Assembly: GCA_048937405.1 (NCBI GenBank)
Contig: JBHLNF010000005.1
Coordinates: forward strand, 192,001 to 256,000
Source: Promethearchaeota archaeon
GTDB taxonomy: Archaea; Asgardarchaeota; Lokiarchaeia; Sigyniarchaeales; SOKP01
Direction of reading: 5' to 3'
DNA: 64,000 nucleotides
The notes beneath the pieces were generated by a model. It was not told where the DNA came from and ran no database searches. It worked only from the letters and a program-made list of their open reading frames with translations. Shown here piece after piece: positions 1-64,000 of this stretch. Numbering within the stretch: position 1 is the first letter of the stretch; every line of letters begins with the position of its first letter. A program made the position numbers and the translations under genes.

Positions 1-1
1 T

Positions 2-280
2 GGTAAACAAATAAATATGGATATGGCAGATTTTGAATTTACGGGTATTGCATATTTTTCAGAATATGGTGTTGAGATTATTAGACGAATATATAATGAG
101 TGCAATTTGACCCATAAGGGAAAATTTCATGAAGCAGATTCATTTCAGAAAGCATCTTTTGTAGATCTGATACAAGAAGTAATAGATAGAGGTTTCAGAG
201 TGGACATTTTGGAAGTTCATAAAGGATGGTTTGAACTCCATAATAAAAAAGATGTTGAGGTAGCTGAAAGATTAATCTAA
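2..280 (+). CDS. C-terminal part of an NTP-transferase (LicC/PntC-like) domain protein, truncated by the window start; possibly the tail of a PEP-mutase-associated protein
   Basis: Frame is open from base 2; EFTGIAYFS and terminal KGWFELHNKKD motifs fit cytidylyltransferase-like domains; sits in a phosphonate cluster. Confidence 0.6.
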   Translation, partial: GKQINMDMADFEFTGIAYFSEYGVEIIRRIYNECNLTHKGKFHEADSFQKASFVDLIQEVIDRGFRVDILEVHKGWFELHNKKDVEVAERLI

Positions 281-304
281 TTTTAAATAAGAGTAGGTTA
301 TAGG

Positions 305-1441
305 ATGAATGAATATATAGGATATGGTTCTATATCGAAGCTTAAATATATTTTAAAGAATGAAAATTTCAAAGATATTTTTCTTATAACTGGAAATTCA
401 AAGTTAGAATTAAACAATATCAATAAAGTTAAAACTATTGTAAAGAAATATTCAAATTTCTTTCATTTTAATGATATTGCTCCAACTCCTTCAGTCTTGG
501 GTATTGAAAAAGCATTAAATTCTTTTAAAAAGAAGAAATATGATTCTATTATTGCATTGGGAGGAGGATCAGTCTTAGATATTGGAAAAAGTGTTTCAAT
601 TTTTTCTACTAATGAAGGAAAAATAGAAGATTATCTTCTAAAAAAAGAAAAACTGAGAAGAAAAGGAATCCCTTTAATATTAATTCCAACAACCTCAGGA
701 ACTGGAAGTGAAGCAACTCACTTTGCTGTTATATTTATTGAAAAAACAAAATATTCTCTGGCAGATCCAATATTAATTTCTCCAAAATATACTATTGTAG
801 ATCCTGAACTAACATACAGTCTTCCAAAAAGAATTACTGCATATACTGGTATGGATGCATTATGTCAAGCGATTGAATCTTATTGGAATATTAATTCTAC
901 AAATGAATCCAAGAATTACGCAAAAAAAGCGATAAAACTCATATTGAAAAACTTATTTAATGCCGTTCACAATCCTGATAAAAAATCAAGATATAGTATG
1001 GCAATTGCTGCACATTTTTCTGGTAAAGCAATTAATATTACAAAAACTACTGCTTGTCATGCTATCTCATATCCTATTACCTCATATTTTAATGTACCAC
1101 ATGGACATGCGGTAGCTCTAACTTTACCATCAATGTTTATTTTTAATTCAAATGCAAATGAAAAAGATATCAATGATCTTCGTGGAGTTGATTTTGTTAA
1201 AATGACAATGAATGAACTCATCTCAATTCTAGGAGTTTCTAATTTTACTGACGCAAAAAATAAAATTAAAAATTTAATTAAAAATATAGGTTTAGAAACA
1301 AATCTAGGAGATTTAGGGATAAAAACTCAAGATGATATAGAAATAATTATAAAAAATGGATTTAATCCAGAAAGAGTTAAAAATAATCCCAGAATTTTAA
1401 CTGAAACTCAATTAAGAGAGATTTTAGAGGATATTAAATGA
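305..1441 (+). CDS. Phosphonoacetaldehyde reductase (iron-containing alcohol dehydrogenase, PhpC-like)
   Basis: GGGSVLD, PTTSGTGSEAT, GMDALCQAIES, TTACHAISYP and PHGHA motifs; near Ppd. Confidence 0.8.
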   Translation: MNEYIGYGSISKLKYILKNENFKDIFLITGNSKLELNNINKVKTIVKKYSNFFHFNDIAPTPSVLGIEKALNSFKKKKYDSIIALGGGSVLDIGKSVSIFSTNEGKIEDYLLKKEKLRRKGIPLILIPTTSGTGSEATHFAVIFIEKTKYSLADPILISPKYTIVDPELTYSLPKRITAYTGMDALCQAIESYWNINSTNESKNYAKKAIKLILKNLFNAVHNPDKKSRYSMAIAAHFSGKAINITKTTACHAISYPITSYFNVPHGHAVALTLPSMFIFNSNANEKDINDLRGVDFVKMTMNELISILGVSNFTDAKNKIKNLIKNIGLETNLGDLGIKTQDDIEIIIKNGFNPERVKNNPRILTETQLREILEDIK

Positions 1442-2154
1442 AAGTATTATTGTTAAACTCAGGTATTGGAAAAAGATTAGCTCCATTAACGAATAACTTA
1501 CCAAAATGTCTTATAAAAATATCAGATAATGAAACTATATTAGACCATCAATTAAAGAGTATAATAAAGTGTGGTTTCACAGAATTTATCATTACTACTG
1601 GTCCATTTGAGGATAAAATCAAAAATCATATTGAAAAATTTTATCCTTCTATTTATGTTGACTATGTAATTAACCCATTATATAACAAAACTAACTATAT
1701 TTATTCTCTTTATTTAACGCGGAATAAAATCAATGATGATGTCCTATATTCACATGGTGATTTAATCTTTTCTGAAAATTTAGTAAAATTATTGCTTGAA
1801 TCTAAGTATAAGGATTGTGTATTAGTAAATAAAGATATTCCACCTCCAGAAAAAGATTTTAAATCAAAAATTCTTGATAATAGAATATTTAAAATAGGCG
1901 TTAATTTGAAAGGTGTTAGTACAGCTTTTTTAGCTCCATTATATAAATTAACAAAAAATTTTATGTTAAGATGGATTCAAGAAATTGAATTTTTCATAGA
2001 AAATAAGAGAGTAAATTGCTATGCCGAAGATGCTTTAAATGAAATTTTAAATGAACTTATTTTAAAACCTTGTTATTATAATGAATTTTGTGTTGAAATT
2101 GATGATTATCAAGATTTAGAAGGAGTTAAAAATTATTTAAACAAATATATATAA
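1438..2154 (+). CDS. Phosphocholine/phosphonate cytidylyltransferase family (LicC/PntC-like)
   Basis: LNSGIGKRL..T...PKCL, NYIYSL, GD and EIDD motifs; ATGA overlap with the upstream gene. Confidence 0.75.
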   Translation: MKVLLLNSGIGKRLAPLTNNLPKCLIKISDNETILDHQLKSIIKCGFTEFIITTGPFEDKIKNHIEKFYPSIYVDYVINPLYNKTNYIYSLYLTRNKINDDVLYSHGDLIFSENLVKLLLESKYKDCVLVNKDIPPPEKDFKSKILDNRIFKIGVNLKGVSTAFLAPLYKLTKNFMLRWIQEIEFFIENKRVNCYAEDALNEILNELILKPCYYNEFCVEIDDYQDLEGVKNYLNKYI

Positions 2155-2170
2155 AAATTTAGATAATTCA

Positions 2171-3316
2171 ATGGTAAAAATGATTGTGTGTGAAGAATTT
2201 ATAAAAATTTTAGAGAAATATGATTTTACTTTTTTTACGGGTATCCCAGACTCAACTTTTAAGGATTTGATGAAATATTTAACTGATAATCCTAATGGGA
2301 ACCTTAAAAATATAGTTGCCTGTAATGAATGTGAAGCAATTGCTATAGCGTCAGGTTATCATTTAGCAACAAATAATATAGGAATTGTTTATATGCAAAA
2401 TTCTGGATTTGGAAAAACTGTTAACCCTCTTACATCTTTATGTGATCCTGAAGTATATTCAATACCTATCCTTTTAATGATTGGATGGCGGGGAGAACCA
2501 AACATAATGGATGCCCCACAACATAAAAAAATGGGAATAATTACATTACCTATTTTGGAAACTCTCCAAATACCTTATGAAGTATTGGAACCTAATCTAC
2601 AAAAGATAGATAAAGCATTAAATCACGCATTAGACTATTTTACCAACAAAAAAGGACCCTATGCTTTAATATTTCGGAGGAATTTCTTTCAAAATTATGA
2701 AATGAAGACTTCTTTAACAAATAATTATCATTTAACTACAAGGGAAGTTATTCAGATAATTTTAGATAGTTTTTCTACTGATGAAATTGTAGTTTCTACT
2801 ACTGGTTATATATCGAGAAGAATTTTTGAATATAGAGAAAAAAATATAAAAGATCATCATAAAAGTTTCTATAATATAGGTTCAATGGGATGTGCTAGCT
2901 CTATTGGATTAAGTATAGCTCTACAAAAACAAAAGAATAGGGTTATTGTTTTTGATGGGGATGGTGCTGCTATAATGCAAATGGGGGCATTTTCAACTAT
3001 AGGAAAATATGCACCTTCTAATTTTGTTCATATAATTATAGATAATGAAGCTCATGAATCTACTGGGTGTCAACCAACAAATTCAGCTAGTATAAAATTT
3101 ATAGATATAGCTAGAGCATCCAATTATAAGTGGAATGTTAAGGTTGAGAGAAAAGATGAATTATATGAAGTTTTAGATATTATTCAAAATCGAAATGGAC
3201 CAATTTTAATTGTAATAAAAACAAAGATTCATTCTGAACCAGATTTGAAAAGACCAGATAAACTTCCAAGGGAATATAAAAAAGACTTTATGAGGTATCT
3301 ATCTAAATTAAACTAG
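2171..3316 (+). CDS. aepY: Phosphonopyruvate decarboxylase (ThDP-dependent)
   Basis: FFTGIPDS, YMQNSG..VNPLTSL, IGWRGEP..DAPQH, GSMG and DGDG motifs. Confidence 0.85.
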   Translation: MVKMIVCEEFIKILEKYDFTFFTGIPDSTFKDLMKYLTDNPNGNLKNIVACNECEAIAIASGYHLATNNIGIVYMQNSGFGKTVNPLTSLCDPEVYSIPILLMIGWRGEPNIMDAPQHKKMGIITLPILETLQIPYEVLEPNLQKIDKALNHALDYFTNKKGPYALIFRRNFFQNYEMKTSLTNNYHLTTREVIQIILDSFSTDEIVVSTTGYISRRIFEYREKNIKDHHKSFYNIGSMGCASSIGLSIALQKQKNRVIVFDGDGAAIMQMGAFSTIGKYAPSNFVHIIIDNEAHESTGCQPTNSASIKFIDIARASNYKWNVKVERKDELYEVLDIIQNRNGPILIVIKTKIHSEPDLKRPDKLPREYKKDFMRYLSKLN

Positions 3317-3459
3317 TGATTTATAAACTAAATATTAAAATAATTTTCTTCATGAAATTTTTATTTATTATAAAATTTCATTAGATAATTTAAAAACTCA
3401 TGATTAAGTTAAAATTTAAAATACTAATTAATTAACCAGAAAAAAGAGTTAAATGATTT

Positions 3460-4431
3460 ATGACACTTGAAGATAGAAGAATTTTAGTTACTGGTGCTGC
3501 AGGATTTATTGGGAGTAATTTAACTGATAAATTACTTAATTCAGGTGCAAATGTAATTGGTATTGATAATCTATTTAATGGGCGATTGGAAAACCTAGAT
3601 AAGGCTTTTAATAATAAAAATTTTCATTTCTATAAAGGAGATATAAGGGATTTTAATTTTTTACTTGACATTTTTAAAGATATTGATATAATTTTTCACG
3701 AAGCTGCATTTACTAGTGTCCCTCAGTCAGTTATAATGCCCGAATCTTGTAATGATGTTAATGTAAATGGTACTTTAAATGTGTTAAATGCTGCTAGGAA
3801 AAGAGATGTTGAAAGAATTATTTTTGCTTCGAGTTCAGGAGTATATGGAGATACTCCAACATTACCCAAAAAAGAAAGTATGCCAAGAATACCAATATCT
3901 CCTTATGGTGTAGCTAAATTAGCTTGTGAAGCATATATGCAGGCTTTTTATCATGTTTATGGTTTAAATACGCTTTCTTTAAGATATTTTAATGTTTTTG
4001 GACCTAGACAACGAGATTCTCCATATAGTGGGGTAATTGCAATTTGGCTTGGAAAATTAATCAGTAATAACAATTTAATAATATTTGGTGATGGAGATCA
4101 ATCAAGAGATTTTACATATATTAAAGATGTTATTCAAGCAAATATCTTAGCAGTTGAAAATACAATTTCAGGAGAAATATTTAATATTGGTGCGGGGGTT
4201 CCAATAAAAGTATTAGATCTTGCAAAATTAATGCTAAAACTCACAAATAAAGAGGATTTAAAAATCATTTTTGATCCTCCAAGACCTGGAGATATAATGC
4301 ACAGTTATGCTGATATTTCAAAAGCTAAAGAGTTTTTAAAATTTCAACCAAAATACAATCAAGAACAAGGTCTAAGAGATTACTTTAAATGGTATTTTGA
4401 AAAATATAAGATTAATTTAATTTTAAATTAA
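3460..4431 (+). CDS. NAD-dependent nucleotide-sugar epimerase/dehydratase (extended SDR)
   Basis: GAAGFIGS, YGVAK (YxxxK) and LRYFNVFGPRQ. Confidence 0.9.
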   Translation: MTLEDRRILVTGAAGFIGSNLTDKLLNSGANVIGIDNLFNGRLENLDKAFNNKNFHFYKGDIRDFNFLLDIFKDIDIIFHEAAFTSVPQSVIMPESCNDVNVNGTLNVLNAARKRDVERIIFASSSGVYGDTPTLPKKESMPRIPISPYGVAKLACEAYMQAFYHVYGLNTLSLRYFNVFGPRQRDSPYSGVIAIWLGKLISNNNLIIFGDGDQSRDFTYIKDVIQANILAVENTISGEIFNIGAGVPIKVLDLAKLMLKLTNKEDLKIIFDPPRPGDIMHSYADISKAKEFLKFQPKYNQEQGLRDYFKWYFEKYKINLILN

Positions 4432-4445
4432 ATATAAGTACAACC

Positions 4446-6731
4446 ATGGAAATTTTTAGAAGTAAATTCAAAAATATTCTAATTTTTCTATATTCAAGAA
4501 TTCATTTAGTTGTCTTTTTAATTTCAGTTACTTCTCTTATATTCATTTTTTTTAAAATTATTAATTTAGAATTAATTTTAGGATTTTCAGAAAATTTGTT
4601 TTTTGCCTCAGTCTTTCAAACATTGGTTATTTTAAGTACAATTTATACTATTTTATTTTTACCGACTTATCCAGTTTTTTTCATAATTTTTAAAGAGAAG
4701 TCTTTCAATTATTTAGAAAAATTAAGTTTAACTATAGTCATAAATTCTGCTTTTTACATTCTCATGGGATATATGGGATTTCTCATTAGAATTCCGTTAA
4801 CCAAATTCTTTTTCTTTTTTTCAGCATCAATTTTTTTTTTTTTAATAATTGGATATATTATCATTTTCGAATCTAAGAAAAATCTATATGTTTTTATCAG
4901 ATCAAAAGATATTTCTACTTTAAAGAAAGAGAATTTAAGTATAATTTATTTCATTAAATATCTCAAAAATTTATTCTCTTTTAATATTATTTTATTAATA
5001 GTTTTCTTATTTCTTATTTGTATTTTAAATATCGTCAAAGTTAATAATTTTATTGGAACTGATCCTTGGCTTCATATCCTTAATAGTACAGTTCTTACAG
5101 ATCTTAATATTTTACCTTTGGAAGGATATCATGGTACGATGGGATTAAACATATTTGAAGGCGTAATCTATTTCTTTTCTGGAATAGAACACATTCGTAT
5201 ACCCAGTTATTTTGTATTTTACACATTCTTTGTGTCAGGTTTAATTTTTTATAATATTTGTATGAGAATTTTTAAAGATCAAAATTTAGCCATATTTGGA
5301 GTATTTCTTTTAGAATTTTCTTCTTTAGGTTTCTCCGTAATGATGATTCAATATTGGCCTTCTGGTTCAGCATTAATTAAATGTTTAATGATTTTTTTCC
5401 TTTTATATGTAAGACTCGAGAATTTTATTAAATCAGAACGTCCTTCTAAAAGAACTATTTTCTTAAATATATATTTTGATTATGCATTAATTACATTAAT
5501 TTTTATCAGCTCAGTTCTCACCCATGATGTAACAACGTTATTCTTCTTGTTTTCTTTTCTATGGTTATATTTAATTTATTTTTTAAGAGATTATAGGAGA
5601 GGATTTGATTTTATATTCTTATGCTTATTATTAGTCTTATTTCTTGTTTTTTCTATTTTTGGAATAGGTGAAGGACATTACTGGTTTATTGAATCATTAG
5701 AAATTTCATGGTACTATCTTGTTTTAGGGATTTTAACAGGTGGTCCAATATTGATAATTATTTTGTGGAAATTTAGTAAATCAATTAATTTTACTAATGG
5801 AAAATTTAGTGCTACAATTAAGGGAGAAACTAGTATCCATTATAAAAAAATTGAGGAGAAGATAATAATTCCGCTAATTTCAAGTGTTATATTCTTATCC
5901 CTTATGATTTTTTTAATACTAGACAATATTTGGATGAATATAGGAATAATAAATATCCTTTATATGATTGAGATAATAACGATAAGTAGTTTCGCTATTT
6001 GGGGGTTAATTATCTTCCAAAAAAAACAAAGTGGTAAAGCATTGTTTATCTGGGGAATAGGATTATTATTATTCCTATTAACTGGATTTGTATTTGATTT
6101 CTTTGTATTGAATAATATGATTTGGCAGAGAATACTCTATTTAATCCCTCCTATTATTGTCTTCGGATTTCTAGCGTATATATATAAACTCATTAAATTA
6201 AATTCTTTTAGAACATTTCAAAAGAAATTTGTATTTTTGTTTATTATATTATTTTCACTATTTGTTTCTTACTTTTATGAATCAAAATCTTTTGAGATTT
6301 TTATATTAAAAGATAGAGAAATTAGCTCAATTCAATGGTATTCTAATAGGACAAATAATAAAAATGTTATAATTACTGAAGTTGGCTGGAGTCATGTTTT
6401 TAGATATTATGATTATCTTTATGGTAATAATTCAGAACCACTTCCTTATGATCAAAATTTTTATTTTCTAAAATCCAAAATAGATCTTTTTCCTCCAAAT
6501 AATCACTACAATGAAAGTGAGGTAAATATTTTAGAGTATATTAAAGGCAAATATAATACTGATGTCTTTATCCTATTTGCAGACGATTATATTATTAACA
6601 GAGGTTTTGATTTATTTGGTCACTTAAGTGAAGAAGAGAGAGAACAATATTATTCTCTTAATTATTTAAATAAAATTTGCGTTTCAAGCACAGAGGAGGG
6701 AAGAGAAATTCCTTTATATTGGGTTATCTAA
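4446..6731 (+). CDS. Large polytopic membrane protein, possibly a GT-C-fold glycosyltransferase
   Basis: Many hydrophobic helices, GTDPWLH loop after a TM helix, soluble C-terminal domain; follows glycan genes. Confidence 0.5.
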   Translation: MEIFRSKFKNILIFLYSRIHLVVFLISVTSLIFIFFKIINLELILGFSENLFFASVFQTLVILSTIYTILFLPTYPVFFIIFKEKSFNYLEKLSLTIVINSAFYILMGYMGFLIRIPLTKFFFFFSASIFFFLIIGYIIIFESKKNLYVFIRSKDISTLKKENLSIIYFIKYLKNLFSFNIILLIVFLFLICILNIVKVNNFIGTDPWLHILNSTVLTDLNILPLEGYHGTMGLNIFEGVIYFFSGIEHIRIPSYFVFYTFFVSGLIFYNICMRIFKDQNLAIFGVFLLEFSSLGFSVMMIQYWPSGSALIKCLMIFFLLYVRLENFIKSERPSKRTIFLNIYFDYALITLIFISSVLTHDVTTLFFLFSFLWLYLIYFLRDYRRGFDFIFLCLLLVLFLVFSIFGIGEGHYWFIESLEISWYYLVLGILTGGPILIIILWKFSKSINFTNGKFSATIKGETSIHYKKIEEKIIIPLISSVIFLSLMIFLILDNIWMNIGIINILYMIEIITISSFAIWGLIIFQKKQSGKALFIWGIGLLLFLLTGFVFDFFVLNNMIWQRILYLIPPIIVFGFLAYIYKLIKLNSFRTFQKKFVFLFIILFSLFVSYFYESKSFEIFILKDREISSIQWYSNRTNNKNVIITEVGWSHVFRYYDYLYGNNSEPLPYDQNFYFLKSKIDLFPPNNHYNESEVNILEYIKGKYNTDVFILFADDYIINRGFDLFGHLSEEEREQYYSLNYLNKICVSSTEEGREIPLYWVI

Positions 6732-7521
6732 AGATTTCAAAATCAGCTTCGATAAAAGAACGTAATTTATCTTTTAATATAGTAGTTTTATCTCGTTCAA
6801 TCTTAATTAATTGTGGTAATTTACCTGTATGTCCCACTTTATTTTCTCTCGAAATAAAAGTCCCGATAACTCCCTCAATGTCATTTGCTTTCTCCAATGC
6901 TTTCTTTATAGATTTTTCAATATCTGGCCCTTTAACAACATTACAAATTTTAGTGGCTGCCGCATCTGCTAGAGCACAACTCTTGGCAAAAACAGTGACA
7001 GCATCAGCTTGTCCAAAGCTGATAGCATGACCAACTGTGGCAGAACTTGTTCCTATTCCAATTGGACAATCTTTTTTTTTTATCATAAATCCTAAATTCA
7101 GATTTAATTCATTTTTCCCTGCATATAATGCTATTTTAATAGGTTCTTCAGAATCAACTGCAATTTCACCACCATTTTCAACTAAAGCAACTTTAAAAGA
7201 AGATGGGTTAATATTTTTATAATTATTGTTTGAGTTCATTGCTTCAAGCATCAAATCTGCTAAAGCTCCTGCTACAGAAGCCATTGGTCCGACATCACAT
7301 ATTTCTGCGACTTCTACCATATTATTAATAATTCTTAAGTCAGTATTAACTTTAATCGGAGAAAATGAATTGAGAAAATCTTTATCGTTTTTAATATATT
7401 GCTCTAATAATTCTCGGTGATAATAAAAACACTCTTTTGCCCTTAAAATGGCGTTCTTAGAATCTGATATGATAGTAACATCCGATTCTTTTTCAATAAA
7501 ACGAGTTTTGAAAGTTTTCAA
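6724..7521 (-). CDS. UPF0280/ApbE-like family protein
   Basis: VGPMASVAGA, ENGGEI, GTSSATVGH and ADAAAT motifs. Confidence 0.85.
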   Translation of the reverse strand: MKTFKTRFIEKESDVTIISDSKNAILRAKECFYYHRELLEQYIKNDKDFLNSFSPIKVNTDLRIINNMVEVAEICDVGPMASVAGALADLMLEAMNSNNNYKNINPSSFKVALVENGGEIAVDSEEPIKIALYAGKNELNLNLGFMIKKKDCPIGIGTSSATVGHAISFGQADAVTVFAKSCALADAAATKICNVVKGPDIEKSIKKALEKANDIEGVIGTFISRENKVGHTGKLPQLIKIERDKTTILKDKLRSFIEADFEIFR

Positions 7522-7634
7522 TTATAATTATAAGATGTAATTATTAAATTAGTAATTATATAAGGAGTCTAAGAACTAAACAAATATAAATAAATTCAAT
7601 TTTATTATTAAATTAAAAACTATCTCTCTTAATT

Positions 7635-8126
7635 ATGAATCAAGTTAACTACGAGGAAATAATTTCTCAATTAAAATCTGACCTAAATGCGGAATGTGCT
7701 ATAGCAAATAAGTATGGAATTATTTTAGGATCACTAATAAAAGAATTCGGTAAAGATAAAGTTATTCCACAAGCAATATTATCATTGATTTCTAATTCTA
7801 AAGAAATTGCTAACGAATTAAACTTAAATAAGATAAATTCTTTTGCATTGGAAGCACAAGAGTACAATTATTTGTTTACATTTAGTGATGAATTGATATT
7901 AATCTCAAAATTAGATTTAAATGTTAATTTAGCAAAATTCATGCCAAGTATTAGTGTTTTTTTAAAAAAACTAAGTATGAGCGTAAAAGAAGAAAAGATT
8001 ATGGAATTTTCTGTCTTTGATTTTTCAAAAGAAGTATCTAAAATAGAAGAAACAATAGAGAAAGAAAAAGTTAGGAAAAATAAATATTCTATTATTAAAG
8101 ATTTAGTAAAACATATCTCAAATTGA
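7635..8126 (+). CDS. Hypothetical protein with a roadblock/profilin-like N-terminal domain
   Basis: Helix followed by CAIANKYGIILGS beta-hairpin; co-oriented upstream of a small GTPase; fold inferred. Confidence 0.45.
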   Translation: MNQVNYEEIISQLKSDLNAECAIANKYGIILGSLIKEFGKDKVIPQAILSLISNSKEIANELNLNKINSFALEAQEYNYLFTFSDELILISKLDLNVNLAKFMPSISVFLKKLSMSVKEEKIMEFSVFDFSKEVSKIEETIEKEKVRKNKYSIIKDLVKHISN

Positions 8127-8167
8127 TTTAACAAATTAATAATTATTAATAATCTTGGTGAAACATC

Positions 8168-10045
8168 ATTTTAAGGCAAGTATTTATTTATAGAAATAGT
8201 GAACTATTGTACTATAGACATTTTGGAAAAGCTCTGAAACAAAAAGTTTTAGATATTCTAGTAGAAGAAATAACTAATGAAACTATTATAAGAAGTGATT
8301 CAAAAATTGATTTTCATGACTATTATAAGTTTAGAGTTGCATATATTACAGAAAAAAAAAATGATTTAATATTTTTATTTGTAACAAGTTTAACTGACAA
8401 ATTCGAAAATATAAAAAAGGAATTGGAAAAATGCAAGAATGAATTTCTGAATTTATTTGAGGATATACTACAGCATCGATATGACGCTAAAACTTTTGAA
8501 GTTTTTGATCCCACCATTGATTCTATCCATAGAAATTTACGTCCTAAAATATCTTTGGTTGGTTTTTCAGGAGTTGGAAAAACAACAATAACTAAATTAA
8601 TTAAAGCCGATGAAATACCTATGCAACACATACCAACTATTACGGGGGATATAGCAACTATTAGAATTGGGAAACTACATTTTCATTTATGGGATTTCGC
8701 TGGTCAAGAACAATTTAGTTATTTATGGAATAATTTTATAAAAGGTAGTGATGCAGTTCTTTTAATTACTGACTCTACATTAGAAAATGTTGAAAAAAGC
8801 AAATATTTTCTTGAATTAATAAAAGAACAAGCCCCTAATGCTCAATCTGCTGTAATTGGTAATAAACAAGACTTAAAAAACGCAATGAATCCAGTTCAAA
8901 TTGAAAATGTTTTGAGATTAAAAGCATACTCAATGATTGCACTTGAGCCTCAAAATCGTGATAAAATGATACAAATAATTGCAGATGTTTTAGAAATGAG
9001 TGCAGAAGTTTCACCATTATTAAAACCTTTGCTTGAAAGAGATAAATTAACTGAAGAAGCCGTAAATGCCGTAAAAAGTGCGGATTTTGATAAAGCTGCA
9101 TTTTTGTTTGATAAAATTAGTGATTTATGTATAGATTTAGGAGATGATTCTTTAGGACGAGAATTTTTTGAAAAATCACAAAAAATAAAAGAGATGTTAA
9201 AAAAGGTTGGTCCATCTCCACCGACTCAAGCTGTATCTACCGATAAAAAAGAACCAGAAAAAATAATAGTTCAACAAACCACAATAAAACCAGAACCACC
9301 CATATTACCTCCTGAAGATACAAAAAAAATTGAACAAACAATAGAAATAATGAAAAGTGAAGAAACTTCAGGACTGTCCAAATCAGATATGAATGAAAAA
9401 GTATCCGAACCAGTTACAAAAATTCCTGAGGAAACAGAATCATCTAAAGAAATTATTATTCCAAAAGAAAAAATTAGTTTAAAATTGAATCCAGAAGATT
9501 TTTTGGTAAAATCAAGACCAAAAACTGTAGAAATTGTTCCAGAAGATGCAAAATCAAAATTAAAAATGTCAAATTTAGCACAAACAAAACCCACCGAAAA
9601 ATCTAATGTCTTAACACCTGTTTCACCAATTAAATTAATGGAACAAAAACAAAAAATAAAGCCACCTCCTAAAACATCTAGTATCTCAAGAGAGCCATTA
9701 ATTTCTGTAGAAAGCAAAATCTCAACAAATAAAATATCTTCAGTTGAAAAAGAAATATCAACAAGTGCTATTGAAGAAAAAACAGAAATTCCATCCAAGC
9801 CCGATAAGAAAACGCAAGAAACTCAAGTAATTGAAAGTAATCAAGCAGAAAGTTTGAAGAAATCAATATTAGATCTAAAAATAAAAAAAGCGAATTTAAC
9901 AAAGATGGCTCTTGATTTCGATATGAAGGAACTTACGGGTGAAATTACATCAGAAGAGTTAAACGAAAAAAAAGCAAAAATTAATGAGTTAATTCAAAAA
10001 GTTGATAACGAAATTCAAGATTTACAAAAACTTTTGAATACTTAA
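8168..10045 (+). CDS. Longin-like domain + Arf-like small GTPase + helical region + Pro/Lys/Glu-rich linker + C-terminal coiled coil; probable ATT start
   Basis: GFSGVGKT, PTI, WDFAGQ and NKQD motifs; frame extends to ATT at 8168 (ILRQVFIYRNSELLYYRHFG) just after an SD-like GGTGA. Confidence 0.8.
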   Translation: MLRQVFIYRNSELLYYRHFGKALKQKVLDILVEEITNETIIRSDSKIDFHDYYKFRVAYITEKKNDLIFLFVTSLTDKFENIKKELEKCKNEFLNLFEDILQHRYDAKTFEVFDPTIDSIHRNLRPKISLVGFSGVGKTTITKLIKADEIPMQHIPTITGDIATIRIGKLHFHLWDFAGQEQFSYLWNNFIKGSDAVLLITDSTLENVEKSKYFLELIKEQAPNAQSAVIGNKQDLKNAMNPVQIENVLRLKAYSMIALEPQNRDKMIQIIADVLEMSAEVSPLLKPLLERDKLTEEAVNAVKSADFDKAAFLFDKISDLCIDLGDDSLGREFFEKSQKIKEMLKKVGPSPPTQAVSTDKKEPEKIIVQQTTIKPEPPILPPEDTKKIEQTIEIMKSEETSGLSKSDMNEKVSEPVTKIPEETESSKEIIIPKEKISLKLNPEDFLVKSRPKTVEIVPEDAKSKLKMSNLAQTKPTEKSNVLTPVSPIKLMEQKQKIKPPPKTSSISREPLISVESKISTNKISSVEKEISTSAIEEKTEIPSKPDKKTQETQVIESNQAESLKKSILDLKIKKANLTKMALDFDMKELTGEITSEELNEKKAKINELIQKVDNEIQDLQKLLNT

Positions 10046-10224
10046 GGAAATAATTTATTTAATATTATTGTATTACTTTTTTAATTATTAGATTTAAAAA
10101 AAAAACCTTCTTTTATTAATATTTATATTATCAATAAATACTACAAATATGTATATTAGAATAGAATATAAATAACAAGAATTTATGATTACCTCTTCAG
10201 CATGGATGATGTCTATCTAAAAAA

Positions 10225-11097
10225 TCATAATAATCTCTTTAAATACTCATCGGGTACATTTGCTTCTCCAATTGTAATTTCTTTTTTTCCTCCATGATAA
10301 TCTGATCCTCCTGATTTAATTAAGTGAAATTTATCCGCAAGTTTTCTAAAATACTCTGGATAATACTTTTGAGCCCAAGATGCTTTATCGGTCTTATAGA
10401 ATGGTCTATTCTTTGCATAAGTATATTCTATTTCAATACCTTTAATTCCTGCTTTAATACAGGCTGTAATAAACTTTTGTTTATTTTGGATCTTATAAAT
10501 TCCAGGATGTGCTAAAATAGGGATACCTCCAGCGGATTCAATTAATTCAATTGATTCCTCTAAATTTAGCTCCACTTTTCTATCGACAAATGCTGCACCA
10601 CCAATGCTAATCATACGGAATAGATCATCTTTCGACTTTCCAATAATTTTTTCTGGATTATTATTTATCATAACTTCGACTATATGGGGCCGTCCTACGA
10701 CTTTACTCCCTGCTATTACTTTTACTTCTTTAAAAGAGATGTTATATTCAAATTCAGTTCTTAATCGTTTACAAATTGCTTTTTTTTGTTCTAGTCTTCC
10801 ATTAATTTGTTCACTTATCGTTTTTATTAATTTATTTGAGGAGTGATCTATATTTAATCCAATAATATGAACATCAATTAATTCCCTAATTGGTTCATGC
10901 CTAATTGAAATTTCAATACCAGGAATTACAATAATTTCTTTTAATTCTCCATATGACAAAAATTCTTTAACACCATCTATAGTATCATGGTCTGTAATTG
11001 CTATTGCCTTTAATTTCTGATTTAGAGCTTCTTCAATCAATTGTGAAGGAGTTAGTGAACCATCAGAAGCAGATGAGTGTAAGTGCAGATCGATCAT
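10225..11097 (-). CDS. PHP domain phosphoesterase (TrpH/YciV-like)
   Basis: DLHLHSSASDG, AITDHD, LAHP and GGSDYHG motifs. Confidence 0.9.
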   Translation of the reverse strand: MIDLHLHSSASDGSLTPSQLIEEALNQKLKAIAITDHDTIDGVKEFLSYGELKEIIVIPGIEISIRHEPIRELIDVHIIGLNIDHSSNKLIKTISEQINGRLEQKKAICKRLRTEFEYNISFKEVKVIAGSKVVGRPHIVEVMINNNPEKIIGKSKDDLFRMISIGGAAFVDRKVELNLEESIELIESAGGIPILAHPGIYKIQNKQKFITACIKAGIKGIEIEYTYAKNRPFYKTDKASWAQKYYPEYFRKLADKFHLIKSGGSDYHGGKKEITIGEANVPDEYLKRLL

Positions 11098-11219
11098 TAT
11101 AATTATTAATTAATAATTTAATTTGATTTTACTCTAATAAAATTTAATGAAGAAAAGTTAATTACATACCTATAATTTTAAATTAATATTCAGAGAAACA
11201 AATAGTTTAAAATTCACTC

Positions 11220-12644
11220 GTGTATAAAATGCCGATTATCATCATGAAATTCGGAGGTTCTTGTCTTGTAGATCAGACTGCATTTAGTAAAATTCTCAAT
11301 ATTACAAATATTTATAAAAATATAAAAAAAGTATACATTGCCTCTGCTTTGAATGGAGTAACTGATCTATTATTAAAAACTGCAATGGGTTTAGAAAATG
11401 AAAAAAATATTGATAATAATATGGCTTTAATAGAAAAAAGGCATATGGATTTAATAGAGCAAGTTTTTGAAGAGGAATCAGAGCACTATTTTAAAGTAAA
11501 AGACTGGATTGATAAGAAATTAAGTGAGTTAGAAGAAACCTTTGCGGATATAAAAGAATTTGGACTTGAACCTTATTATAAAGACTATATTCTGAGTTTT
11601 GGAGAGATTTTATCAACTTATATATTAAATCAATATCTTCTAAGTAATAAACTCAATTCAATATTTATTCCTGCTAATAAATTGATTATTACAAACGATG
11701 AATTCAATAACGCTTATCCATTGTATGAATTAACCAATGTTCGTACTAAGAAATTTTTATTGCCGCTTTTAGATAATCCAAATAAGGATATAATCGTTTG
11801 TTTAACTGGCTTTATTGGTAGAAATAAGATAGGTTATATCACTACACTAGGAAGAGGTGGATCTGATTATACTGCTACTATTATAGCTAGATCTTTATAT
11901 AAAGTTGGGATCGATAAAAATATAAAAGTAATTTTATGGAAAAATGTTGATGGATTATTCGCAATAAATCCAAAGTATGTACCCCATTCTTCTCTTATTA
12001 AAAAATTGGATTACAATGAAGCTAAGCATATTGCAAATTTTGGTGCAAAAGTGATTCACCCTAAATGTTTAGAAGCAATAGAAAAATATGGAATACCTTT
12101 AGAAATAAGGAATTTTGATAAACCACTCGAGGAAAGCTACACAGAAATTTCAGAGTTTTCAGATAAAGATTATATCAAAGGTATTTCTGCGGTAGAATAT
12201 GCTACTATCATAACTATCAGTTCTGGAAGTATGGTAGATATACCTGGAGTATTGGCAAAAATTTTTAAAGTGATGAGTAAAAATAAAATAAGTGTTTCTT
12301 TAGTTGCTCAAAGTTCCTCTGAAATTAGTACATCATTTATTATAAAAGAAGATGATTGTAAAAAAGCAATAAACGCTTTAAAAAGTTCAAAATTCTTTTC
12401 AGAATTTTTTTATATTAAATGGGAAAATGTTGCTGTAATTAATATAACTGGTCTTAAAATTCTTGAAACCAAAACTAAAGCAGAAATTTTTAATGCATTA
12501 GATAAAAAAAACATAAGTGTCAAAGCAATTTCTCAAAGTCATGATGAATTAAATTTATCTATTGTTATTAAAAGAGAACAATTATTTGAGGCAATTAATA
12601 TTATTCATGATGATTTATATGACGAATTTGGAGATTCTAAATAA
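11220..12644 (+). CDS. lysC: Aspartate kinase with ACT domains (ATG at 11229 is an alternative start)
   Basis: MKFGGS, TTLGRGGSDYTA and FGAKVIHP motifs; C-terminal ACT repeats. Confidence 0.9.
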   Translation: MYKMPIIIMKFGGSCLVDQTAFSKILNITNIYKNIKKVYIASALNGVTDLLLKTAMGLENEKNIDNNMALIEKRHMDLIEQVFEEESEHYFKVKDWIDKKLSELEETFADIKEFGLEPYYKDYILSFGEILSTYILNQYLLSNKLNSIFIPANKLIITNDEFNNAYPLYELTNVRTKKFLLPLLDNPNKDIIVCLTGFIGRNKIGYITTLGRGGSDYTATIIARSLYKVGIDKNIKVILWKNVDGLFAINPKYVPHSSLIKKLDYNEAKHIANFGAKVIHPKCLEAIEKYGIPLEIRNFDKPLEESYTEISEFSDKDYIKGISAVEYATIITISSGSMVDIPGVLAKIFKVMSKNKISVSLVAQSSSEISTSFIIKEDDCKKAINALKSSKFFSEFFYIKWENVAVINITGLKILETKTKAEIFNALDKKNISVKAISQSHDELNLSIVIKREQLFEAINIIHDDLYDEFGDSK

Positions 12645-12742
12645 AACACAGAAGATTAATTACAGATTTTCAAAATATGATTTCATAATTTTATAAAATA
12701 GTAAAAGAATAGAACACTAGAAAATAAAATTAGTAATGAGAT

Positions 12743-13267
12743 CTAAATTCTCGAATCAATAATTCGACGTGTTAATTCAGTAAAAGCTTCATCGACATTA
12801 ATTCCCGTTTTCGCAGAGGTTTCAATATAAATACTACCCTCATTTTCAGCGAATGAACGGGCTTCATCCCTATCTATTACCATACCAACATCTTCTATTA
12901 AATCGGCCTTATTTCCAATAAAAACAAAGGGTATCTTTTCACCCGCAAATTGCCTTATCTCGGTAAGCCACTTTCTTGTTTCTGTATATGTCTGTTCTCG
13001 AGTTAAGTCAAAGACTAATAATGCTCCCGCAGCACCTTTATAGAATGTACTACGAATAAATTCAAAACGTTGTTGCCCCCCAATATCCCAAATACTTAGT
13101 GTGGCAATCTCTCCTTGCCTAAATTCAACATCTTTAGTTAAAATATCTACGCCTACAGTTAATTTATAATTAGCTTGGAATCTATTCTTTATGAAACGCT
13201 GAACAAGACTAGTTTTTCCTACAGCAGCTGCCCCTGTTAATAATACTTTTAACTTAAAACTTGACAT
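12743..13267 (-). CDS. Rab-like small GTPase without a C-terminal prenylation tail
   Basis: GAAAVGKTS, TVGVDI, WDIGGQ, NKAD and ETSAK motifs. Confidence 0.92.
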   Translation of the reverse strand: MSSFKLKVLLTGAAAVGKTSLVQRFIKNRFQANYKLTVGVDILTKDVEFRQGEIATLSIWDIGGQQRFEFIRSTFYKGAAGALLVFDLTREQTYTETRKWLTEIRQFAGEKIPFVFIGNKADLIEDVGMVIDRDEARSFAENEGSIYIETSAKTGINVDEAFTELTRRIIDSRI

Positions 13268-13471
13268 AAAGCTCCACTCATGTCGATTTTTACTAACTTT
13301 TTTTAATATTTTAATTTTGTAAATAAATTAAAGATAACTAAATTAAAGAAAAAATAAATTATAAATTTAAATATTTTTACATAAACTCAAATTGGTTTTT
13401 ATTAATTTCTATTCATATTAAATAGAATATTAATACTTAAAAGTTAGTATATAAGTTTTAGATTTATATAA

Positions 13472-15427
13472 CTATCTCTTCGGTATTTCGTTATATTCTT
13501 TCAAATTTTTAAATAGATCGAGTTTTAGGTGAGGAAAGTACATTGCTTCAGCATATTCTTTTTGAAAATTCTTATCTATAGCAATTTCAACATATTTAAT
13601 TTTGTTTAAAAGCTCTTGCGCCTTGTTTCTTAAATCTTGATTTAATAAACAGTGTTGTGCTCCTACTCCAGCAGCATTTCCTATTTGAAAAATACACTCA
13701 TCATTAATATCTGGAATCATTCCTATAAATTTTGCATTTTGAGCGTTTATATAGTTACCAAAAGCACCTGCTAAGAAAATTTGTTTGATAATTTGATAAC
13801 TTTTCAAATTATTCATAATAATCCGGGTTCCAGAATAAAAGGCTGCCTTTGCCATTTGAATTTGTCTTATATCGTTTTGATTAATTGAAATCTCCTTATT
13901 TATAGAAGTATCATCTTTATCTGCTATAATGAAATCTATTTTCTTATCTTCTTTTATGAATCTTTCATGATTAATATAATCTTGATTAAAATTTCCGCTC
14001 CTAGTAATAATCTTAGATTTTAACATCTCTGCTATAACATCAACTAGACCAGAACCACATATTCCAATTGGTTTTTTGTTTTTAATTGTAGTATAAGATA
14101 CATCAAAATCCTTAGAGTCAATTTGAACTGTGTCTATTGCTCCTGCTGCTGCTCTCATCCCATTGCTAATATGAGCTCCTTCTAAAGCAGACCCTGCTGC
14201 ACAAGATCCCACAAATAAATTCTTTCGATTACCAATGATAATTTCACCATTAGTACCAATATCAATTGCTAAAGTAAGAGATTTTTCATTATAAATTTGT
14301 GAAGAAAGTATTACACCAATAGTATCAGCCCCAACAAAACCCGCAATAATAGGTGCTGTATATACATTCCCAAATTTAGAAATATTAAGATTTAGTCTAT
14401 TTGCTTTTATATTAAAATTTTTTTGAATAACAGGGATAAACGGACTTATTCCTATATTGATAGGATCAAGTCCCAAAAAAATATGATGCATAACAGAATT
14501 TCCTACAACAGTAGCTTCATAGATCTGAGAAGGATCGATTTTTGCTATTTGACATGTATTTGAGATAATTTCATTCAAGTCTTTAATTACAATAGAACTT
14601 AATTTTTGAAGATATTCTTTACTATCCTTTATAAGTGTTAATCTTGTTATTAGATCTTCTCCATAGGCTGTTTGGCTGTTCATTTTTGAACTGACAGCAT
14701 AAGTCTTACCATTATTTAAATTGATTAAATAACCTACTATAGTTGTTGTTCCAATATCAAAAGCAATTCCATAATTGTCTTTGATGGTATTACCTGGCTC
14801 ACAAGCAATGATATTAGTATTATCCCATAAAACTAGTGTTATCTTATGATCATTTTCCCTTAAGATTTTAGGTAATTTTTTCAAAACATTAAAATCGATA
14901 TTAAGATTGTTATATTTCTTTATTTTTGGAATAGAACTTTTTATTGATGCTTCAATTCTTTCAAAATCAGCATCAGGTTCCTCTAATGATGGACTTCTTA
15001 CTTCAATGTAAACTTTTTGAATAGTTGGATTTATTTTCACTCCTTCACTTTTTCCTGCAATTAAGATGTTAAAATCTTCCAACAATATATCATTTGGGAG
15101 AAATATTCGGAATTGAGGATGGGGAAGTGTTTGTAGATATTCTGATTGTTCCGTATTAAGCTTTGTTTGACAAGCAAGTCGCCATCCATTTCTTAGTTCT
15201 TCCTCATTTACATATCTCTTTTCATTATTAGTTGGAGGATTTAAAAATTCTTTTCCTTTTTGTACTGAAATTTTGCATTTTCCACACGTTCCTAATCCAC
15301 CACAAATTGATCTAATTGGTATGTCTAAATCTAAAAGGATTTCATAGAGAGAGAGATCACTTGGAAAATGCACCCTTCTGGAAATTGGTTCAAAATCAAT
15401 AATTATATTTCTTTTCTTTATATCCAT
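13472..15427 (-). CDS. ASKHA-type reductive activator of corrinoid proteins (RACo/DUF4445) with N-terminal 2Fe-2S domain
   Basis: CGGLGTCGKC..RLAC, DIGTTT, DIGTNGE, GICGSG and AGAFG motifs. Confidence 0.88.
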   Translation of the reverse strand: MDIKKRNIIIDFEPISRRVHFPSDLSLYEILLDLDIPIRSICGGLGTCGKCKISVQKGKEFLNPPTNNEKRYVNEEELRNGWRLACQTKLNTEQSEYLQTLPHPQFRIFLPNDILLEDFNILIAGKSEGVKINPTIQKVYIEVRSPSLEEPDADFERIEASIKSSIPKIKKYNNLNIDFNVLKKLPKILRENDHKITLVLWDNTNIIACEPGNTIKDNYGIAFDIGTTTIVGYLINLNNGKTYAVSSKMNSQTAYGEDLITRLTLIKDSKEYLQKLSSIVIKDLNEIISNTCQIAKIDPSQIYEATVVGNSVMHHIFLGLDPINIGISPFIPVIQKNFNIKANRLNLNISKFGNVYTAPIIAGFVGADTIGVILSSQIYNEKSLTLAIDIGTNGEIIIGNRKNLFVGSCAAGSALEGAHISNGMRAAAGAIDTVQIDSKDFDVSYTTIKNKKPIGICGSGLVDVIAEMLKSKIITRSGNFNQDYINHERFIKEDKKIDFIIADKDDTSINKEISINQNDIRQIQMAKAAFYSGTRIIMNNLKSYQIIKQIFLAGAFGNYINAQNAKFIGMIPDINDECIFQIGNAAGVGAQHCLLNQDLRNKAQELLNKIKYVEIAIDKNFQKEYAEAMYFPHLKLDLFKNLKEYNEIPKR

Positions 15428-15632
15428 AACTATATTTTAATAATAAATAGGGTTTAGATTTTAAATTTGAATTCAAAATTCTTGAAAATTCAAAATTCTT
15501 TGTCGATTTTAATAATTTAGTTAAGATAGTTATCACAATATAAAAAGTTTAATTACTTAGCGTGGATAAATTAAAATAAGAACAAGGAAAGAATTTTTAA
15601 TTTTAATTTAGGATTAAAGAGGTTCAATTTAA

Positions 15633-18600
15633 TTGCAAAATCCAGAGGAATTAGCTCAGGAAGCTTTAAAATATTTAGATATCGCACAAAAACTTGAAGA
15701 AGAAAAAGAATTTGAAAATGCAATTTCGCAATATCAACAAGCTGCTGATTTTCTTAAGCAAAGTGGATTTTTAATGCATAGAGTTCAGGAAATTTACGAT
15801 AGAGTAAGTGAATTGAAAGATTTTCTACAGAAAGAAAAGCTTTATCAACAAATAGAACATAAAACTCAAAGTGTACAATTGCAAGAACGAGGATTCGCTT
15901 TATTAGACAGAGCTAAAAAATTAGAATTTGATGGTCTCTTTGAAGATGCTATTCAACAGTATTCATCTGCAATTCAATTACTAAGTCAAGCTGGTTGGTC
16001 TGAAACCCAACTATTTGAATTAAAAACAAAAATTAACCGTCTTTCTCAAGAATTTGATAAAAGAAAAACAACCCTAGAACCACAAAAACAAATACCTGAA
16101 TCACAGAGTCCCCCCATACAATTAATTCAGGATGAAAAACCTCAAATTGTTGGAATGTTTGGCCAGAAAAGTAGTATAGAAAAGGAAGAAGTTATAAAAC
16201 GTTTTAGAGAAAAAAGAAAATATGAAGAAAATATTCAAAATCAAGCGTTTGAACATATTGATGCGGCAAAATTATTTGAAAAAGATAAGAAATTTGATGA
16301 TGCGATATTGAATTATGAGAAAGCCATTGGTTTATTAACTTCCATTGGTTGGACCATTCAAATCCAAAATATCCAATCCATAATTGAAAAACTCAAAAAA
16401 GATAAAATAAATTTCGAATCTTTTCAAGTTAAACCTTCTACAACTTTAGAAACTACTGACATTGAAGAGGAGAAAGTTATATTAGAGAAAAGAGCAAAAT
16501 TAGCCAAAGAGAAATTAAACAAATTTGAACTGAAGAAAAAACATGAGGAACAAGTACAAAATGAAGCCTTCAATTTGATAGATATTGGCAATAGATTTGA
16601 AAGAGAAAATAAGTTTGATGAAGCAATTGAAAAATTTGAACAGGCAATTCAATATTTTAAATCTATAGAATGGGATTCTTATGTACATCCCATTAAAGGC
16701 TTTATTAATCAAATAAAAGAGAAGCAGGAGAGAGAGAAAAAAGCGGAAAAATTAATTGAAAAGAGACAAAAAGATTTAACCATTCTTCAAGATTCGATAT
16801 ATTTAAAGCAAAGAGAGCAAATTTTCAAATCAGCAAAAGAATTAGACAAGAAAAGAAGAGAATTTGAAGAAAAAACAAAAGTTGATGCAAAGAAAGAAAA
16901 AGATCTCTTTGGAATATTAGATAAGGCGGATAAAATTTTAAAAGAGAAAAATTTTGATGATGCTATAAATGAATATCAAAAAGCTTTTTCTATTTTAAGC
17001 GATTTGGGTTCTGGATGGGAAACTTATACATCCATGATAAAAAATACTATTTCTAATGTTGAGAAATTAAAAAATTCTTACCTTACTAAAAAACTTGATG
17101 AGCAAAAGAAATTAGAAGAAAAAGAACGTGAAGAAATTGAATTTCAAAAGCAAATTTTAACTCAATTAGATAAGGAGCGAAGCCAATTAAAAGAGAAAGA
17201 AATTATTATCAAAGATCATGAAGAGGAAATTAAGCATTTTGAACAACGTAAAAAAGTTGGATTTGAGTACTTAGATTCTGCCATGGATTTCCTGATACAA
17301 GGTAAATATGAAGAAGCTATATTAGCATATCAAAATGCTGCCAATATTTTTGCCGAAATACAATGGACGGAGGAGATTCCTTTAATTGAAGTATCAATAC
17401 AAGAAGTTGAAGAATTGCAGAGAACTCAAAATATCATCGAGCAGAGGAAACTAAAAGATGCTATTGAACGTCAAAAGAAAGAGGAAGAGTTTCAAAAACA
17501 AGTTAATAAATATTTAAGGCAAGAAAGGGAAAAATTAAAGAAAAAAGAAGTTGAATTAATGGAACGGGAAAAGATGGTAAAATATCAAGAAGAAAGGAGC
17601 ATTGCAGGATTCAAATTACTAGATCAAGCTCAAGACAATTTAGAACAGGGAAATTTTGATGATGCCATTGAGATTCTAAAATATGCCATAAATTTTTTCG
17701 CTGATATTAATTGGCAGAATGAAATTAATCTAATACAGAATTCCATTATAGAAATTGAAAATAAAAAACGAGAAGCTGTAATTCAAGATCAAATTAAAAT
17801 ACAAGCAGAAATTGAACGAGAAAAGCAAGAAAGACTATTTCGGGATTATGTTACAGGGGAAATGAAAGCACAACAAGAGAAATTTGAAAAAAGAGAAATT
17901 ATTTTAAGAGAAAGAGAAAAAGAAATTGCTTTTCGGGAAAATAGAAAACAAGAAGCTTTTAACTTACTAGAGACAGCACAAGATCTTCTTTTAAATGGGA
18001 AGTTTGATGATGCTCTTGAAATTTATTATAATATAGCGAATATCTTTGCACAAATTCAATGGAATGAAGAAATTTCAATAATTCAAGAAGCAATTCAGAA
18101 TATAGAAGAAAGAAAGAGAGAGAATGAAATAAATAAACAAAAATTAATGCAAAAGTCAATAGAAAAAGAAACTGCTGATAAAGCTTTTATTGAGCAACTT
18201 AGGTATCAAAGAGGGAAGAAACGAGCTGAAATTTTGAAAGAGAAAGAACAAATTGAAAAACAAAAACAGCTTTCTGCTCAAAATTTGGTAAAACAACAAA
18301 AAGCATTTAAATTGATAGAAGATGGAGAAAATCTTATCGAAAAAGGAATTTTTGATGATGCAATAAGTAATTATAATGAAGTTATAGAAATTCTGAAAGA
18401 AATTGGTTGGGAAGAAGGATATCTCTCCCTATTACGTGACAATATACGATCTTTTAAAGCAAAGAAAAGGGATTATGAAAAAGAAAAACAAAATGAATTT
18501 GAAATTAAATTAAAGCAACAAAAAGAAGAAGAATTATTTCAAAAAAGAATAACTGAATATATGAAAAAAGAGCAGGAAAAAATTCAAGCTAAAAAAATTG

Positions 18601-21600
18601 AGATTCATCAAAAAGAAGATTTGTTAAAAAAAATGGAAAGCCGAAAATTAGAAGCATTTAAGGCAATGGAAGTTGCAGATAAGTTATTAAATGAAAGTGA
18701 TTATGATGGAGCTATCGAGAATTATATTCAAGCAGAGTTGATATTAAATGAAATTAATTTTCCAACTAATGTTATTAGAGATATAATTCAAACCATTCAA
18801 GAGAAAAAAAGAGAAGAAAACCTAAACAAGATGAAAGAATTAGAACAAAAATATAGAAAACAACGTGAAGATGAACTCTTTCAAAAACAAATCTTGGAAA
18901 GAATAAAATTAGAAGAACAAGAAATGAGGGAAAAGCAAGAAAATCTATTGAAACAAGAGCAATTGAGGATCATAGAAGAACAAAAAAAACAAGAGGCATT
19001 CAATATATTAGATGACGCTAAAATAGGAATTAAAGAAATGAAGTTTGATGAAGCAATTGATTTATATAATAATGCCAAAAAGATATTTCTAGAAATTCAA
19101 TGGGAAGATCAAGTTAATTTAATTGATAAAGCTATTCTTACGATTGAGAATAAAAAAAGAGATACAGAAGTACAAAAACAAAAGAATCTAGAAAATAAAA
19201 TTCAGCAAGAGCAACTAGAAGTTACTTTCCAAAGAAATCTTGTTAAGGAAATGGAAATTGAACGTAAAGAATTAAAGAAAAGACAAATAAGTCTTAGAGA
19301 AAGAGAAAAAGAACTCATTTATAGAGAAAAAAAGAAAGAAGATTCATTTAAACTATTAGATCAAGCACAGGATTATCTTTCACAAGGCAAATTTGATGAA
19401 GCAATAGAACTTTATGAAAATGTGGCAAATATATTTGCTCAAATTCAATGGACTGATGAAATTCCAATCATAAATAAAGCTATACAGGATATTGAAAATA
19501 AAAAGAGAGAAAGAGATTTAATAAAACAAGAAAATTTTCAAGAGATAATAAAAAAGGAAAAATCTGAACAAGAGTTTATGGAAAAAATAAGGGATCTGAA
19601 GGAAAAGGAAAAATTAAAAGCTCTTGAAGAAAAAGATTCAATACAAAAGCGAGAATTGAGTATTTCTCAAAATTTAATCAAGCAAGAAGAAGCATTTAAT
19701 TTGATAAATCAAGGATATGATTTACTTAATCAAAAGAATTATGATAAAGCATTAGAAAATTATCAAAATGCAATAACTATCCTTACTAAAATAGGATGGA
19801 CCCATGATTATTTAAAACTTCTTAAAGATGCTGTAAAAGCCATTGAAATAAGAAAGATTGATGTTGAAAAAGAGAAAGTGCTTGAAAAAGAATTATTTAT
19901 GAAACATCAACAAGAAGAAGAACAGTTCCAAAAGAAAATAACAGATAGTATGAAAATTGAACAGAAAAGATTACAAGCAAAAAAAATTGAAATTCAGAAA
20001 AAAGAACAATTAAAACACGTAATGGAGAGTCGTAAAGAGGAAACCTTTAAAACTATGGAATTGGCTGAAAATTATTTTAATCAAAAACAATATGATAAAG
20101 CAATTGAACAATACCGCCAAGCAGAGTTAATTTTGAATGAAGTTGGCTTTCCAACTAAAGTAATTAGAGAAATGATAAATAAAATTCAAAATAAAGAGAG
20201 AGAAGAATGGCTAAATAGTCAGAAAGATCTAGAAAATAAACATCAGAAGGAGAAAGAAAATTATGAATTTCAATATAAAATCACAGAAAGCATTAGATTA
20301 GATGAAATTAAGTTAAAAGAAAGAGAAAATAAAATTCAGAGACAAAGAGAACTCCAAAAATACATGGAAAAAAGAAGGGAAGACGCCTTTAATCTTCTCG
20401 AAGAAGCAGAAGGATTCATGAAACAATCTCAATATGATAAATCACTTGAATATTATCATGCCGCTGAATTAATATTAAATGAAATTGCTTTTCCAACAGA
20501 TTCGATAAGGGATTTGATTTTAAAAGTTCAAAAGAAGAAACGAGAGTACCAACTGCAAAAACAGAAGGAATTAGAGCAAACTATTAAAAGGGAAAGAGAG
20601 GAATGGAATTATCAACAAAAGATAGTTAAGGAATTACAAAATGAAAAAGAACGATTGAAAGTAAAAGAAATAGAGGTATTAAAAAGAGAAGAATTGAAAT
20701 CAAAATTAGAGAAAAGAAGAGAGCAAGCATTTAAGATATTAGAGCAAGGAGAGGGCTTCTTAAAAGAACAAAATTATGATAATGCGATAGTCTGTTATAG
20801 AAGGGCAATGCAATTTTTAAAAGAACTCCAGTTTCCAACAGATTCTATAAATAATATGATAATTAAAGTTAATAAATTGAAAAAGCAAAAAGAAAAAGCA
20901 GAACGTTTAAAATTTGAAAAAGAACTTGATAGAATCGAAGAAGAAAAAGCCTTAGAAGTTTTAGTAGAAGAAAGAAAGAGACAAGAAAGGGAAAAAATGG
21001 AAGCGCAACAAATAGCACTAAAAGAACGAGAGAAAATTATCCAAGAAAAAATGAGTGTAAGAGAATCGGCATATTCTCTTTTGGAAGAAGCTGGGACTTA
21101 TTTAAAACGTCGAATTCCAAACTACAATGAGGCTATTTCATTATATATTCAAGCACGGCATATTTTAGCGGATAATATAGGATGGGAACCTGAAATTAAT
21201 AATTTGAATATATTAATTAAAGATTTACAGCAAGAACAAGCTAATTTCCTCAATAAAAAGCAATTAGAGGAACAAGCTCGTTTACAACGTCAAAATGAAT
21301 ATGCCTTATTTCAAGAAGAAGTTAGAAAAAGAAGGTTAGAAAAAGAAAAATTAAAACGGGAACAAGAAAAACAATATCGCGAGTTACTATATAAAAGAAA
21401 ACATATTGAACAAATTAAAAGTGAAGGATTAAGACTCATTGATGAAGGGAAAAAAAATGCAAGGTATCATGAATTCGAAAAAGCCTATGATAATTTTGAA
21501 GATGCAACTAAAAAGTTTAGAGAGATTGATTGGAAAGAAGAGATAAAATATATTGAGACTGAAATTAAAAATACAAAAATATTAGAAGAAAAAGTAAGAA

Positions 21601-21995
21601 AAGAAGAAAAGAGAATTCAACTAATACAGGAACAGTTAGAAAAACAAAGAATTTTGGAAGAAGAGCGTAAAAAGGCTGAGGAATTAAAACTGAGAGAAAC
21701 CGTTATTGAAGTTGGTGAATTAACTGAGGAAGTATCAGACATAATCGAAGAAATTAAGCAACAACAAAAACTAGATGCTGAAATTCAAAAAAAGAAGATT
21801 AAATCTAAAGCCAAAGACTTTCGTAAGGAAATGAGTAATTTAATAAAATTTAAACAAGAACTTTCTGAAGAAATAGCAAAGAAAGAAGCAGAAAAAAGAA
21901 AATTTGAAGAAAAATTACAGATGTCAAAAGAAAGAGAAGAAATTGATAACCTTAAAAGAATGATTAAAGAAACTTCTAAAAAGAAAAAAAGGTAG
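15633..21995 (+). CDS. Giant helical repeat protein (about 18 MIT/TPR-like modules joined by E/K/Q/R-rich helices)
   Basis: 2120-aa ORF with a recurring AFxLxxxA...FDxAIxxYxxA...IxW motif about every 116 aa. Confidence 0.8.
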   Translation: MQNPEELAQEALKYLDIAQKLEEEKEFENAISQYQQAADFLKQSGFLMHRVQEIYDRVSELKDFLQKEKLYQQIEHKTQSVQLQERGFALLDRAKKLEFDGLFEDAIQQYSSAIQLLSQAGWSETQLFELKTKINRLSQEFDKRKTTLEPQKQIPESQSPPIQLIQDEKPQIVGMFGQKSSIEKEEVIKRFREKRKYEENIQNQAFEHIDAAKLFEKDKKFDDAILNYEKAIGLLTSIGWTIQIQNIQSIIEKLKKDKINFESFQVKPSTTLETTDIEEEKVILEKRAKLAKEKLNKFELKKKHEEQVQNEAFNLIDIGNRFERENKFDEAIEKFEQAIQYFKSIEWDSYVHPIKGFINQIKEKQEREKKAEKLIEKRQKDLTILQDSIYLKQREQIFKSAKELDKKRREFEEKTKVDAKKEKDLFGILDKADKILKEKNFDDAINEYQKAFSILSDLGSGWETYTSMIKNTISNVEKLKNSYLTKKLDEQKKLEEKEREEIEFQKQILTQLDKERSQLKEKEIIIKDHEEEIKHFEQRKKVGFEYLDSAMDFLIQGKYEEAILAYQNAANIFAEIQWTEEIPLIEVSIQEVEELQRTQNIIEQRKLKDAIERQKKEEEFQKQVNKYLRQEREKLKKKEVELMEREKMVKYQEERSIAGFKLLDQAQDNLEQGNFDDAIEILKYAINFFADINWQNEINLIQNSIIEIENKKREAVIQDQIKIQAEIEREKQERLFRDYVTGEMKAQQEKFEKREIILREREKEIAFRENRKQEAFNLLETAQDLLLNGKFDDALEIYYNIANIFAQIQWNEEISIIQEAIQNIEERKRENEINKQKLMQKSIEKETADKAFIEQLRYQRGKKRAEILKEKEQIEKQKQLSAQNLVKQQKAFKLIEDGENLIEKGIFDDAISNYNEVIEILKEIGWEEGYLSLLRDNIRSFKAKKRDYEKEKQNEFEIKLKQQKEEELFQKRITEYMKKEQEKIQAKKIEIHQKEDLLKKMESRKLEAFKAMEVADKLLNESDYDGAIENYIQAELILNEINFPTNVIRDIIQTIQEKKREENLNKMKELEQKYRKQREDELFQKQILERIKLEEQEMREKQENLLKQEQLRIIEEQKKQEAFNILDDAKIGIKEMKFDEAIDLYNNAKKIFLEIQWEDQVNLIDKAILTIENKKRDTEVQKQKNLENKIQQEQLEVTFQRNLVKEMEIERKELKKRQISLREREKELIYREKKKEDSFKLLDQAQDYLSQGKFDEAIELYENVANIFAQIQWTDEIPIINKAIQDIENKKRERDLIKQENFQEIIKKEKSEQEFMEKIRDLKEKEKLKALEEKDSIQKRELSISQNLIKQEEAFNLINQGYDLLNQKNYDKALENYQNAITILTKIGWTHDYLKLLKDAVKAIEIRKIDVEKEKVLEKELFMKHQQEEEQFQKKITDSMKIEQKRLQAKKIEIQKKEQLKHVMESRKEETFKTMELAENYFNQKQYDKAIEQYRQAELILNEVGFPTKVIREMINKIQNKEREEWLNSQKDLENKHQKEKENYEFQYKITESIRLDEIKLKERENKIQRQRELQKYMEKRREDAFNLLEEAEGFMKQSQYDKSLEYYHAAELILNEIAFPTDSIRDLILKVQKKKREYQLQKQKELEQTIKREREEWNYQQKIVKELQNEKERLKVKEIEVLKREELKSKLEKRREQAFKILEQGEGFLKEQNYDNAIVCYRRAMQFLKELQFPTDSINNMIIKVNKLKKQKEKAERLKFEKELDRIEEEKALEVLVEERKRQEREKMEAQQIALKEREKIIQEKMSVRESAYSLLEEAGTYLKRRIPNYNEAISLYIQARHILADNIGWEPEINNLNILIKDLQQEQANFLNKKQLEEQARLQRQNEYALFQEEVRKRRLEKEKLKREQEKQYRELLYKRKHIEQIKSEGLRLIDEGKKNARYHEFEKAYDNFEDATKKFREIDWKEEIKYIETEIKNTKILEEKVRKEEKRIQLIQEQLEKQRILEEERKKAEELKLRETVIEVGELTEEVSDIIEEIKQQQKLDAEIQKKKIKSKAKDFRKEMSNLIKFKQELSEEIAKKEAEKRKFEEKLQMSKEREEIDNLKRMIKETSKKKKR
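17604..20390 (+). repeat. Intragenic tandem duplication of a four-module (~463 aa, 1389 bp) super-repeat
   Basis: Matching motif pairs 463 aa apart: GKFD..ANIFAQIQW twice, QNL.KQ..AF..IGW...YL twice, MESRK..QAELILNE..FPT twice. Confidence 0.7.
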
Positions 21996-22154
21996 AAATT
22001 AATATTTATCTTTAAATTCTTTAAATTTAAAAAGAAATTCTAACTATTTGTCTTAATTATTATTTTTTGAATTATTTGGAAACATATCATTAAAAGAGTT
22101 TAAATTAAGATCTTGAAATAATAATTATAACAACAAAAAGAAGTGTTTTATAAA

Positions 22155-23738
22155 ATGATTGAAAAACCAGAGGATATTGTTAAGTCACGTATGTATGCTA
22201 GACAACAGCTAATTGATGGATGGGATCAAACTATAATTGATAATGGTGTTATTATGATAATTGGTGTTGGAGCTTTGGGTTGTGAAATTGCTAAAGATTT
22301 TGCTTTGATGGGAATTGGTAAATTGATCCTTGTTGATCTTGATACTATTGAAACCTCTAATTTATCACGTCAAATGCTCTTTAGACCAGGAGATGAAGGA
22401 CGAGCAAAAGCAGAAGTGGCAGCAGAAAGATTGAAGGAGATGAATCCTTATCTAAAGGTTGATTTCTACTTTGAAAAACTCCAAAAATTACCAATAGCGG
22501 TTTATGAAGAATCTGATGTAATAGTGGCAGCTTTAGATAATTTTAATGCTAGATTAGATCTAAATAAGATATGTTTAAGATTAAAAAAGCCAATGGTCGA
22601 AGCGGGGACAGTAGGATTTGAAGGACATTGCCAAATAGTAATTCCTGAGGGATCTGGATTGCAATACAAGAATAAGGAAAGCGAAATCGAGAATTTGGTT
22701 CAAACAAGGCTTTGGGAGATAACCGAAATGGAATATCCCGAATATTTCGAAGCACAGAAAAGAATTGAAGAACTTGAAGAAGAAATTGAAAATATTAGAG
22801 CTGAAAAAATTATTCCTTTAGAAGAAAAATTTAGAAAGGAAATTGAGATGGTTTTTGATTGGAAGTATGCTCCGGAATTATTAGACCAAACTCCTTGTTA
22901 TAGATGTTTAGTACCAATACCCCCTGCTGATGATAAACTTGTGGCAGCATGTACTTTAAAAGGTCTACCACGCAATAGAAATCATTGTGTAATTAAAGCT
23001 GAAGTAGAGTTTGAAAAGAAATATGGTCATAAACCTGACCTAAATTTAAATGATGAAGTAATAAAATTAAAAGAATTAGCACAAATTGAATTAGAAAAAT
23101 TAAGAGAACGGGTTCTTGATGAAAACCTTCCACCAGAAACAAGAGATTCTTTATCTGAAGAGGAAATTAAGGAATGGAAAAAAAATATTGAAGAAACATT
23201 TGGACCAAATTATAAGTTTGAAGAAATGGAGAATATACTTGGGAATAAAATTGCTGCAATACAAACTGTTAGCTCAGTTATAGCTAGTATTCAATCTCAA
23301 GAAGCATTAAAACTTCTTTTTAGAGTAAATGGGAGAAATATTGGTACTCCAATGGATCCTCCTTACATTAATTACAATGGAATTTATGGCCAATTCGATC
23401 ATCTAAATATAATAAAAAGAGAGGATTGTCTTGCTTGTGGAAAAATTGAAGGGGAAGAAAATGTACAAATTGTAGTTCCTTTTGATGCGGATGTCGGGTA
23501 TGTTTTTAAAGCCTTGAAAATAACAGGATATGAATTAAATCCAGAATTATGGATGATTACTAACCCAATGACAAAAGAAATATACTGGAATCCATATATG
23601 CCTTCATTAAAAAATCCAAAGATTAAATTAACTTCCTTAAAGGTTAAAAGCAACGACATAATTTCGATGACTCCTTTAGGTAAAGCATTAGTAGAATCAG
23701 AAATTAAAAAGTATAATGTCATAGTTGCATTTATGTAA
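22155..23738 (+). CDS. Ubiquitin/Ubl-activating enzyme E1 (ThiF domain, Uba3/Uba2-like) with a probable C-terminal ubiquitin-fold domain (GTG at 22143 is an alternative start)
   Basis: GVGALGCE, DLDTIETSNLSRQ, LDNFNAR, CYRC..CLAC zinc pairs, catalytic-Cys motif ACTLKGLPRNRNHC. Confidence 0.88.
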   Translation: MIEKPEDIVKSRMYARQQLIDGWDQTIIDNGVIMIIGVGALGCEIAKDFALMGIGKLILVDLDTIETSNLSRQMLFRPGDEGRAKAEVAAERLKEMNPYLKVDFYFEKLQKLPIAVYEESDVIVAALDNFNARLDLNKICLRLKKPMVEAGTVGFEGHCQIVIPEGSGLQYKNKESEIENLVQTRLWEITEMEYPEYFEAQKRIEELEEEIENIRAEKIIPLEEKFRKEIEMVFDWKYAPELLDQTPCYRCLVPIPPADDKLVAACTLKGLPRNRNHCVIKAEVEFEKKYGHKPDLNLNDEVIKLKELAQIELEKLRERVLDENLPPETRDSLSEEEIKEWKKNIEETFGPNYKFEEMENILGNKIAAIQTVSSVIASIQSQEALKLLFRVNGRNIGTPMDPPYINYNGIYGQFDHLNIIKREDCLACGKIEGEENVQIVVPFDADVGYVFKALKITGYELNPELWMITNPMTKEIYWNPYMPSLKNPKIKLTSLKVKSNDIISMTPLGKALVESEIKKYNVIVAFM

Positions 23739-23881
23739 GATTTTAACGATTAATTTACATCAAGAAATATTGAAATATCAGCCAATAAATTACTCATTAT
23801 AAATTTTAATATTTCATAATATTATTAATATATAAAATAGAGGCGGTAATTTTTCCAAAAAATAAACCAAGAGATACACCA

Positions 23882-24403
23882 ATGAGCAATACGCATTTTA
23901 AATTTATGGTAAAGCATTTTAAAAAGCGTGATCAAAAATATCCTCCTCATCAAAAAATTGAGAAAACGAAAATAAAAGAAGGAAATATTGTATTAGATTA
24001 TGGTTGTGGGCCTGGTAGTTATGCAATTGCGGCAGCAAAAGTAGTTGGAGATAGAGGAAAAGTCTATGCCGCCGATATTCATCCCTTAGCACTTGAAGAG
24101 GTAAAAAAAAGAGCGGCTGAAAATAAGTTAAAAAATATTGAAACCATCTTAACTGATTGTGAAACTCAGTTAGAAGATAACTCAGTTGATGTTGCTTTAT
24201 TATTAGATATTTACCATGATCTATCAAATCCAGAGTATATTTTAAAAGAATTACACCGTGTTTTAAAAAGAAATGGATGGTTATCAGTAGATGATCATCA
24301 TTTTAAAGATGATGAAATAAAAGAGAAAATAATTGGTAAGGGATTATTTAAATTTGCAGAAAGGAAAGAGGAACTCTTTAATTTTACAAAAATCTTAGAA
24401 TAG
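23882..24403 (+). CDS. Class I SAM-dependent methyltransferase
   Basis: VLDYGCGPG, VYAADI and LHRVLK motifs. Confidence 0.85.
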   Translation: MSNTHFKFMVKHFKKRDQKYPPHQKIEKTKIKEGNIVLDYGCGPGSYAIAAAKVVGDRGKVYAADIHPLALEEVKKRAAENKLKNIETILTDCETQLEDNSVDVALLLDIYHDLSNPEYILKELHRVLKRNGWLSVDDHHFKDDEIKEKIIGKGLFKFAERKEELFNFTKILE

Positions 24404-24428
24404 TGAAAAATTTGTTTTGTTTATATTT

Positions 24429-25037
24429 TCATCTATTTTTAATTTTATTAACTAATTCTATTAAATCTCCTATAAAATGAGCTTCAATACCTGCATTTTT
24501 CCCTGTTAAAAGATCATTTTCTAAATCTCCAAAAAAGATCATCTCGTCTTTTTTAACTTTAAAATATTTTTGAATCTTTATTAGTCCATCTGGAGCTGGT
24601 TTCCATCTCCTCACATCTTCCCTACCGATTATTAAATCTATTTTTTCCTGAATATTAACAATTTTTAAGGATGTTATTATTGTATTTCTTGTATTGAGAG
24701 ATAAAACAGCAAATTTTGTATCTTTTTTAGCACCAAAAAATTCATAATTATTGATAAAAAATATTGTTTCTTCAATAGGTGTGAGATCTTGAATATTTTT
24801 AAGTTCAAATTGTCTGATAATATCAAAAAAAAAATTCAAAATCCCTTCATCTTTTTTTTCTACAACCATATTAAGACAGTTTGAAACTCTTTCAACGTTA
24901 CAATTTTCTTTATATAGTTCATTGTACTTTTTAATTAAAATATCTTTCAAGACAGTCCAATTAGCTGTAAGTTTAACTATGGTACCATCTAAATCAAAAA
25001 TTATAATTCTTTTTCCTTCTAGTGCTAAAGTTGTCAT
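24429..25037 (-). CDS. HAD-superfamily hydrolase
   Basis: FDLDGT, KPAP and GDLEND motifs. Confidence 0.88.
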   Translation of the reverse strand: MTTLALEGKRIIIFDLDGTIVKLTANWTVLKDILIKKYNELYKENCNVERVSNCLNMVVEKKDEGILNFFFDIIRQFELKNIQDLTPIEETIFFINNYEFFGAKKDTKFAVLSLNTRNTIITSLKIVNIQEKIDLIIGREDVRRWKPAPDGLIKIQKYFKVKKDEMIFFGDLENDLLTGKNAGIEAHFIGDLIELVNKIKNR

Positions 25038-25132
25038 TTATAATAACTGAAACTGTTTTAATTGCACTTGTTATTTATCAAACTATATTTAGAATAAATA
25101 AAATTAAGAGAAAAAATTAAGTTTTTTGGACC

Positions 25133-25651
25133 TTAATCTATTGCATATTTCTTAGTCCAGGCACTTGCTTTTGCCTCAAACTTCTTTTGAGCACGAAAAT
25201 ATTGTTCACCTGCTTCATGATTTAATGGATCTCCTGGATTAAAAAAGGGAGGTTCTACATGCATCATGCCTTTTAAAGCTTCTATTATATTTGTGAGAGT
25301 TTTACTTGGAGTCCATCCAGAAGCTCCAGTGCTAGCATCAACCTTTCCTACCAAATCGGGATTGATTAAATCTAAACAAATATTTAATTTTCCAGGTGGA
25401 ATTGAAGAATCAATATTAGGATGCCACATTAAAGTTACTGCATAAGCATAAGGAGGTGCAAATGGATAATTCTCTGGGAATTTGATTTCGAAAATAAACT
25501 TACCATCCGCATAGGGAGTTCCTTTCTTTCCGATGATAGTAAGTCTTAAATGATCGATACTTCTTCCCCATGGTTCTAAAATAACATTAGCATCATTCTT
25601 GTATGCTTCGATTGCTTCAGTATAATCTGTTTCTTCTCTGATAATTATCAC
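25133..25651 (-). CDS. Ubiquitin-conjugating enzyme E2
   Basis: GTPYADGKF, FPENYPFAPP, HPNI..ICLDL (catalytic Cys), WTP and PLNHEA motifs. Confidence 0.93.
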   Translation of the reverse strand: MIIIREETDYTEAIEAYKNDANVILEPWGRSIDHLRLTIIGKKGTPYADGKFIFEIKFPENYPFAPPYAYAVTLMWHPNIDSSIPPGKLNICLDLINPDLVGKVDASTGASGWTPSKTLTNIIEALKGMMHVEPPFFNPGDPLNHEAGEQYFRAQKKFEAKASAWTKKYAID

Positions 25652-25944
25652 CTATCATTTGAATTTGCTTTTAAATTGTAATTGATATATTACTTTAATT
25701 TTATAAAAATATTGTTCAATTGATAAAAAATTTTTCACAACAAAACTAAATTATATTTTTAAGGTTGAAAATTTTTAGTTTAATATCTTAATAAAGTAAA
25801 TATATTTGAAGTTTTCTTAATCAAAAAATAAAAAAAATTGCATACAAAAAAATGTAGAAATCATATTTTTGTGTTATTCAATTTTATCAGTAAAAAACAA
25901 AAAAAATATATTAATTCTATAATTATTTATTTTTAACTTAACAA

Positions 25945-26124
25945 CCCCTCTTAACTCAGACTGGTAGAGTACTCGGCTGTAGATATTATCGCGTAATAAA
26001 GCTTATTGCTAATGAAATTACGTCAGCTGAGACCGAGTGTATTGGAAAAAACCATACCGGTAAAGGTCGCCGGATCGAGGTGAATCCCTCAAAGAAATTC
26101 ACGATACGCCGGCAGAGGGGACCA
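25945..26124 (+). tRNA. tRNA-Tyr(GUA) with three introns: 37/38 (25983-26031), 43/44 (26038-26063) and 59/60 (26080-26107); CCA encoded
   Basis: Acceptor CCCCTCT/AGAGGGG-A-CCA, D-stem ACTC/GAGT, anticodon stem CTCGG/CCGAG with loop CT-GTA-GA, T-stem GCCGG/CCGGC; BHB-like motif at each junction. Confidence 0.88.
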
Positions 26125-26497
26125 TTAATCTCATTTTTTTACAAGAATTTTAAAATAACACTTCACAATTATTTACAAAAATATTCTTAATCTCTCTATA
26201 GATCATTTTTAACAATTTTACTGAGTAATTTTCTTAATCTAAACCATTTAAATACATCTTTTTTAAAAGAATTATTATATTCAATGTTTTCCCAAATGCC
26301 TTTATAAGTGAGAAAGAGATATTTTTAAAATAACGCAAATTGAAAAAAAACTATAGATTCCTCTTATAGTATTATCTAATAATAGGGGAAAAAGAAAAGA
26401 AGTATAGTATTTCTGAAGTGCATAATTTCTTTACATCATTAGACAGATTTCCAGGTTTTAAATTAAAATTAATTTAATTCTAATTTTTTAATTTTTT

Positions 26498-28441
26498 CTA
26501 ATATTTGTTGTTATTTTTTTTGTAAGTATGAAATTTGAAAATTAGATAGAAGAGGGATAAAGAATATGAGAGTAAAAAGAATATTATTTCATATCCATTA
26601 ATTCTTTTTCGTGGTTCTAATAATATCTCTAAGTAGGTGTTAAAGTTTGAATCTAACTGAACTAGTACTTCATCCCCATATTCCAATCTTACCTTAGTTG
26701 GTTTATTACTTAATGAAATATCTAGCGTTGTTGTTCCATTTATCCATATCCATTCATTATAAGTTATTCCATTAGAATTATATACTATTAGTTGAACTTG
26801 CTGAGAGTAATGATAATCATTTAAGTGTTCATTGAGATCATTAATTGTGAGTTCTAGGATTTGAAGGTTTGCATCATAATGACATTCAAGGAAATTATAT
26901 TTTGGAAGAAAAAGATTATCAAACCAAGGAAAGAAAAACCAATCCAATGAGGAACCATACACACTTTCCATAGCTTGTTGTAAATCGGATAAGAGAGCAA
27001 TTTTATATATCTTTTGAGTAAAAAAAAGTCTCAATCCCGTTAAAAATAATGTAGTGCCAAGAGTTCTACGTAGTTTCTCAAATATTAAAGGTGCTTTAGT
27101 ATATGCAGTAAAATAATAATTATCTTCATTGACCACCTCGTATACAGAAACATTTATTTTTGACGATATTCCTTCACGAACATAATATGTTCTTACGCTA
27201 TCGATATAAGGTGTTTCTTGAAAATATTCCCAATTATTATACTTTATTTCCCCATAATAACTTGTTGACCAGCAAACTAACCCTTCATCTAAGAAACCCC
27301 AGTCAACTTCATCATTTCCAACTAAATTATACCACCACTGATGCCCTGTTTCATGAACAATAATAGCTTCTAACCAAGTTAGAGGATATGACCATTCATC
27401 TATAGATTCTGTTATATAAACCTGACATGGGTATTCCATTCCTCCATAATATGTATATTCTTCCACAACATTAAAAGTTGGATATGGATATTCACCAAAG
27501 GTTTCATTAAAAAGTGTTAATGCTTGTTTTGCAAAATTTATTGCATTATTTTCCCATATTGTTTTAGATTTTGGTAAGTAATAGCTAGTTATATTCACAC
27601 CATTTATTACTTCAGATTCCTGATAGAAATATCTTGAGGTTGAAAAACTTACTTCTCTAACTGGATGAATTGGATCGAAGTGATATGTTGTAATTGATCC
27701 ATAGTCTATTTTATCGACTATTTCCCCAGTTGCCGCAACAATCATTCCTATTGGTACAGTAATGTAAAAATCATAATAAGCCATATCATAATAGAAAGGA
27801 TCACCAACCCCAAGATAAGGATCTGTATTCCAACCATCATAGCTATCATACACACAAGGCATAGGGTAGAATCCTGCACATTTATAGATTCGAGATTTAT
27901 TAATATCTCCACCATGAGAATTAGAGCGGTCAATCCCCCCATCAGGTAACGTAGCATTGAAGTATATCTCAAACTGAACTCGTTGAAATGGTTCCAATAT
28001 ATTTTCCAAATAAATCCACATTATTTGGTTTGCTGGATATTCATCATAAATTAAAGGTGATTTAGAAACATCAGATTTATTTACACTAATTATATCAACT
28101 AACCCTGGTCTTGAATCGTAGTTCATGCCGGATAAATAAATATGAAATGGAACTTTAGTAAAATTCACTGGATCGTTATTATAGAAATCAACTTTTAAAA
28201 TCCCTGTTAATTTCGAACTACCTTCATCTAATTGAACAGATAAATTATAGTAAGAATATTCTCCACCGTTTGATGATAATATAGGGGTTTTATTGTATTT
28301 TAACTTGGGATTACCTGGACGTGTAATAGTTTCATTTGAATTTTTTTTACCCTGAACAATATTTAGGAATCCACCAAAACACAGGCAAAAGAGGATTATG
28401 AAACAATAACGTTGAGTGTTCGATTTGATTATTATCATCAT
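26498..28441 (-). CDS. Secreted, membrane-anchored M1 family zinc aminopeptidase
   Basis: GGMEY, HETGH-x18-E (DEG) and YTKA motifs; N-terminal signal peptide; C-terminal GY-TM-basic tail. Confidence 0.85.
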   Translation of the reverse strand: MMIIIKSNTQRYCFIILFCLCFGGFLNIVQGKKNSNETITRPGNPKLKYNKTPILSSNGGEYSYYNLSVQLDEGSSKLTGILKVDFYNNDPVNFTKVPFHIYLSGMNYDSRPGLVDIISVNKSDVSKSPLIYDEYPANQIMWIYLENILEPFQRVQFEIYFNATLPDGGIDRSNSHGGDINKSRIYKCAGFYPMPCVYDSYDGWNTDPYLGVGDPFYYDMAYYDFYITVPIGMIVAATGEIVDKIDYGSITTYHFDPIHPVREVSFSTSRYFYQESEVINGVNITSYYLPKSKTIWENNAINFAKQALTLFNETFGEYPYPTFNVVEEYTYYGGMEYPCQVYITESIDEWSYPLTWLEAIIVHETGHQWWYNLVGNDEVDWGFLDEGLVCWSTSYYGEIKYNNWEYFQETPYIDSVRTYYVREGISSKINVSVYEVVNEDNYYFTAYTKAPLIFEKLRRTLGTTLFLTGLRLFFTQKIYKIALLSDLQQAMESVYGSSLDWFFFPWFDNLFLPKYNFLECHYDANLQILELTINDLNEHLNDYHYSQQVQLIVYNSNGITYNEWIWINGTTTLDISLSNKPTKVRLEYGDEVLVQLDSNFNTYLEILLEPRKRINGYEIIFFLLSYSLSLFYLIFKFHTYKKNNNKY

Positions 28442-28740
28442 TACTTATTAGATTAACTTTAAATTACAATTCAACTATTCATATTTAAAGTTTAAAATCA
28501 TATTATTAATTTGTTTGGTTATTCTAACAGTTTAATAGTAATAGACCTGAGTCTTTTTTTTATTTGAATTAAACAATTAGGATATATAATTAAATCTCTT
28601 TAAAATGAAAATCCTTCTTGATCAAACTTCACAAACTTCTTATTTGGAACCTCATTAGTTGAATTATAAATAGCATTAATGAATTATTTTAAAAAATGGT
28701 AATATGGGCAATAAGGTAAGAAAACCAAAGGAGATTATTA

Positions 28741-29169
28741 ATGAGTGAAAACAATCAAAATTTTGATCAACATGAATTAGAAAAAATTCGGATGAAAAAA
28801 ATGAGAGCATTGATGGAAGCAAAAAAAAGAGAAGAAAACATTCAAGAAAGAAGTGTATCAATTTATGAAAAGGTTGATTATGTTTTGAAAGTTGTTTTAG
28901 CTCCAGATGCATACGCACATCTAAATAAACTAAAAAATGATGAACCACCTGTATATAAATATATTTATAATGAGTTAATTAGCCTAGATGTGGTACAAAG
29001 TATTGATTACTTAATAGCCCTAATACAGCAGAGAGGTGGAATTCCAAGAAAAATCCCTCTTGATGCTATTATATTCTTAGAACGAAAAGCAAAAGGTATT
29101 AAATCTAAGATTCAAGTAAAACGCGGAGATGATATGATGGATTTGAGTTCTTTTCTTAGTAAAGATTGA
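28741..29169 (+). CDS. PDCD5-like (double-stranded DNA-binding family) protein
   Basis: ELEKIRMKKM N-terminus, VLAPDA..L..LK and C-terminal KIQVKR. Confidence 0.6.
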   Translation: MSENNQNFDQHELEKIRMKKMRALMEAKKREENIQERSVSIYEKVDYVLKVVLAPDAYAHLNKLKNDEPPVYKYIYNELISLDVVQSIDYLIALIQQRGGIPRKIPLDAIIFLERKAKGIKSKIQVKRGDDMMDLSSFLSKD

Positions 29170-29199
29170 TACTTCTAAATAACTATATATTAAAAGAAG

Positions 29200-29754
29200 C
29201 TATTGTTCTCTTCCTGAAATTATTGCTATTACTTCCCATTCATTATTTGGAAGAGGATTTGCAGATATATCGAAAAATTGAAAAGCAAAAGGTCTACCAA
29301 AAATCTGTTCTACAATAAAACCAAAGGAACTTACTGTAAATATAAAAATTCTCTTTAGAATTGACTCTGTACTTCCACTAATATTTAATTGTTTCATGAC
29401 TTCTTCTATTATCTCAATTTCTTTATCATTGTAATGATACTTAAAGACAAGTTTAAAGTCAACTGGTGTTGGTGCTTCAGGATCTGAAAAGGTCAATCCT
29501 CTTTTTCGGAAATGAAAAAATGAATTTAAATAAAAAGAAAATATTTCTTCATGATGGTCTATTAAGAGATGAGAAATACGAGAGCGTTCACTATATTCAG
29601 GCCAATAATTTTTCATTAATTCTAAAAGCCTAGGATAATTCTTATATTTATTTTCGCTTTCTTTCTTTAAATAATTAAGTAATTGATTCTTAAGTGGTTT
29701 AAACTCTGATTCTCGACCCACCCGTGTTATAAATTTTCGAAATTTAACACTCAT
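29200..29754 (-). CDS. Hypothetical protein
   Basis: 184-aa ORF, no recognised motif. Confidence 0.6.
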   Translation of the reverse strand: MSVKFRKFITRVGRESEFKPLKNQLLNYLKKESENKYKNYPRLLELMKNYWPEYSERSRISHLLIDHHEEIFSFYLNSFFHFRKRGLTFSDPEAPTPVDFKLVFKYHYNDKEIEIIEEVMKQLNISGSTESILKRIFIFTVSSFGFIVEQIFGRPFAFQFFDISANPLPNNEWEVIAIISGREQ

Positions 29755-29940
29755 TCTCTTAAGATGAAATATTATTCTATATGAACTATTTATTATTTAT
29801 TTATTTTTTTCTATGATATTTTGATAATACAAGTCCTAATATTTATTACTAATTTTTTTTTGGCATTTATCAATTATTACCTAGAACAATAAAAGAAAAA
29901 TGTAATTTACTTTATTATAATTATTAGGATTTATACTATT

Positions 29941-31134
29941 ATGATTGAGAAAGTAGGATTAATCTATACTGAAGAATATCAAAAATACAATTTTGGTAAA
30001 GATCATCCCCTAAGACCTTTAAGGCTTAAACTGACCTATAGTCTTATGGAAAAGTTGAATCTCTTAAAAAATCAACGACTTTTAATCATCAACCCTCGAT
30101 TAGCTACACAGCAAGAAATTGAAAGTATTCATTCCCCAAAATATGTTGAAGCTGTCAAAAAGCTAAGTGAAAATCCTAATGATAAAAGTGTTATTCCATA
30201 TCAGTACGGCTTAGGTCCTGGAGATAATCCTATTTTTGAAGGGATGTATGAAGCATCTGCATTAGTATGTGGAGCTTCAATAGAAGCTGCTGATACCGTC
30301 TGGAATGACGAGGAGATTACGATAGCTTTTAACCCAGCGGGTGGTTTGCACCATGCAATGAAAAATAAAGCTTCAGGATTTTGTATTTTCAATGATATCG
30401 GTGTCGCTATAAATCACCTAAAGAAATTGAAAAAAGACATCAAAATTGCCTATTTAGATATTGATTGTCATCATGGAGATGGCGTTCAATGGTTATTTTA
30501 TGATGATCCAAATGTACTTACGATTTCCTATCATCAAGATGGCAAGTTTCTCTTTCCTGGGACAGGCCATATTACTGAGACGGGAGAAGGAAAAGGAAAA
30601 GGCTTCTCTGTAAATTTTCCATTATTACCTGGAACAAATAATAAGTCCTTTATAAATCTTTTTAGGAAGACTGCTCCAAAAATAATAGAAACATATTCGC
30701 CAGATATTTTAATTACTCAGCTTGGGGTGGATACCTATTTTGATGATCCTCTCACTCAAATGGGTCTTTCTCTATCAGTATATAAAGATATTGCTCAAAC
30801 GATGAAAACAATCGCACGTGAGTTTTGTCAAAACAAATGGGTCGCACTAGGGGGAGGTGGTTATTTGATGACTGTAGTTCCTAGGGCATGGACCATTTTT
30901 TTAGCGAGAATGCTGGATGTGGAAATAGAAAATGAATTACCAGATAGCTGGATTAAGGAAGTAAAGGAAAGTGCCCCTTATGAGGATACACCTTATTTAT
31001 TATGGGATCGAGGTGAAAAGGTGGAAGTTCAAATGCTCTCTCATCCTGAAATTGCTAAAAAAATAATCGATTATACAAAATCTCTAATTGAAGTCGCAAA
31101 TGAAAAATATATTCCTTATTTAAATAAAACTTAA
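29941..31134 (+). CDS. Histone deacetylase family protein (AcuC-like)
   Basis: HPLRPLR, GGLHHA, SGFC, DIDCHHGDG, FPGTG and GGGGY motifs. Confidence 0.92.
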   Translation: MIEKVGLIYTEEYQKYNFGKDHPLRPLRLKLTYSLMEKLNLLKNQRLLIINPRLATQQEIESIHSPKYVEAVKKLSENPNDKSVIPYQYGLGPGDNPIFEGMYEASALVCGASIEAADTVWNDEEITIAFNPAGGLHHAMKNKASGFCIFNDIGVAINHLKKLKKDIKIAYLDIDCHHGDGVQWLFYDDPNVLTISYHQDGKFLFPGTGHITETGEGKGKGFSVNFPLLPGTNNKSFINLFRKTAPKIIETYSPDILITQLGVDTYFDDPLTQMGLSLSVYKDIAQTMKTIAREFCQNKWVALGGGGYLMTVVPRAWTIFLARMLDVEIENELPDSWIKEVKESAPYEDTPYLLWDRGEKVEVQMLSHPEIAKKIIDYTKSLIEVANEKYIPYLNKT

Positions 31135-31290
31135 GATTTTTAAGTACTAAAAGTCCTATGTTCTTGAGATCTTTTGATACAAGTTGAGTATAAAAACAGT
31201 AAAATTATCTTTTTATAACTTACCAAGTTTTTTCTTTAAATAAATCCCAATTATATTTCAGTATAGAGAAAATATATAATATGAATAATC

Positions 31291-31446
31291 ATGGCAGGAA
31301 TACACCCGAGTTCTCCCTTAGAGTTTTGGGAAGATAGAATAAAACATCTTATCAACAAAAATAAAACGGTACAAAAAAGAAGACTTAGTATTATTAAAGA
31401 CCGAGCAAAATATGCACAAAATGAAAAAAGACAGAATAACAGATAA
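31291..31446 (+). CDS. Small basic hypothetical protein (51 aa, MAGIHPSSPLEFWEDRIKHL...)
   Basis: ATG..TAA ORF below the track cut-off; TATA-like AATATATAA about 20 nt upstream; converges on the next gene. Confidence 0.45.
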   Translation: MAGIHPSSPLEFWEDRIKHLINKNKTVQKRRLSIIKDRAKYAQNEKRQNNR

Positions 31447-31463
31447 TTCTAATCATATTTTTT

Positions 31464-31712
31464 TTATTTTATATATTTTTCTAAGAATTCCTTAATTCTT
31501 TTGAGAAGGAGATTATGGGTCTTTAGATTGTCATATTCTTTTCTATTTAACAGGTCTTCTTCTTTCACTATCATGTGAAGCCCTAAAGTTGCGAAGATGT
31601 GAAATGTAAAACGGTAAAATCCTACAGTATGTACAAACTCTTTTACTTCCTCAAAAATTTGCTGAATGAATTCTTTTTGAGCTTGTTTTACCTCATCGCT
31701 TAACGCAGTCAT
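31464..31712 (-). CDS. Hypothetical protein
   Basis: 82-aa ORF. Confidence 0.6.
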   Translation of the reverse strand: MTALSDEVKQAQKEFIQQIFEEVKEFVHTVGFYRFTFHIFATLGLHMIVKEEDLLNRKEYDNLKTHNLLLKRIKEFLEKYIK

Positions 31713-31928
31713 AATTATATATTAGTTATGAACTCTAAAGCTTAAATAAAAAAAAGAGAGCAGGTTAAGTAATAGAAAGGAATTTCAGAATAAGGTCTCT
31801 AAAAATAGATAAATTACGTTTCAACTCAAACTAATATGAATTGCAAAACTTTAAATTACTTTTCTATTATTTAAAATAATATCAATTGTTTCAAAAATCT
31901 ACAAGAATAAAAGTAGAACTTAATCCGA

Positions 31929-32402
31929 GTGAGGGTACACATGTTCTCTTTTCTAACTAATTTATTTAGATTTAAAAAAATATATTGGATTATTCAAGAA
32001 GGAAGTGGAATACTCCTTTATAAAAAAAATGGGCAGAATTCCATACAGGATAATTATGTTGGAGAGCTTCTTAGTGCATTTTATTCCCTTTCACATTTTA
32101 TTTTCAGAACCGCCCTACAATCCATAAAAATTGATAATTTTAAACTTAACATTATTAGAAGAAGAAAATTATTTTTTGTTTCTATATGCCCAGGCAGAAT
32201 GAAGAGACAAAAAATTGTTCGACGTTTATTCACAATTGCTACCTATTTTTGCTCTTTATATTCAGAAGAGGAAATAGAAAATTGGGACCATAATATAATG
32301 AAATTCCATAATTTCGATAAGGAAGTGAAGATTCATAAAGCTCAAATCATCGGAGATTTTATAAATAAATTATGGACTCATGATGTCGTGACAGTAAATT
32401 AA
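31929..32402 (+). CDS. Stand-alone longin-like domain protein
   Basis: IYWIIQEGSGILLY, GELLSAF, LQSIKID, LFFV and F..LY..I.NW...F.NF pattern of longin/sigma-like folds. Confidence 0.6.
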   Translation: MRVHMFSFLTNLFRFKKIYWIIQEGSGILLYKKNGQNSIQDNYVGELLSAFYSLSHFIFRTALQSIKIDNFKLNIIRRRKLFFVSICPGRMKRQKIVRRLFTIATYFCSLYSEEEIENWDHNIMKFHNFDKEVKIHKAQIIGDFINKLWTHDVVTVN

Positions 32403-32748
32403 ATTCTCTAATTTCATTAATTATTATTATAGATTTTCAGTGATTGTATCTTATATTCTCATAAAATATTCAAAACCCCTTTTGAATATTTTTATCTTCT
32501 TTTACTTTCTTCTGTAAAAGTTTCAGAATATTATCTATTATAACATTGAATTGCTGCTATATCTTTTAAAGCTACTAAAATTTTACTGATAAATATGGAA
32601 AATAATATTTAATTCATTATTTGAACTTAATAAAGACAAACGACTGGAGATTAACAACAAAATTTTTCAAAATTATTTGTCATTTTTTTCATGTGAAAAA
32701 AAAGGAAATTTTTAAATACTAGTTTTTGATGAACATCTAGTGTAAATA

Positions 32749-32891
32749 AAAGATCGGAATATCATGATACTAAAATATATTCTTATACCTAATGCCGTTG
32801 AATCGGCTAAATACCTCAACCCTTAACCCTGTTATTAGATAAATACGTCTCCTCTTTTTGCAATTTTGAATATCATGTTTTCCGACTCTTT
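32749..32891 (+). ncRNA. Candidate structured RNA (fold-back element) enclosing a 20-codon ORF at 32764-32826
   Basis: Interrupted ~24-bp terminal stem, internal GCCG/CGGC hairpin, upstream TTTAAATA box and downstream pyrimidine tract; strand inferred. Confidence 0.45.
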
Positions 32892-33066
32892 CTTTTCCTT
32901 ATTATAATCTATTTCGAGTTCCAATTTTTTTCTTAAACTAAATAATTCATATTAAAATTATTATCCAAGATATTTGAGAAAAAAGAAAAAAATTTATTTT
33001 TTTTAACAGTTAAACCTAAGCAAAAATGGTTATTGTTGATTTTTAAGCCTATTTCATCCAAAATCA

Positions 33067-34608
33067 TTATCTCAAAATTATTTTTTGAAGCTTAATATTT
33101 TTTCGAACAATTTCATCCTCAAATAAAGGATCAGTAAAGGAGATCTGACAAGTAAAGGTAATTGATCCTTCCGATTTAATTGAATAGTGATAAGCTGTTT
33201 CTAATCTTTCATGTAAATCGGAAGATTTAACTTTTTTTTCTTTAAAAATTTGCTCGAGTCTTTTTTTTGGTTTCCATACTAATTCAAATTCAAAATCTTG
33301 GAGCACAAAATTACTTTGATTCTCGATCTCTAATATGAAATCTAACACTTGATTTTCTATTTCATAAATAGTATTAAATTTCAGATATTTGAGTATATAC
33401 TCAGAGATCATATCTGAGACAAAATCATCAAGCCTTAGAATCCCCTCATATATCTCTGGATCTTTAATTAGATTTCCGATGTTTTTTATAACTTCCGTTA
33501 AAGTATAAGGTGTTTCATTAATTTCCTCTGGTTTTAGAATATGGAGTCCAAAGATATATGACAGTAAATAAGTTTTAAATTCTAAAAGTTCCAATTTAAG
33601 CTCTTTTGATAGGTCGTGAGCTCGTGAAAAGATTCGAAAATAGAAGTAATAGTTTCTATCAGATATTCCTTCTGTATAAAATGCAGAAATATCACTTTTT
33701 ATATTAAATATTTCACAGGAGACAATGAATAGCTGAATAACTTCAAGTAAAGATAAAGAAATCCGATATCGATTAAGTAATTTCAGTATATTGCAATAAT
33801 TTTTCAGTAAAACCAATAATTTTTTTTTTTTAGTTATATGAGAAAGGGATGAAAGTGATAACTCTAAGTGTTTTTTTACATTAAATTTTTTATCCTGAAT
33901 CGAAATATCATAAGATTGGAGTTTCAAATTTTTTATTTTTTCTATGAATTTTATATTAAATATGGTACTAAGTAGTAAAGCTAAACCAATTAAAATGTCT
34001 TGGTTATTACTTATTTTTGATATGGTAATTGAAGATGTAAGATAGGAATAAAACCACTCTACAGTTGCTAGATATTCAAGATAATTGTTATTGATTAGTT
34101 CAAGTGGGATATGAAACTCTTTTCTGACTCTCTCACACCCTAATCTTTCAGTTAAATTGAATGAAAGCTCTTTCTTTATTAAAATAGTATAGGGATATTT
34201 GTGATATATTCCTAATGTATTGCTAATATGTTGCTGTATTTTACTGAACTCTCTCTGAATTCTTACTGTATCATCCAGCATATCAGTTCGTTCTTTTTTG
34301 GGAAGTTGATATTTTACAGTGGTTGATTTATCCAGTTTTTTTAGAAATTTCGGAGTTGGTTCATAGTTTCTACCACCTTCTCGTTCTCCATTTCGATTAA
34401 AAAAGTAGATCATCAATGTATCTCCATGGTCAGAGACAACTAAATATACAATTGGTCCAATGGTTCGCATTTGAAACTCAGGAAGTATACCTAAAGAAAA
34501 GACACTTTTACTTTTTATACGTAAGACCTTCACAGATTTAGGTCTCTTTTCTTTATATTCCCAATTGGCAAAATGCACTACTTTTTTAAAGGTGTCTCGC
34601 AGTTCCAT
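33067..34608 (-). CDS. Hypothetical protein with a C-terminal beta-sandwich-like domain
   Basis: 513-aa ORF; C-terminal LEIENQSNFVLQDF..FTCQISFTD alternating beta pattern. Confidence 0.6.
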   Translation of the reverse strand: MELRDTFKKVVHFANWEYKEKRPKSVKVLRIKSKSVFSLGILPEFQMRTIGPIVYLVVSDHGDTLMIYFFNRNGEREGGRNYEPTPKFLKKLDKSTTVKYQLPKKERTDMLDDTVRIQREFSKIQQHISNTLGIYHKYPYTILIKKELSFNLTERLGCERVRKEFHIPLELINNNYLEYLATVEWFYSYLTSSITISKISNNQDILIGLALLLSTIFNIKFIEKIKNLKLQSYDISIQDKKFNVKKHLELSLSSLSHITKKKKLLVLLKNYCNILKLLNRYRISLSLLEVIQLFIVSCEIFNIKSDISAFYTEGISDRNYYFYFRIFSRAHDLSKELKLELLEFKTYLLSYIFGLHILKPEEINETPYTLTEVIKNIGNLIKDPEIYEGILRLDDFVSDMISEYILKYLKFNTIYEIENQVLDFILEIENQSNFVLQDFEFELVWKPKKRLEQIFKEKKVKSSDLHERLETAYHYSIKSEGSITFTCQISFTDPLFEDEIVRKNIKLQKIILR

Positions 34609-34626
34609 GAGTATTTGTTAAATAAA

Positions 34627-35766
34627 TTAAATAATGAGTGGATCTTTAGGAACATAGGTAACTTGTTCACATTTTTCTTTCCCAATGATGATATCATCTT
34701 CTAATCTGATACCCCATTTCCCAATCCAATATAGTCCTGGTTCATTTGTATATACCATATTCTCCTTGAGTTTAGTATGTTCGGGAGCTGAGGAACTTAC
34801 TCGAGGACCAACACCATGAGCTTCAAAATCCAGTGCGTGTCCTAATCCATGGAAGAACAACTTTTCATGATCATAACCTTTACTAGCAAGATATTCACGA
34901 CATTTTATTGCAGGTAATCGACTGGGAGTATCGTCAGTATAATACTTATTTGCAATTTCTTTCGATTCATACAGAGTTTTATATGCTTTTATGAATTCTT
35001 CTGAGGGATTATTGCCTACCCAATATGTCCAAGTAATATCAGAACACATCTCATCTATTTGCATACCAGTATCAATAAGAAGTGGTCCAGGAATTATTTT
35101 TTTGTTAGAAGAATTATGATGTGGATCAGCAGAATGCTCTCCAGTACCTATAATTGCCGGAAAAGCGGATCTACCAACTCTTGCGTATTCATATTCTAAT
35201 TTTGCCATTAGTTCTCGTTCTGTCATACCCACTTTTGCAAAATCTGGAACTTTTTCCAATAATTCAATGGTAGCTTTGCATACATTCCGTAAATCCTTCA
35301 ATTCTTCTTGAGATTTAATACATCTAAGTTCATATATGATAGGAGCTGCTGAAATAAATTCGGTTTGAGAAGCTATCTTTTTTATTGCTAAATATGTTCC
35401 ATAAGGTATGTAATCTGCATATGAAGTAGTATTAACTTTAAAAATATTCTCCCCAAAATTAAGTGCTATTTTAGGTGTGTTTATTAAAGGTGATAATTTG
35501 TCAATAAAATCCTTCGTCGAATTAAAGGGGATTACTTCTGCGTTGATTTCCTTTTTTTTAAGGGAATTTCTTACCATATTTGATTCCATAACTATTGTAA
35601 GAACTTTATGGTTCCCATCAGCAGCAATAAAAATCGCATGAAGGGCGTGAGAATCAACTCCTAATAAATATCGAGAATGAATATCATTATCTTCATTACA
35701 TACTATTAACCAACCATTTGCATTTAATTTTTGAAGTACTTGTTGAGCTTTTTCAAATTTATTCAT
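34627..35766 (-). CDS. M24 family Xaa-Pro peptidase
   Basis: PHH, IDTG..SDITWT, HGLGH, NEPGLY and GIRLED motifs. Confidence 0.9.
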   Translation of the reverse strand: MNKFEKAQQVLQKLNANGWLIVCNEDNDIHSRYLLGVDSHALHAIFIAADGNHKVLTIVMESNMVRNSLKKKEINAEVIPFNSTKDFIDKLSPLINTPKIALNFGENIFKVNTTSYADYIPYGTYLAIKKIASQTEFISAAPIIYELRCIKSQEELKDLRNVCKATIELLEKVPDFAKVGMTERELMAKLEYEYARVGRSAFPAIIGTGEHSADPHHNSSNKKIIPGPLLIDTGMQIDEMCSDITWTYWVGNNPSEEFIKAYKTLYESKEIANKYYTDDTPSRLPAIKCREYLASKGYDHEKLFFHGLGHALDFEAHGVGPRVSSSAPEHTKLKENMVYTNEPGLYWIGKWGIRLEDDIIIGKEKCEQVTYVPKDPLII

Positions 35767-36004
35767 AATTCATATCATTTAATTGATTTTAGTTAAGTAA
35801 GGCATAATTTAATAAAAATTATTATTCAAATAAAGTGATATATCCTGATTTATGAATTTAATATTTGCGATGTATCACTAAAACTAAAAAAATATTATCA
35901 TTAATTTTTTTCTTAAAGAAGATAGAATAATAAAAATATTTATTTTAGCGACGTTCATTAATTATTAAAAAGAAACAAAATTTTTCAAAAGGATAAGATT
36001 TGAA

Positions 36005-36457
36005 ATGACGGATGTAAAAAAGCTCCAATTAAGAACCGGTGCAGAAGTAGATTTTGATAAAAAAGCACCAAATACTCTTTTTGAGATGATTATTAGTGAG
36101 ATTTTAATTCCTAAATATAAGGAAAATGCTGATTGGAATTTAAGTTTAAATATTATTATTGAAGAGATGAATTATCTTATAAAAAAATATGACTTAAATC
36201 CCAAATTGAAAATTGGTCTACTAAATGATGTTGAAGAACATTTAGATAAAGATATTGAGGAATTAACAGGTGTAGATAAGATTGAGATTTTGTTTTTAGG
36301 TATGGATGATTATGTTGAAGATATAAGAAAATTAATATTAGCAGGTAAAGATAAAGAAGAACTCCGAACAAGCATGGCTCAATTGATTATGCCATTGACA
36401 ATTTTTGAATTATCAGAGCTTTTTATTTATTTAGGAAAAAGAACTTTTTTAAAATAA
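36005..36457 (+). CDS. Hypothetical acidic helical protein
   Basis: 150-aa ORF. Confidence 0.6.
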   Translation: MTDVKKLQLRTGAEVDFDKKAPNTLFEMIISEILIPKYKENADWNLSLNIIIEEMNYLIKKYDLNPKLKIGLLNDVEEHLDKDIEELTGVDKIEILFLGMDDYVEDIRKLILAGKDKEELRTSMAQLIMPLTIFELSELFIYLGKRTFLK

Positions 36458-36513
36458 ATATTTTTTATCTTTTTTTAGCCCCCTTCAATCTTTCATTCTC
36501 ATATAGTTATATA

Positions 36514-37314
36514 CTAATCAATATTTGCTTCTTTCGCAGTTTTATAAAGGTAATCAAAATAATACAATGATGCAGGTCCAAAAGCTACATGATCTGTTAA
36601 AATACCAAAATAGGACATTTTTTGGGGAAAGAAACTCTCTGAAAGTACAATAAACGCATCTTCTCCCTCATCGATAATTACTGCACTACCAAATACTTGA
36701 TCTCTCCATCGTATTTCACATAGCGAATCATATTTTTTAATCAAGGGTTGGAATTCTTTATCTTCCAATGCTTCAGCTTCAAGTAAAAGTCTTAAATCAG
36801 TCACCCCACGAGCTCTAGCTTTTTTTATATCATCATAAAAAACTTCTAAAAATTCATATTTATTTGAAACAATATAAATAGATGTTTTTGCCAAATTAAT
36901 TAAGGATAAGGCTTTATTGATACATACATCCCTACCACGATGAATATATAGTGCGATCTTAATTGGTGTATCATGTGATTGATAAATAGGTGATAATGTA
37001 TGGATGATTTTATTTGAGTGTTCATAAAAACTGTCACTATATTGTTTTTTAGCAATAACTAAGGCCTCATCCGGTGATTTAGCAAAGTATCGAGATGGAC
37101 GACTCTCTTCTTCCTTGATTATCCACATTTTCTCTTTTTCGAGTTGAGTTAGAATATTATATATTCTTGAATATGGTACTCCAGAAGCTTCAGAAAGTTC
37201 TCTAGCATCCATAGGTCCTTTACTTATTAGTGTAAGATATATTGAAATCTCATAATCGGTAAGACCAATAGACCTTAAAGACTCTTTTACATTTTCTGGA
37301 ATTTCATTTGACAT
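36514..37314 (-). CDS. TrmB family transcriptional regulator
   Basis: LRSIGLTDYE..YLTL..G...ARELSEASGVPYSRIY winged HTH plus a PLD-like effector domain. Confidence 0.9.
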   Translation of the reverse strand: MSNEIPENVKESLRSIGLTDYEISIYLTLISKGPMDARELSEASGVPYSRIYNILTQLEKEKMWIIKEEESRPSRYFAKSPDEALVIAKKQYSDSFYEHSNKIIHTLSPIYQSHDTPIKIALYIHRGRDVCINKALSLINLAKTSIYIVSNKYEFLEVFYDDIKKARARGVTDLRLLLEAEALEDKEFQPLIKKYDSLCEIRWRDQVFGSAVIIDEGEDAFIVLSESFFPQKMSYFGILTDHVAFGPASLYYFDYLYKTAKEANID

Positions 37315-37709
37315 AATATTTCTATTTTGATTATTTTTATATTGTAATTAATGAATTTATGAATTAATAAGAATGTTAATATTATTTTTCTTTAAGAAAA
37401 TTAAAATGATCTTACAAAATTAAGGAAAATAATGATAATTCTATTACTTACAATTAATTATTAAACTCTTATCTTTATGTATGTTTTTAAAAATTATTGA
37501 AAAAAGTAAAATAATAACAAATTATTAATAGATTGATAAGACTCAATACGGATTTTTCAACATTGGATTTAAAATTATATACACATTATTACTAAAAGAG
37601 AATAAAATTATAGATTTAATTAAAAGAAATTTAATAAATTATAAATCATATTTAATAATTAAGAAATATTTTTTTTTAAAAAGAATCAAAAAACGTAATT
37701 TGTGATTAA

Positions 37710-38129
37710 ATGGATATTGTCGATCTTAAAATATTAGAATTATTAAAAGAAAATAGTAGGATGTCATTTAATGATATTTCTCAAAATGTAGGTAAAACAG
37801 AAGCAACTATTAGAAGAAGAGTAAAAAGACTAACAGAAGAAGGAATTATTAAAAAATTTACTATAGATTTTAATATTGATAATAAACCACGAACGAGAGC
37901 TACTGTAAAAGTTGAACCCGATTTTAAGGAGATTAAAAGAATTTTGAAAGAATTATTAGATATTGAAGAGATTACGGATATTTGGAGACTTTCAGGTGAT
38001 TGTGGATTATTCATGAAAGTTGAGATACCTTCTATTGAGCAATTTAATCCTTTAATTGAAGAAAAGATTTCTCAAATAAAAGGAGTAAAGATTGTGGAAA
38101 CTTGCTTTATCACAGATGTGATAAAATAA
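37710..38129 (+). CDS. Lrp/AsnC family transcriptional regulator
   Basis: DLKILELLKENSRMSF..TIRRRVKRL HTH plus RAM domain. Confidence 0.92.
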   Translation: MDIVDLKILELLKENSRMSFNDISQNVGKTEATIRRRVKRLTEEGIIKKFTIDFNIDNKPRTRATVKVEPDFKEIKRILKELLDIEEITDIWRLSGDCGLFMKVEIPSIEQFNPLIEEKISQIKGVKIVETCFITDVIK

Positions 38130-38218
38130 TTTTTTTGGGATGTTTCATAATTGTAATCATTAAATCAAGGTCTAAACCACATGATTTGAGTATTTAGAAT
38201 ATTGATTTTTATTCTCAC

Positions 38219-39604
38219 TTATTTATCTAAGAGTTTATCAATGATGTTTATTCTTTTCTTTGTTTTCTTTAAATCACTTTGAAGTTTTTTTGAGCGTTTA
38301 GCATATTCCTCATCATTTAGTTTTCCGGAAGAGTGTTTTTTGTCGATAAATTCCATTAAATCCTGAACAGAAGTCAGTTTTGTTTCTAATCCCTCTTTTT
38401 CAGATTCTAAATCATTTTTAGACTTGTCCTTCTTTTTAAATTTAGGAGAAGATTCTATAGCTTTTTCTAAATCAGTTTCGTCCTTTTTAAGGCTTTTTGG
38501 TTTTGGTGGTAAATCGGTTAAAGTCGTATCATCTAATCCTTCAAAGATATCTGTTTTCCCTTTATCTTTTTTTTCAATAACAGATATTTTTTCCTGTTCT
38601 AGCGAAGATGCAGCTTGAATCGAATCAGACCTAATAGAAGTTTCTAATTCTTCAACATGAGAAGTCATTTCTTCTGATTCTATTGTTTTAGCTACTAATT
38701 TATCAATAGTTGATTTTATTGAATTAATTTGAGTTTGAAGGATTTTTAATAGTTTTGCTAATTCACTATTATTAGAGATTTTCATTGAAATATCAACATC
38801 GATAGAAGCTGTTCCGGAAGAGATAATTGATGGGATTATGTTTTGTTGAACAGATGCTTGTGTTGAATCTATACGGGTTTGAGTAGTAGGGATCGGAATA
38901 TCCGAATTTGTTCTTAATTCCATTCGAAAATCGGAAATTAACCATTTAAATAAATTTAAAGCTAATTGGGGGTTATCATTACATTGAAATCCACCACCTA
39001 CTTTATCTCTAAACATTTCATAACTCCCAATACAACAGACTCTTCCATTTTCTGGTTCTGAGACACAGATAAGAGGACAAGAGAATGGTTCTGATGTTTC
39101 ATTTGAATCTGCTATTGAAAAAGCACCAGTTCCAATAATAGAAAGAGAAGATCCTGATCTATAGCATAATGTAGCTATTCCTGCTGTAATTGGGTGGGGT
39201 ATATTAAATGAAGAAATTAAAGGAATATTCTCTAATCCTAAATTTAACCGATCATCTAAAACCTGGTCGTTTTCAAAGGCAATACCAAATTGATCCGAAA
39301 TTTCTGAGAGATTACTCCCACGTCCTCTATCTCCCCCAGCATGAGATAATAATAATAATCCTCCCCCGGAATTTTTAACCCAATTTGCAATAGCATTTAT
39401 TTCTAGGGAGGAAATTCTGGAGAAATCAGGGCAAACAAAAACAAGAATGTCATATGGCATTAAACTCTCTTCTGTAATTGGAACTTCCAGAAAATTATAA
39501 CACATAAAATCATTAGAATTTAAATAATCTCGAAGTTCAGTAAGATTTTCATCAATCTTGCCTCTTGGCTTATGAGAAATATCAAAAGCAATATGATATG
39601 GCAT
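38219..39604 (-). CDS. GIFT (GldG/IFT52-like) domain protein with C-terminal coiled coils
   Basis: IAFDISH, GGGLLLL..GG, FGIAFEND and GRVCCIGS.EMF.D..N..L..NLFKWL; no signal peptide. Confidence 0.65.
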   Translation of the reverse strand: MPYHIAFDISHKPRGKIDENLTELRDYLNSNDFMCYNFLEVPITEESLMPYDILVFVCPDFSRISSLEINAIANWVKNSGGGLLLLSHAGGDRGRGSNLSEISDQFGIAFENDQVLDDRLNLGLENIPLISSFNIPHPITAGIATLCYRSGSSLSIIGTGAFSIADSNETSEPFSCPLICVSEPENGRVCCIGSYEMFRDKVGGGFQCNDNPQLALNLFKWLISDFRMELRTNSDIPIPTTQTRIDSTQASVQQNIIPSIISSGTASIDVDISMKISNNSELAKLLKILQTQINSIKSTIDKLVAKTIESEEMTSHVEELETSIRSDSIQAASSLEQEKISVIEKKDKGKTDIFEGLDDTTLTDLPPKPKSLKKDETDLEKAIESSPKFKKKDKSKNDLESEKEGLETKLTSVQDLMEFIDKKHSSGKLNDEEYAKRSKKLQSDLKKTKKRINIIDKLLDK

Positions 39605-39768
39605 TTTAAATCAATATTATATTATTTAATATTTTTATTTCTTCAAATTCTTGTAATTACTGAGTAGTATTTTAATATTTCTATAATTAATATTTAACTA
39701 TATTACATAGAAGTTATAAATCACTATTCTCTAATCTAGTCTTGAATCTGAAAAGATAACAGAATCAT

Positions 39769-40866
39769 TCAATATACGCTTTTATCTCCAATAACCAAAT
39801 TATCTTTACTAATATTCTCAACTTTTACATTATTTCCAATTATAGAATTTTTTGAAATTATATTACTAAGATGAGCATTTGATTCAATTACGCTATTTTC
39901 TATAATACAATTTTCTAAATATGAATTTTTTCCAATTGAAATATAAGGTCCGATAACAGAATTAATTATTTTTGTATTTTTTCCAATATGAACAGGATTT
40001 TTTAAGAATGATCTCCCTACAGTAATGTTTAAATCCTTAAATTCTTCAGATTTGATAGAAAATTGTTCTAAAAGATATTTGTTACCGTTTAGAAGTTCTG
40101 AAGGACGCCCAAGGTCTAAATTGCCCTTCTTTAATTCAACCGCAGCTATTTTATACCCTTGATCTACTAAATCCTGTAAACTTTGTGTCATATAAACTTC
40201 CCCAGAATTATTGGTTCTTTGATCTAAATATTTTTTCAGATTTCTGAATAATGCGCATGTTGCACTATTTGAAAATGCATATGGTCCAGCAATAGCGAGA
40301 TCGGATATAAATTCTTTTGGTTTTTCAACTAATTCTTGAATTAAATTATTTCCATCTACAGTAACAATTCCATAAGAACTTGCATTTTCCTTTGGTACTT
40401 TCATGACTGTTATTATCCCATCTACATCAGATTCCCAATACTTATACATTAAATATGAATACTCATCAATAGGAATCATATCACTTAAGAAAATAAGTGA
40501 TCCTTCTTTTTTATCATCTTTAAGACTTTTCGAAGGAGATTCCGTAAATCTTGTATGTGCTAAATAGATAGCTTCTCCTAAGCCCCAATAATATGGAATA
40601 CCTTCTTTATAACCTCTAGGGACTTGTTCAATGAATGTCAATTTAAACTTATCATCATAGTGTTTTCGAATATATTCCATTATTTGTCTTTTCTTATAAC
40701 CAACTATTAAAATTAGTTCTGTATCTGAATCAAATGTGTTAATAAATTTTGTTAGAATATGATCTAAGACAGTTTTTCCTGCAACTCTTAAGAATGCTTT
40801 TGGTTTACTTAATGTAAATGGTCGTAACCGTGATCCGATACCTGCAATGGGTCCTATTATTTTCAT
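39769..40866 (-). CDS. Sugar-phosphate nucleotidyltransferase with left-handed beta-helix tail
   Basis: AGIGSRLRPFT..PK, LVEKP and hexapeptide repeats. Confidence 0.88.
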   Translation of the reverse strand: MKIIGPIAGIGSRLRPFTLSKPKAFLRVAGKTVLDHILTKFINTFDSDTELILIVGYKKRQIMEYIRKHYDDKFKLTFIEQVPRGYKEGIPYYWGLGEAIYLAHTRFTESPSKSLKDDKKEGSLIFLSDMIPIDEYSYLMYKYWESDVDGIITVMKVPKENASSYGIVTVDGNNLIQELVEKPKEFISDLAIAGPYAFSNSATCALFRNLKKYLDQRTNNSGEVYMTQSLQDLVDQGYKIAAVELKKGNLDLGRPSELLNGNKYLLEQFSIKSEEFKDLNITVGRSFLKNPVHIGKNTKIINSVIGPYISIGKNSYLENCIIENSVIESNAHLSNIISKNSIIGNNVKVENISKDNLVIGDKSVY

Positions 40867-40890
40867 TGTTATTTGATTAGAAGAATTTTA

Positions 40891-41667
40891 TTAATAGAAT
40901 TTAGATTTATCAGAATCAAACACTCTTTGTAAATGTCCAAATAAATAATCTAAACCGCTTTCTTCTTTAATTGAACAAGGAATTAATTCACTTGTTGATC
41001 CCATTTGAATAAAAACTTCTGAAATTAACATTGATAACTCACGAATTAATCCTTTTTCTCTTTCATTTGTGGAATCTTCTAATGCCTGAAAATCTTGACT
41101 CCAATTAATTATCATATCGATTTGATCATCATCAATAAGATCTGTTTTTGAGAGGATGTTTATTAAAGGAATTTTTTGAAATCTAAATTGTACGGAAGCA
41201 GCAAGAAGTAATGTTGAAATGAACCCATTAGGACGAAGTACAAAATTAGAGTCAAATAAAAAACTCACAGATCTTTGAATATCTCCAAATCCAAGAGTAC
41301 TAGCTATTAATGGACCCGTTTCTCTAAACGCAAAAAGCTCAAGTTGCCCAGCTGTATCCACAAATATCCAATCTGGATTATAATCATCGATTTCTTCCTT
41401 TAAATCATCTAAATAATTAACCATTAAATCTGAGGCTAAAATTAGACCTCCATTTGGACCAAGTGTATATTGTTCCATAATTTCCTCTAAAATGATATAG
41501 TCTCTAATATCAATATCTGGTGTGTAAGGCATAGTTTTTACTCCGGGATCCAGATTTAATGTAATTGCTGAGATTTCTGGATCTCGATTTATTACATAGT
41601 TTTTAATCTCTCCTGTAAGAGTGCTTTTCCCACTTCCTGCTGTACCTATAAAATAATTTAATAGAAT
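40891..41667 (-). CDS. GPN-loop GTPase; probable ATT start at 41667
   Basis: P-loop GTAGSGKST and NLDP lie upstream of the tracked ATG; LGPNGG, DTAGQLELF and SKTD motifs. Confidence 0.88.
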   Translation of the reverse strand: MLLNYFIGTAGSGKSTLTGEIKNYVINRDPEISAITLNLDPGVKTMPYTPDIDIRDYIILEEIMEQYTLGPNGGLILASDLMVNYLDDLKEEIDDYNPDWIFVDTAGQLELFAFRETGPLIASTLGFGDIQRSVSFLFDSNFVLRPNGFISTLLLAASVQFRFQKIPLINILSKTDLIDDDQIDMIINWSQDFQALEDSTNEREKGLIRELSMLISEVFIQMGSTSELIPCSIKEESGLDYLFGHLQRVFDSDKSKFY

Positions 41668-41808
41668 TCTGAAAAACCTCAGTTATAAGATTATATTGAT
41701 ATATACAGATTTTTTAGGTCATTAAAGATCATTCATTAAGTAAGTGATTTCAAATCTTCAGAATTTGATAGGAAATATAATCTTGAGGATTAATTAAAAT
41801 TTTATTAA

Positions 41809-42777
41809 TCACTTTGGTGGATTTAATTTTTCTAATTGAATTTCTTTATTTTGTTGTTTCTTCAATCGTTTAATTTGATTTTTTATAGCCTCTTCTTCTT
41901 TTTTCATTAATTCGTCTTCACTAAGCATAATTGAATTTAATTCTTCTTCAGATAATGGCTTTAAGATATTTTTAATATTGAATTCATTATTTTCATTGAC
42001 ATTTATTGTAAAAATTGATTTCATTTCTTTAATTACCATTAATTTATCCGCTGACATCTGTCCTTGTATTAAAGCTGGTTTTGTAGAGACTTTAATTCTC
42101 TCAATTGCTAGTCCAGATCCTCCTCTATTAGGTATAGAAGGAACATATTGAATATTGGTTGGAGGAATATTTTGAAATGATAGAGATAAATTTTGTAAGG
42201 CTTGTTCTATCCTTTTTAAAGTCTTATTACCTTCACTTATCAAGTGTGATAATGAATTCTCTTCAAATGAGCCCTCAATTTTACTTTTCTGATAGATGAG
42301 AGTCCTCTCTTCCTTATTTTCATGTACATTTTTCTTTATTTCCTGAAATATTTTCTCTTGTGATATTTTGCCTGAAAAATTTCTTTTGTTCTGTAATTCT
42401 TCAAATTCGAAGCCATCATAGCACTCATCATTAACCCATATATCCAATATATTGTAGCTTTCTTCAAAATAATATTGAAATTTTTGACCAGAGAATAAAA
42501 AAATTGATACTCTCAATATTTTAATTTGTAACTCATCAACGTTAATCAACTCATCTAATTCAATGGAGAAGGATAGAGATTCCGAAGAGTGATATAACTT
42601 TTTAATTGCAATAAGATAGGGAGGTTGATGAGGATGTATTGCTTGTCTTGAAATCTCAAATTGTAATGTTAATCGTTTTATTTTTTCTGGAAGAAATAAA
42701 ATTTGTTCTTCTTCATTTTTTTTGAATTCCAAAAATAATTTGTGTTGATCGTCCCAAAAAATATGGAACAATTCCAT
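41809..42777 (-). CDS. Hypothetical protein with C-terminal coiled coil
   Basis: 322-aa ORF. Confidence 0.6.
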   Translation of the reverse strand: MELFHIFWDDQHKLFLEFKKNEEEQILFLPEKIKRLTLQFEISRQAIHPHQPPYLIAIKKLYHSSESLSFSIELDELINVDELQIKILRVSIFLFSGQKFQYYFEESYNILDIWVNDECYDGFEFEELQNKRNFSGKISQEKIFQEIKKNVHENKEERTLIYQKSKIEGSFEENSLSHLISEGNKTLKRIEQALQNLSLSFQNIPPTNIQYVPSIPNRGGSGLAIERIKVSTKPALIQGQMSADKLMVIKEMKSIFTINVNENNEFNIKNILKPLSEEELNSIMLSEDELMKKEEEAIKNQIKRLKKQQNKEIQLEKLNPPK

Positions 42778-42932
42778 ACTAAATTTTTCCCTTTTTATTT
42801 TTGATTAAAGCATACAATTCGATATATCTACCACTTTAATTCACGCATTAATAAAAAATATAGCCGGATAAGTAATTTAATGATTTACAATAATTAACCT
42901 ATTAAAATAATGGAATAAAATTAGAACAAATT

Positions 42933-43319
42933 CTAATTAGCTTTTTTTAATTTTGATAAATAGTAAATTGGTCTTTTTATCTGGGTTTTAAAATACTCAA
43001 TCTCTTCTTTTGTATGATCTCCAATATAATCATTAACATCCAAGACTAGTATAGCTTCTTGATCTTCTAATTTTTTTAAGGCAATTTCCTGCAATTTTTC
43101 CCATTCTGTAGAAGAAAAGTCGTTTTTATTTAATAGCCCATCAACTGAACAAATTGAGACAATTTTTTTATAAATTATTTGTAAAATGGACTCGATTTTA
43201 ATAAAATATTCTTTGAACTTTATAGAACCAACCAAAAAGATTTTATCTTCTTTTATTTTTGAAAAATCATACACACTGAATTCATGCAAGAAATTCTTAT
43301 TTAATCGTTCTTTTACCAT
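42933..43319 (-). CDS. Hypothetical protein with a nucleoside 2-deoxyribosyltransferase-like Rossmann fold
   Basis: IFLVGSIKF..EAILVLD..YIG..T..EIEY..PIYY pattern. Confidence 0.5.
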   Translation of the reverse strand: MVKERLNKNFLHEFSVYDFSKIKEDKIFLVGSIKFKEYFIKIESILQIIYKKIVSICSVDGLLNKNDFSSTEWEKLQEIALKKLEDQEAILVLDVNDYIGDHTKEEIEYFKTQIKRPIYYLSKLKKAN

Positions 43320-43355
43320 AATATAATTTATTCTGAATTAATTTTTAAGTTTCAC

Positions 43356-44156
43356 ATGGAATTAAACAAGGTTTACTTAGCAGAAAATCTAGAATTTTTA
43401 AAAAAATTAGATTCAAATTTAATTGATTTGATTTATATAGATCCTCCTTTTTTTAGTGGAGTAGATTATAAAGAATTTTCTGACTTATGGAAATCCTTAG
43501 ATGACTATTTAAGCTTTATGATGATAAGGATTAAAGAAATGTATAGAGTACTTAAAGAAACTGGAAGTTTTTATTGCCATTGTGACAATAATGCTTCATT
43601 TGAATTAAAGACTATATGTGATAAGGTTTTTGGGCGAAAATTTTTCAGAAGAGAAATCATTTGGAATGTAGGAAGTGTCTCAGGATTTAAAAGTCAAGTA
43701 AAAGGTTGGATAAGACAACATGATAAAATTTTATATTATACAAAATCAGAGAATTTTATATTTAATAAGCAATATACGCCCTACAAGGATGAATATATTA
43801 AAAAAATGTTCCGTTATAAAGATGAAAATGGTCGACTATATAGGAAAAGACGAGGTGGGAAACAATACTTGGATGATAAACCCGGTAATGCCATAGGTGA
43901 TGTATGGAATGATATATATTCATTTCAAACAACTACTAGATCAAAAGAATACCTTGGATATCCTACCCAGAAACCAGAAAAGTTAATAGAACGTATTATT
44001 TTAGCATCTTCAAATGAAGAAGATCTTGTAGCGGACTTTTTTTGTGGTACAGGTACAACATTAGCTGCTGCTAAAAGACTAAATAGAAACTGGATTGGAG
44101 TAGATAATAATTCCAAAGCTATTGAATTATGTAAAAAAAGATTAAATATTAAATAA
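43356..44156 (+). CDS. Beta-class amino (N6-A/N4-C) DNA methyltransferase, orphan in this window
   Basis: DLIYIDPPF (motif IV) precedes YPTQKP and DFFCGTGTT (motif I). Confidence 0.9.
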   Translation: MELNKVYLAENLEFLKKLDSNLIDLIYIDPPFFSGVDYKEFSDLWKSLDDYLSFMMIRIKEMYRVLKETGSFYCHCDNNASFELKTICDKVFGRKFFRREIIWNVGSVSGFKSQVKGWIRQHDKILYYTKSENFIFNKQYTPYKDEYIKKMFRYKDENGRLYRKRRGGKQYLDDKPGNAIGDVWNDIYSFQTTTRSKEYLGYPTQKPEKLIERIILASSNEEDLVADFFCGTGTTLAAAKRLNRNWIGVDNNSKAIELCKKRLNIK

Positions 44157-44208
44157 AATAATACTAACCAATTTAATTTATGCTAAGTATTTCTTAAAAA
44201 TAAGATAA

Positions 44209-44568
44209 ATGATTATTATGAAGGATAAGTATGCTTTATTTGCTTTTAATGGAGAACCAATGTGTTTTATTCATGTAATATTAAACGCATTAGAAATGGA
44301 TAAAAAAGGTTATGAAGTAAAGGTAATTATAGAAGGATCTGCTACTAAATTGGCAGATCAATTTGAAGATAAGAAGAATCCTTTTTATGAAAAATATCAA
44401 GAGTTAAAAAAATCTGGATTAATTGATTGTTTCTGTAAAGCTTGTAGTAATAAAATGGGAACTTTAAAAAAAGTTGAGGATCTTGGATTTCCTACTTGTA
44501 CCGAACTGATGGGACATCCAAGTATGGAAAAATATATTGAACAAGGTTATTCAATAATAACTTTCTAA
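44209..44568 (+). CDS. DsrE-like protein
   Basis: CFIH..LNA, IIEGSA, CKAC and GHPSM..Y..GY..ITF motifs. Confidence 0.75.
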   Translation: MIIMKDKYALFAFNGEPMCFIHVILNALEMDKKGYEVKVIIEGSATKLADQFEDKKNPFYEKYQELKKSGLIDCFCKACSNKMGTLKKVEDLGFPTCTELMGHPSMEKYIEQGYSIITF

Positions 44569-44579
44569 TTGAACTAAAA

Positions 44580-44957
44580 TTAATCTCTTTCTATAATTAC
44601 AGCAGGAATTCCAAGCCATTCTCTTGCCTCTTCAAGGTTTTCTACTATTTTTCTTTTGGGTGAATCTGCTCTTTCGAATAAAATCTCCGCTTCCTTTTTT
44701 AGGACAAGGTTTTTTGAAATAATATAGGCAGATTTAACTAATCTATCATTATTTCTTTTAAGAAGATCCAAAATCATTTCAAAAGATTTAAGATTTAACA
44801 AGATAAGATCTAAACCATCGACTATTACTGAAATACTTTTAAAATCTTTTGTTCTTTCCTCAAATTCTTCAATAAACCTTTCGGCAACTGAAGGAGGAAA
44901 CGTTCCAAGTGCTTTTACATAAAGGTGAGTTTCTCCTATCTTCTCGATTTTATACAT
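44580..44957 (-). CDS. STAS/SpoIIAA-like hypothetical protein
   Basis: C-terminal ENLEEAREWL signature; alpha/beta pattern. Confidence 0.55.
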   Translation of the reverse strand: MYKIEKIGETHLYVKALGTFPPSVAERFIEEFEERTKDFKSISVIVDGLDLILLNLKSFEMILDLLKRNNDRLVKSAYIISKNLVLKKEAEILFERADSPKRKIVENLEEAREWLGIPAVIIERD

Positions 44958-45129
44958 ATTCTAAAACTCAATAGTACAATTAATATAATTAATATTTATC
45001 AAATCTAAATATTTATTTTATTGTCCAATAAATTCTAAAAAAGTTATATTTATTTATAAATGAGATTCTGAATTTAGATGCAATGAAAGAATTTCACGTG
45101 AAGATATTAATTTCTTTTTTGAATTATCT

Positions 45130-45321
45130 TTAACCTGATTTACTTTTAACTTGTGCTGTTCCAATCAAATTATATTTTTTCCAGTCTTTCTTAGAGGTTG
45201 ATCTGATTGTATTCACATTTCCACACCCCTCACAACTTGATTTTCTTTCCCAATGCAAATACCCACATTCATTACAAATATATGGATATGTTTTCTTAAA
45301 TAATTTCCAATCTATTTTTAT
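45130..45321 (-). CDS. Small zinc-ribbon protein (63 aa; CNEC..CEGC); probable ATA (or ATT at 45324) start
   Basis: Open frame KIDWKLFKKTYPYICNECGYLHWERKSSCEGCG...; SD-like GGGGTGA upstream; in-frame stop just above. Confidence 0.6.
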   Translation of the reverse strand: MKIDWKLFKKTYPYICNECGYLHWERKSSCEGCGNVNTIRSTSKKDWKKYNLIGTAQVKSKSG

Positions 45322-45542
45322 AATCCATCACCCCTAATAACAAATTTCCGTGAATAATAAAATAATTCACTCTAATTAATTGATTTATTTACTTTTATAG
45401 AAAAATTCAGCTATTTAATTACAAAAGTAAAAGATTCGAGAGAAATAACTTAATTTTATAAAGTTAGTCTAAGAGAAAGATATGTTAAAATGATTGTGAA
45501 ATCGAGCTTTCACGAATAAATATCATAATTTAATAAGAAAAG

Positions 45543-45676
45543 TGGGGACTGAGGGATTTGAACCCCCGACCGACAGGTGTCCGCTATACAGCTTTTGCTT
45601 GTAGGATCTGGAGCCTGCTGTGCTACCGGATTGTGCTTACTAAGCGATTTTGCTTGGAAAACTACACCAAGTCCCC
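45543..45676 (-). tRNA. tRNA-Trp(CCA) with two introns: D-loop 15/16 (45631-45661) and 37/38 (45579-45607); CCA end not encoded
   Basis: Acceptor GGGGACT/AGTCCCC, D-stem GTGT/GCAC, anticodon stem GCAGG/CCTGT with loop CT-CCA-GA, T-arm GGGGG-TTCAAAT-CCCTC; BHB-like junctions. Confidence 0.9.
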
Positions 45677-45750
45677 AATCTCAAGTTAATTTACTAAAGA
45701 ATGTATGAAATAAATATTTTTTTCTAATCATGACAAATGAATATGAAAAA

Positions 45751-46740
45751 TTAGTAAAAGCAATTAGATTTGATATTAACTGTTTTTATTGTCGTTTTCT
45801 TTTTTGATGGTGAATCGCTTTTAATGAAATTCCATTTTAATTTGCCAATTAGCCATTTTCCTTCATTATTTGTGCCAATCTCCGTTTTTATAATTAATCC
45901 GTACTGCATCACAGGACACTTCTTACTTTCTGTGCCAATACAAAAATCTCCTAAAGAATAAGCAATTATTTTGTTGATGTTATTAATGGGAAAAAATGAT
46001 ATTGGTTGTGGACAATGTGAATGGTGCCCAATTAATGCATCAAATTTGTCTAACATTATCCTCCCGTGGTTAATGGTTCCTATACGGGGAAATAATTCCA
46101 GTTCATAACCCCAGTGTGGAAAAAGAATGTTAAATGCGCTTTTTTTAAGATAATGGTAAGAGTCCTCTAACTCAACTAAGTAATTACAGGGGCGGTTAGA
46201 CCATCGAGTGCTACCTACAACTCTTATTTTTTCAGATAAATCTATATATGGATTTTTTTCTGTCCCAAACACATTAAAACCTCGCTGAACCAATTGCTTT
46301 ATTGAAATCGTAAAACCATATATCCCAAAATCACCACTATGATTATTTGCAACTGATAAAAATGTCTTTTTTGGAGGGAATAAGGCTTCAAGAGTATCCA
46401 TTATCCAAGGTTTATGTCTTTTATCCATCAACTTTTTTTTCTCTGAAGTTATCGTTCCTTCAAAATTTCCAATAAGAAAATCGGATCCATCAATAAATTG
46501 ATGAACGCTATTATCAATTGTTAATTTCTTAGTGTTCAGAGCCATTATATCCCCTATGAATGAGACTCTATATTTAGGAGTGATTTTGTTTAATTGATAT
46601 TTTTTAGGAATGTAGTCTATTTTGCTATTATTATTTTTCTTTGGTCCAAAAAAAGTCCGTCGAAGCCTCCCAAAACTCTCTATTATTGAATAAGGAGTAG
46701 TAATATGACCATTATTAAAGAGTCGTCCAGACTTAATCAT
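45751..46740 (-). CDS. CapA family metallophosphoesterase
   Basis: FIGDIM, GNFE, SVANNH..DFG, HWGYE, IGHHSH and YSLGDF motifs. Confidence 0.85.
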   Translation of the reverse strand: MIKSGRLFNNGHITTPYSIIESFGRLRRTFFGPKKNNNSKIDYIPKKYQLNKITPKYRVSFIGDIMALNTKKLTIDNSVHQFIDGSDFLIGNFEGTITSEKKKLMDKRHKPWIMDTLEALFPPKKTFLSVANNHSGDFGIYGFTISIKQLVQRGFNVFGTEKNPYIDLSEKIRVVGSTRWSNRPCNYLVELEDSYHYLKKSAFNILFPHWGYELELFPRIGTINHGRIMLDKFDALIGHHSHCPQPISFFPINNINKIIAYSLGDFCIGTESKKCPVMQYGLIIKTEIGTNNEGKWLIGKLKWNFIKSDSPSKKKTTIKTVNIKSNCFY

Positions 46741-47188
46741 AAACTAAAATAGATTTAGATTATAATTTTTAGTTTTTGAAACAAAACTTGTAATGGATTT
46801 TTGGATAGTTACTGGATTTACGTATTAATTGCAATTGAAATAAAGAAAAAAATACATTGAATCCTTAGCTATTTATCTTAGTTTTTCACTACATTCCTTA
46901 ACAATACTAGATATTTTCCTTGTTTTTTAATTTGTATTGTATTATGGATTTTTGTAATCTTCTATGAAAAGATATAGAAAAAAATTTAATTCAATCCAAA
47001 TCCTAAACTCCCAAATAAAAGAAAATTTGTGATTACTGTATTTTCAATTTAGTACCGAAAATTTATAAATTCTTATGAAATTACATAAAATAATTTCTAA
47101 AAAGAATTAATTAGTTCTCTCAGAAAAAGCAAATTTTAAAAATTCAATTTGAAAAAACTCAAATTTAAATTTAAGGTGTAAAAATTAA

Positions 47189-47746
47189 ATGAAAATTATA
47201 GGTATTGTAGGTAGTCCAAGAGTAGATGGGAATACCCAAAAATTAGTAGATATCATTTTGTCAAGTAGCGCGGAAAATGGTGCAGAGACAAAAATATTTA
47301 ATTTAAATAAAATGGATATAAAAGGATGTCAAAGTTGTTATCACTGTAGGACTACTGATGATGGTTGTGCAATAAAGGATGATATGCCACAATTATTTGA
47401 AGAAATAATACAATCAGATGCATTGATAATTGGGTCACCTATCTATTTTGGACAAATGTCCGCTCAGTTAAAAATATTTATTGATCGTCATTATTCCCAA
47501 ATGAAACCAGATTTTAGAAATGAGATTGGCAAAAAGGATTTGGTCTTAGTTTATACTCAAGGTAATTCTGATATTGATCGATTTAAACAATATATTGATT
47601 CTACTTTAAGATTATACGGTTTTATGGGGTATAAAGTCAAAGATATAATGATTGCACCTGGGCTCCGTAAAATTGGTGCTATTTATCAAGAAAATGAGTT
47701 GGTGGAAAAAGCAAAAGAAATTGGAAAACAGTTATTACAAAATTAA
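47189..47746 (+). CDS. Iron-sulfur flavoprotein / flavodoxin family
   Basis: GSPRVDGNT, CQSCYHC..CAIKDD and GSPIYF motifs. Confidence 0.9.
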   Translation: MKIIGIVGSPRVDGNTQKLVDIILSSSAENGAETKIFNLNKMDIKGCQSCYHCRTTDDGCAIKDDMPQLFEEIIQSDALIIGSPIYFGQMSAQLKIFIDRHYSQMKPDFRNEIGKKDLVLVYTQGNSDIDRFKQYIDSTLRLYGFMGYKVKDIMIAPGLRKIGAIYQENELVEKAKEIGKQLLQN

Positions 47747-47827
47747 ACATTAGTACAGCGAAATAAAAGCATTTTAAAACAATAAAAAGAGTATTATCGT
47801 ATATAATTTATAAGAGATTAATTATAG

Positions 47828-48382
47828 CTAAAAATCTAAAACAAATTGATAGTAGATTTCTTCTTCTGAGCTTTTTATTTTTGTAGTTTTCTTAACTGTA
47901 ACTCCAATCAGTTCTAATGCTTTTTTTATATAACCCATAGTGACAAATTCAAAGAAGGGGTGATATTTTATAAAATCTATTAACTGAACATGTAATGTAT
48001 CTCCTTTAATTTCAACTTTTTCTACCCCTGCATCAAAATAATGAGTCCAGATATGAGCTAGAAACGTATTAATAAAATCATCAGATGTTCTTTTCTGTTT
48101 AATATATGCTTTGAGATAGCCTTGTTCATTTAGAGCAATTTGTGCTGCTTGTTCCCCAAAACTCCATAATACTTTCTGATTACCATTATGAAATTCTTTA
48201 ATCAATTTATCTATGAATGACAAATATGAATCTAGAGGAATTAGAGACGTCATAGTAACAATATTCGGAAACCCCGAATAATCCTTTTTAAATTTCTGGA
48301 AGAAGGTGTTCCAACGTTGTTCTCCAAAAGCTGAAATATGAGCATTTTTTATTGGAATAAAAGATATCCCTTTTGCATTTAT
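47828..48382 (-). CDS. Hypothetical protein (V4R/H-NOX-like fold possible); probable ATA start at 48382
   Basis: Frame extends 43 codons above the tracked ATG (NAKGISF..FGEQRW); SD-like GGTGGT upstream of ATA. Confidence 0.6.
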   Translation of the reverse strand: MNAKGISFIPIKNAHISAFGEQRWNTFFQKFKKDYSGFPNIVTMTSLIPLDSYLSFIDKLIKEFHNGNQKVLWSFGEQAAQIALNEQGYLKAYIKQKRTSDDFINTFLAHIWTHYFDAGVEKVEIKGDTLHVQLIDFIKYHPFFEFVTMGYIKKALELIGVTVKKTTKIKSSEEEIYYQFVLDF

Positions 48383-48591
48383 TTTAAACCACCACCATCA
48401 TTAGAATCACAATTCTTATTTTCTCTATTTAGTTCTATATAACATTTTAACTACTTAATAAATCATTTTTTTGTTTGATAGTTTTACGTTATATAAGAAC
48501 GAAAAGAGATTTTTTTTTTTATAAACCTTTTTAATCCTATCATTCACTTTTAAGACTAAGAGAAGAAATATATTAAATACATAGCAATTTA

Positions 48592-49101
48592 TTATAATTT
48601 TTCTCCACATTCTTCACAAAATTTAATATTTTCCTTGTTTTTCAATTTAGCACCGCAATTAGAGCAAAAATTATTCATTTTGGGTAAAGTGGTACTCTCT
48701 TCTAATATTTCATAGTCAAAAGTTTCTTTCTCTTCTTCAGTATGTTCAAGTTCAATATTACAATTATCGCAAAATTTACTTTTTGAGGATATATATTTCC
48801 CACATGAAATGCATTTGTACCAGAGTTTTAAACCACAATTTCTGCAAAAATCACTATATTTAGTTATAGGAGCATTACAACGGGGGCAAGTTTTTTTTTC
48901 TAACCAAAAATAATGAGAAGTCATTTGAAATACAATTAATAATAATAAAGTTAGGGGGAGTAGCACCCACCATATAGGACTTATTAGAAGGGATAATATA
49001 AAAGATAAAGCTGTAATTATAATAAAGATTAATACAAATACTCCTATAGATCCTCTTTTCTTTATATTCTTGCCACTAATGTTCACGGAAATAACTTTCA
49101 C
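48592..49101 (-). CDS. Membrane protein with double zinc-ribbon domains
   Basis: Two TM helices, then six CxxC motifs. Confidence 0.8.
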   Translation of the reverse strand: MKVISVNISGKNIKKRGSIGVFVLIFIIITALSFILSLLISPIWWVLLPLTLLLLIVFQMTSHYFWLEKKTCPRCNAPITKYSDFCRNCGLKLWYKCISCGKYISSKSKFCDNCNIELEHTEEEKETFDYEILEESTTLPKMNNFCSNCGAKLKNKENIKFCEECGEKL

Positions 49102-49165
49102 TAAAATGAATCATTTCTTATGAATCATAATATTTCTTTAACTTTAAGATATATGATTAAAAAAG

Positions 49166-49324
49166 CTAAGTGATGGTTGTTTTACAATAAGGACAAATTA
49201 TGGTATCTTTATCTATTTTTTCTCCACACGCAAAACAAAATATTTTTTCAAGACTGTATAAGATTTTTTCATTATTTTTATTCAATTTTTCTAATATATC
49301 ATTGTTATTTTTTTCATCAAACAT
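49166..49324 (-). CDS. Small zinc-ribbon protein (52 aa; CFAC..CPYC)
   Basis: ATG..TAG ORF MFDEKNN...IFCFACGEKIDKDTIICPYCKTTIT, below the track cut-off. Confidence 0.65.
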   Translation of the reverse strand: MFDEKNNNDILEKLNKNNEKILYSLEKIFCFACGEKIDKDTIICPYCKTTIT

Positions 49325-49501
49325 AGATTAATCTCATTATTATTGATATAAAATTTAGTATAATTAAAATTAGAACAAATAGCTTTAATAAAAAATTGTA
49401 GACCAATATTTAAGTGAATTATTTTAAGATGACAAAATTTAAGAGTAATAAATTTCTTAAATTATTATAGAAAATTCATAAGATTATTGGTTAAAATAAA
49501 A

Positions 49502-49708
49502 ATGCCTGGTTCTCATGGTTCTTTAACAAAAGCAGGAAAAGTAAAAATGCAAACTCCAAAAATTGAGAGGACTGGAGTAAATGCTATTAAAAAAAAGGCT
49601 CCTAGAATGAGATTTCGCGAATTATATATCCAGAGAATATTAAAGGGTGGTTTCGGGGGTCAAAAAGATAGTCTTGGAGCGAAAAGATCTCAATTTTCAA
49701 GAAGATAA
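49502..49708 (+). CDS. rps30e: 30S ribosomal protein eS30 (S30e)
   Basis: SHGSLTKAGKVKMQTPKI signature. Confidence 0.92.
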   Translation: MPGSHGSLTKAGKVKMQTPKIERTGVNAIKKKAPRMRFRELYIQRILKGGFGGQKDSLGAKRSQFSRR

Positions 49709-49721
49709 AAAAAAATTTTTT

Positions 49722-51611
49722 CTATTCAATTATTCCTATTGTATGCAATTGAGTTTTTAGTTTTTGACTTTGTTTAAGATAAAACTGTGATTTTTCACGA
49801 TTTTCACTATATCTATTATAAAAATCACTCATCAAGAGATTCCATCTTATTGCTCTCTTCATATTACTTATCTCCTTTAAGGTTATGCGATTCTCAATAT
49901 TCGCTAATAAAGAATGTGCTTTTTTAACATCTTTTTTGTAATGAATATAGAATTCACACATTTCAAGAATTAAATCTATTAGAAGTTTTAGGATTTCCTT
50001 ATTTTCAAAATCAAATTCAATTGTTTCAAACCCAGTTTTTAAAAATTTATGAGTCAGAGTTAGATTACCCTTATTTTTATAATAAATCGCACGAAGAAGA
50101 CAATATTTTAGTTTTACTTTTAAATTACTATTTCCAATTTGAAAAGCGTTTTTGAAATATACTTTCGATTCTTCAATTTTTTCCTGTTCTCGGAGTATTA
50201 GTCCAATATATACATATGCTACACCGAGAAATACTTCTTTATCTATGGAAATTTTTTCATTTTCTAAAAAATTGACTATAACTTTAAAATGATTAAATGC
50301 GTTCTCAATTTCCTTTCTTTTATAATACATAACTCCTAATCTATAATGGATTTGAATAATGAATTCAACGGGAATTTCTCCTGATTTTGCGATACCTAAT
50401 GCATTCTGTAAATAATTAAGAGCCATATCTTCGTGATTTAATAGTTTTGCAATTTTAGCCAATTTAAGTAAAATAGATACAATTATTTTTTTTTGTTGGT
50501 TTTTGTTAAATACGATTAATAAATCATTTAGGAGTTTAGCTGCTTCTTCAAATCTATAGTTGTTAATTAGTTCTTCTGCCTCAATATATTTATCTATAGA
50601 CTCAATTACTTCAAAATTAGAAGGAGGTTTGTTAAATAGATGATTATGTATATAAAATAATTCTTTTGAAATCGAACTTTCATAACTTAATGCTGAAAAA
50701 GGAAAATTATTTTTATTTTCAATAAAATCTGGATTATTATATTTGAGTTCTTTATCAGCACGAAATCTTATCAATGCAGTTTGGCTAATTTTTCTTGTTT
50801 CAATAATTTCTTTTACTGAATTCAAAATTAAACGTGCAAAGGTAATCCAATTTTCCAAAAATAAATCTAATTTAAATTCTGGAACCTTAGAGAATACTTC
50901 ATTTAAAATATATGGAGAATAACTATCAATGAGTCCCCTTAGATAAAATTTATCATATTTTATGTCATTGATATAGGTAAAATATCCTTTCTCCAAAATA
51001 AAAAATTCATAATGATATTTATCATCTGAGAAAAATACAGTTTCAGAAGTTCTAATCTTAGGAATTCCATCTTTTAACTCCCAAGGAATTTCAAATGTTG
51101 GATTTAATCCCACTTTTTGAAGTGTTTCTTGAATAATTTTTAATTCTTGGTTTGAAAACTCTGTTAATTTATCTCTCTTATTCATCAGTGAAATTCTTAT
51201 TCGATTTAACCATGAACTTTCATTTTCATTATTAATTAACTCTGGCATTATTAAATTTAATAGTTCATTTAGTTGTTGTTTTCTTCCATCTAAAGGAAAG
51301 TTATGTTCAAGATTAAGAGATAGTGCTAAATTTCTAAATGATTTCATAAAATAAAGAATATTAGTATATATATGCTTATTCAAATTCCAAAATTGAAAAG
51401 CCATTGAAATTTGAAAACTTACAATTTCGAATGGAATATTGATTCTAATTGGAAGCGTTATAGGAAATTTGAAAGTGAATAAAACTAATTTATTCTTCTT
51501 TAAACTGTATCGAAAATAGTTTTCAATCTGTTTATCGATCTTCCATCCATTTTTTTCAATAAATTCTCTTAAATTTTTTATCTCATTTGAAGAAAATGGG
51601 TTAATTGACAT
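49722..51611 (-). CDS. Tetratricopeptide repeat protein
   Basis: C-terminal TPR-like helical repeats (ALNYLQNALGIA, LGVMYY..AFNHF). Confidence 0.7.
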   Translation of the reverse strand: MSINPFSSNEIKNLREFIEKNGWKIDKQIENYFRYSLKKNKLVLFTFKFPITLPIRINIPFEIVSFQISMAFQFWNLNKHIYTNILYFMKSFRNLALSLNLEHNFPLDGRKQQLNELLNLIMPELINNENESSWLNRIRISLMNKRDKLTEFSNQELKIIQETLQKVGLNPTFEIPWELKDGIPKIRTSETVFFSDDKYHYEFFILEKGYFTYINDIKYDKFYLRGLIDSYSPYILNEVFSKVPEFKLDLFLENWITFARLILNSVKEIIETRKISQTALIRFRADKELKYNNPDFIENKNNFPFSALSYESSISKELFYIHNHLFNKPPSNFEVIESIDKYIEAEELINNYRFEEAAKLLNDLLIVFNKNQQKKIIVSILLKLAKIAKLLNHEDMALNYLQNALGIAKSGEIPVEFIIQIHYRLGVMYYKRKEIENAFNHFKVIVNFLENEKISIDKEVFLGVAYVYIGLILREQEKIEESKVYFKNAFQIGNSNLKVKLKYCLLRAIYYKNKGNLTLTHKFLKTGFETIEFDFENKEILKLLIDLILEMCEFYIHYKKDVKKAHSLLANIENRITLKEISNMKRAIRWNLLMSDFYNRYSENREKSQFYLKQSQKLKTQLHTIGIIE

Positions 51612-51771
51612 GTGCGTATTGCTCTTGAGTAATTAATGTTCTTAGAGACCGAAAAAGTTCTTATATAACTATTAGTGATTACAAATATTAAATTTTATAT
51701 CAACATCAGATTTAATAGGATGAATTTATTTGTAAAAATTGTATTTTAAAGAAGAATTTATTGATTTCATC

Positions 51772-52461
51772 ATGGATATCACACAATTTAATAAAGAACT
51801 TGGAAAGAAGATTGTAATCGCCCAAAGATTTGAAAAAAAGGGTGATATTCAGGCTGCAATCCAAGAATGGGTAGATATCTCCCAAATGGCTTTAAATTTT
51901 TCAAAATCTCCAAAAATCAGTGCTTCTTTCAAAAATATGATTATTAATAGAACAAAAGGTATTTTTGCTCATATTAAAAACTTAAAAGCAAGTCAATTTA
52001 AAGAAGAAATATCAATGGTTGATTTACAACCATCAGAAGAAGTTATAGTAGAGAAAATTCATCCTCAAATATCTCAAAAAGAGAAATTTCCTTCACAAGA
52101 GAAAGAAATAGATAATCATCAAGTTATTAATTCGACCAATAATAGTAAACCTAACATTATTGAAGACTCTAACTTAAAAAACTTACCAAAAGGATTTAAG
52201 GAAATTGAGACAACAAAAGAATTTAAAATAATTACACCTCATGATGAAGATTTTATCAAAAAACAACATGCTAAAGCAAAAGAGGTTGATATGTTTAAAA
52301 CCAAAAAACTAGAAATCTCAGATGAAACCCCCCAACCTACTAACAATATTGATTTTGGAGTGCTTCAAAGTGGTAAAAATCTAATTTGTTTTGCATGTGG
52401 TTATGATAAAAATACATTAAAAGATAAAAAATGTAAGAATTGTGGAACAGATCTTATTTAA
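51772..52461 (+). CDS. MIT-like N-terminal helical domain + linker + C-terminal zinc ribbon
   Basis: AQRFEKKGDIQAAIQEW helical hairpin; CFACG..CKNCG. Confidence 0.55.
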   Translation: MDITQFNKELGKKIVIAQRFEKKGDIQAAIQEWVDISQMALNFSKSPKISASFKNMIINRTKGIFAHIKNLKASQFKEEISMVDLQPSEEVIVEKIHPQISQKEKFPSQEKEIDNHQVINSTNNSKPNIIEDSNLKNLPKGFKEIETTKEFKIITPHDEDFIKKQHAKAKEVDMFKTKKLEISDETPQPTNNIDFGVLQSGKNLICFACGYDKNTLKDKKCKNCGTDLI

Positions 52462-52471
52462 TTTTAACCTA

Positions 52472-53029
52472 TTAATAGCGAGGTTGCCTTTTTGATTTTT
52501 GAATTTTATTGAATTTTTTAATTGCACGATCTCGCCATACAGTATTCCATTTTTTAAAACCAGACTTAACGTATTTTTCTCTTTTGTAAAAATCATAACA
52601 AACCCAATTAAACAATACAAAAAAGCGTTTAGCTCCGCTTTTTTTCGTTAAGTTTTTTGATATTACATTTAAATCATTACGAAAATGAGAAATTAATTTT
52701 CCTTCAACTGCATCTTGTAATTTTCCCTCAATTATGGCATCTTCATAGTTGATTCCTTCTTCTATAAAATAAGCTCTTACATCATCAAAAATATTTCCTC
52801 GACAGAGATGGATAGTTTCAGAATTCTGTTGAAAGTCTAATTCTCTTAATCCGTCCTTAACTAATTCTACGGATTTTTTTAGTGGCATTTTATTTTTCCA
52901 ATTTTCTCCTTTAAATAATTCTACTGAGAGTGTTCGAAATACTAATTCTCCAGTTTCTTTTCTCAAAAAACCGATGAATGCATCACCCACTAAGTCTCCT
53001 GTACCACTATCATCAATTTCAATCGTCAT
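52472..53029 (-). CDS. Hypothetical protein with an RNase H-like N-terminal motif
   Basis: IEIDDSGTGDLVG resembles the RNase HII GxDExGxG motif; CRG.IFD. Confidence 0.5.
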   Translation of the reverse strand: MTIEIDDSGTGDLVGDAFIGFLRKETGELVFRTLSVELFKGENWKNKMPLKKSVELVKDGLRELDFQQNSETIHLCRGNIFDDVRAYFIEEGINYEDAIIEGKLQDAVEGKLISHFRNDLNVISKNLTKKSGAKRFFVLFNWVCYDFYKREKYVKSGFKKWNTVWRDRAIKKFNKIQKSKRQPRY

Positions 53030-53134
53030 TGTTAATAAAGTGTTTTTTCATTGTTATGTTAATTGAGTAAATTAATTAAAAAATATCAAGTTTTATAAAA
53101 TTAAATATAATGATAATTTCTTGAGAAATTACTT

Positions 53135-53929
53135 ATGAATATTGAACTCTTAATGATAGGAAATGAGATTCTTATTGGAAAGACTCAAGATACTAATTCA
53201 AATTGGATGGCAAAAAGAATTACAAAGTATGGACATCATGTTAAAAGGATTACCACTATTGGTGATGATCTTGAAATAATTTCAACTACAATACAGCAAA
53301 TTTTATTACGCAATCCGGATCTGATTATAACATCAGGAGGAATTGGACCTACGTTCGATGATATGACTTTGCAAGGAATAGCTAATGGTTTAAATAGGAA
53401 TTTAGAAATGGATCATCGTGCCTATGAAACAATTAAAAAAACTTATGAACGAGCACATAAAAAGGGTCTCCTACAAATCAAAGAGATGACTAAGGAACGA
53501 GAAAAAATGGCATATCTTCCAAAGGGTTCTATTCCTTTAACTAATACGGTTGGAACTGCACCTGGAGTTAAGATTATTGAAAAAAATACTCTAATTTTTA
53601 TATTACCTGGTGTACCTGTTGAGATGAAAGCTATGTTTCGAAATATAATTTTATCAATATTGAAAGAAAAACAAGGTAATTTCATAGAAAAAGGCTTCCT
53701 TTTTTCAGGTATAGGAGAAAGTCAGATTGCAGCTTATACTAATGAATTAGAAAAAAAATATCCTCAATTATGGATTAAAACTCATCCTAAAATTGGGTTA
53801 TCTGTCGAAGTTGAGGTCTCTATAACTGCTTTTAATGTAGAAAATGGTGAAGAATTAATAGATGAAGTTTTAGATCAGATTAAAAAAATTGTAATAAAAC
53901 TCAATGGTAAAATAAAAGAAAGAAAATAA
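53135..53929 (+). CDS. CinA-like molybdopterin-binding domain protein
   Basis: IGNEILIG..DTN, GGIGPTFDDMT, GTAPG, LPGVP.EM and GIGES motifs. Confidence 0.88.
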   Translation: MNIELLMIGNEILIGKTQDTNSNWMAKRITKYGHHVKRITTIGDDLEIISTTIQQILLRNPDLIITSGGIGPTFDDMTLQGIANGLNRNLEMDHRAYETIKKTYERAHKKGLLQIKEMTKEREKMAYLPKGSIPLTNTVGTAPGVKIIEKNTLIFILPGVPVEMKAMFRNIILSILKEKQGNFIEKGFLFSGIGESQIAAYTNELEKKYPQLWIKTHPKIGLSVEVEVSITAFNVENGEELIDEVLDQIKKIVIKLNGKIKERK

Positions 53930-53940
53930 TTCCAATTTTG

Positions 53941-53961
53941 ATGCCACTTCGCAAGTGGTAT
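53941..53961. terminator. GC-rich hairpin between the convergent cinA-like and selD genes
   Basis: ATGCCACTT-CGC-AAGTGGTAT, 9-bp stem; function inferred. Confidence 0.4.
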
Positions 53962-54003
53962 TTTCAACAAGCCACCATTATAAATGTTTAAGCTCATTTC
54001 ATT
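53960..54003 (-). promoter_or_regulatory. Eukaryote-type SECIS element in the selD 3' UTR
   Basis: Minus strand reads AUGAA-AUGAGCU-U-AAA-CAUU-UAU-AAUG-GU-GGCUUGU-UGAA: AUGA/GA core, upper stem, unpaired AAA and apical mini-stem. Confidence 0.8.
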
Positions 54004-54010
54004 AACATCT

Positions 54011-55036
54011 TTAGAGGTTTTTAATTTCAAGATTTTGAGCATCTTCAGCAACTCTAACTAGCCCCGGTTGTACATTATCTATTGACCCAACAATCCAATT
54101 AGTTATTTTATTACTTGTTAGAGTATTCGTGAATTCTTCCACTTTAGTGGGATCAACAGCAAGTAACATACCTCCAGCAGTTTCATGACTATAACAATCA
54201 TCAAAAGCATATCCTAATTCGTTTGATAACTCCTTAGAAAACTTTATTGAGGGAGTAGTATCTATGATAGCAGACAAATCAGAATTTTGAAGCATTTCAG
54301 TAGTATGACCAGCCAATCCAAATCCCGTAATATCACTTAATGCATGAACAAAGGAAAAATCCTTATAGGAATGGATTGTTTTAATAACGTCTTGATTTGG
54401 AGTTGTCATAATTTCTACGGCAAGATCTATAGATTTTTGGAGTTCTACCTGAGAATAATGTTCTAACATTTCTGGAAAATCCTTAAGAAGTCTATAAGCT
54501 GCCATAATTGCTTGTAATCCAATCGGTTTAGTTAAAATTAATTTATCCCCTTCTTTTACTCCTTGTTTTTGTATAATAGCATCTTTATGTACATATCCAG
54601 AAGCTTCTCCACCCATTAATGGCCATTCACTATAAATGGTGTGCCCTCCAACTATTCTAGAATTTATCTTTTCTTCCATAAAGTATTTGATCCCCTTTAG
54701 AATCCCCTCCGCAATTTTCATTGGAGTTCTTGTACTTATAGCTAGAAATACAAGCATTCCTGATATCTCAGGTACATTCATTGCAAAAATATCATTTGTT
54801 ACATTACACGCAGCAATTTCGCCAGCAATTTCCGGTTCATCAATAATTGGTGTGAAAATATCGATATTTTTGACAAGAACTAAGTCACTATTTGGAATTG
54901 GAAGAATTGCAGCATCTTCTATATCTCCCGCTAATCCTACTTTGGCTAATAGATCGTTCAAATCGCTTTGTCCGAGTTTACAACTTCATCCATGTATTTT
55001 TACATCTTTGGTTAACCGATATTCTGAGTTTTCCAT
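54011..55036 (-). CDS. selD: Selenide, water dikinase (selenophosphate synthetase); selenoprotein with UGA-Sec at codon 17 (54986-54988)
   Basis: ATG at 55036 gives MENSEYRLTKDVKIHG-U-SCKLG, in frame with EDAA, DIFTPI, GGHT, LTKPIG, DITGFGL and ETAGG motifs. Confidence 0.93.
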
Positions 55037-55175
55037 TTTCACCTCACACTAATAATTTTATCTAATTTAATTAAAATTTTAAATATAAAAAACTATTCAA
55101 TTCTTATTTATTAAGTTCAATAAATTTAATTAAAAATATATTAAAAAAAATAAAATATTTATACTGCTTGTTTAT

Positions 55176-56474
55176 TTATTTTATCATTTCTAGGAATGCT
55201 TCAATTCTTGTTAATAGATTACCTTCATCTTCAGAGGAATAATCTGTAGAAATTGAAAGTATTGGTATCCCTTCTTTTTTAAGTTCCCTTTCTAGTCCAA
55301 TAGCTTCTACCTCATAAGGTTGACAAAAGTTTAAAGTATACAGAATAACTCCATCAACATTATAATTTTTCACAAGTTCTATTATATCCTCTTTTCGACC
55401 TTCATTTGGAGTAAAACATGCGCAATTTATTCCTAAATATCTTTCAGCAATGATTTTGAGAAGTTCATCTATTGTATCTCCATTTATTTCATATTCAGAG
55501 TCAAAATATCTAGTTCCTGTGCAAGTCTCTTCCGCTACTATAATAGCTCCTTTAGATTCTACTAAATGATGTATTTTCCAGTTTGGGATTGCCATAGGAG
55601 TTCCAGTTATTAAAATCCTTTTTGCTCCTTTTTCTGTAACGCCTACATGTTTTTTCATACGTTCTTCTAACTCATTAGCGAGTTTTCCTATCATTTGAAT
55701 TTGGCGATCAGGATCATCGTAAAAAGCAATTTGTGAAACTAATAAAGCGTCTTTTCCAGAAATTGGAACCGGATCTGCTTTCCTTGTTTCGTATATTCTT
55801 CGTAACTGTTTCCTCTTTGTTTTAATTTTTTCCATGGACATTTTTAATTTTTCAGCATTAAGTTTATTTCCTGTTAATTTTTCAAGTTTTACAATTAGTC
55901 CTTTTAATTCCTCAATAAAATGAGCTTTAGCTTGTAGTCGATTTTTACATTGAGGGGTTTCCACAATATATATTGGTTTATATTCACTTATTACTTCCCA
56001 AGCCTTTTTTTTTCCATCACATGTTGTTTCACCAATTAAAAGATCTGTAATAGCGTAATAAGGACATATATTCCCAATACCAAAACCTAAAGCAGATTTA
56101 ATTAATGCACATATGTTTGTGGGCAATAATTCCTCTGAAGCATAATTGGAAAAATTTGTTCCACCACATAAACCAACACTAATAGCATCCAAAGCTAATA
56201 TAATCTCATCTGGAATATATAAGCAAAAAGTTCCAATAATTTTTTTACCTTCTTCTTTTGCCTTCTTTAGTTCACTGACTCGAATACCGTGTATATCACC
56301 TACGACAAAGTCAAAAAATTCCATTCCTTCTGGTCGATTTTTCTGTGAATCTATATAAATCGTTTTGAATATTTCTGGTAATACAGCTAAAAGTTGATCA
56401 TGTTTTTCAATATTTAAACCCAATTCTTTCCACATTGGGTACCAGTTTGTTTTTTCTGTCGTCATATATATCAA
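55176..56474 (-). CDS. 2-hydroxyacyl-CoA dehydratase family / double-cubane cluster protein
   Basis: GTFCLYIP.E, LCGG, ICALIKS, CPY, ETTCDGKKK, EETCTG, CACFTPN and FCQPY motifs. Confidence 0.85.
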   Translation of the reverse strand: MIYMTTEKTNWYPMWKELGLNIEKHDQLLAVLPEIFKTIYIDSQKNRPEGMEFFDFVVGDIHGIRVSELKKAKEEGKKIIGTFCLYIPDEIILALDAISVGLCGGTNFSNYASEELLPTNICALIKSALGFGIGNICPYYAITDLLIGETTCDGKKKAWEVISEYKPIYIVETPQCKNRLQAKAHFIEELKGLIVKLEKLTGNKLNAEKLKMSMEKIKTKRKQLRRIYETRKADPVPISGKDALLVSQIAFYDDPDRQIQMIGKLANELEERMKKHVGVTEKGAKRILITGTPMAIPNWKIHHLVESKGAIIVAEETCTGTRYFDSEYEINGDTIDELLKIIAERYLGINCACFTPNEGRKEDIIELVKNYNVDGVILYTLNFCQPYEVEAIGLERELKKEGIPILSISTDYSSEDEGNLLTRIEAFLEMIK

Positions 56475-56530
56475 TCCAATTTGTTTTCAATTAAATTATA
56501 TTTGATCAAAGTTCATTTTATTTATTAATC

Positions 56531-56563
56531 TTTTCGATATTGTTTATCGAGAATTTCGATAAG
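56531..56563. promoter_or_regulatory. Putative operator of overlapping inverted repeats upstream of the double-cubane gene
   Basis: TTTTCGATA-TTGTT-TATCGAGAA overlapping TTATCGA-GAATT-TCGATAA, about 60-90 nt above the start. Confidence 0.35.
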
Positions 56564-56670
56564 TAATATAATAAGATTTCACTAATATTGTTAAAAAAAA
56601 AAATTTAGTAAAAATTAGAGTATTATAACATTATGAGTATTTGAAAAATGGTTATTTCTTTATGTAATAT

Positions 56671-59613
56671 TTACTGTATAAATAAATCAATATGTTTAGT
56701 TGTTTTTCTCGGTATTTCAAATTGGTCTTTATAGTATAAATCCAATTTTATTTCATCAGCGCTAGGATCGAATAAGTTTTTTTTAAGCTCCTTTCTTTTA
56801 TCTACTTTCAACACATAGTTGAACTTGAAATTTTTCCCTGGTTTCAATTCATTAATTTGGAGAAACTTTGGAAAACTTTCTTTTCGTTGGAAATTAAGAT
56901 AAGTAGGTACTTTAAGTGAAATTTGTAAATCTTTAAAGTCAAAATTAGAAGGATTAGATAATTTAAAGTTTAGATAAATTTCGTTTCCAATAGTCTTGAT
57001 GTTTTTAAAGAAAAGAATTTCTTTAGAATCTGGAATATCAGATTCAATTTGTTGATAATACAGTCTTTCATTAATAATTTTTACATTTAGTTTACCCTTG
57101 CTTATAAATTTAACAATTAAGTCTTTTAATTTTTCAATATTTAACCTAATATAATTAGCCAGCAAATCTAGTTTAATTGGATTTATAATTTTTAGATAAT
57201 ACTTAATTTGGTTTAGATAAAGCTTATTATTAGATTTTCTGATAAAATTATTTAATCTATTTATCAATAATTCTTTTGAGTTACTAAATTTATTGAGAAA
57301 TGGTCTTATATATAAATTAAAAATGTTATTATCATTGAAGACTTTTTCTTTACCAAGAATTAGATCTATCTCTTTCTCAGTTTCTTCAATAAAGGTTTGA
57401 ATTTGTATTGAATTTAATTCTATTAACTTCTTTATCTCTGAGAATTCATTCTTTTTTATCAAGAGATCTATTTTGTCTCTTAATTTATCAAAATCATCAT
57501 TAAACTTTTTCATTCCTTCAATTCTCTCTGAAAAGATAGTTTGGATATGTCCTTGAAGGAGGTGAAAATTTAAGTCATTACTAATCGCATTAATTGATGT
57601 AGGAATTTTTGTATCAAACAATTCATCTTTCATTAATTGAATTTGGCGATCCAAATCATTCAAATATTCTTGAATCTCAATCTTTACTGTTACCCACTTT
57701 TCCAAAAGATTTTCAAATATTTCGTTAAATTCTACATTATCAATTAGCAAATCTCTTATATTATTGTCCAAATTAAACGTTTTTTTTCTTATTTGAGTGA
57801 TATAACTTAAAATATCATCATCAATATTAGTGGGAAAAATATCTGGTTTTTCTTTATTTAAATTTGGCCCATATCTGTCTTCTTTCACATATTCAAACTC
57901 AACTTTTAGAACATCGATACGATTACTTATAGTGGTAATTTTTTCCTTTAATTTTAAAATAAATTCCGCTTTTTTCTCTTCACAGATCTCTGAAATAAAT
58001 GCTTTAATAATACTTAATTCTTCAATTATCTGTACTCGAGTTTCTTCCCATTCTTCGATTAAATCAAAAGCCAACCTTTTATATTCAAATTGTTTGATAA
58101 TATGATTGAATTTTTTAATTTTCTTCAAGATTTTATTATATTTTTCATTTAATTGAAGATCAGATTCATTAAATTTGAAATTTTGAATGTATGAATTCAT
58201 TTTTTCTCGAAAATCAGCAGGGATCTTTTGAAATTCAATAATTTTTTTATGAAATAATGATAATTCATTTTTGATTCTACTAATAGATTCATTGATATCT
58301 GCAAATTTGTTGTGGATATTTTGTAATGTATAGGTAATTTCATTTTTAACTTCAGGATCTTTTTCAATTTTCAAAGCTTTGTTCAATTCAATGGTAATCC
58401 AAATAGCCATCTTTTTACTTTCTAAAATAAAACAGATATTCTGCAATAGGATTATGGTTTTCTTTCTCTCTCGCCAGAAACGTGATTCTAATTGATATAA
58501 AATTTTTGTAATTTCATTTTCAATTTCAATCTGGTATTCTTCAAATAACCGTTTAAATACTAAGGCAATAGTCTCTCTAATATTTTCAGAAGGATTTTCT
58601 AATTCTTCAAATAAATATGGAAATATTTCAGTAATATTTTGGTGACTTAGATGGTATATAGCATTAATTAGTGAATTACTAAAATTTGAGTTATTTGCTT
58701 CTGAGATAGAATTTAATAAATTTGCCCAGATTTGATCAAAGTTATTTTCAGCAATATTCACAAGAGCATCTATTACTTTTAATTGAATTCGATAATCGTT
58801 TTCTTTCAATAAATTAATTAATTTTGGGATAATAGAAATTATTTCTGGAGACTTTTCTTTACCTATCTCTCCAAATAGCCAAATTATAAGTTCTTTTACT
58901 CTATTTTCTTCGTTATAGAGAAGGTTTAAAAGAATATAAAGTATATTTTCTTTTGTCAAGAAATAAGTACCATGAATCTTTAAGAGTTCTGCGGCAGCTC
59001 TCGCAACATCATCATCTTCATCTCTGAGATTTATTATCACCATTGATAATAATGGTTCTAAATTACGAATTTTAGTGTAATCCTGATTTAAAATCTTCTG
59101 AATTGTTTTAATTACATTTAGTTTTACTTTCCAATCATTATCCATCAATTTTTCTGTATATTCTTCAATTATCTCCCGCAATTCATCTAAATCTATATGT
59201 AGAGATAAAATTAAATTGCCTATGATTTTTACAGTTAATCTCCTTACAGAAGGATCCTGATCATATAACCGTCCTCGAATCTTGCCTAATAATTCAATTA
59301 ATAAATTCGGTCTAAATAAACTAATTTGATATGAAATCTCTAACGATACCAATCTAATCCAGGAATCAGAATCATTAACAAAAGGAATAATACCTTTTAT
59401 TACTCTCTCTGAGATTTGAGGAGATTTATCACAGATTAGATTTAATAGACTGAGACTTCGATATATTAACTCTTTATTTGATTGGTTTTCATACTGTTCA
59501 ATAATGTTAAATATTTCATCTGATGCTTTTTTATTATACCCTTTTAGAATTAAACTCTCAATTTTTTCAGTGTCTAACGATTCAAGGGAGTCTAAGGGAT
59601 CTTGGGATTTCAA
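56671..59613 (-). CDS. HEAT-repeat protein with coiled coil, PCI-like winged helix and C-terminal appendage (ear)-like beta-sandwich
   Basis: Repeated L.D.D..VR HEAT motifs; IKLDLLA..KFISKGKLNVKI; FKLSNPS..DLQISLKVP..IKLDLYY. Confidence 0.7.
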   Translation of the reverse strand: MKSQDPLDSLESLDTEKIESLILKGYNKKASDEIFNIIEQYENQSNKELIYRSLSLLNLICDKSPQISERVIKGIIPFVNDSDSWIRLVSLEISYQISLFRPNLLIELLGKIRGRLYDQDPSVRRLTVKIIGNLILSLHIDLDELREIIEEYTEKLMDNDWKVKLNVIKTIQKILNQDYTKIRNLEPLLSMVIINLRDEDDDVARAAAELLKIHGTYFLTKENILYILLNLLYNEENRVKELIIWLFGEIGKEKSPEIISIIPKLINLLKENDYRIQLKVIDALVNIAENNFDQIWANLLNSISEANNSNFSNSLINAIYHLSHQNITEIFPYLFEELENPSENIRETIALVFKRLFEEYQIEIENEITKILYQLESRFWRERKKTIILLQNICFILESKKMAIWITIELNKALKIEKDPEVKNEITYTLQNIHNKFADINESISRIKNELSLFHKKIIEFQKIPADFREKMNSYIQNFKFNESDLQLNEKYNKILKKIKKFNHIIKQFEYKRLAFDLIEEWEETRVQIIEELSIIKAFISEICEEKKAEFILKLKEKITTISNRIDVLKVEFEYVKEDRYGPNLNKEKPDIFPTNIDDDILSYITQIRKKTFNLDNNIRDLLIDNVEFNEIFENLLEKWVTVKIEIQEYLNDLDRQIQLMKDELFDTKIPTSINAISNDLNFHLLQGHIQTIFSERIEGMKKFNDDFDKLRDKIDLLIKKNEFSEIKKLIELNSIQIQTFIEETEKEIDLILGKEKVFNDNNIFNLYIRPFLNKFSNSKELLINRLNNFIRKSNNKLYLNQIKYYLKIINPIKLDLLANYIRLNIEKLKDLIVKFISKGKLNVKIINERLYYQQIESDIPDSKEILFFKNIKTIGNEIYLNFKLSNPSNFDFKDLQISLKVPTYLNFQRKESFPKFLQINELKPGKNFKFNYVLKVDKRKELKKNLFDPSADEIKLDLYYKDQFEIPRKTTKHIDLFIQ

Positions 59614-59775
59614 TGCGATAGGTAAAATTGTTTTTTATTATTTATACTTCAATTATCACTTCTATCTAAACTAGTATAAATATATTATAAAATAGTTATG
59701 TGAAGAAGAAAAAAAAATTCTACTCTACACAAAATTGTTTAAAAAAAGTAATAAAATCATGAAACATTTTTGGCT

Positions 59776-60324
59776 TTATTCAAAAAGTTCAATAATTGCT
59801 TGCCCAGGGGTAGCGATTCGTTCTCGATAAGTAAGTATCCCATTTTCAACTTCTTTTTCATGTATGAGTCCTAATGTTATATCTTTCTCAGATACATATC
59901 CCCGCTCTCCAGCTTCAAATAACTTGATGATATTTCCTTGTTTGTCTTTGATATCAATTTTAGTTATCGTAGTCTGACTCACGTCAAAATATACTCGATT
60001 ACCCTCTATCTTGTTCAACTTTGCTTCAGTAATAAGTAAATCTCTACACCTCACCATACCTCTCATTTGTACTTCAATTTCTATAATGGTTCCATATTTC
60101 CCATGTTCGAGAAAATCTTCGAATAGTTTTGTAATAAAACCAAAACTTAACAATCCATGAGCAATAACGCCTTTAAGCCCTGCTCTTTCGGCTATAACAT
60201 CATTAGTATGAATAGGGTTTGTATCTCCTGATGCTTTTGCATATTGTTTTAGTAAATCTCTTGTAATATCCTTAAATTCATTTTTTAATACTTGTCCAAC
60301 TTTTAAATCAGAAACTTTAACCAT
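59776..60324 (-). CDS. MaoC family (R)-hydratase/dehydratase, catalytic subunit
   Basis: YAKASGDTNPIH and IAHGLLS motifs; ATG at 60324 after SD-like GGAGGG. Confidence 0.85.
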   Translation of the reverse strand: MVKVSDLKVGQVLKNEFKDITRDLLKQYAKASGDTNPIHTNDVIAERAGLKGVIAHGLLSFGFITKLFEDFLEHGKYGTIIEIEVQMRGMVRCRDLLITEAKLNKIEGNRVYFDVSQTTITKIDIKDKQGNIIKLFEAGERGYVSEKDITLGLIHEKEVENGILTYRERIATPGQAIIELFE

Positions 60325-60325
60325 T

Positions 60326-60850
60326 TTAATACCCTCCTTTGCGAAATCCAGCAGAGATAGTAATATTACAAACAGGTTCATTATTTTGATTTTTTACATG
60401 AATTAAAAAGTCAGCAAATAACATCATATTTTTTTCAACTAATTTTATATCAACACACCTACCTGAGACTTTTAGTTTATCCCCAGGTTTCACATCAACA
60501 CAACCTTCCCAATTATATCTATTACCTGCATGTAGGAGTTTACCCGGATCAAGCATAATACCCCGTTCTTTTCCATCTTGATTCAATTTTATTCCTAAAA
60601 GCAATTTATATATAGCTTTAATAGTATAATAATTTGCAAACGCATGACATGCAATTACACCTTGTTCCTCTGTACCGACGTATTTGGGATTAGTTATACC
60701 ATATATTTTAGCAAAATTAACCATATTTCTATATCTAATATTTACTGTTGTAGATCCAGGAATATCCTTTCCTTTCATATTGTCAATTAAAAATTCAGCA
60801 TTCTTTTTCATTTCTTTAATATCCAAATTGACATCACTCTTTTTGCTCAA
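60326..60850 (-). CDS. MaoC/FAS1-like hotdog-fold partner subunit
   Basis: FAKIYG..NPKY, LLHAG and VKPGD motifs; adjacent to MaoC. Confidence 0.75.
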   Translation of the reverse strand: MSKKSDVNLDIKEMKKNAEFLIDNMKGKDIPGSTTVNIRYRNMVNFAKIYGITNPKYVGTEEQGVIACHAFANYYTIKAIYKLLLGIKLNQDGKERGIMLDPGKLLHAGNRYNWEGCVDVKPGDKLKVSGRCVDIKLVEKNMMLFADFLIHVKNQNNEPVCNITISAGFRKGGY

Positions 60851-60964
60851 AATTAAAAATTATAACAAATAAAAATTCAATTCATTTTACTTAAAGTTTT
60901 AATTTAAATTATAACTTTTGAGAAGAACTTCATTAAAATCAGCTAATTATCCTATAAAAATTCA

Positions 60965-61687
60965 TTAATTTATTTTTGTATATAATTTTTCTTCATTACT
61001 GGTAGATTTGAAGTAATTCAAGATTCTTTCTTTTTCTTTAGATCCATTTAAAAAAATACAAGAGATTTTATATTGTTCTATAAGAGTTAATGCATAAGCA
61101 TCTATAGGACGAGTTCTTTCTTTTAATTCATCAGCATTGGATTTAACTTTTAAAAATTTTCCTAATTCCTTCATCTCTTTAAATTTTGATACAGAAATTT
61201 CTTTTATTATTTCATTCTTATCATTTAAAATACCTTCAACATCTTTAATTAAATAACATTCACTCAACTCTAGTTCTTTTGCTAGATGTATAGCTATAGA
61301 ATCCGAAGTTACATCCCAACTATGTGGGAGGTTATCATGTTCTTTAAAATACTCATAGGGTAAGAAAATCGAGATTGTATTGCTTATTTTCTTTAATTTA
61401 CTAAAATTTTCAATTACTTCTATATCAGGAAAGTTTCTACTCAATTCTAATCCATTATAATTCATAGAGATAATTCCCATAAAATGCGCAATTTCTTCAG
61501 TAAATTTTAATTCAGTGTATACTTTTCTAATAAAATTTGCAAATGTCCCCCCACCTGGAATTATAATTATTTTTTGAATTATTTTCTCTTCAAATAGCGA
61601 TTTCAACTGGGATATTGTAGATTTTAAATTTTCAAATTCTCCTAAAATTTTACCTCCAATTTTAAATAACGCTGTTGTATAATTCAT
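60965..61687 (-). CDS. Amino-acid-kinase family protein, MfnE-like (methanofuran pathway)
   Basis: KIGG, PGGGTFAN..R, AHFMGI, LPHSWDVTSDSIA and KDVEG motifs. Confidence 0.8.
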   Translation of the reverse strand: MNYTTALFKIGGKILGEFENLKSTISQLKSLFEEKIIQKIIIIPGGGTFANFIRKVYTELKFTEEIAHFMGIISMNYNGLELSRNFPDIEVIENFSKLKKISNTISIFLPYEYFKEHDNLPHSWDVTSDSIAIHLAKELELSECYLIKDVEGILNDKNEIIKEISVSKFKEMKELGKFLKVKSNADELKERTRPIDAYALTLIEQYKISCIFLNGSKEKERILNYFKSTSNEEKLYTKIN

Positions 61688-61702
61688 TTTCCTATAAATA
61701 TA

Positions 61703-62776
61703 CTATAATTGATAGAAGAATGCCCCTGCTACTGCAAAAGCAGATGAATTGATAGAATTTGGTATATGAGTAATTTCTTCGTAAGTAACTATATCATCAA
61801 AGCCTAATTTTTTTAAAGATTTTCTGATTAAGAAATCTGCTGATAAACCAGTTATTACATATTTTGGGTTAATTTCAAATTCAATAAATCTATTTTTAAG
61901 ATTTTGCATGAATAATCCTATTTCTCTTATAATAATATCTAATTGCTTCTTATAAATGTATTTTGCAATTCTCTTTAAATCTTCTTTTGAAATTGTTTCA
62001 AGATCCATGCATATTACTCTAGAAAGCCGAGCATAACAATTTTCTAATGATTTTGAACGATTATCAGCAGTATCATTAATATATTCTTCTTCTGAAATAT
62101 TTTTTAAAATTCTATGAATATCTGAGATTAAAGCAAACTTCTCAAATGATATACGAATATTTTTATCTTTATAAGGGACATGATGAGTAATAGAGGGAAT
62201 TGTAGCTCTCAAACCTCCTGTGTAAATTAACTCATGATTTTCTAAACGAGAAATATCATCTCTTCCTTTTGGTATGGGTAAAGAATTAATAATTGGTATT
62301 ATATCAATTGTTGTCGATCCTGCATCAATTAAAATACACTTAGGAATGAATTGACCTAAGAATAAAGCTGTAGAAGCCCAATTGGCTGCTGAAATTAAGG
62401 AATACTCCGCTTTAGCTATATCAAAATTAACAAATGTACTCTTGTTGGTGATAAATTTTAATTTATTTCTATCAAAGATTTGATCAAGGGCATTTAAAAT
62501 AGTTAGAATCCCTTCTCTTTTGGTTTGAAAAGCATCAGAGAGTTCAGCAGTAATAGCTACAGCGATGTAATTAATACTTTCAAGTTTAACATTATTCTTA
62601 ATGACTAAATTTTCAGTGACTCTTTTAAATAATTTTGGAATTTCAATTATTGTTTTTTCCCAGAATGGAAAATATTCTATATATGAATAAGATTCAATAA
62701 TTTCTTTATTTTTTATTTTAAGAAAAGCTGCTTTTGTATTAGCTCCACCAATATCTAATCCAAGTATGAGAATTAT
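61703..62776 (-). CDS. MfnF-like hydantoinase/oxoprolinase family protein (H4MPT/methanofuran-linked); ATA or ATT start
   Basis: Frame open for 188 codons above the tracked start, including LGLDIGGANTK, YFPFW, TAELSDAF..KREG, SAANW, IDAGSTTIDIIP and ELIYTG. Confidence 0.85.
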   Translation of the reverse strand: MILILGLDIGGANTKAAFLKIKNKEIIESYSYIEYFPFWEKTIIEIPKLFKRVTENLVIKNNVKLESINYIAVAITAELSDAFQTKREGILTILNALDQIFDRNKLKFITNKSTFVNFDIAKAEYSLISAANWASTALFLGQFIPKCILIDAGSTTIDIIPIINSLPIPKGRDDISRLENHELIYTGGLRATIPSITHHVPYKDKNIRISFEKFALISDIHRILKNISEEEYINDTADNRSKSLENCYARLSRVICMDLETISKEDLKRIAKYIYKKQLDIIIREIGLFMQNLKNRFIEFEINPKYVITGLSADFLIRKSLKKLGFDDIVTYEEITHIPNSINSSAFAVAGAFFYQL

Positions 62777-63813
62777 TCATCACTTTCATATCGTAATTTT
62801 AAAGCATTGATTAGCTTATCTAAGTTCTCTCCTGTAAGAGCATTAGTTAAATAAAATTCATTGTCTTTTAGATTTAGTTTATCTCTTAAAAATTGAATTT
62901 CTGAATCCTTGGCTAAATCTATTTTATTAAAGATAATAATAATCTTTATCTGTCCCTCTTTAGAAAAATTACGTTTTATTTCATTAAATAATTCAATTTG
63001 AGACTCAACATTATATCCAGAGGCAGGTGTAGGATCAAATATAAAGAGAATTATATCAGATATTAATCTTAGAGCTAAAATTGCTTGTAATTCTATATTA
63101 TTCCTCTTCATCATAGGTCGGTCTAATATGCCTGGGGTATCTAGACACTGAATATTAATTGAATCGAATTTTCTTTTAATTTCCAAATGTCCCATATTCA
63201 ACTTTTTAGTTGTAAATGGGTATTCTTTAACTTCAATCCTTTTATTTGTGGAGATTTTTTTGACAATACTACTCTTTCCAACATTGGGATAACCTGCAAC
63301 AACTATGCATGGCATTGTATAATCGATTGAAGGTATTTCTCTCAATCTACCTCTAATATCATTAAGATATTCAAGATTATTTTTCTGCTTATTTATTATT
63401 GAAGAGATTCTCCCAAAAGCAGCTCTGCGCAACCGGTCCCCTTCTTTTGGAGCTTCTATCTTCTTTAATTTGGAAAGATATTCTCTTTCAATTTGATTGA
63501 GAATAGGCAAAATTCCATTTAATTTACCCAATGTTAATTTCAAATTATCAATATTTACGAGTATAGATGCTAGTTCTTTGTAAAAGTCTGGAAGATCATT
63601 AATAATGGGAACCATTTTTATAATTTTTATAATTCTATTTATGATTTCTTCAATAGCAACAATAATACGCTTGGATTCTTTTTTTTTAGCCTTAATTAGG
63701 ATTGGAGCGTTTTTTGAAACTTGAGCTGAACTTCTCATGCTTCTTTTAAATGCAATGTCTAATAATTCACTTGAACTTGGTACATGATAGAATTTATCAA
63801 AAGGGTTTTTCAT
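62773..63813 (-). CDS. NOG1 family nucleolar GTP-binding protein
   Basis: AGYPNVGKSS, YPFTTK, DTPGILDRP..RNNIELQA and NKID motifs. Confidence 0.92.
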   Translation of the reverse strand: MKNPFDKFYHVPSSSELLDIAFKRSMRSSAQVSKNAPILIKAKKKESKRIIVAIEEIINRIIKIIKMVPIINDLPDFYKELASILVNIDNLKLTLGKLNGILPILNQIEREYLSKLKKIEAPKEGDRLRRAAFGRISSIINKQKNNLEYLNDIRGRLREIPSIDYTMPCIVVAGYPNVGKSSIVKKISTNKRIEVKEYPFTTKKLNMGHLEIKRKFDSINIQCLDTPGILDRPMMKRNNIELQAILALRLISDIILFIFDPTPASGYNVESQIELFNEIKRNFSKEGQIKIIIIFNKIDLAKDSEIQFLRDKLNLKDNEFYLTNALTGENLDKLINALKLRYESDE

Positions 63814-63861
63814 TAAAAATCATATAAAATGTTTGTTTTAGGATAAAGAGATAATAATTAT

Positions 63862-64000
63862 TTATATTTTTTGGCGAATTTCGATAAGTTTTCTCTCAGT
63901 TTCATCTATTTCTTTAGAGAAGTTCATTATATCTTTCGGGATTGATTTATACAATTCTAAAAGATATTCATATCTTCCTATTAATCGAGGATATTTCCTT
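63862..64000 (-). CDS. C-terminal fragment of a gene running off the window end
   Basis: Open frame ..KYPRLIGRYEYLLELYKSIPKD..RQKI*. Confidence 0.5.
   Translation of the reverse strand, partial: RKYPRLIGRYEYLLELYKSIPKDIMNFSKEIDETERKLIEIRQKI

Follow-up and report, generated by a model that had tools for sequence, protein, structure and literature searches.

Profile, motif, and synteny evidence largely supports the presence, in a Loki-type Asgard archaeon, of a complete and conserved operon predicted to direct the synthesis of 2-hydroxyethylphosphonate (2-HEP) and its activation with a nucleotide. The window analyzed here (64,000 nucleotides of a Promethearchaeota archaeon, GCA_048937405.1 JBHLNF010000005.1:192001-256000) carries in its first 3.3 kb the downstream two-thirds of this operon, which consists of genes for a fusion of PEP mutase (PepM) with a nucleotidyltransferase (NT)-like domain, an iron-dependent alcohol dehydrogenase (Fe-ADH), a LicC/PntC-like NT, and a phosphonopyruvate decarboxylase (Ppd). 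The co-oriented run of genes described in the initial annotation (NTP-transferase fragment, Fe-ADH, cytidylyltransferase, Ppd, epimerase, and GT-C-like protein) was confirmed, with all six open reading frames (ORFs) in place (Table 1). Gaps between the four core genes were 24, -4, and 16 bases, i.e. a tight operon spacing; the gap between Ppd and the epimerase gene was 143 bases and AT-rich. The proposed Asgard-type host was also borne out, because every one of the closest loci comes from a MAG titled Promethearchaeota or Promethearchaeia and the window encodes Arf/Roc-type GTPases.

Table 1. Genes at the start of the window, with the profile or model evidence for each
Feature	Position	Strand	Evidence
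PepM-nucleotidyltransferase-like fusion, 3′ end (last 92 codons)	1..280 (ORF 2-280)	+	TIGR02320, PF13714, PF12804
Group III Fe-ADH, proposed phosphonoacetaldehyde reductase (PnAA to 2-HEP)	305..1441	+	PF00465 + PF25137
LicC/PntC-like nucleotidyltransferase, 238 aa, candidate HEP cytidylyltransferase	1438..2154	+	PF00483/PF12804 (NTP_transferase/NTP_transf_3)
Phosphonopyruvate decarboxylase (Ppd), single-chain ThDP enzyme	2171..3316	+	TIGR03297
NAD-dependent sugar-nucleotide epimerase/dehydratase (TviC/GalE-like)	3460..4431	+	PF01370, 214 bits
GT-C-fold membrane protein, 761 aa, Asgard-restricted family	4446..6731	+	Structure model; without Pfam domain

Overall, we consider it probable that PepM, Ppd, Fe-ADH, and the NT make HEP and activate it as CMP-HEP, which would then be used to modify a glycan on the cell surface, or perhaps a lipid. 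The proposed pathway comprises (i) conversion of PEP to phosphonopyruvate by PepM and (ii) conversion of phosphonopyruvate to phosphonoacetaldehyde by Ppd, which would pull the unfavorable mutase equilibrium forward, both steps being supported at equivalog level; (iii) reduction of phosphonoacetaldehyde to HEP by Fe-ADH, suggested by the conserved operon context and the absence of an AEP transaminase; (iv) formation of CMP-HEP by the 238-aa NT, suggested by family resemblance and signature motifs; (v) attachment of the phosphonyl group to a glycan of the cell surface, possibly to a lipid, for which a membrane protein of the CDP-alcohol phosphotransferase family, encoded upstream and presumed to use CDP-X, may be responsible, perhaps assisted by a cytoplasmic sulfatase-fold enzyme of the Ser/Thr type; and (vi) provision of the acceptor glycan, with the island's GT2 and GT4 enzymes as its presumed builders, a Wzx-like protein as its flippase, and a role for the GT-C protein in its handling.

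The full PepM-NT gene (G000:C18:190580-192280) encodes 566 aa, as do its orthologues, and begins 1420 bases before the window. Thus, the pepM gene that the initial annotation had suggested looking for just upstream was found, on the same strand. The ORF at 2-280, first read as an NTP-transferase fragment, does exist, but its identity had to be corrected to the last 92 residues of the fusion; taken alone, it had no family match in the Pfam/NCBIfam profile search. The fusion scored above the cut-off of TIGR02320 (339.3 and 341.5 bits, cut-off 319.55) and failed the rival models for PnPy hydrolase (TIGR02321, 157.6 vs 374.4) and methylisocitrate lyase (prpB, 97 vs 354). PF13714 covers aa 21-281 and PF12804 aa 324-427. 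The motif EDKxxxxxNS, which sets PepM apart from other isocitrate-lyase-family proteins (PMC6697681), is present at aa 132 as EDKKFPKRNS.

The signature of PntC and LicC within PF12804 is GXG(T/S)RX4-8PK. Both the 238-aa NT and a 307-aa NT carry the canonical signature, which in the former reads GIGKR-X8-PK, with Lys at the T/S position. LicC (1JYK, E = 4.5e-9) and PntC (6PD1) were the best solved relatives of the 238-aa NT, which is also orthologous (37-41% identity) to the N-terminal NT domain of bacterial NT-NT-PepM triple fusions. LicC and PntC were the nearest structures for the other NT proteins as well. These relationships fit the CMP activation by a PntC-type enzyme proposed at the outset and make the 238-aa protein the best candidate for a HEP cytidylyltransferase. 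In the NT-like domain of the PepM fusion, the GXG(T/S)R loop is missing; the corresponding stretch reads AAGEDPEF-EIPK, contains no Arg, and is 5 aa shorter. The Arg-less variant was kept at a level of at least 80% across 110 fusion proteins, and the domain is conserved from Asgard archaea to Thermoplasmatales and Chloroflexota. Exchange of the signature Arg for Ala (R15A) in Tde-PntC left less than 10% activity (PMC6697681). Possibly, the Arg-less domain is no cytidylyltransferase and has another role, either regulatory or catalytic.

The operon lies in a glycan island that contains genes for a GT2, two GT4s, a Wzx-like flippase, the epimerase, and the GT-C protein. The best NCBIfam match of the epimerase was TviC (229 bits, under its cut-off). 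The 761-aa protein has many transmembrane segments and no match in Pfam, including PF02516. Comparison of its AlphaFold model (pLDDT 76.8, pTM 0.83) with the full PDB by VIA-align retrieved AglB (Z = 16.6 over 436 aa), STT3B (15.9), ALG12 (15.3), and ArnT (13.9); the top 20 matches were all GT-C proteins, after which Z fell to approximately 7. The top Foldseek matches were GT-C proteins too, but weak. As judged from the model, the protein has a GT-C membrane fold. Residues T205, D206, and H210 (GTDPWLH) are invariant; the STT3/AglB motif WWDxG is absent, and neither WWD nor W.D.G occurs in the sequence. The GT-C protein was present in all five of the pepM-negative congeneric genomes examined, and the epimerase is kept beside it at 70% identity in such genomes. 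Since both genes also occur in pepM-negative relatives, they belong to the backbone of the island and are not phosphonate-specific. Hence, of the initial description of an epimerase and a GT-C-like protein coupled to phosphonate synthesis, the fold was confirmed, but the two genes lie outside the phosphonate module.

Two alternatives concern the core chemistry. If the decarboxylase were a sulfopyruvate decarboxylase (ComDE), the locus would have a role in sulfonate or coenzyme M metabolism. In keeping with the homology of ComDE to Ppd, the protein has matches to the ComE (124.9 vs 221.5) and ComD (76.5 vs 147.95) models, but both are below threshold, whereas it passed the Ppd equivalog TIGR03297 (419.4 bits, cut-off 312.5), carries both ThDP domains (PF02776 and PF02775) on one chain, and shares its operon with a bona fide PepM. 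A separate, split ComD/ComE pair elsewhere in the genome showed the reverse pattern, passing the Com models (203.9 and 246.9) and failing the Ppd model (103 and 155). Identity of the decarboxylase was 48% to a second Asgard Ppd type, 33% to the genome's own ComE, and 30% to its ComD. Contradicted by the equivalog scores, the PepM operon, and the separate ComD/ComE pair, the ComDE reading has practically no probability left, and the enzyme can be called Ppd, as annotated. With pepM present as well, neither of the two conditions initially named as refuting the phosphonate reading applies. As to the branch taken after Ppd, AEP is the commonest surface phosphonate and is predicted in 56% of ppm neighborhoods (PMC8942020). 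It could be made by a transaminase encoded elsewhere, with another role for Fe-ADH. The genome, rated 100% complete, contains no AEP transaminase above cut-off: the best match, a class-V aminotransferase on another contig, weakly resembles PhnW-AepZ (169 bits) but remains far under the cut-off of 360.8 and scores better on the BhcA model. None of the loci examined has an aminotransferase next to the core. Translation of Fe-ADH is coupled within the operon, and every Asgard locus examined retains the gene, including those with a different gene order (e.g. L025 and L027). Operonic linkage of Fe-ADH to pepM and ppd was seen at about 17 Asgard and 14 bacterial loci. Fe-ADH scored below every NCBIfam equivalog cut-off, including that of TIGR03405 (PsrA; 197.7 vs 423.7), but the bacterial pepM-linked ADHs likewise fail TIGR03405 (135-145 bits), so this model is too narrow to decide the function. 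The canonical Asp-His-His-His metal site is altered in all 17 Asgard orthologues, where the second ligand is Gln (GMDALCQAIE), as in the closest solved structure (6JKO); it is His in the bacterial pepM-linked ADHs. Because a conserved, operonic Fe-ADH is combined with the lack of an AEP transaminase above cut-off, the branch points to 2-HEP, in support of the dehydrogenase route first proposed, and we regard AEP synthesis as highly unlikely.

Two further alternatives concern the fate of the activated phosphonate. The CDP-alcohol phosphotransferase-family protein (PF01066, 25.1, just over the cut-off of 22) is encoded 4 kb upstream and could produce a phosphonolipid head group, either from CMP-HEP and a lipid alcohol or from CDP-archaeol and the hydroxyl group of HEP. 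Eukaryotic enzymes of this family make phosphonolipids from CMP-AEP, and the protein resembles archaetidylinositol phosphate synthase, with AF2299 as closest solved relative; yet its NCBIfam score for that synthase (47.8) is far under the cut-off of 180. Its sequence deviates from the family motif D1xxD2GxxAR...GxxxD3xxxD4, reading DEVDGEVAR...GIYYDEIGH, with the fourth Asp replaced by His in six of six orthologues. The gene is missing from several cassette-bearing loci (L028, L032, L066, and L025), the CDP-X-using partner differs between lineages, being at L025 a TagF-like transferase of the glycan or teichoic-acid type, and the module always lies in a glycan island with glycosyltransferases, flippase, and GT-C protein. 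A lipid head group therefore appears rather unlikely, and between glycan and lipid as target of the phosphonate we infer a glycan. A secreted small molecule, made in a fosfomycin-like manner via transient CMP-HEP and exported by the neighboring MFS protein, has only a very slight probability. The fusion, Ppd, and Fe-ADH do parallel Fom1, Fom2, and FomC, and a GlpT-family MFS gene lies directly upstream, but this is a family of organophosphate:phosphate antiporters (uptake), deletion of the core has left the gene intact, the surroundings are those of a glycan island, and no radical-SAM methyltransferase, epoxidase, FomD-type hydrolase, ATP-grasp, or other tailoring gene was found within about 14 kb on either side.

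For attachment of HEP to a surface glycan, the preferred reading, candidate transferases in this genus are the His-variant CDP-alcohol phosphotransferase and the cytoplasmic sulfatase-fold protein of the Ser/Thr type. The latter is limited to one genus, in which it occurs in 7/7 pepM-positive vs 2/14 pepM-negative genomes. No LicD-type transferase was found at this locus; a LicD/Mf1-like CDP-X-using transferase adjoins a second Asgard cassette type. That HEP is transferred to the surface by uncharacterized enzymes and, jointly, that the Arg-less domain may not be a cytidylyltransferase is a tentative and rather unlikely proposal. If true, either the candidate transfer enzymes or a role other than that of a cytidylyltransferase would fill the transfer step of phosphonoglycan biosynthesis.

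Synteny of the four-gene core extends to about 18 Promethearchaeota MAGs; within the genus, 7 of 21 sampled genomes carried the core, as did about a quarter of the sampled family genomes. At L068, it was lost as one block, leaving a Ppd remnant. The phosphonate cassette is an accessory module, variable in presence and absence, of a variable glycan island in Promethearchaeota, and neither in this lineage nor among archaea is the system rare. The genes are auto-annotated in public MAGs, and public records already call one of them 'phosphoenolpyruvate mutase'; a literature search found no paper describing a HEP operon in Asgard archaea. The core chemistry is already known from bacteria. In marine systems, phosphonates form a considerable pool of organic phosphorus whose sources are poorly known, and Loki-type Asgard archaea are abundant in anoxic sediments, with an almost unknown surface chemistry. 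To our knowledge, Nitrosopumilus is the only archaeal producer with an isolated phosphonate product. HEP on Loki-type envelopes would constitute a further, anaerobic source of C-P compounds and would add to Asgard surface chemistry a phosphatase-resistant anionic group, relevant to a syntrophic, protrusion-based lifestyle. The locus also offers natural presence, absence, and deletion variants, together with several candidate enzymes for phosphonyl transfer.

Among known systems, PhpC-type Fe-ADHs make HEP, Fom1 forms CMP-HEP, and PntC forms CMP-AEP for surface tailoring (PMC8942020, PMC6697681). The bacterial Pnt pathway of Treponema denticola, Atopobium rimae, and Olsenella uli comprises Ppm (or a Ppm-NT fusion), Ppd, and PntC (Rice et al. 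2019, PMC6697681). The Asgard locus shares with it a PEP mutase with a PF12804-type fusion, Ppd, a LicC-like cytidylyltransferase, and a context of surface glycan genes, as well as the logic of making a phosphonate, activating it as a CMP conjugate, and transferring it to the envelope. It differs in its archaeal host, in its branch enzyme (Fe-ADH for HEP instead of the AEP transaminase), in the missing GXG(T/S)R loop of the fused domain, and in having a CDP-alcohol phosphotransferase and a sulfatase-fold protein in place of a LicD-like transferase. With Fom1-Fom2-FomC of Streptomyces wedmorensis (PMC6697681, PMC8942020), it has in common a bifunctional NT-PepM, Ppd, Fe-ADH, and the products HEP and CMP-HEP. 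Unlike the PF01467-PepM fusion of Fom1, the Asgard protein has PepM at the N-terminus and a PF12804-like fused domain, i.e. the reverse order; the cassette adds a second, free-standing NT, lacks Fom3, Fom4, and FomD, and lies in a glycan island instead of an antibiotic cluster. True Fom1-like fusions were found in other Asgard families (L003-L006).

HEP-type neighborhoods, defined by a PhpC-like Fe-ADH, make up 8.5% of 434 ppm neighborhoods, with products isolated only from Nitrosopumilus maritimus (methylphosphonate adduct) and Stackebrandtia nassauensis (HEP-exopolysaccharide) (PMC8942020). As in these, Ppm, Ppd, and Fe-ADH occur together in the Asgard locus, an aminotransferase is lacking, and the predicted product is HEP conjugated to an extracellular polymer. 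In contrast, the Asgard locus contains no MpnS or other HEP-consuming oxygenase, its host is an anaerobic Asgard archaeon, and its Fe-ADH is of a Gln-variant subgroup whose identity to bacterial pepM-linked ADHs is only 27-40%. The bacterial triple-fusion cassettes (PF12804-PF01467-PepM, Fe-ADH, and Ppd) of Lachnospiraceae, Oscillospiraceae, Selenomonadales, and Synergistota (L034-L047) encode the same four activities and likewise two NT domains each, the N-terminal one being the counterpart of the 238-aa NT. In the Asgard cassette, the PF12804 NT is a separate gene, PF01467 is absent, and a divergent PF12804-like domain occupies the other end of PepM. In the tree, PepM domains of the two cassette types formed separate, well-supported clades.

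Six co-oriented ORFs, read by the initial annotation as a 2-hydroxyethylphosphonate (HEP) biosynthesis cluster coupled to glycan genes, are present at the coordinates listed in the table (assembly of 4.47 Mb in 29 contigs, rated 100% complete; G+C content of the window 24-31%). The gene cluster itself is confirmed and its interpretation supported, and its boundary has to be corrected: the phosphonate module begins approximately 6.5 kb before the window and ends at position 3316, and 3460-6731 belongs to the backbone of a glycan island. The four core genes (C18:190580-195316) encode a fusion of PEP mutase and a nucleotidyltransferase-like domain (PepM-NT), an Fe-ADH, a 238-aa nucleotidyltransferase (NT), and phosphonopyruvate decarboxylase (Ppd); their spacing of 24, -4, and 16 bases points to an operon. 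An AT-rich gap of 143 bases separates Ppd from the epimerase.

Features of the phosphonate module and the adjoining glycan island (C18, contig JBHLNF010000005.1)
Feature	Position	Strand	Remark
Wzx-like flippase, another GT4, GT2	farther upstream of window		
GT4, CDP-alcohol phosphotransferase-family membrane protein, 501-aa sulfatase-fold protein, 307-aa LicC-like NT, GlpT/PgtP-family MFS	upstream of window, in this order	+	NT and MFS pair at C18:188127-190399
PepM-NT fusion, 3' end	window 2-280	+	92-codon open end; alone, no family match
Group III Fe-ADH	window 305-1441	+	family search
NTP_transferase/NTP_transf_3 protein, 238 aa	window 1438-2154	+	family search
Phosphonopyruvate decarboxylase	window 2171-3316	+	TIGR03297, 419.4 bits (cut-off 312.5)
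NAD-dependent sugar epimerase	window 3460-4431	+	family search
761-aa polytopic membrane protein	window 4446-6731	+	no Pfam match
AbpE-like/PRK04334 protein	window 6724-7521	-	3' end overlaps GT-C gene 3' end by 8 bases
163-aa ORF	window 7635-8126	+	island-adjacent backbone
612-aa Arf/Roc-type GTPase	window 8207-10045	+	island-adjacent backbone
PHP-domain protein	window 10225-11097	-	island-adjacent backbone

Two tests of the phosphonate reading had been set beforehand: the presence of pepM, and a decarboxylase distinct from sulfopyruvate decarboxylase. Searching the whole assembly with TIGR02320 returned exactly one PEP mutase above the cut-off (C18:190631-191476), and its frame continues into the window. 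The protein combines PF13714 (aa 21-281) with PF12804 (aa 324-427) and carries the diagnostic motif EDKKFPKRNS; its start was placed at an ATG nine bases past a GTG because the orthologues are 566 aa long. The ORF at 2-280, annotated initially as an NTP-transferase fragment, is thus the tail of this fusion. Public records of Promethearchaeota MAGs name the fusion "phosphoenolpyruvate mutase".

Three other readings of the pathway were weighed. A sulfopyruvate decarboxylase (ComDE) in place of Ppd is ruled out by reciprocal equivalog scores: Ppd stays below the cut-off on both sulfopyruvate decarboxylase models (124.9 vs 221.5 and 76.5 vs 147.95), and the genome's split ComD/ComE pair, located 172 kb before the window on the same contig (C18:19586-20583; L057 1031-2085), scores above the Com cut-offs (203.9 bits for ComD, 246.9 bits for ComE) but not above that of the Ppd model. 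The identity of Ppd is 48% to a second Asgard Ppd type, 35-37% to bacterial pepM-linked Ppds, and only 30-33%, over half-length alignments, to the genome's own ComD/ComE. The assignment as phosphonopyruvate decarboxylase therefore stands. A branch to 2-aminoethylphosphonate is very unlikely, since no PhnW/AepZ-type transaminase above the cut-off was detected anywhere in the genome; the best match (169 vs 360.8), on another contig, scores higher as a BhcA-like enzyme. Finally, in the region that starts 14 kb before the window and reaches 12 kb into it, neither radical SAM, oxygenase, nor other tailoring genes were found, which makes a fosfomycin-like or other antibiotic cluster very unlikely. 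As a separate observation, a true split ComD/ComE pair is here carried by a non-methanogenic Asgard genome.

HEP as the product, as initially proposed, is supported by this lack of an AEP transaminase above the cut-off together with the Fe-ADH, which is translationally coupled within the operon and found in all Asgard loci covered by sufficient sequence, also in those arranged as PepM-NT, Ppd, ADH, NT. The HEP branch has been defined by Ppm, Ppd, and Fe-ADH without a competing enzyme and comprises 8.5% of 434 neighbourhoods (PMC8942020); gene content supports placing the predicted product in this class. The Fe-ADH falls below the narrow TIGR03405 cut-off, and so do bacterial pepM-linked ADHs, so this model is uninformative about ADH function. 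In 17 of 17 Asgard pepM-linked Fe-ADHs the second canonical metal-ligand His is replaced by Gln (GMDALxQAIE), a variant also present in 6JKO, the closest solved structure. Possibly, the Asgard enzyme was recruited independently, as the bacterial pepM-linked ADHs keep the His and share only 27-40% identity with it.

Among the genomes sampled, a PepM above the cut-off is encoded by 23 of 301 in the phylum, 18 of 68 in the family, and 7 of 21 in the genus. The closest loci all bear Promethearchaeota or Promethearchaeia MAG titles, except for one Odinarchaeota and one uncultured archaeon, and their origin in many independent studies speaks against binning contamination. About 18 of them share the core gene order. 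Among bacteria, the closest PepM domains (47-51% identity) reside in PF12804-PF01467-PepM triple fusions, followed by Fe-ADH and Ppd, in Lachnospiraceae, Oscillospiraceae, Selenomonadales, and Synergistota. Loci L003-L006, from other Asgard families, carry a second type of cassette, a Fom1-like PF01467-PepM fusion of 433-439 aa with Ppd directly after it. In a PepM-domain tree, obtained by a quick search on a biased sample, midpoint-rooted and naming no donor, fusions with a C-terminal NT (Asgard, Thermoplasmatales, Aenigmarchaeota, and Chloroflexota) formed one clade with 100% support, and the bacterial triple fusions grouped with the second Asgard type in the other. This topology favours two or more distinct lineages of the cassette among Asgard archaea. 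A natural deletion is found in L068 (GCA_048885925.1, contig JBHLLG010000060.1; 3.9-Mb assembly without a PepM match). Here the island is intact for the CDP-alcohol phosphotransferase homologue, sulfatase-fold protein, 307-aa NT, MFS, epimerase, and GT-C genes; PepM-NT, Fe-ADH, and NT are lost along with the initial ~283 codons of Ppd, whose residues 284-380 persist as a frameshifted remnant between MFS and epimerase (10360-10812). This block deletion indicates that the four-gene core behaves as a unit.

The proposed PntC-type activation as a CMP conjugate is supported by the NT domains of the locus. Pneumococcal LicC is the closest solved relative of all three, and the 238-aa and 307-aa NTs additionally match the Treponema PntC structure 6PD1. 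PntC and LicC share the signature GXG(T/S)RX4-8PK, and alanine substitution of Arg15 or Lys25 reduced Tde-PntC activity to less than 10% (PMC6697681). The signature is kept in the 238-aa NT (GIGKR-X8-PK) and the 307-aa NT (GPSTR-X8-PK). The PepM-fused domain (C18:191530-192280) lacks the GXG(T/S)R loop; its counterpart, AAGEDPEF-EIPK, is five residues shorter, contains no Arg, and is at least 80% conserved in 110 fusion proteins (from Asgard archaea and from records annotated as Thermoplasmatales, Aenigmarchaeota, and Chloroflexota). Judged from these motifs, the fused domain may not be a canonical cytidylyltransferase, and HEP cytidylylation is predicted for the 238-aa NT because the signature is kept there and lost in the fusion. 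The 307-aa NT has an N-terminal extension of ~53 aa. Together with the MFS transporter it is intact in the core-deleted L068 and absent from the cassette-bearing relatives L028, L032, and L066, a pattern that fits a separate uptake-and-activation unit; the pair may act independently, in a salvage-type manner.

For the transfer of HEP, the upstream CDP-alcohol phosphotransferase homologue and sulfatase-fold protein would be candidates. The former, with AF2299 as closest solved relative, keeps D1, D2, and D3, with D4 changed to His in six of six orthologues. The latter (501 aa, no TM segments) has a confident predicted fold (pTM 0.83) matching YejM periplasmic domains and S1 sulfatases (E ~1e-15), and the fold search separates YejM/LtaS-like proteins from true sulfatases only weakly. 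Asp9, Ser47, and Asp188-His189 are invariant and Thr48 nearly so; the CxPxR formylglycine motif is absent. Within the genus, this protein occurs in seven of seven pepM-positive vs two of 14 pepM-negative genomes. None was detected in 10 pepM-positive genomes from other genera of the family, which rules the protein out as a universal cassette partner. In L025, from another genus, the core adjoins a TagF-like CDP-glycerol-type phosphotransferase, and in L003 a LicD/Mf1-like gene adjoins the second cassette type. Three unrelated CDP-X-using transferase families partner the cassette across lineages, as predicted for a CMP-activated phosphonate donor.

Judged by gene content, the system would work like the bacterial phosphonyl-tailoring pathway (PMC6697681), with early steps like those of Fom1/Fom2/FomC, and it falls in the HEP class of PMC8942020. 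It differs in (i) domain order and type of the fused NT; (ii) a separate canonical NT; (iii) the Gln-variant ADH; and (iv) other candidate transferases. The variants noted here are the most promising leads. In the literature library searched, no paper on phosphonate synthesis in Asgard archaea was found.

The initial description of the 761-aa membrane protein as GT-C-like proved correct. Foldseek on the predicted model (pLDDT 76.8, pTM 0.83) placed the same GT-C families first with weak E-values, so exhaustive VIA-align was needed: the top twenty matches were all GT-C (AglB, Z 16.6 over 436 residues; STT3B, 15.9; ALG12, 15.3; ArnT, 13.9), and below them Z falls to ~7. Neither the WWDxG motif nor the STT3 Pfam domain is present, ruling out an AglB/STT3 orthologue. 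The family is Asgard-restricted, annotated as hypothetical, and has an invariant GTDPWLH element. A phosphonate-specific transferase is also ruled out, as the protein occurs in five of five checked pepM-negative genomes of the genus, and members at 43-45% identity lie in glycan loci without pepM. The phosphonate genes do adjoin the epimerase and GT-C genes on the same strand, but these two are not specific to that module, being backbone genes shared with pepM-negative congeners. In two of these, the order Arf-GTPase, orf163, AbpE-like, GT-C, epimerase is the same as in the window, and the backbone order at 6724-11097 is common to pepM-negative relatives. In one of the two, for which sufficient upstream sequence is available, another cassette occupies the upstream side, with UDP-GlcNAc 2-epimerase, GT4s, a methyltransferase, a flippase, and a phosphodiesterase-family protein. 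The locus is therefore a glycan island that varies in content but keeps a conserved edge, and the phosphonate genes form one of its optional modules. In L066, a Promethearchaeota relative, the phosphonate cassette and the GT-C gene are flanked by two sulfotransferase genes (PF00685; 7960-8868 and 17841-18743), a hint that the glycans may be sulfated as well as phosphonylated.

Follow-up and report, generated by a model that had tools for sequence, protein, structure and literature searches.

Within the 64,000-nucleotide stretch of DNA analysed here (the window), which derives from an uncultured Loki-type Asgard archaeon, one gene encodes a protein of 2120 aa, and the locus raises the question of what this giant protein is built for and whether its function is tied to the E1-like gene beside it. 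The reading frame is single and intact, with a TTG start and no internal stops in the ORF list and its translation, and the start residue is common to 60 full-length orthologues of 2108–2127 aa. Our best explanation, which we hold with a probability of about 0.6, is a cytoplasmic, non-enzymatic, structural product: a segmented alpha-helical rod that would serve as a length-defined scaffold, spacer or tether. We regard it as a member of a real, previously undescribed rod or scaffold family.

Repeat architecture and its conservation

The initial annotation had described 18 regularly spaced repeat modules, and this description holds. A motif scan recovered 17 F/Y-[DE]-x-A-[ILV] anchors, with the 18th at aa 1948, marking units of ~116 aa each; successive anchors are spaced by 76, 118, 107, 113, 118, 116, 116, 116, 117, 114, 116, 116, 117, 114, 114, 116 and 117 residues, and from aa 423 onward the period stays within 114–118 aa. 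When a profile built from 15 units was used, all 18 units were recovered in the genome with per-unit E-values of 1e-35 to 6e-6, which places the periodicity far beyond chance. A four-unit super-repeat is laid over this pattern (Table 1): units 7/11, 8/12, 9/13 and 10/14 are 37%, 48%, 50% and 46% identical, respectively, against 20–35% for most other unit pairs, and the duplication is also visible in the DNA as repeats recurring at a 1389-nt offset.

Table 1. Features of the giant gene and its surroundings, in window coordinates
Feature	Position	Strand	Basis or remark
Whole gene, putative segmented helical rod protein	15633..21995	+	TTG start; stop codon 21993-21995
N-terminal head, modules 1+2 via short 52-residue helix (aa 1-147)	15633..16073	+	AF2
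Hinge 1, Pro-rich linker, predicted disordered (aa 148-181)	16074..16175	+	AF2, DSSP, orthologue indels
Module 3 (aa 182-265)	16176..16427	+	AF2: H182-217, H221-238, H241-265
Hinge 2, short linker, predicted disordered (aa 266-276)	16428..16460	+	pLDDT <50; DSSP coil
Predicted rod, modules 4-18 on continuous long helices (aa 277-2045)	16461..21767	+	AF2, per-unit HMM matches
Super-repeat copy 1, units 7-10 (aa 657-1119)	17601..18989	+	Unit identities, DNA repeats
Super-repeat copy 2, units 11-14 (aa 1120-1582)	18990..20378	+	Offset 463 aa from copy 1
C-terminal charged tail, last residues KKKKR (aa 2046-2120)	21768..21992	+	Translation
Intergenic gap, giant gene to E1	21996..22142	.	Oligo-T run about 22058-22070; AT-rich TATA-like sequence
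Neighbour (context only): E1-like ThiF-family enzyme	22143..23738	+	Pfam ThiF E 5e-57
Neighbour (context only): 174-aa Ras-family small GTPase	12743..13267	-	Pfam Ras E 1e-48

Among 68 genomes sampled from a single GTDB family of Lokiarchaeia, 64 contain the giant protein; at the same threshold, it was found in none of 233 other Asgard genomes sampled. Its length is held strictly: from aa 438 to aa 2120, the 61 orthologues compared (about 48–88% identity) contain zero indels, and the only indel-prone sites are the two N-terminal hinges that are predicted to be disordered. The initial annotation's picture of a rod or ruler fits this conservation. Unit number differs by genus, with classes of 14, 17, 18, 20 or 25 units, among which units 1–6 and 15–18 are orthologous throughout and only the middle block expands. 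No informative fused domain was found in paralogues or in distant members.

Predicted fold of modules and spacers

AF2 models were generated for two fragments, aa 1–432 and aa 599–1005, from 61 sequences each (pLDDT 83.1 and 84.6, respectively). In the second, predicted 93-residue helices (H97–189, H213–305) alternate with 17–18-residue H2 helices, the last helix of one bundle serving as the first of the next, as in spectrin. In the first, the head is modelled as helices at aa 4–23, 27–44, 48–99, 103–119 and 124–152 (pLDDT 82–94), and module 2 aligns with positions 3–61 of the 66 in the Pfam MIT profile. Disorder is confined in these two fragments to aa 148–174, where pLDDT falls below 50, and aa 266–276; DSSP assigns coil to aa 153–181, prolines stand at aa 150, 155, 160, 161 and 170, and orthologues vary by indels at aa 268–282 around the second hinge. 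Because pTM is low (0.29–0.33), the straightness and total length of the rod are estimates only, and the models have no bearing on oligomeric state.

Mean-field DCA of 1605 windows, each two units long (Neff about 1030), with couplings replicated in both halves of the data, points to the same fold. All of the strongest replicated couplings at least 10 residues apart fall inside the module and pair H1 with H2 antiparallel, H2 with H3 antiparallel and H1 with H3 parallel. At the 99.9th percentile, no hairpin and no spacer–module coupling rises above the threshold, and couplings within the spacer peak at separations of 3, 4 and 7 only. Structure prediction, coevolution and structural comparison agree that each module would be an up-down-up three-helix bundle of ~70 residues, most like MIT domains, and that helix 3 would pass through the charged spacer into the next helix 1 without a break—a stretched version of the spectrin topology. 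Both had been anticipated in the initial annotation, which proposed MIT-like modules rather than contiguous TPRs and spectrin-like linkage through helical spacers; the AF2 models return three-helix bundles instead of a TPR solenoid, with each spacer continuous with H3 and the next H1.

MIT is also the closest family both by sequence (Pfam) and by structural comparison. The Pfam MIT profile (PF04212) has a cut-off of 30 bits and scores 97.7 over the 2120-aa protein, but only as a sum over eight stretches. Among single modules it is the most-matched family, with 8 of 18 matching at E <= 0.01 (best 2.2e-6), though the best of them, at 26.7 bits, lies below the 30-bit cut-off; by hhalign, the MIT domain of the genome's own Vps4 aligns with a probability of 74% (E 2.9e-5), over only 31 columns. 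A Pfam scan of the 2120-aa protein found no enzymatic domain and no domain of other kind. As in the MIT domains of Vps4/SKD1, NRBF2, katanin p60, MITD1 and the calpain-7 tandem, the module is predicted to be an asymmetric ~70-aa up-down-up bundle whose first two helices bear a TPR-like A-x-x-x-G-x-[FY]-[DE]-x-A-I-x-x-Y-x-x-A motif. In contrast to those proteins, which carry one or two copies, the giant has 18 per chain, joins neighbouring H3 and H1 in one predicted continuous helix where MIT domains end, and lacks an ATPase, protease or other effector domain.

The comparison with spectrin is one of layout. With spectrin-repeat rods (spectrin, alpha-actinin, dystrophin), the predicted chain shares a repeat of ~106–116 aa, a length set by repeat number and a rod of three-helix bundles, the last helix of each running on as the first of the following repeat. 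However, spectrin helices are all ~30 residues long and their bundles abut, whereas the giant's H2 spans 17 residues and ~55–60 residues of each long helix would lie outside the bundles; PF00435 (spectrin repeat) gives no match to the giant protein at E <= 1.

The spacers were described at the outset as charged and proline-free, which is correct in composition—across the 13 regular units, the 62-aa spacers are 53% D/E/K/R, 11% Q and ~0.2% Gly, with no Pro, and the long helix contains 18 Pro in 48,240 positions across 670 orthologous units—but they are not featureless. Bulky hydrophobic residues make up 25% of the spacer, a conserved F-Q-x-x-I motif sits at its middle, and hydrophobic periodicity has more than four times the power at 3.5 than at 3.6. 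The pooled unit profile has hydrophobic residues at positions 60, 66, 70, 79, 83, 87, 94 and 101 but charge at the d-type positions 90, 97 and 104, where a canonical coiled coil would be hydrophobic at a and d alike over many heptads; F79, Q80 and I83 match the module core positions in conservation, and charge sign is kept at many spacer positions. Opposite charges are enriched at i+3/i+4 (z 2.3–5) and like charges depleted (z about -5), which, together with the long Pro-free E/K/R/Q-rich helices, recalls the ER/K single alpha-helices of myosin VI/X and caldesmon. ER/K helices, however, are almost devoid of hydrophobic residues, unlike these spacers with their heptad-like seam. The hydrophobic share, the period of 3.5 and the F-Q-x-x-I motif together suggest that the spacers are possibly not free single helices, and they may instead pair with another chain or partner. 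If they do, the picture of a monomeric rod would give way to a bundle, filament or lattice.

Competing explanations

That the protein is an ordinary TPR repeat protein, a compact solenoid misread as a rod, is barely credible to us. Databases do label its homologues 'TPR repeat protein', the helix A–turn–helix B consensus draws matches to TPR_1, TPR_2, TPR_11 and TPR_12, and the best PDB sequence matches are consensus-TPR designs. This likeness, however, is confined to a 22-residue helix-turn-helix core that occurs once per 116 aa: instead of at least three contiguous stacked 34-aa repeats, the regular units hold one unstacked hairpin per 114–118 aa, AF2 and DCA give isolated three-helix bundles between long helices, and alignments to TPR solenoids yield rmsd values of 76–105 A. 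The gene neighborhood prompts a different proposal, in which the giant would serve as scaffold, adaptor or major substrate in the adjacent ubiquitin-like conjugation system, whose E1 and E2 lie 147 bp and 3.1 kb downstream. The ~150 bp, co-oriented E1 neighbour in the initial annotation is confirmed as an ORF (translation probably begins at the ATG at 22155), the gap measures 122–195 bp in 14- and 18-unit orthologues, the order giant–E1–HAD–E2 recurs in 7 of 7 syntenic loci examined at giant identities down to 36%, and 15% of the protein's residues are Lys. Yet this order, while conserved within one family, is kept within that family only, and inside a larger block with aspartate kinase, RACo and a HAD hydrolase, to which the Ras-family GTPase also belongs. 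In syntenic loci, the E1 is 64–86% and the GTPase 83–98% identical, and the synteny is attributable to relatedness, given a single family with aspartate kinases 60–80% identical. In three lineages an opposite-strand S8 peptidase gene parts giant from E1, widening the gap to 1.5–1.7 kb; within the gap in the window lie an oligo-T run and AT-rich promoter-like sequence; the ubiquitin-like genes sit on other contigs; and the giant evolves much faster than E1 and E2. In the cultured MK-D1, a 53%-identical E1 is present but no giant gene lies within 40 kb of it. The wider block, the peptidase interruption and MK-D1 leave functional coupling to E1 unsupported, so the link first proposed is not borne out, and we consider a role in conjugation very improbable.

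Two further proposals accept the rod and differ over what it would contact. In one, each of the 18 MIT-like knots would engage an ESCRT-III subunit through its C-terminal MIM helix, by analogy with MIT domains that take up MIM motifs in the helix 2/3 or helix 1/3 groove, so that the rod would lie along, bundle or measure polymers, or concentrate tails away from Vps4. MIT being the best family by both sequence and structure speaks for this, as does the presence in the genome of Vps4 and two ESCRT-III proteins, the Vps4-adjacent one of which ends in a Leu/Ile-rich MIM1-like helix. The similarity between module and MIT is nevertheless weak, and MIT-like bundles take non-ESCRT ligands too: NRBF2 binds PI3K complex subunits. 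The MIT-like N-terminal domain of katanin p60 appears, by structure entry titles, in complexes with p80, CAMSAP and an ASPM peptide. The modules are only 20–50% identical to one another, yet orthologues preserve each of them, a pattern that speaks against 18 identical ligands, and the giant gene lies on contig C18, apart from Vps4 with its adjacent ESCRT-III (C20) and the second ESCRT-III (C7). Asgard Vps4 MIT domains do bind Asgard ESCRT-III by ITC (PMC7240154), but Vps4 and ESCRT-III are reported across Asgard archaea, in a survey of the ESCRT system that makes no mention of such a protein (PMC11188069), whereas the giant is restricted to one Lokiarchaeia family. A multivalent ESCRT-III binder seems quite unlikely. 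The other proposal, a self-assembling cytoskeletal element, is unlikely in our estimate but draws on the unusual spacers: their sparse hydrophobic seam and conserved F-Q-x-x-I motif would join chains as coiled-coil dimers or in staggered bundles, building a lattice or filaments of the intermediate-filament type in which the knots would form periodic nodes. Besides the hydrophobic share, the 3.5 period, conservation at the level of the module core and the charge signs kept at many positions, a helical wheel suggests that positions 79, 83, 87, 94, 101 and 108 form one stripe aligned with the core Phe of the next H1. Against it, between positions 87 and 108 there is one hydrophobic position per heptad, with charged d-type positions, and the i+3/i+4 charge pattern is that of salt-bridge-stabilised single helices. 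Antiparallel or staggered pairing is unsupported by DCA, which gives no off-diagonal contacts in the spacer, although a parallel in-register dimer would be invisible to it.

A proposed length-defined rod and its significance

The preferred reading, a segmented helical rod of defined length, would work as follows. Each 116-aa unit would consist of one ~93-residue continuous helix and one short 17-residue helix, and a small MIT-like three-helix knot would form where a long helix ends (H1), the short H2 follows and the next long helix begins (H3). The chain would always advance one way, as in spectrin, with about two thirds of each long helix outside the bundles; two flexible hinges would part the head (modules 1–2, then module 3) from the 15-module rod, and a charged, basic-ended tail, with a column conservation of 0.65–0.78 among orthologues, would close it. 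At an inferred ~11 nm per unit, modules 4–18 would form a rod of ~160 nm and the whole chain, if straight, would reach ~190–200 nm, with length presumably scaling with unit number in the 14- and 25-unit orthologues. The knots would offer MIT/TPR-type grooves at fixed pitch and azimuth onto which short helical or peptide motifs could dock, their partner probably being polymeric or multivalent, while the chain would be anchored by its conserved end units and given its length by the expandable middle. Known super-repeat rulers and giant rods include nebulin, titin and the Staphylococcus helical-bundle rod Ebh; the giant resembles them in its 4-unit, 463-aa super-repeat, in conserved ends that flank a middle growing by whole units, and in its strictly conserved length, although its fold and sequence are unrelated to theirs.

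A more specific version, for which we see a rather slim chance, would have the protein serve Loki-type Asgard cells as a molecular ruler or long-range tether, ~150–270 nm long depending on genus. Its knots, at a pitch of ~11 nm, would dock onto a polymer of the cytoskeleton or of the membrane-remodelling machinery (ESCRT-III, Lokiactin or Asgard tubulin), and its middle block would set a genus-specific cell dimension, such as protrusion width or filament spacing. If true, this would be a prokaryotic counterpart, in function, of spectrin, nebulin or golgin-type proteins, arrived at from a different fold; if the protein is instead a generic helical repeat protein, the value of the finding would be limited to annotation.

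Loki-type Asgard archaea, which rank among the nearest known relatives of eukaryotes, possess an actin cytoskeleton and long protrusions; to our knowledge, few of their structural proteins have been described. A protein that is near-universal among the sampled genomes of one Lokiarchaeia family, with strict length over 1,680 residues and a quantised repeat number that differs between genera, combines traits seldom seen in prokaryotic proteins but typical of the cytoskeletal rods and rulers of eukaryotes. Its predicted architecture suggests that an MIT/TPR-like hairpin can be reused as the junction of a spectrin-like rod, and a rod of ~200 nm would span a large fraction of the cell. The giant is a concrete target that can be expressed to study how space is organised in Asgard cells.

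Repeat architecture and module resemblance

The giant, a predicted segmented helical protein encoded upstream of the ThiF-family E1 gene, is a single 2120-aa ORF that opens on a TTG codon and carries no internal stops, its start residue being common to 60 full-length orthologues. A motif scan located 17 copies of the F/Y-[DE]-x-A anchor, together with a diverged 18th at aa 1948, at a spacing of 114–118 aa from unit 5 onward. When run on the genome, a 15-unit profile recovered all 18 units of the giant, with E-values from 1e-35 to 6e-6. The composition is Glu 17%, Lys 15%, Gln 9%, and Pro 0.8%, with a single Cys. The initial annotation's description of repeat modules alternating with charged spacers is borne out. 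A Pfam scan of the giant detected MIT and TPR and no further domain.

The identity of the module was examined at several levels. Against the whole giant, the Pfam MIT model scored 97.7 bits as the sum of 8 stretches; scanned one by one, 8 of the 18 modules matched MIT (best E 2.2e-6) versus 4–5 for TPR_1 and TPR_2. Module 13, the best single match to MIT (26.7 bits, positions 2–37), and module 2 (24.9 bits, positions 3–61 of 66) both fell under the 30-bit cut-off. Searched against PDB sequences, an 18-module profile ranked consensus-TPR designs first, via the 22-residue helix-turn-helix core only, and matched MIT domains (Vps4A, NRBF2, calpain-7, and Sulfolobus Vps4-like) over at most 48 residues (positions 10–57; E 0.003–0.02). 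An hhalign comparison of the module profile with the MIT domain of the genome's own Vps4 gave a probability of 74% (E 2.9e-5). Foldseek against the PDB returned nothing at E <= 0.001, and MIT domains were set apart from other PDB structures only by a second-look structure aligner.

Coevolution independently supported the predicted fold of the module. Mean-field DCA was applied to 1605 two-unit windows (Neff ~1030) derived from 1953 units in 265 family members, and the strongest couplings at separations of at least 10 residues that were replicated in both window halves all fell inside profile positions 2–56. They comprise antiparallel H1–H2 pairs (3–33, 3–36, 9–25, 10–26), antiparallel H2–H3 pairs (33–41, 30–46, 26–48), and parallel H1–H3 pairs (4–41, 11–41, 14–52, 20–56), the pattern of an up-down-up three-helix bundle. 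We file the module as MIT-like, a TPR-type hairpin with a third helix, short of proven membership of the MIT family. The Pfam matches, this bundle, and the isolated knots on long helices predicted by AlphaFold2 uphold the earlier proposal of an MIT-like module over a TPR solenoid.

Shape and feature searches of the ESM Atlas returned only bacterial clusters labeled "hypothetical" or TPR-like. The best match, a cluster of 320-aa hypothetical proteins from bacteria, most commonly Fusobacteriota (TM 0.45/0.56, rmsd 3.4 A), superposes 217 residues on the helix-knot-helix-knot stretch at giant aa 745–961 (model residues 147–363). Because of this superposition, the junction-plus-long-helix design may exist beyond archaea.

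Predicted anatomy and the nature of the spacer

Using a gap-free alignment of 61 orthologues as input, AlphaFold2 modeled giant aa 599–1005 (mean pLDDT 84.6) as helices at 2–74, 77–93, 97–189, 193–209, 213–305, 309–326, and 330–406 in fragment numbering. A single 93-residue helix is thus predicted to comprise helix 3 of one module, all of the spacer, and helix 1 of the module that follows, and the chain is broken in each unit by helix 2 (17–18 residues) and two turns of 2–3 residues, and by nothing else. These continuous helices agree with the spectrin-like connection that the initial annotation had guessed. In the model of aa 1–432 (pLDDT 83.1), a shorter 52-residue helix links modules 1 and 2, two disordered hinges are predicted, and module 4 is where the long helices of the rod begin. 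For both models the pTM was 0.29–0.33, leaving the relative orientation of the segments undefined.

The 62-residue spacers are 53% charged and 25% bulky hydrophobic, with no Pro and nearly no Gly. Oppositely charged residues are overrepresented at i+3/i+4 (z 2.3–5) and like-charged ones underrepresented (z ~-5), a pattern typical of salt-bridge-stabilized helices. Hydrophobic power reaches 0.38 at a period of 3.5 versus 0.09 at 3.6. Pooling 670 orthologous units revealed conserved hydrophobic positions at 60, 66, 70, 79, 83, 87, 94, and 101 of the unit profile. The same units showed a mid-spacer F79-Q80-x-x-I83 motif (e.g. giant aa 620–624, 736–740, and 969–973) as conserved as the core residues, as well as K-K-R-E at 54–57 and R114-K115 ahead of the next module. 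Given this charge pattern, hydrophobic content, periodicity, and motif conservation, the spacer sequence does not look like that of a classical ER/K single helix, and it does not look like a canonical coiled coil either.

Two other arrangements of the spacer were considered. A hairpin, making each unit a compact five-helix unit, was rejected: the spacer lacks a turn-forming position, indels, and anti-diagonal couplings alike, and the AlphaFold2 helices run through unbroken. Within the spacer, mean coupling is highest at separations 3 and 4 and shows a minor peak at 7; no long-range spacer pair exceeded the 99.9th percentile across the 1605 windows, in an analysis blind to a parallel in-register dimer. 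The couplings thus point neither to a hairpin in the spacer nor to spacer-module docking. The F-Q-x-x-I motif was also weighed as an internal MIM1-like helix docking on the modules of another chain; this was set aside, as its hydrophobic spacing is 0/4/8 versus 0/4/7 in MIM1 and no spacer-module coupling above that percentile was replicated. The motif runs on into a stripe of one hydrophobic residue per heptad (87, 94, 101, 108), aligned with the Phe in the core of the following module, and we found no explanation for such a conserved, exposed stripe on a supposedly free helix.

Conservation, copy number, and distribution

Alignment of the 61 orthologues (about 48–88% identity) required only 11 insertion columns, and the columns with >10% gaps hold just four query residues. 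Indels are confined to the termini, both hinges (aa 149–150 and 268–282), and aa 437, with none in 438–2120; the long helix is constant in length, and Pro occupies 18 of its 48,240 positions in the 670 orthologous units. Within the giant, units share 20–50% identity, and column conservation per unit among orthologues is 0.65–0.79. Since the units have diverged from one another and yet each is conserved among orthologues, the repeat array is old and has escaped homogenization. A 463-aa super-repeat relates units 7–10 to units 11–14 (identities of 37, 48, 50, and 46%), with DNA echoes at a 1389-nt offset.

HMMER unit counts of 14, 15, 17, 18, 20, and 25 correspond to proteins of 1654, 1759, 2013, 2122, 2331–2345, and 2927 aa. 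Mapped onto the 18, units 1–6 and 15–18 are orthologous in essentially every size class, and expansion between classes involves the middle block only. Of the 68 genomes sampled from the GTDB family to which the window belongs, 64 contained a match to the unit profile at E <= 1e-15; 233 genomes sampled elsewhere in the phylum contained none at this threshold. Within the genus, each of the 21 further genomes sampled gave a match, with intact frames of ~2125–2140 aa and a few cut at contig ends; frames in other genera measure ~1645–1670, 2071, 2351, and 2927 aa. Named records all derive from uncultured Promethearchaeota/Lokiarchaeia MAGs and are labeled "hypothetical" or "TPR repeat protein", and the literature searched, ESCRT papers included, yielded no description of the family.

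A wider, weaker superfamily counts 282 representatives at E <= 1e-10. It takes in a 1700-aa paralogue encoded by the same genome, which matches the unit profile six times (E 5e-16 to 1e-6), gives a weak match to MIT at full length, and is not adjacent to E1, E2, or ESCRT genes. The search for an orthologue in the cultured Promethearchaeum syntrophicum MK-D1 found weak family members only, including a distant member of the superfamily, DSAG12_01611, which has 13 unit matches and an unrelated neighborhood. Pfam revealed no informative extra domain in the paralogue or in four distant members, DSAG12_01611 among them.

Coordinates of the giant, its predicted hinges, and related or neighboring genes
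Feature	Position	Strand	Remark
Giant	window 15633–21995	+	2120 aa
Ras-family GTPase	window 12743–13267	-	174 aa; two genes upstream of giant
Predicted hinge 1	giant aa 148–174		pLDDT <50; DSSP coil to 181; AlphaFold2
Predicted hinge 2	giant aa 266–276		AlphaFold2
S8 peptidase gene	L011 18809–20290	-	25-unit lineage
S8 peptidase gene	L013 17065–18606	-	20-unit lineage
S8 peptidase gene	L014 16188–17648	-	17-unit lineage
Divergent Vps4	L001 511–1722	-	403 aa; L001 = contig C20:30618–33806 of the window's genome (G000)
ESCRT-III	L001 1923–2570	+	215 aa; C-terminal Leu/Ile-rich MIM1-like helix
Giant paralogue	L015 10175–15277	-	1700 aa; contig C7 (G000) ~622.2–627.3 kb
DSAG12_01611 (MK-D1)	L018 10001–17644 (CP042905.2)		2547 aa

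Gene neighborhood and a possible role

Seven syntenic loci largely keep the order aspartate kinase, Ras-like GTPase, RACo, giant, E1, and HAD, with E2 next in most; RACo is absent in L011, and in L014 the gene for the small GTPase is broken into fragments. Compared with the window proteins, the giant is 36–63% identical, E1 64–86%, aspartate kinase 60–80%, and the GTPase 83–98%, unusually high and far above its neighbors. The other loci also carry, a few kb beyond it on the upstream side, a second GTPase (~600–680 aa) that has a Ras/Roc-type domain. These loci represent related genomes with the whole block in common, unrelated metabolic genes included. A convergent S8 (subtilisin-type) peptidase gene, lacking in the window, splits the giant from E1 in the 17-, 20-, and 25-unit lineages, and the E1 of MK-D1, 53% identical, has no family member within 40 kb. 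The 147-bp gap between the two genes in the window, read directly, contains an oligo-T run as well as AT-rich sequence resembling a promoter. A ubiquitin-like gene was sought at the locus and not found there; matches lie on contigs C16, C7, and C19. The proposed link to E1 is thus borne out as conserved linkage across the seven loci, but not as functional coupling, given the shared block, the S8 insertion, and the solitary E1 of MK-D1; such linkage is a poor guide to function, and an obligate link is argued against. The E1 ORF, listed from GTG at 22143, more likely starts at the ATG at 22155, because the resulting 527 aa fit the 527–528 aa of its orthologues.

The genome's Vps4 and one ESCRT-III are paired on contig C20, another ESCRT-III is encoded on C7, and neither locus is close to the giant; a small Ras-like GTPase gene is next after the pair. 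Because Asgard Vps4 MIT domains bind Asgard ESCRT-III (PMC7240154), ESCRT-III binding by the giant's modules would be a reasonable analogy. No giant-like protein is listed in a wide-ranging survey of ESCRT systems (PMC11188069).

The best-supported reading is of a segmented helical rod in the cytoplasm whose chain would follow a spectrin-like topology, MIT-like knots alternating with long helices. With a rise of 1.5 A per residue and each knot stepping back by 17 residues, a unit would add ~11 nm, and modules 4–18 would span ~160 nm and the whole chain ~190–200 nm if straight. Because helix length is exactly conserved, copy number changes in whole units, the ends are conserved around a variable middle, and the N-terminal heads are flexible, the giant may serve as a scaffold or tether of defined length and phase, whose ends would anchor and whose docking sites would recur periodically. 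In the cultured MK-D1, DSAG12_01611 could be an experimentally accessible relative.

Follow-up and report, generated by a model that had tools for sequence, protein, structure and literature searches.

A single-copy gene for a structured non-coding RNA with an invariant pyrimidine-rich loop and predicted bulge-helix-bulge introns in one family of Lokiarchaeia

We detected a single-copy gene that almost certainly encodes a stable, structured non-coding RNA of about 155 nt, with its own BRE/TATA promoter and a T-rich end, at approximately 32741-32900 on the + strand of a 64,000-nucleotide stretch of a Promethearchaeota archaeon genome (the window). The gene, its conservation, its helices, its non-coding nature, the geometry of its introns and a common promoter element have been demonstrated by the comparisons described below; the transcription and the ends of the ~155-nt RNA are predicted from the sequence (Table 1). 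The RNA possibly acts in trans, through a C/U-rich loop resembling the anti-Shine-Dalgarno that would pair with the purine-rich start regions of mRNAs.

An earlier note on this DNA had described a fold-back element here, and all of its listed features were found in their places. The two arms pair over 24 bp in four blocks, and the MFE fold adds 3 pairs on the outside; GCCG-TTGAAT-CGGC (32794-32807) was confirmed as the inner hairpin, the pyrimidine tract begins at 32892, and the ATG at 32764, inside the stem, opens the reading frame MILKYILIPNAVESAKYLNP with its stop codon at 32824-32826. Among the interpretations offered there, that of a stand-alone transcription unit is probably right, judging from the promoter and the pyrimidine-rich end. 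That of a structured ncRNA without a described family was borne out by covarying helices, by the non-coding nature of the locus and by an Rfam search of 32300-33200 (E up to 10) with matches at chance level only, the best at E = 1.7. A MITE, named there as what would overturn the proposal, did not materialize; the interpretation as a locked toxin or micropeptide mRNA had to be abandoned.

Table 1. Features of the RNA gene, in positions of the window
Feature	Position	Strand	Basis or remark
Upstream promoter element: T-tract, CATGTG, A-tract, then BRE-like GGAAA	32683..32708	+	homologue promoter alignment
TATA box TTTAAATA	32711..32718	+	read from sequence
Predicted primary and mature RNA, ~155-160 nt	32741..32900	+	ends inferred; 5' end set ~26 nt past the TATA centre
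5' arm of closing helix, AAAGA-TCGGAA-tat-CATGATA-c-TAAAAT	32749..32776	+	fold and model alignment
20-codon ORF of the earlier note	32764..32826	+	judged non-coding, not conserved
Invariant loop segment A, AAUAUAUUCUUAUACCUAA, with first AUACCU	32774..32792	+	(nearly) invariant in 22 same-genus and 52 family-wide sequences
Small hairpin GCCG-UUGAAU-CGGC, loop variable	32794..32807	+	4/4 pairs covary, 99% of cells paired
Invariant loop segment B, AAAUACCUCAACCCUUAACCCUGUUAUUAGAUAAAUACGUCUCCUCUUUUU	32809..32859	+	sequence alignments
3' arm of closing helix, ATTTTG-aa-TATCATG-tt-TTCCGA-c-TCTTT	32863..32891	+	fold and model alignment
Pyrimidine/T-rich tail, likely archaeal termination signal	32892..32905	+	T-rich run after the 3' arm in essentially all homologues

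The gene lies in a gap (32403-33066) flanked by convergent ORFs. The ORFs on either side of it in the window are lineage-specific, and the flanks are variable. BLAST detected the gene in 22 of 24 same-genus genomes, where about 220 nt (32677-32900) are 73-96% identical; this conservation marks the element as more than a chance fold-back. The remainder of the gap is not conserved among these genomes. The window's own genome has no second copy, only the single locus. Covariance model R1 identified the gene in 106 of the 130 genomes of the window's family, belonging to 11 genera; among 19 genomes of three sister families in the same order it had no match. The loop 19-mer ACCTCAACCCTTAACCCTG, allowing up to 2 mismatches, was present in 100 of 133 family genomes, in 0 of 26 others in the class and in no viral contig. 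A model search with filters off found no homologues beside HDAC orthologues outside the family, and the more diverse model R2 gave E = 0.08 and 0.68 at best in 14 genomes of the sister family. As far as could be detected, the RNA gene is limited to one Lokiarchaeia family. The neighbourhood HDAC - RNA - M24 peptidase is conserved and the position is syntenic across the 11 genera; one clade of the genus has the RNA gene in reversed orientation with respect to the HDAC and M24 peptidase genes.

For the + strand the folding energy is -25.5 kcal/mol (z = -3.15), a value equalled by 0 of 200 shuffles. The - strand folds about as well (z = -3.45), so that single-sequence folding reveals an inverted repeat beyond chance and leaves the strand undecided. 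In the model alignment 89.8% of the cells are paired, versus 37-50% with the partners slid. Within the closing stem and the small hairpin, compensatory changes were counted in 24 of 33 pairs and in 110 cells, a level reached by 0 of 500 shuffles, these counts being taken from the model-fitted alignment, which favours the structure. Helix 1 (10 pairs) is 92% and helix 2 (9 pairs) 88% paired, with compensatory changes in 18 of the 19 pairs; the innermost block TAAAAT/ATTTTG is weak (76% paired). One genus has the CAUGAU/AUCAUG helix replaced by GGAGAAAU/AUUUCUUC, and the variant of one genus is missing the hairpin and the adjoining AUACCU repeat. The closing helix, of ~20-25 bp, clamps both RNA ends. 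The loop is ~90 nt long, G-poor and predicted to be unpaired, with one small variable hairpin and ~70 invariant bases.

G-U/U-G combinations occur 152 times in the paired columns versus 41 for A-C/C-A. This asymmetry, the promoter, the T-rich end and BHB (bulge-helix-bulge) introns that fold only on the + strand assign the RNA to the + strand. There is next to no probability of a DNA-level element, be it a MITE or a recombination/attachment site with inverted terminal repeats. The inverted repeat is present, the flanks vary, and for at least 13 of ~107 homologues the nearest contig end is no more than 1 kb away, as might be seen with such an element; however, each genome has one copy, in a syntenic position throughout the 11 genera, and the locus carries a promoter and BHB introns. 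Changes in the arms are compensatory rather than identical, which together with the G-U asymmetry indicates RNA pairing. No target-site duplication was found, the direct repeats being only weak AT-rich pairs.

The 20-codon ORF shows no coding pattern: no base of the core varies, not even at wobble positions. Among homologues this core falls in all three frames owing to one-base indels just past the ATG, the ORF length ranges from 2 to 45 codons, the peptide changes completely, and 7 of 51 copies have no ATG at the ORF start, which is GTG in one of them and a non-start codon in six. The ATG owes its location in the stem to the pairing of CAUG(AU) with (AU)CAUG. A locked type I toxin-like or micropeptide mRNA, its start codon hidden in a 5'-3' stem, is accordingly very improbable: neither frame nor peptide nor length is conserved, the start is lost in some copies, the ATG-bearing helix is replaced in one genus, the invariance is at nucleotide level and covers all codon positions, and the introns cut the ORF region regardless of frame. 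Long-range 5'-3' pairing that encloses an AUG does exist, as in the type I toxin mRNAs hok and aapA, and GGA precedes the stem ATG in 44 of 51 homologues. Unlike hok and aapA, the RNA gene has no conserved ORF or peptide and no identified antisense partner; in the homologue alignments we saw no TATA-type promoter kept on the - strand. In contrast to mobile toxin loci, it occurs once per genome and in a syntenic position.

A TATA-like box is located 29-53 nt (mostly 31-45) 5' of the first stem base in 47 of 52 homologues. Directly 5' of the TATA box, nearly all of the 47 TATA-aligned homologue promoters carry the module T-tract-TCAYRTGA-A-tract; the palindrome in this upstream element is TTTTTTTCA/TGAAAAAAA, also written TTTTTTTCATGTGAAAAAAAA. 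With a weight matrix derived from the 47 promoters, we found one other site in the genome scoring above 30, at C7:708159, upstream of a GNAT-like gene, and this promoter twin is conserved in 3 genera. The apparent similarity of the GNAT leader to the RNA 5' arm is restricted to the promoter. That the 3' arm might pair with the mRNA of the putatively co-regulated GNAT-like gene was considered and rejected (rank 1005 of 3568). The palindromic element, common to the RNA and one GNAT-like gene, suggests that a transcription factor may control RNA synthesis.

The RNA was compared with the known structured classes. The conserved sequence contains none of the C/D or H/ACA guide boxes (C RUGAUGA, D CUGA, ACA), a TGATGA at 32728-32733 being upstream of the RNA and not conserved, and the sole Rfam snoRNA match had E = 6.9 on the - strand. 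ARAGORN found no tRNA or tmRNA at the locus. SRP RNA, RNase P RNA and 5S rRNA had no Rfam match in the region; the SRP RNA and RNase P RNA genes are located elsewhere in the window's genome. A K-turn/BHB reading of the 3x2 internal loop in the closing stem was also rejected: it has no tandem G-A pairs and no 4-bp offset, and the internal loop is missing in other genera.

About a quarter of the species have one or two introns in the loop. We detected 20 inserts of 28-33 nt at 8 positions, after the equivalents of 32785/86, 32817, 32824-26, 32831 and 32835 in relatives, all 8 falling between mature positions 38 and 88, a 50-base part of the loop. In all 20, exon-1 bases -6..-3 pair with intron bases -6..-3 in a central helix with 3-4 of its 4 pairs formed, and each has an inner hairpin; the 3' bulge starts with AA in 17 of the 20, the other 3 having CA. 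A cut behind the second base of the bulge reproduces the intron-less sequence exactly. With 0-3 of 4 pairs, and no more than 2 at the final BHB placements, the outer helix is weak, and the motifs are therefore of the relaxed type. We predict that the inserts are spliced: tRNA-splicing endonuclease and ligase would excise the ~30-nt introns and restore the invariant loop. Two EndA (PF01974) genes, with 103 and 71 bits, are present in the window's genome; the two subunits are encoded at C27:74089-74313 and C8:5162-5410. Asgard tRNA genes are heavily interrupted by BHB introns (bioRxiv 10.64898/2026.10.13.758758). The 4-bp central helix between two 3-nt bulges is that of the BHB introns of archaeal tRNA, rRNA and cbf5 pre-mRNA, and as with known archaeal BHB introns, the inserts are short and have been acquired repeatedly, at many positions, by different lineages. 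Unlike the known hosts (tRNA, rRNA, mRNA), the host here is a small RNA, with splicing predicted. Excision restores the invariant loop sequence, suggesting that the spliced RNA itself is the functional product.

As to function, our best explanation as a whole, including the anti-RBS mechanism, is put forward tentatively. The loop motifs ACCU, ACCUC and CUCCUC, whose core is that of the anti-Shine-Dalgarno end of the 16S rRNA, and the tandem AACCCU would pair with mRNA start regions, altering the translation or stability of the mRNAs as do the anti-RBS loops of Methanosarcina sRNA154 and sRNA41. Bacterial sRNAs with C-rich loops, such as RsaE/RoxS, are a comparable class. Anti-RBS loops are known in archaeal sRNAs, e.g., Methanosarcina mazei sRNA154 and sRNA41 (PMC5867862). 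Segment B contains the second AUACCU, the tandem AACCCU and CCUC motifs resembling the 16S 3' end, and the unpaired pyrimidine-rich motifs ACCUC and CUCCUCUUUUU of the loop are complementary to the Shine-Dalgarno (SD) sequence. The 3' end of the 16S rRNA in the same genus reads ...GGAUCACCUCC, including CACCUCC, and many start regions in the window's genome read AAAAAGAGGA, the complement of UCCUCUUUUU in the loop.

We found two candidate targets with perfect matches. The first is a 16-nt match, ATTAGGTATAAGAATA, abutting the ATG of a gene for a secreted 408-aa AAT-family protein (C25:150559); the site is kept in 2 of 3 orthologues, and close orthologues of the gene occur in only 3 of 10 same-genus genomes sampled. 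The second is an 18-19-nt match, AAGGGTTAAGGGTTGAGGT, detected in four species belonging to a second genus, where it spans both the SD and the TTG start codon of a conserved gene of 152 aa; in the window's genome the orthologue has no such 19-nt site upstream. Neither is conserved family-wide, and so neither explains ~70 unchanging bases in 11 genera. On the genome scale, the RNAduplex scores of the loop with 3701 crude start regions did not exceed those of queries that had been shuffled or reversed, and contiguous matches were not enriched in 3568 start regions compared with gene interiors, antisense strands and shuffles. An ungapped whole-genome scan for partners of three loop segments gave nothing beyond controls and no long antisense partner. 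Pairing of the loop with mRNAs is predicted from motif complementarity and from these single candidates.

The RNA shares with sRNA154/sRNA41 and RsaE/RoxS an intergenic gene with its own promoter and terminator and a stem-loop RNA, and with the anti-RBS sRNAs the unpaired pyrimidine-rich stretches complementary to the SD, with single candidate targets matched across the SD/start codon. It differs from sRNA154/sRNA41 and RsaE/RoxS in having no sequence relationship to them and in its ~70 invariant bases, which far exceed the usual seed. In contrast to anti-RBS sRNAs it has no family-wide conserved target that we could find, and it is limited to one Lokiarchaeial family in the genomes searched. 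It also differs from regulatory sRNAs in carrying BHB introns; we found none reported for regulatory sRNAs in the literature searched.

Such invariance of a loop is met more typically where an RNA forms part of a protein machine than in regulators that act by base pairing. A role as an RNP RNA, the invariant loop serving as platform, decoy or subunit for proteins (e.g., Sm-like, KH-type or 16S-3'-end-binding factors) and the closing helix and U-rich tail giving stability, as in Y, 7SK or 6S-type RNAs, is itself somewhat doubtful, though nearly as likely as the anti-RBS role. It would fit the ~70 loop bases that stay invariant in 11 genera while the helices drift, the failure to find a conserved RNA target, the repeated motifs (AUACCU x2 and AACCCU x2), which suit dimeric or multimeric binders, and the U-rich AAUUUUGA stretch with the U-rich tail. 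However, the AAUUUUGA stretch varies among species, one genus dispenses with the hairpin and one AUACCU copy, and no candidate protein was found. The neighbours encode HDAC, M24 peptidase, OTCase, a TrmB-type regulator, a CoiA-like nuclease and a 150-aa helical protein, none of them a known RNA binder, and the Ro60/TROVE gene is absent from the window's genome (positive controls matched). The RNA resembles Y RNAs in its bulged 5'/3' closing helix, large pyrimidine-rich internal loop, U-rich tail and size (~100-160 nt); unlike for Y RNAs, there is no TROVE/Ro60 gene in the genome and no Rfam Y RNA match, and the conserved part is the loop, not the stem. A stronger version, in which the spliced RNA is a subunit of a lineage-specific Lokiarchaeia RNP machine and the loop is a guide, template or catalytic-site component for a protein enzyme, is rather unlikely.

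The resemblance of the CCUC motifs to the 16S 3' end could also point to the ribosome, with the RNA as a mimic of 16S segments or as a chaperone or guide for pre-rRNA or ribosome-assembly factors, which we regard as improbable. The rRNA genes are unassembled in the window's genome, and rRNAs of a same-order and a same-genus genome were used instead. The loop has AAUACGUCUC in common with the 16S neck region (10 nt; 16/20 over a longer stretch) and AUUAGAUA in common with the 790-loop motif, but such sense matches are within the shuffled range (mean 8.1-8.6, maximum 11-12), and we estimate that chance alone would yield a 16/20 match ~0.7 times in this comparison. A complementary stretch of 17 nt that includes 5 G-U pairs lies ~110 nt downstream of the same-genus 23S gene, 3% of shuffles being as good; other complementarity to SSU/LSU was no better than shuffles. 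C/D and H/ACA boxes are lacking, and rRNA is conserved far beyond the family whereas the RNA gene is not.

The tandem 7-nt unit within the invariant single-stranded stretch recalls a template, with CAACCCUUAACCCUG as two template copies bounded by the hairpin in a telomerase-like RNA for a reverse transcriptase. The closing helix, the hairpin 5' of the repeat and the U-rich 3' part and tail form a layout that recalls ciliate telomerase RNA. This template function is very unlikely, since (AACCCTT)n arrays are absent in the window's genome and in 133 of 134 family genomes, although MAGs may under-assemble repeats; the one family genome with a match has an internal, degenerate TTACCC/TTTACCC array whose unit differs. 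There is no adjoining RT gene, and the invariance reaches far past the repeat.

Whichever partner the loop has, the inserts would extend BHB splicing beyond tRNA, rRNA and the few known mRNAs, with eight independent intron positions in one small RNA. A small RNA that requires tRNA-type splicing in many species would be a natural reporter of intron gain and tolerance. If the RNA is an RNP subunit, it would be comparable to the eukaryotic snRNA, Y or telomerase-class RNAs, and tRNA-type splicing would be an obligatory step of its maturation in many species. The common promoter palindrome defines a putative two-member regulon that is directly testable, and the covariance model can be used for annotating the gene in new genomes. 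The ~70 apparently unpaired, unchanging bases point to a strongly constrained, family-specific partner, either a set of mRNAs or a protein machine.

We detected one copy of the fold-back element, an RNA gene at about 32741-32900, in the 4.47-Mb genome that holds the window (G000), within a 660-bp gap flanked by convergent ORFs. Re-reading of the sequence bore out this gap and the features that the earlier note had listed, from the TATA-type box to the pyrimidine tract, including the ATG within the stem.

Sequence features of the fold-back RNA gene (window coordinates)
Feature	Position	Strand	Remark
TATA-type box TTTAAATA	32711-32718	+	read in sequence
5' arm	32749-32776	+	complementary to 3' arm
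20-codon ORF	ATG at 32764, within stem	+	sequence reading
Loop segment A	32774-32792	+	invariant or nearly so
Inner hairpin GCCG-TTGAAT-CGGC	32794-32807	+	sequence reading
Loop segment B	32809-32859	+	invariant
3' arm	32863-32891	+	complementary to 5' arm
Pyrimidine tract	from 32892	+	3' of 3' arm

The + strand folded at -25.5 kcal/mol (z = -3.15), with none of 200 shuffles as good, and the - strand gave a fold of equal quality (z = -3.45); since both strands fold equally well, thermodynamics bears out the inverted repeat and leaves the strand undecided. The stem covaries: in the 52-sequence alignment of the first covariance model (R1), which was fitted to that model and is thus biased toward the proposed structure, 24 of 33 pairs and 110 cells were changed on both sides (0 of 500 shuffles reached such counts), and 89.8% of cells were paired versus 37-50% with slid partners. 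The same helices had been seen earlier in an independent MAFFT alignment of the genus. Support is good for the 19 pairs of the closing helix, which come in two blocks, and for the 4 pairs of the small hairpin, and weak for the innermost A-U block of the closing helix, while a 4-bp AGAU/GUCU hairpin is near-constant, with three pairs invariant and the fourth changing only from U-G to U-A. The CAUGAU/AUCAUG block is swapped for GGAGAAAU/AUUUCUUC in one genus, whose RNA lacks the small hairpin and one AUACCU repeat. Four lines of evidence favour reading the gene from the + strand: the TATA-like box that 47 of 52 homologues have 29-53 nt 5' of the stem, the T-rich run downstream of the 3' arm in homologues, the excess of G-U/U-G over A-C/C-A in paired columns (152 vs 41), and inserts that form splice motifs on this strand only.

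According to BLAST of the full gap against relatives, the conserved part is limited to about 220 nt (32677-32900), present as a single copy at 73-96% identity in 22 of 24 genomes of the genus. In the genus alignment, the promoter hardly changes, the terminal stem varies in a compensatory way, a core of about 85 nt is invariant, and GC-rich 30-nt insertions stand at places that differ among species. R1 matched 106 of 130 other family genomes from 11 genera, nearly always with one hit per genome, and the loop 19-mer ACCTCAACCCTTAACCCTG (up to 2 mismatches) was present in 100 of 133 family genomes; many of those without it have an intron within the motif. Outside the family, R1 matched none of 19 genomes from three sister families of the order, the 19-mer at the same threshold none of 26 other genomes of the class, and nothing significant was returned by a more diverse second model (R2) over 14 sister-family genomes or by a filter-free search adjoining HDAC orthologues in five genomes. 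A viral collection likewise gave nothing significant. One genome, G074, has two diverged tandem copies (L094:201-354 and L094:677-828) separated by about 475 nt; each has ATA in place of the stem ATG, with the opposite arm altered to match. A MITE or other DNA-level repeat, with the arms as its ends, is excluded by the single copy, the syntenic site and the covarying arms.

The conserved block across genera comprises OTCase, a 184-aa unknown ORF, HDAC, the RNA, M24 peptidase, a 150-aa unknown ORF and a TrmB-type regulator, with a CoiA-like nuclease gene upstream in one genus and the RNA gene inverted relative to the conserved neighbours in one clade of the genus. No known RNA-binding protein was found among the neighbours, and the 157-aa and 513-aa ORFs beside the RNA in the window are not conserved ones. 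The flanking ORFs of 82, 157 and 513 aa (31291-32402 and 33067-34608) have no significant Pfam family, the 157-aa ORF giving a faint longin-domain match (E = 0.06). All three are missing from the same interval in relatives, and, counted from R1 match coordinates, a contig end is no more than 1 kb away for at least 13 of about 107 homologues; the flanks of the RNA gene therefore seem variable or insertion-prone. An all-helical 150-aa protein of no known family (36005-36457) is a conserved neighbour: of 20 loci examined from different genera, 16 encode it 0-2 genes 3' of the RNA.

The earlier note proposed a fold-back RNA, type I toxin-like or of a new small-RNA system, that hides the start of a 20-aa peptide ORF. 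An ATG occupies the aligned start position in 44 of 51 copies, and one-base indels shortly 3' of it shift the invariant core through all three frames, giving ...YILIPK..., ...NIFLYL... and ...IYSYT* in peptides whose ORFs range from 2 to 45 codons among homologues. The invariance extends to every base and is not confined to first and second codon positions. Because the core occupies all frames, ORF length is unconserved and the base-level invariance is non-coding, a conserved micropeptide or toxin is ruled out.

Each long copy was realigned to intron-less sequence with boundary ambiguity allowed, which identified 20 inserts, each 28-33 nt long, and placed them at eight sites in the mature RNA (38, 39, 70, 77, 78, 79, 84 and 88; window equivalents 32785/86, 32817, 32824-26, 32831 and 32835). 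In all 20, four exon-1 bases face the four intron bases preceding the last two in a central helix with 3-4 of 4 paired, a rule that a random insert would meet with a chance of about 15-25% by our own estimate. A 3-nt bulge comes next on each strand, the interior is a hairpin, and a cut after the second bulge base restores the uninterrupted sequence exactly in every case; the 3' bulge starts with AA in 17 inserts and CA in 3. Because the outer helix is weak, with 0-3 of 4 pairs and no more than 2 in the final placements, the motifs belong to the relaxed type. Judged from these sequences, the inserts are introns of the bulge-helix-bulge (BHB) type, and their splicing is predicted. G000 encodes two EndA-family proteins, and Asgard tRNA genes are heavily interrupted by BHB introns (bioRxiv 10.64898/2026.10.13.758758). 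About 25 of roughly 100 full-length R1 hits measure 172-206 nt versus 143-159 nt, thus about a quarter of species have one or two introns; the window's copy has none. The introns are confined to the invariant loop, an argument that selection acts on the contiguous loop of the mature RNA.

Rfam search of the region gave no match, and no C/D or H/ACA boxes were found in the conserved part of the RNA. SRP RNA and RNase P RNA were rejected, both being located elsewhere in G000, as was a Y RNA, the Ro60/TROVE gene being absent from that genome. ARAGORN reported no tRNA over the whole 64-kb window. The tandem AACCCUU-AACCCUG in the loop resembles a telomerase template, a reading rejected by the lack of any array of such a unit in G000 or 133 of 134 family genomes. 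The sole hit, and the only family genome with anything like a repeat of the loop's AACCCTT unit, is G102, with a degenerate internal, intergenic TTACCC/TTTACCC array of about 110 nt (contig C388, L181:1425-1530); neither R1 nor the loop 19-mer search matched the RNA there. The locus is almost certainly the gene of a structured RNA that is stable, spliced and acts in trans.

A conserved palindrome (T-tract, TCAYRTGA, A-tract) lies directly 5' of the BRE/TATA promoter. A weight matrix derived from the promoters of 47 homologues and scanned over G000 scored the RNA's own promoter at 34.2, one other site at 33.1 and the next best at 22.4. The second site (C7:708159-708202, L008:1356-1399) is 45 nt 5' of a 364-aa gene (L008:1448-2542) with weak GNAT acetyltransferase matches. 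The module is also recognisable 5' of orthologues or close paralogues of this gene in G009, G020, G049 and G069 (three genera), being clearest in G009; weight-matrix scores are lower or marginal in the three others and count as weaker in two of the four. Since both genes have the module, the same transcription factor probably controls them, which suggests a two-member regulon.

The loop may act by pairing with mRNAs through an anti-SD-like sequence, a tentative reading to which we give somewhat less than an even chance. It is G-poor, predicted to be unpaired and contains ACCU, ACCUC and CUCCUC; a 16S rRNA from the same genus ends in GGAUCACCUCC, and AAAAAGAGGA, to which the loop's UCCUCUUUUU is complementary, stands in many G000 start regions. 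Archaeal sRNAs are known to act through anti-RBS loops (PMC5867862). Loop segment A has a perfect 16-nt complement (L136:760-775, C25:150559-150574) that directly adjoins the ATG of a gene encoding a secreted protein of 408 aa (Pfam AAT, acyl-CoA:6-APA acyltransferase-like); two of the three same-genus orthologues retain it. In four species of another genus (L131:296-325 of G094, L129, L130 and L132), the 18-19-nt AAGGGTTAAGGGTTGAGGT, perfectly antisense to the invariant C-rich motif, spans both the SD and the TTG start codon of a conserved gene of 152 aa without a Pfam family, within a CATCTGA...TCAGATG hairpin; the site is absent at the G000 orthologue (C7:596935). Both candidate targets lack family-wide conservation, and G000 has no long antisense partner of the loop and no enrichment in complementarity to it among start regions. 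Tested as partners, rRNA, SRP RNA and RNase P RNA were not convincing; the G000 assembly is without rRNA genes and the 16S of the single-contig, same-genus G023 (L035:1390-1640) is mostly N, so G032 and G129 were used for the rRNA tests. An RNA embedded in protein would account just as well for the extreme invariance of about 70 bases, and an RNP or protein-binding role is a reading that we consider only slightly less probable than mRNA pairing; all others carry small weights.

Taken together, the finding stands: the element encodes an uncatalogued, family-specific small RNA, prone to introns and with an invariant loop, and is of more interest as such than it would be as a toxin locus.
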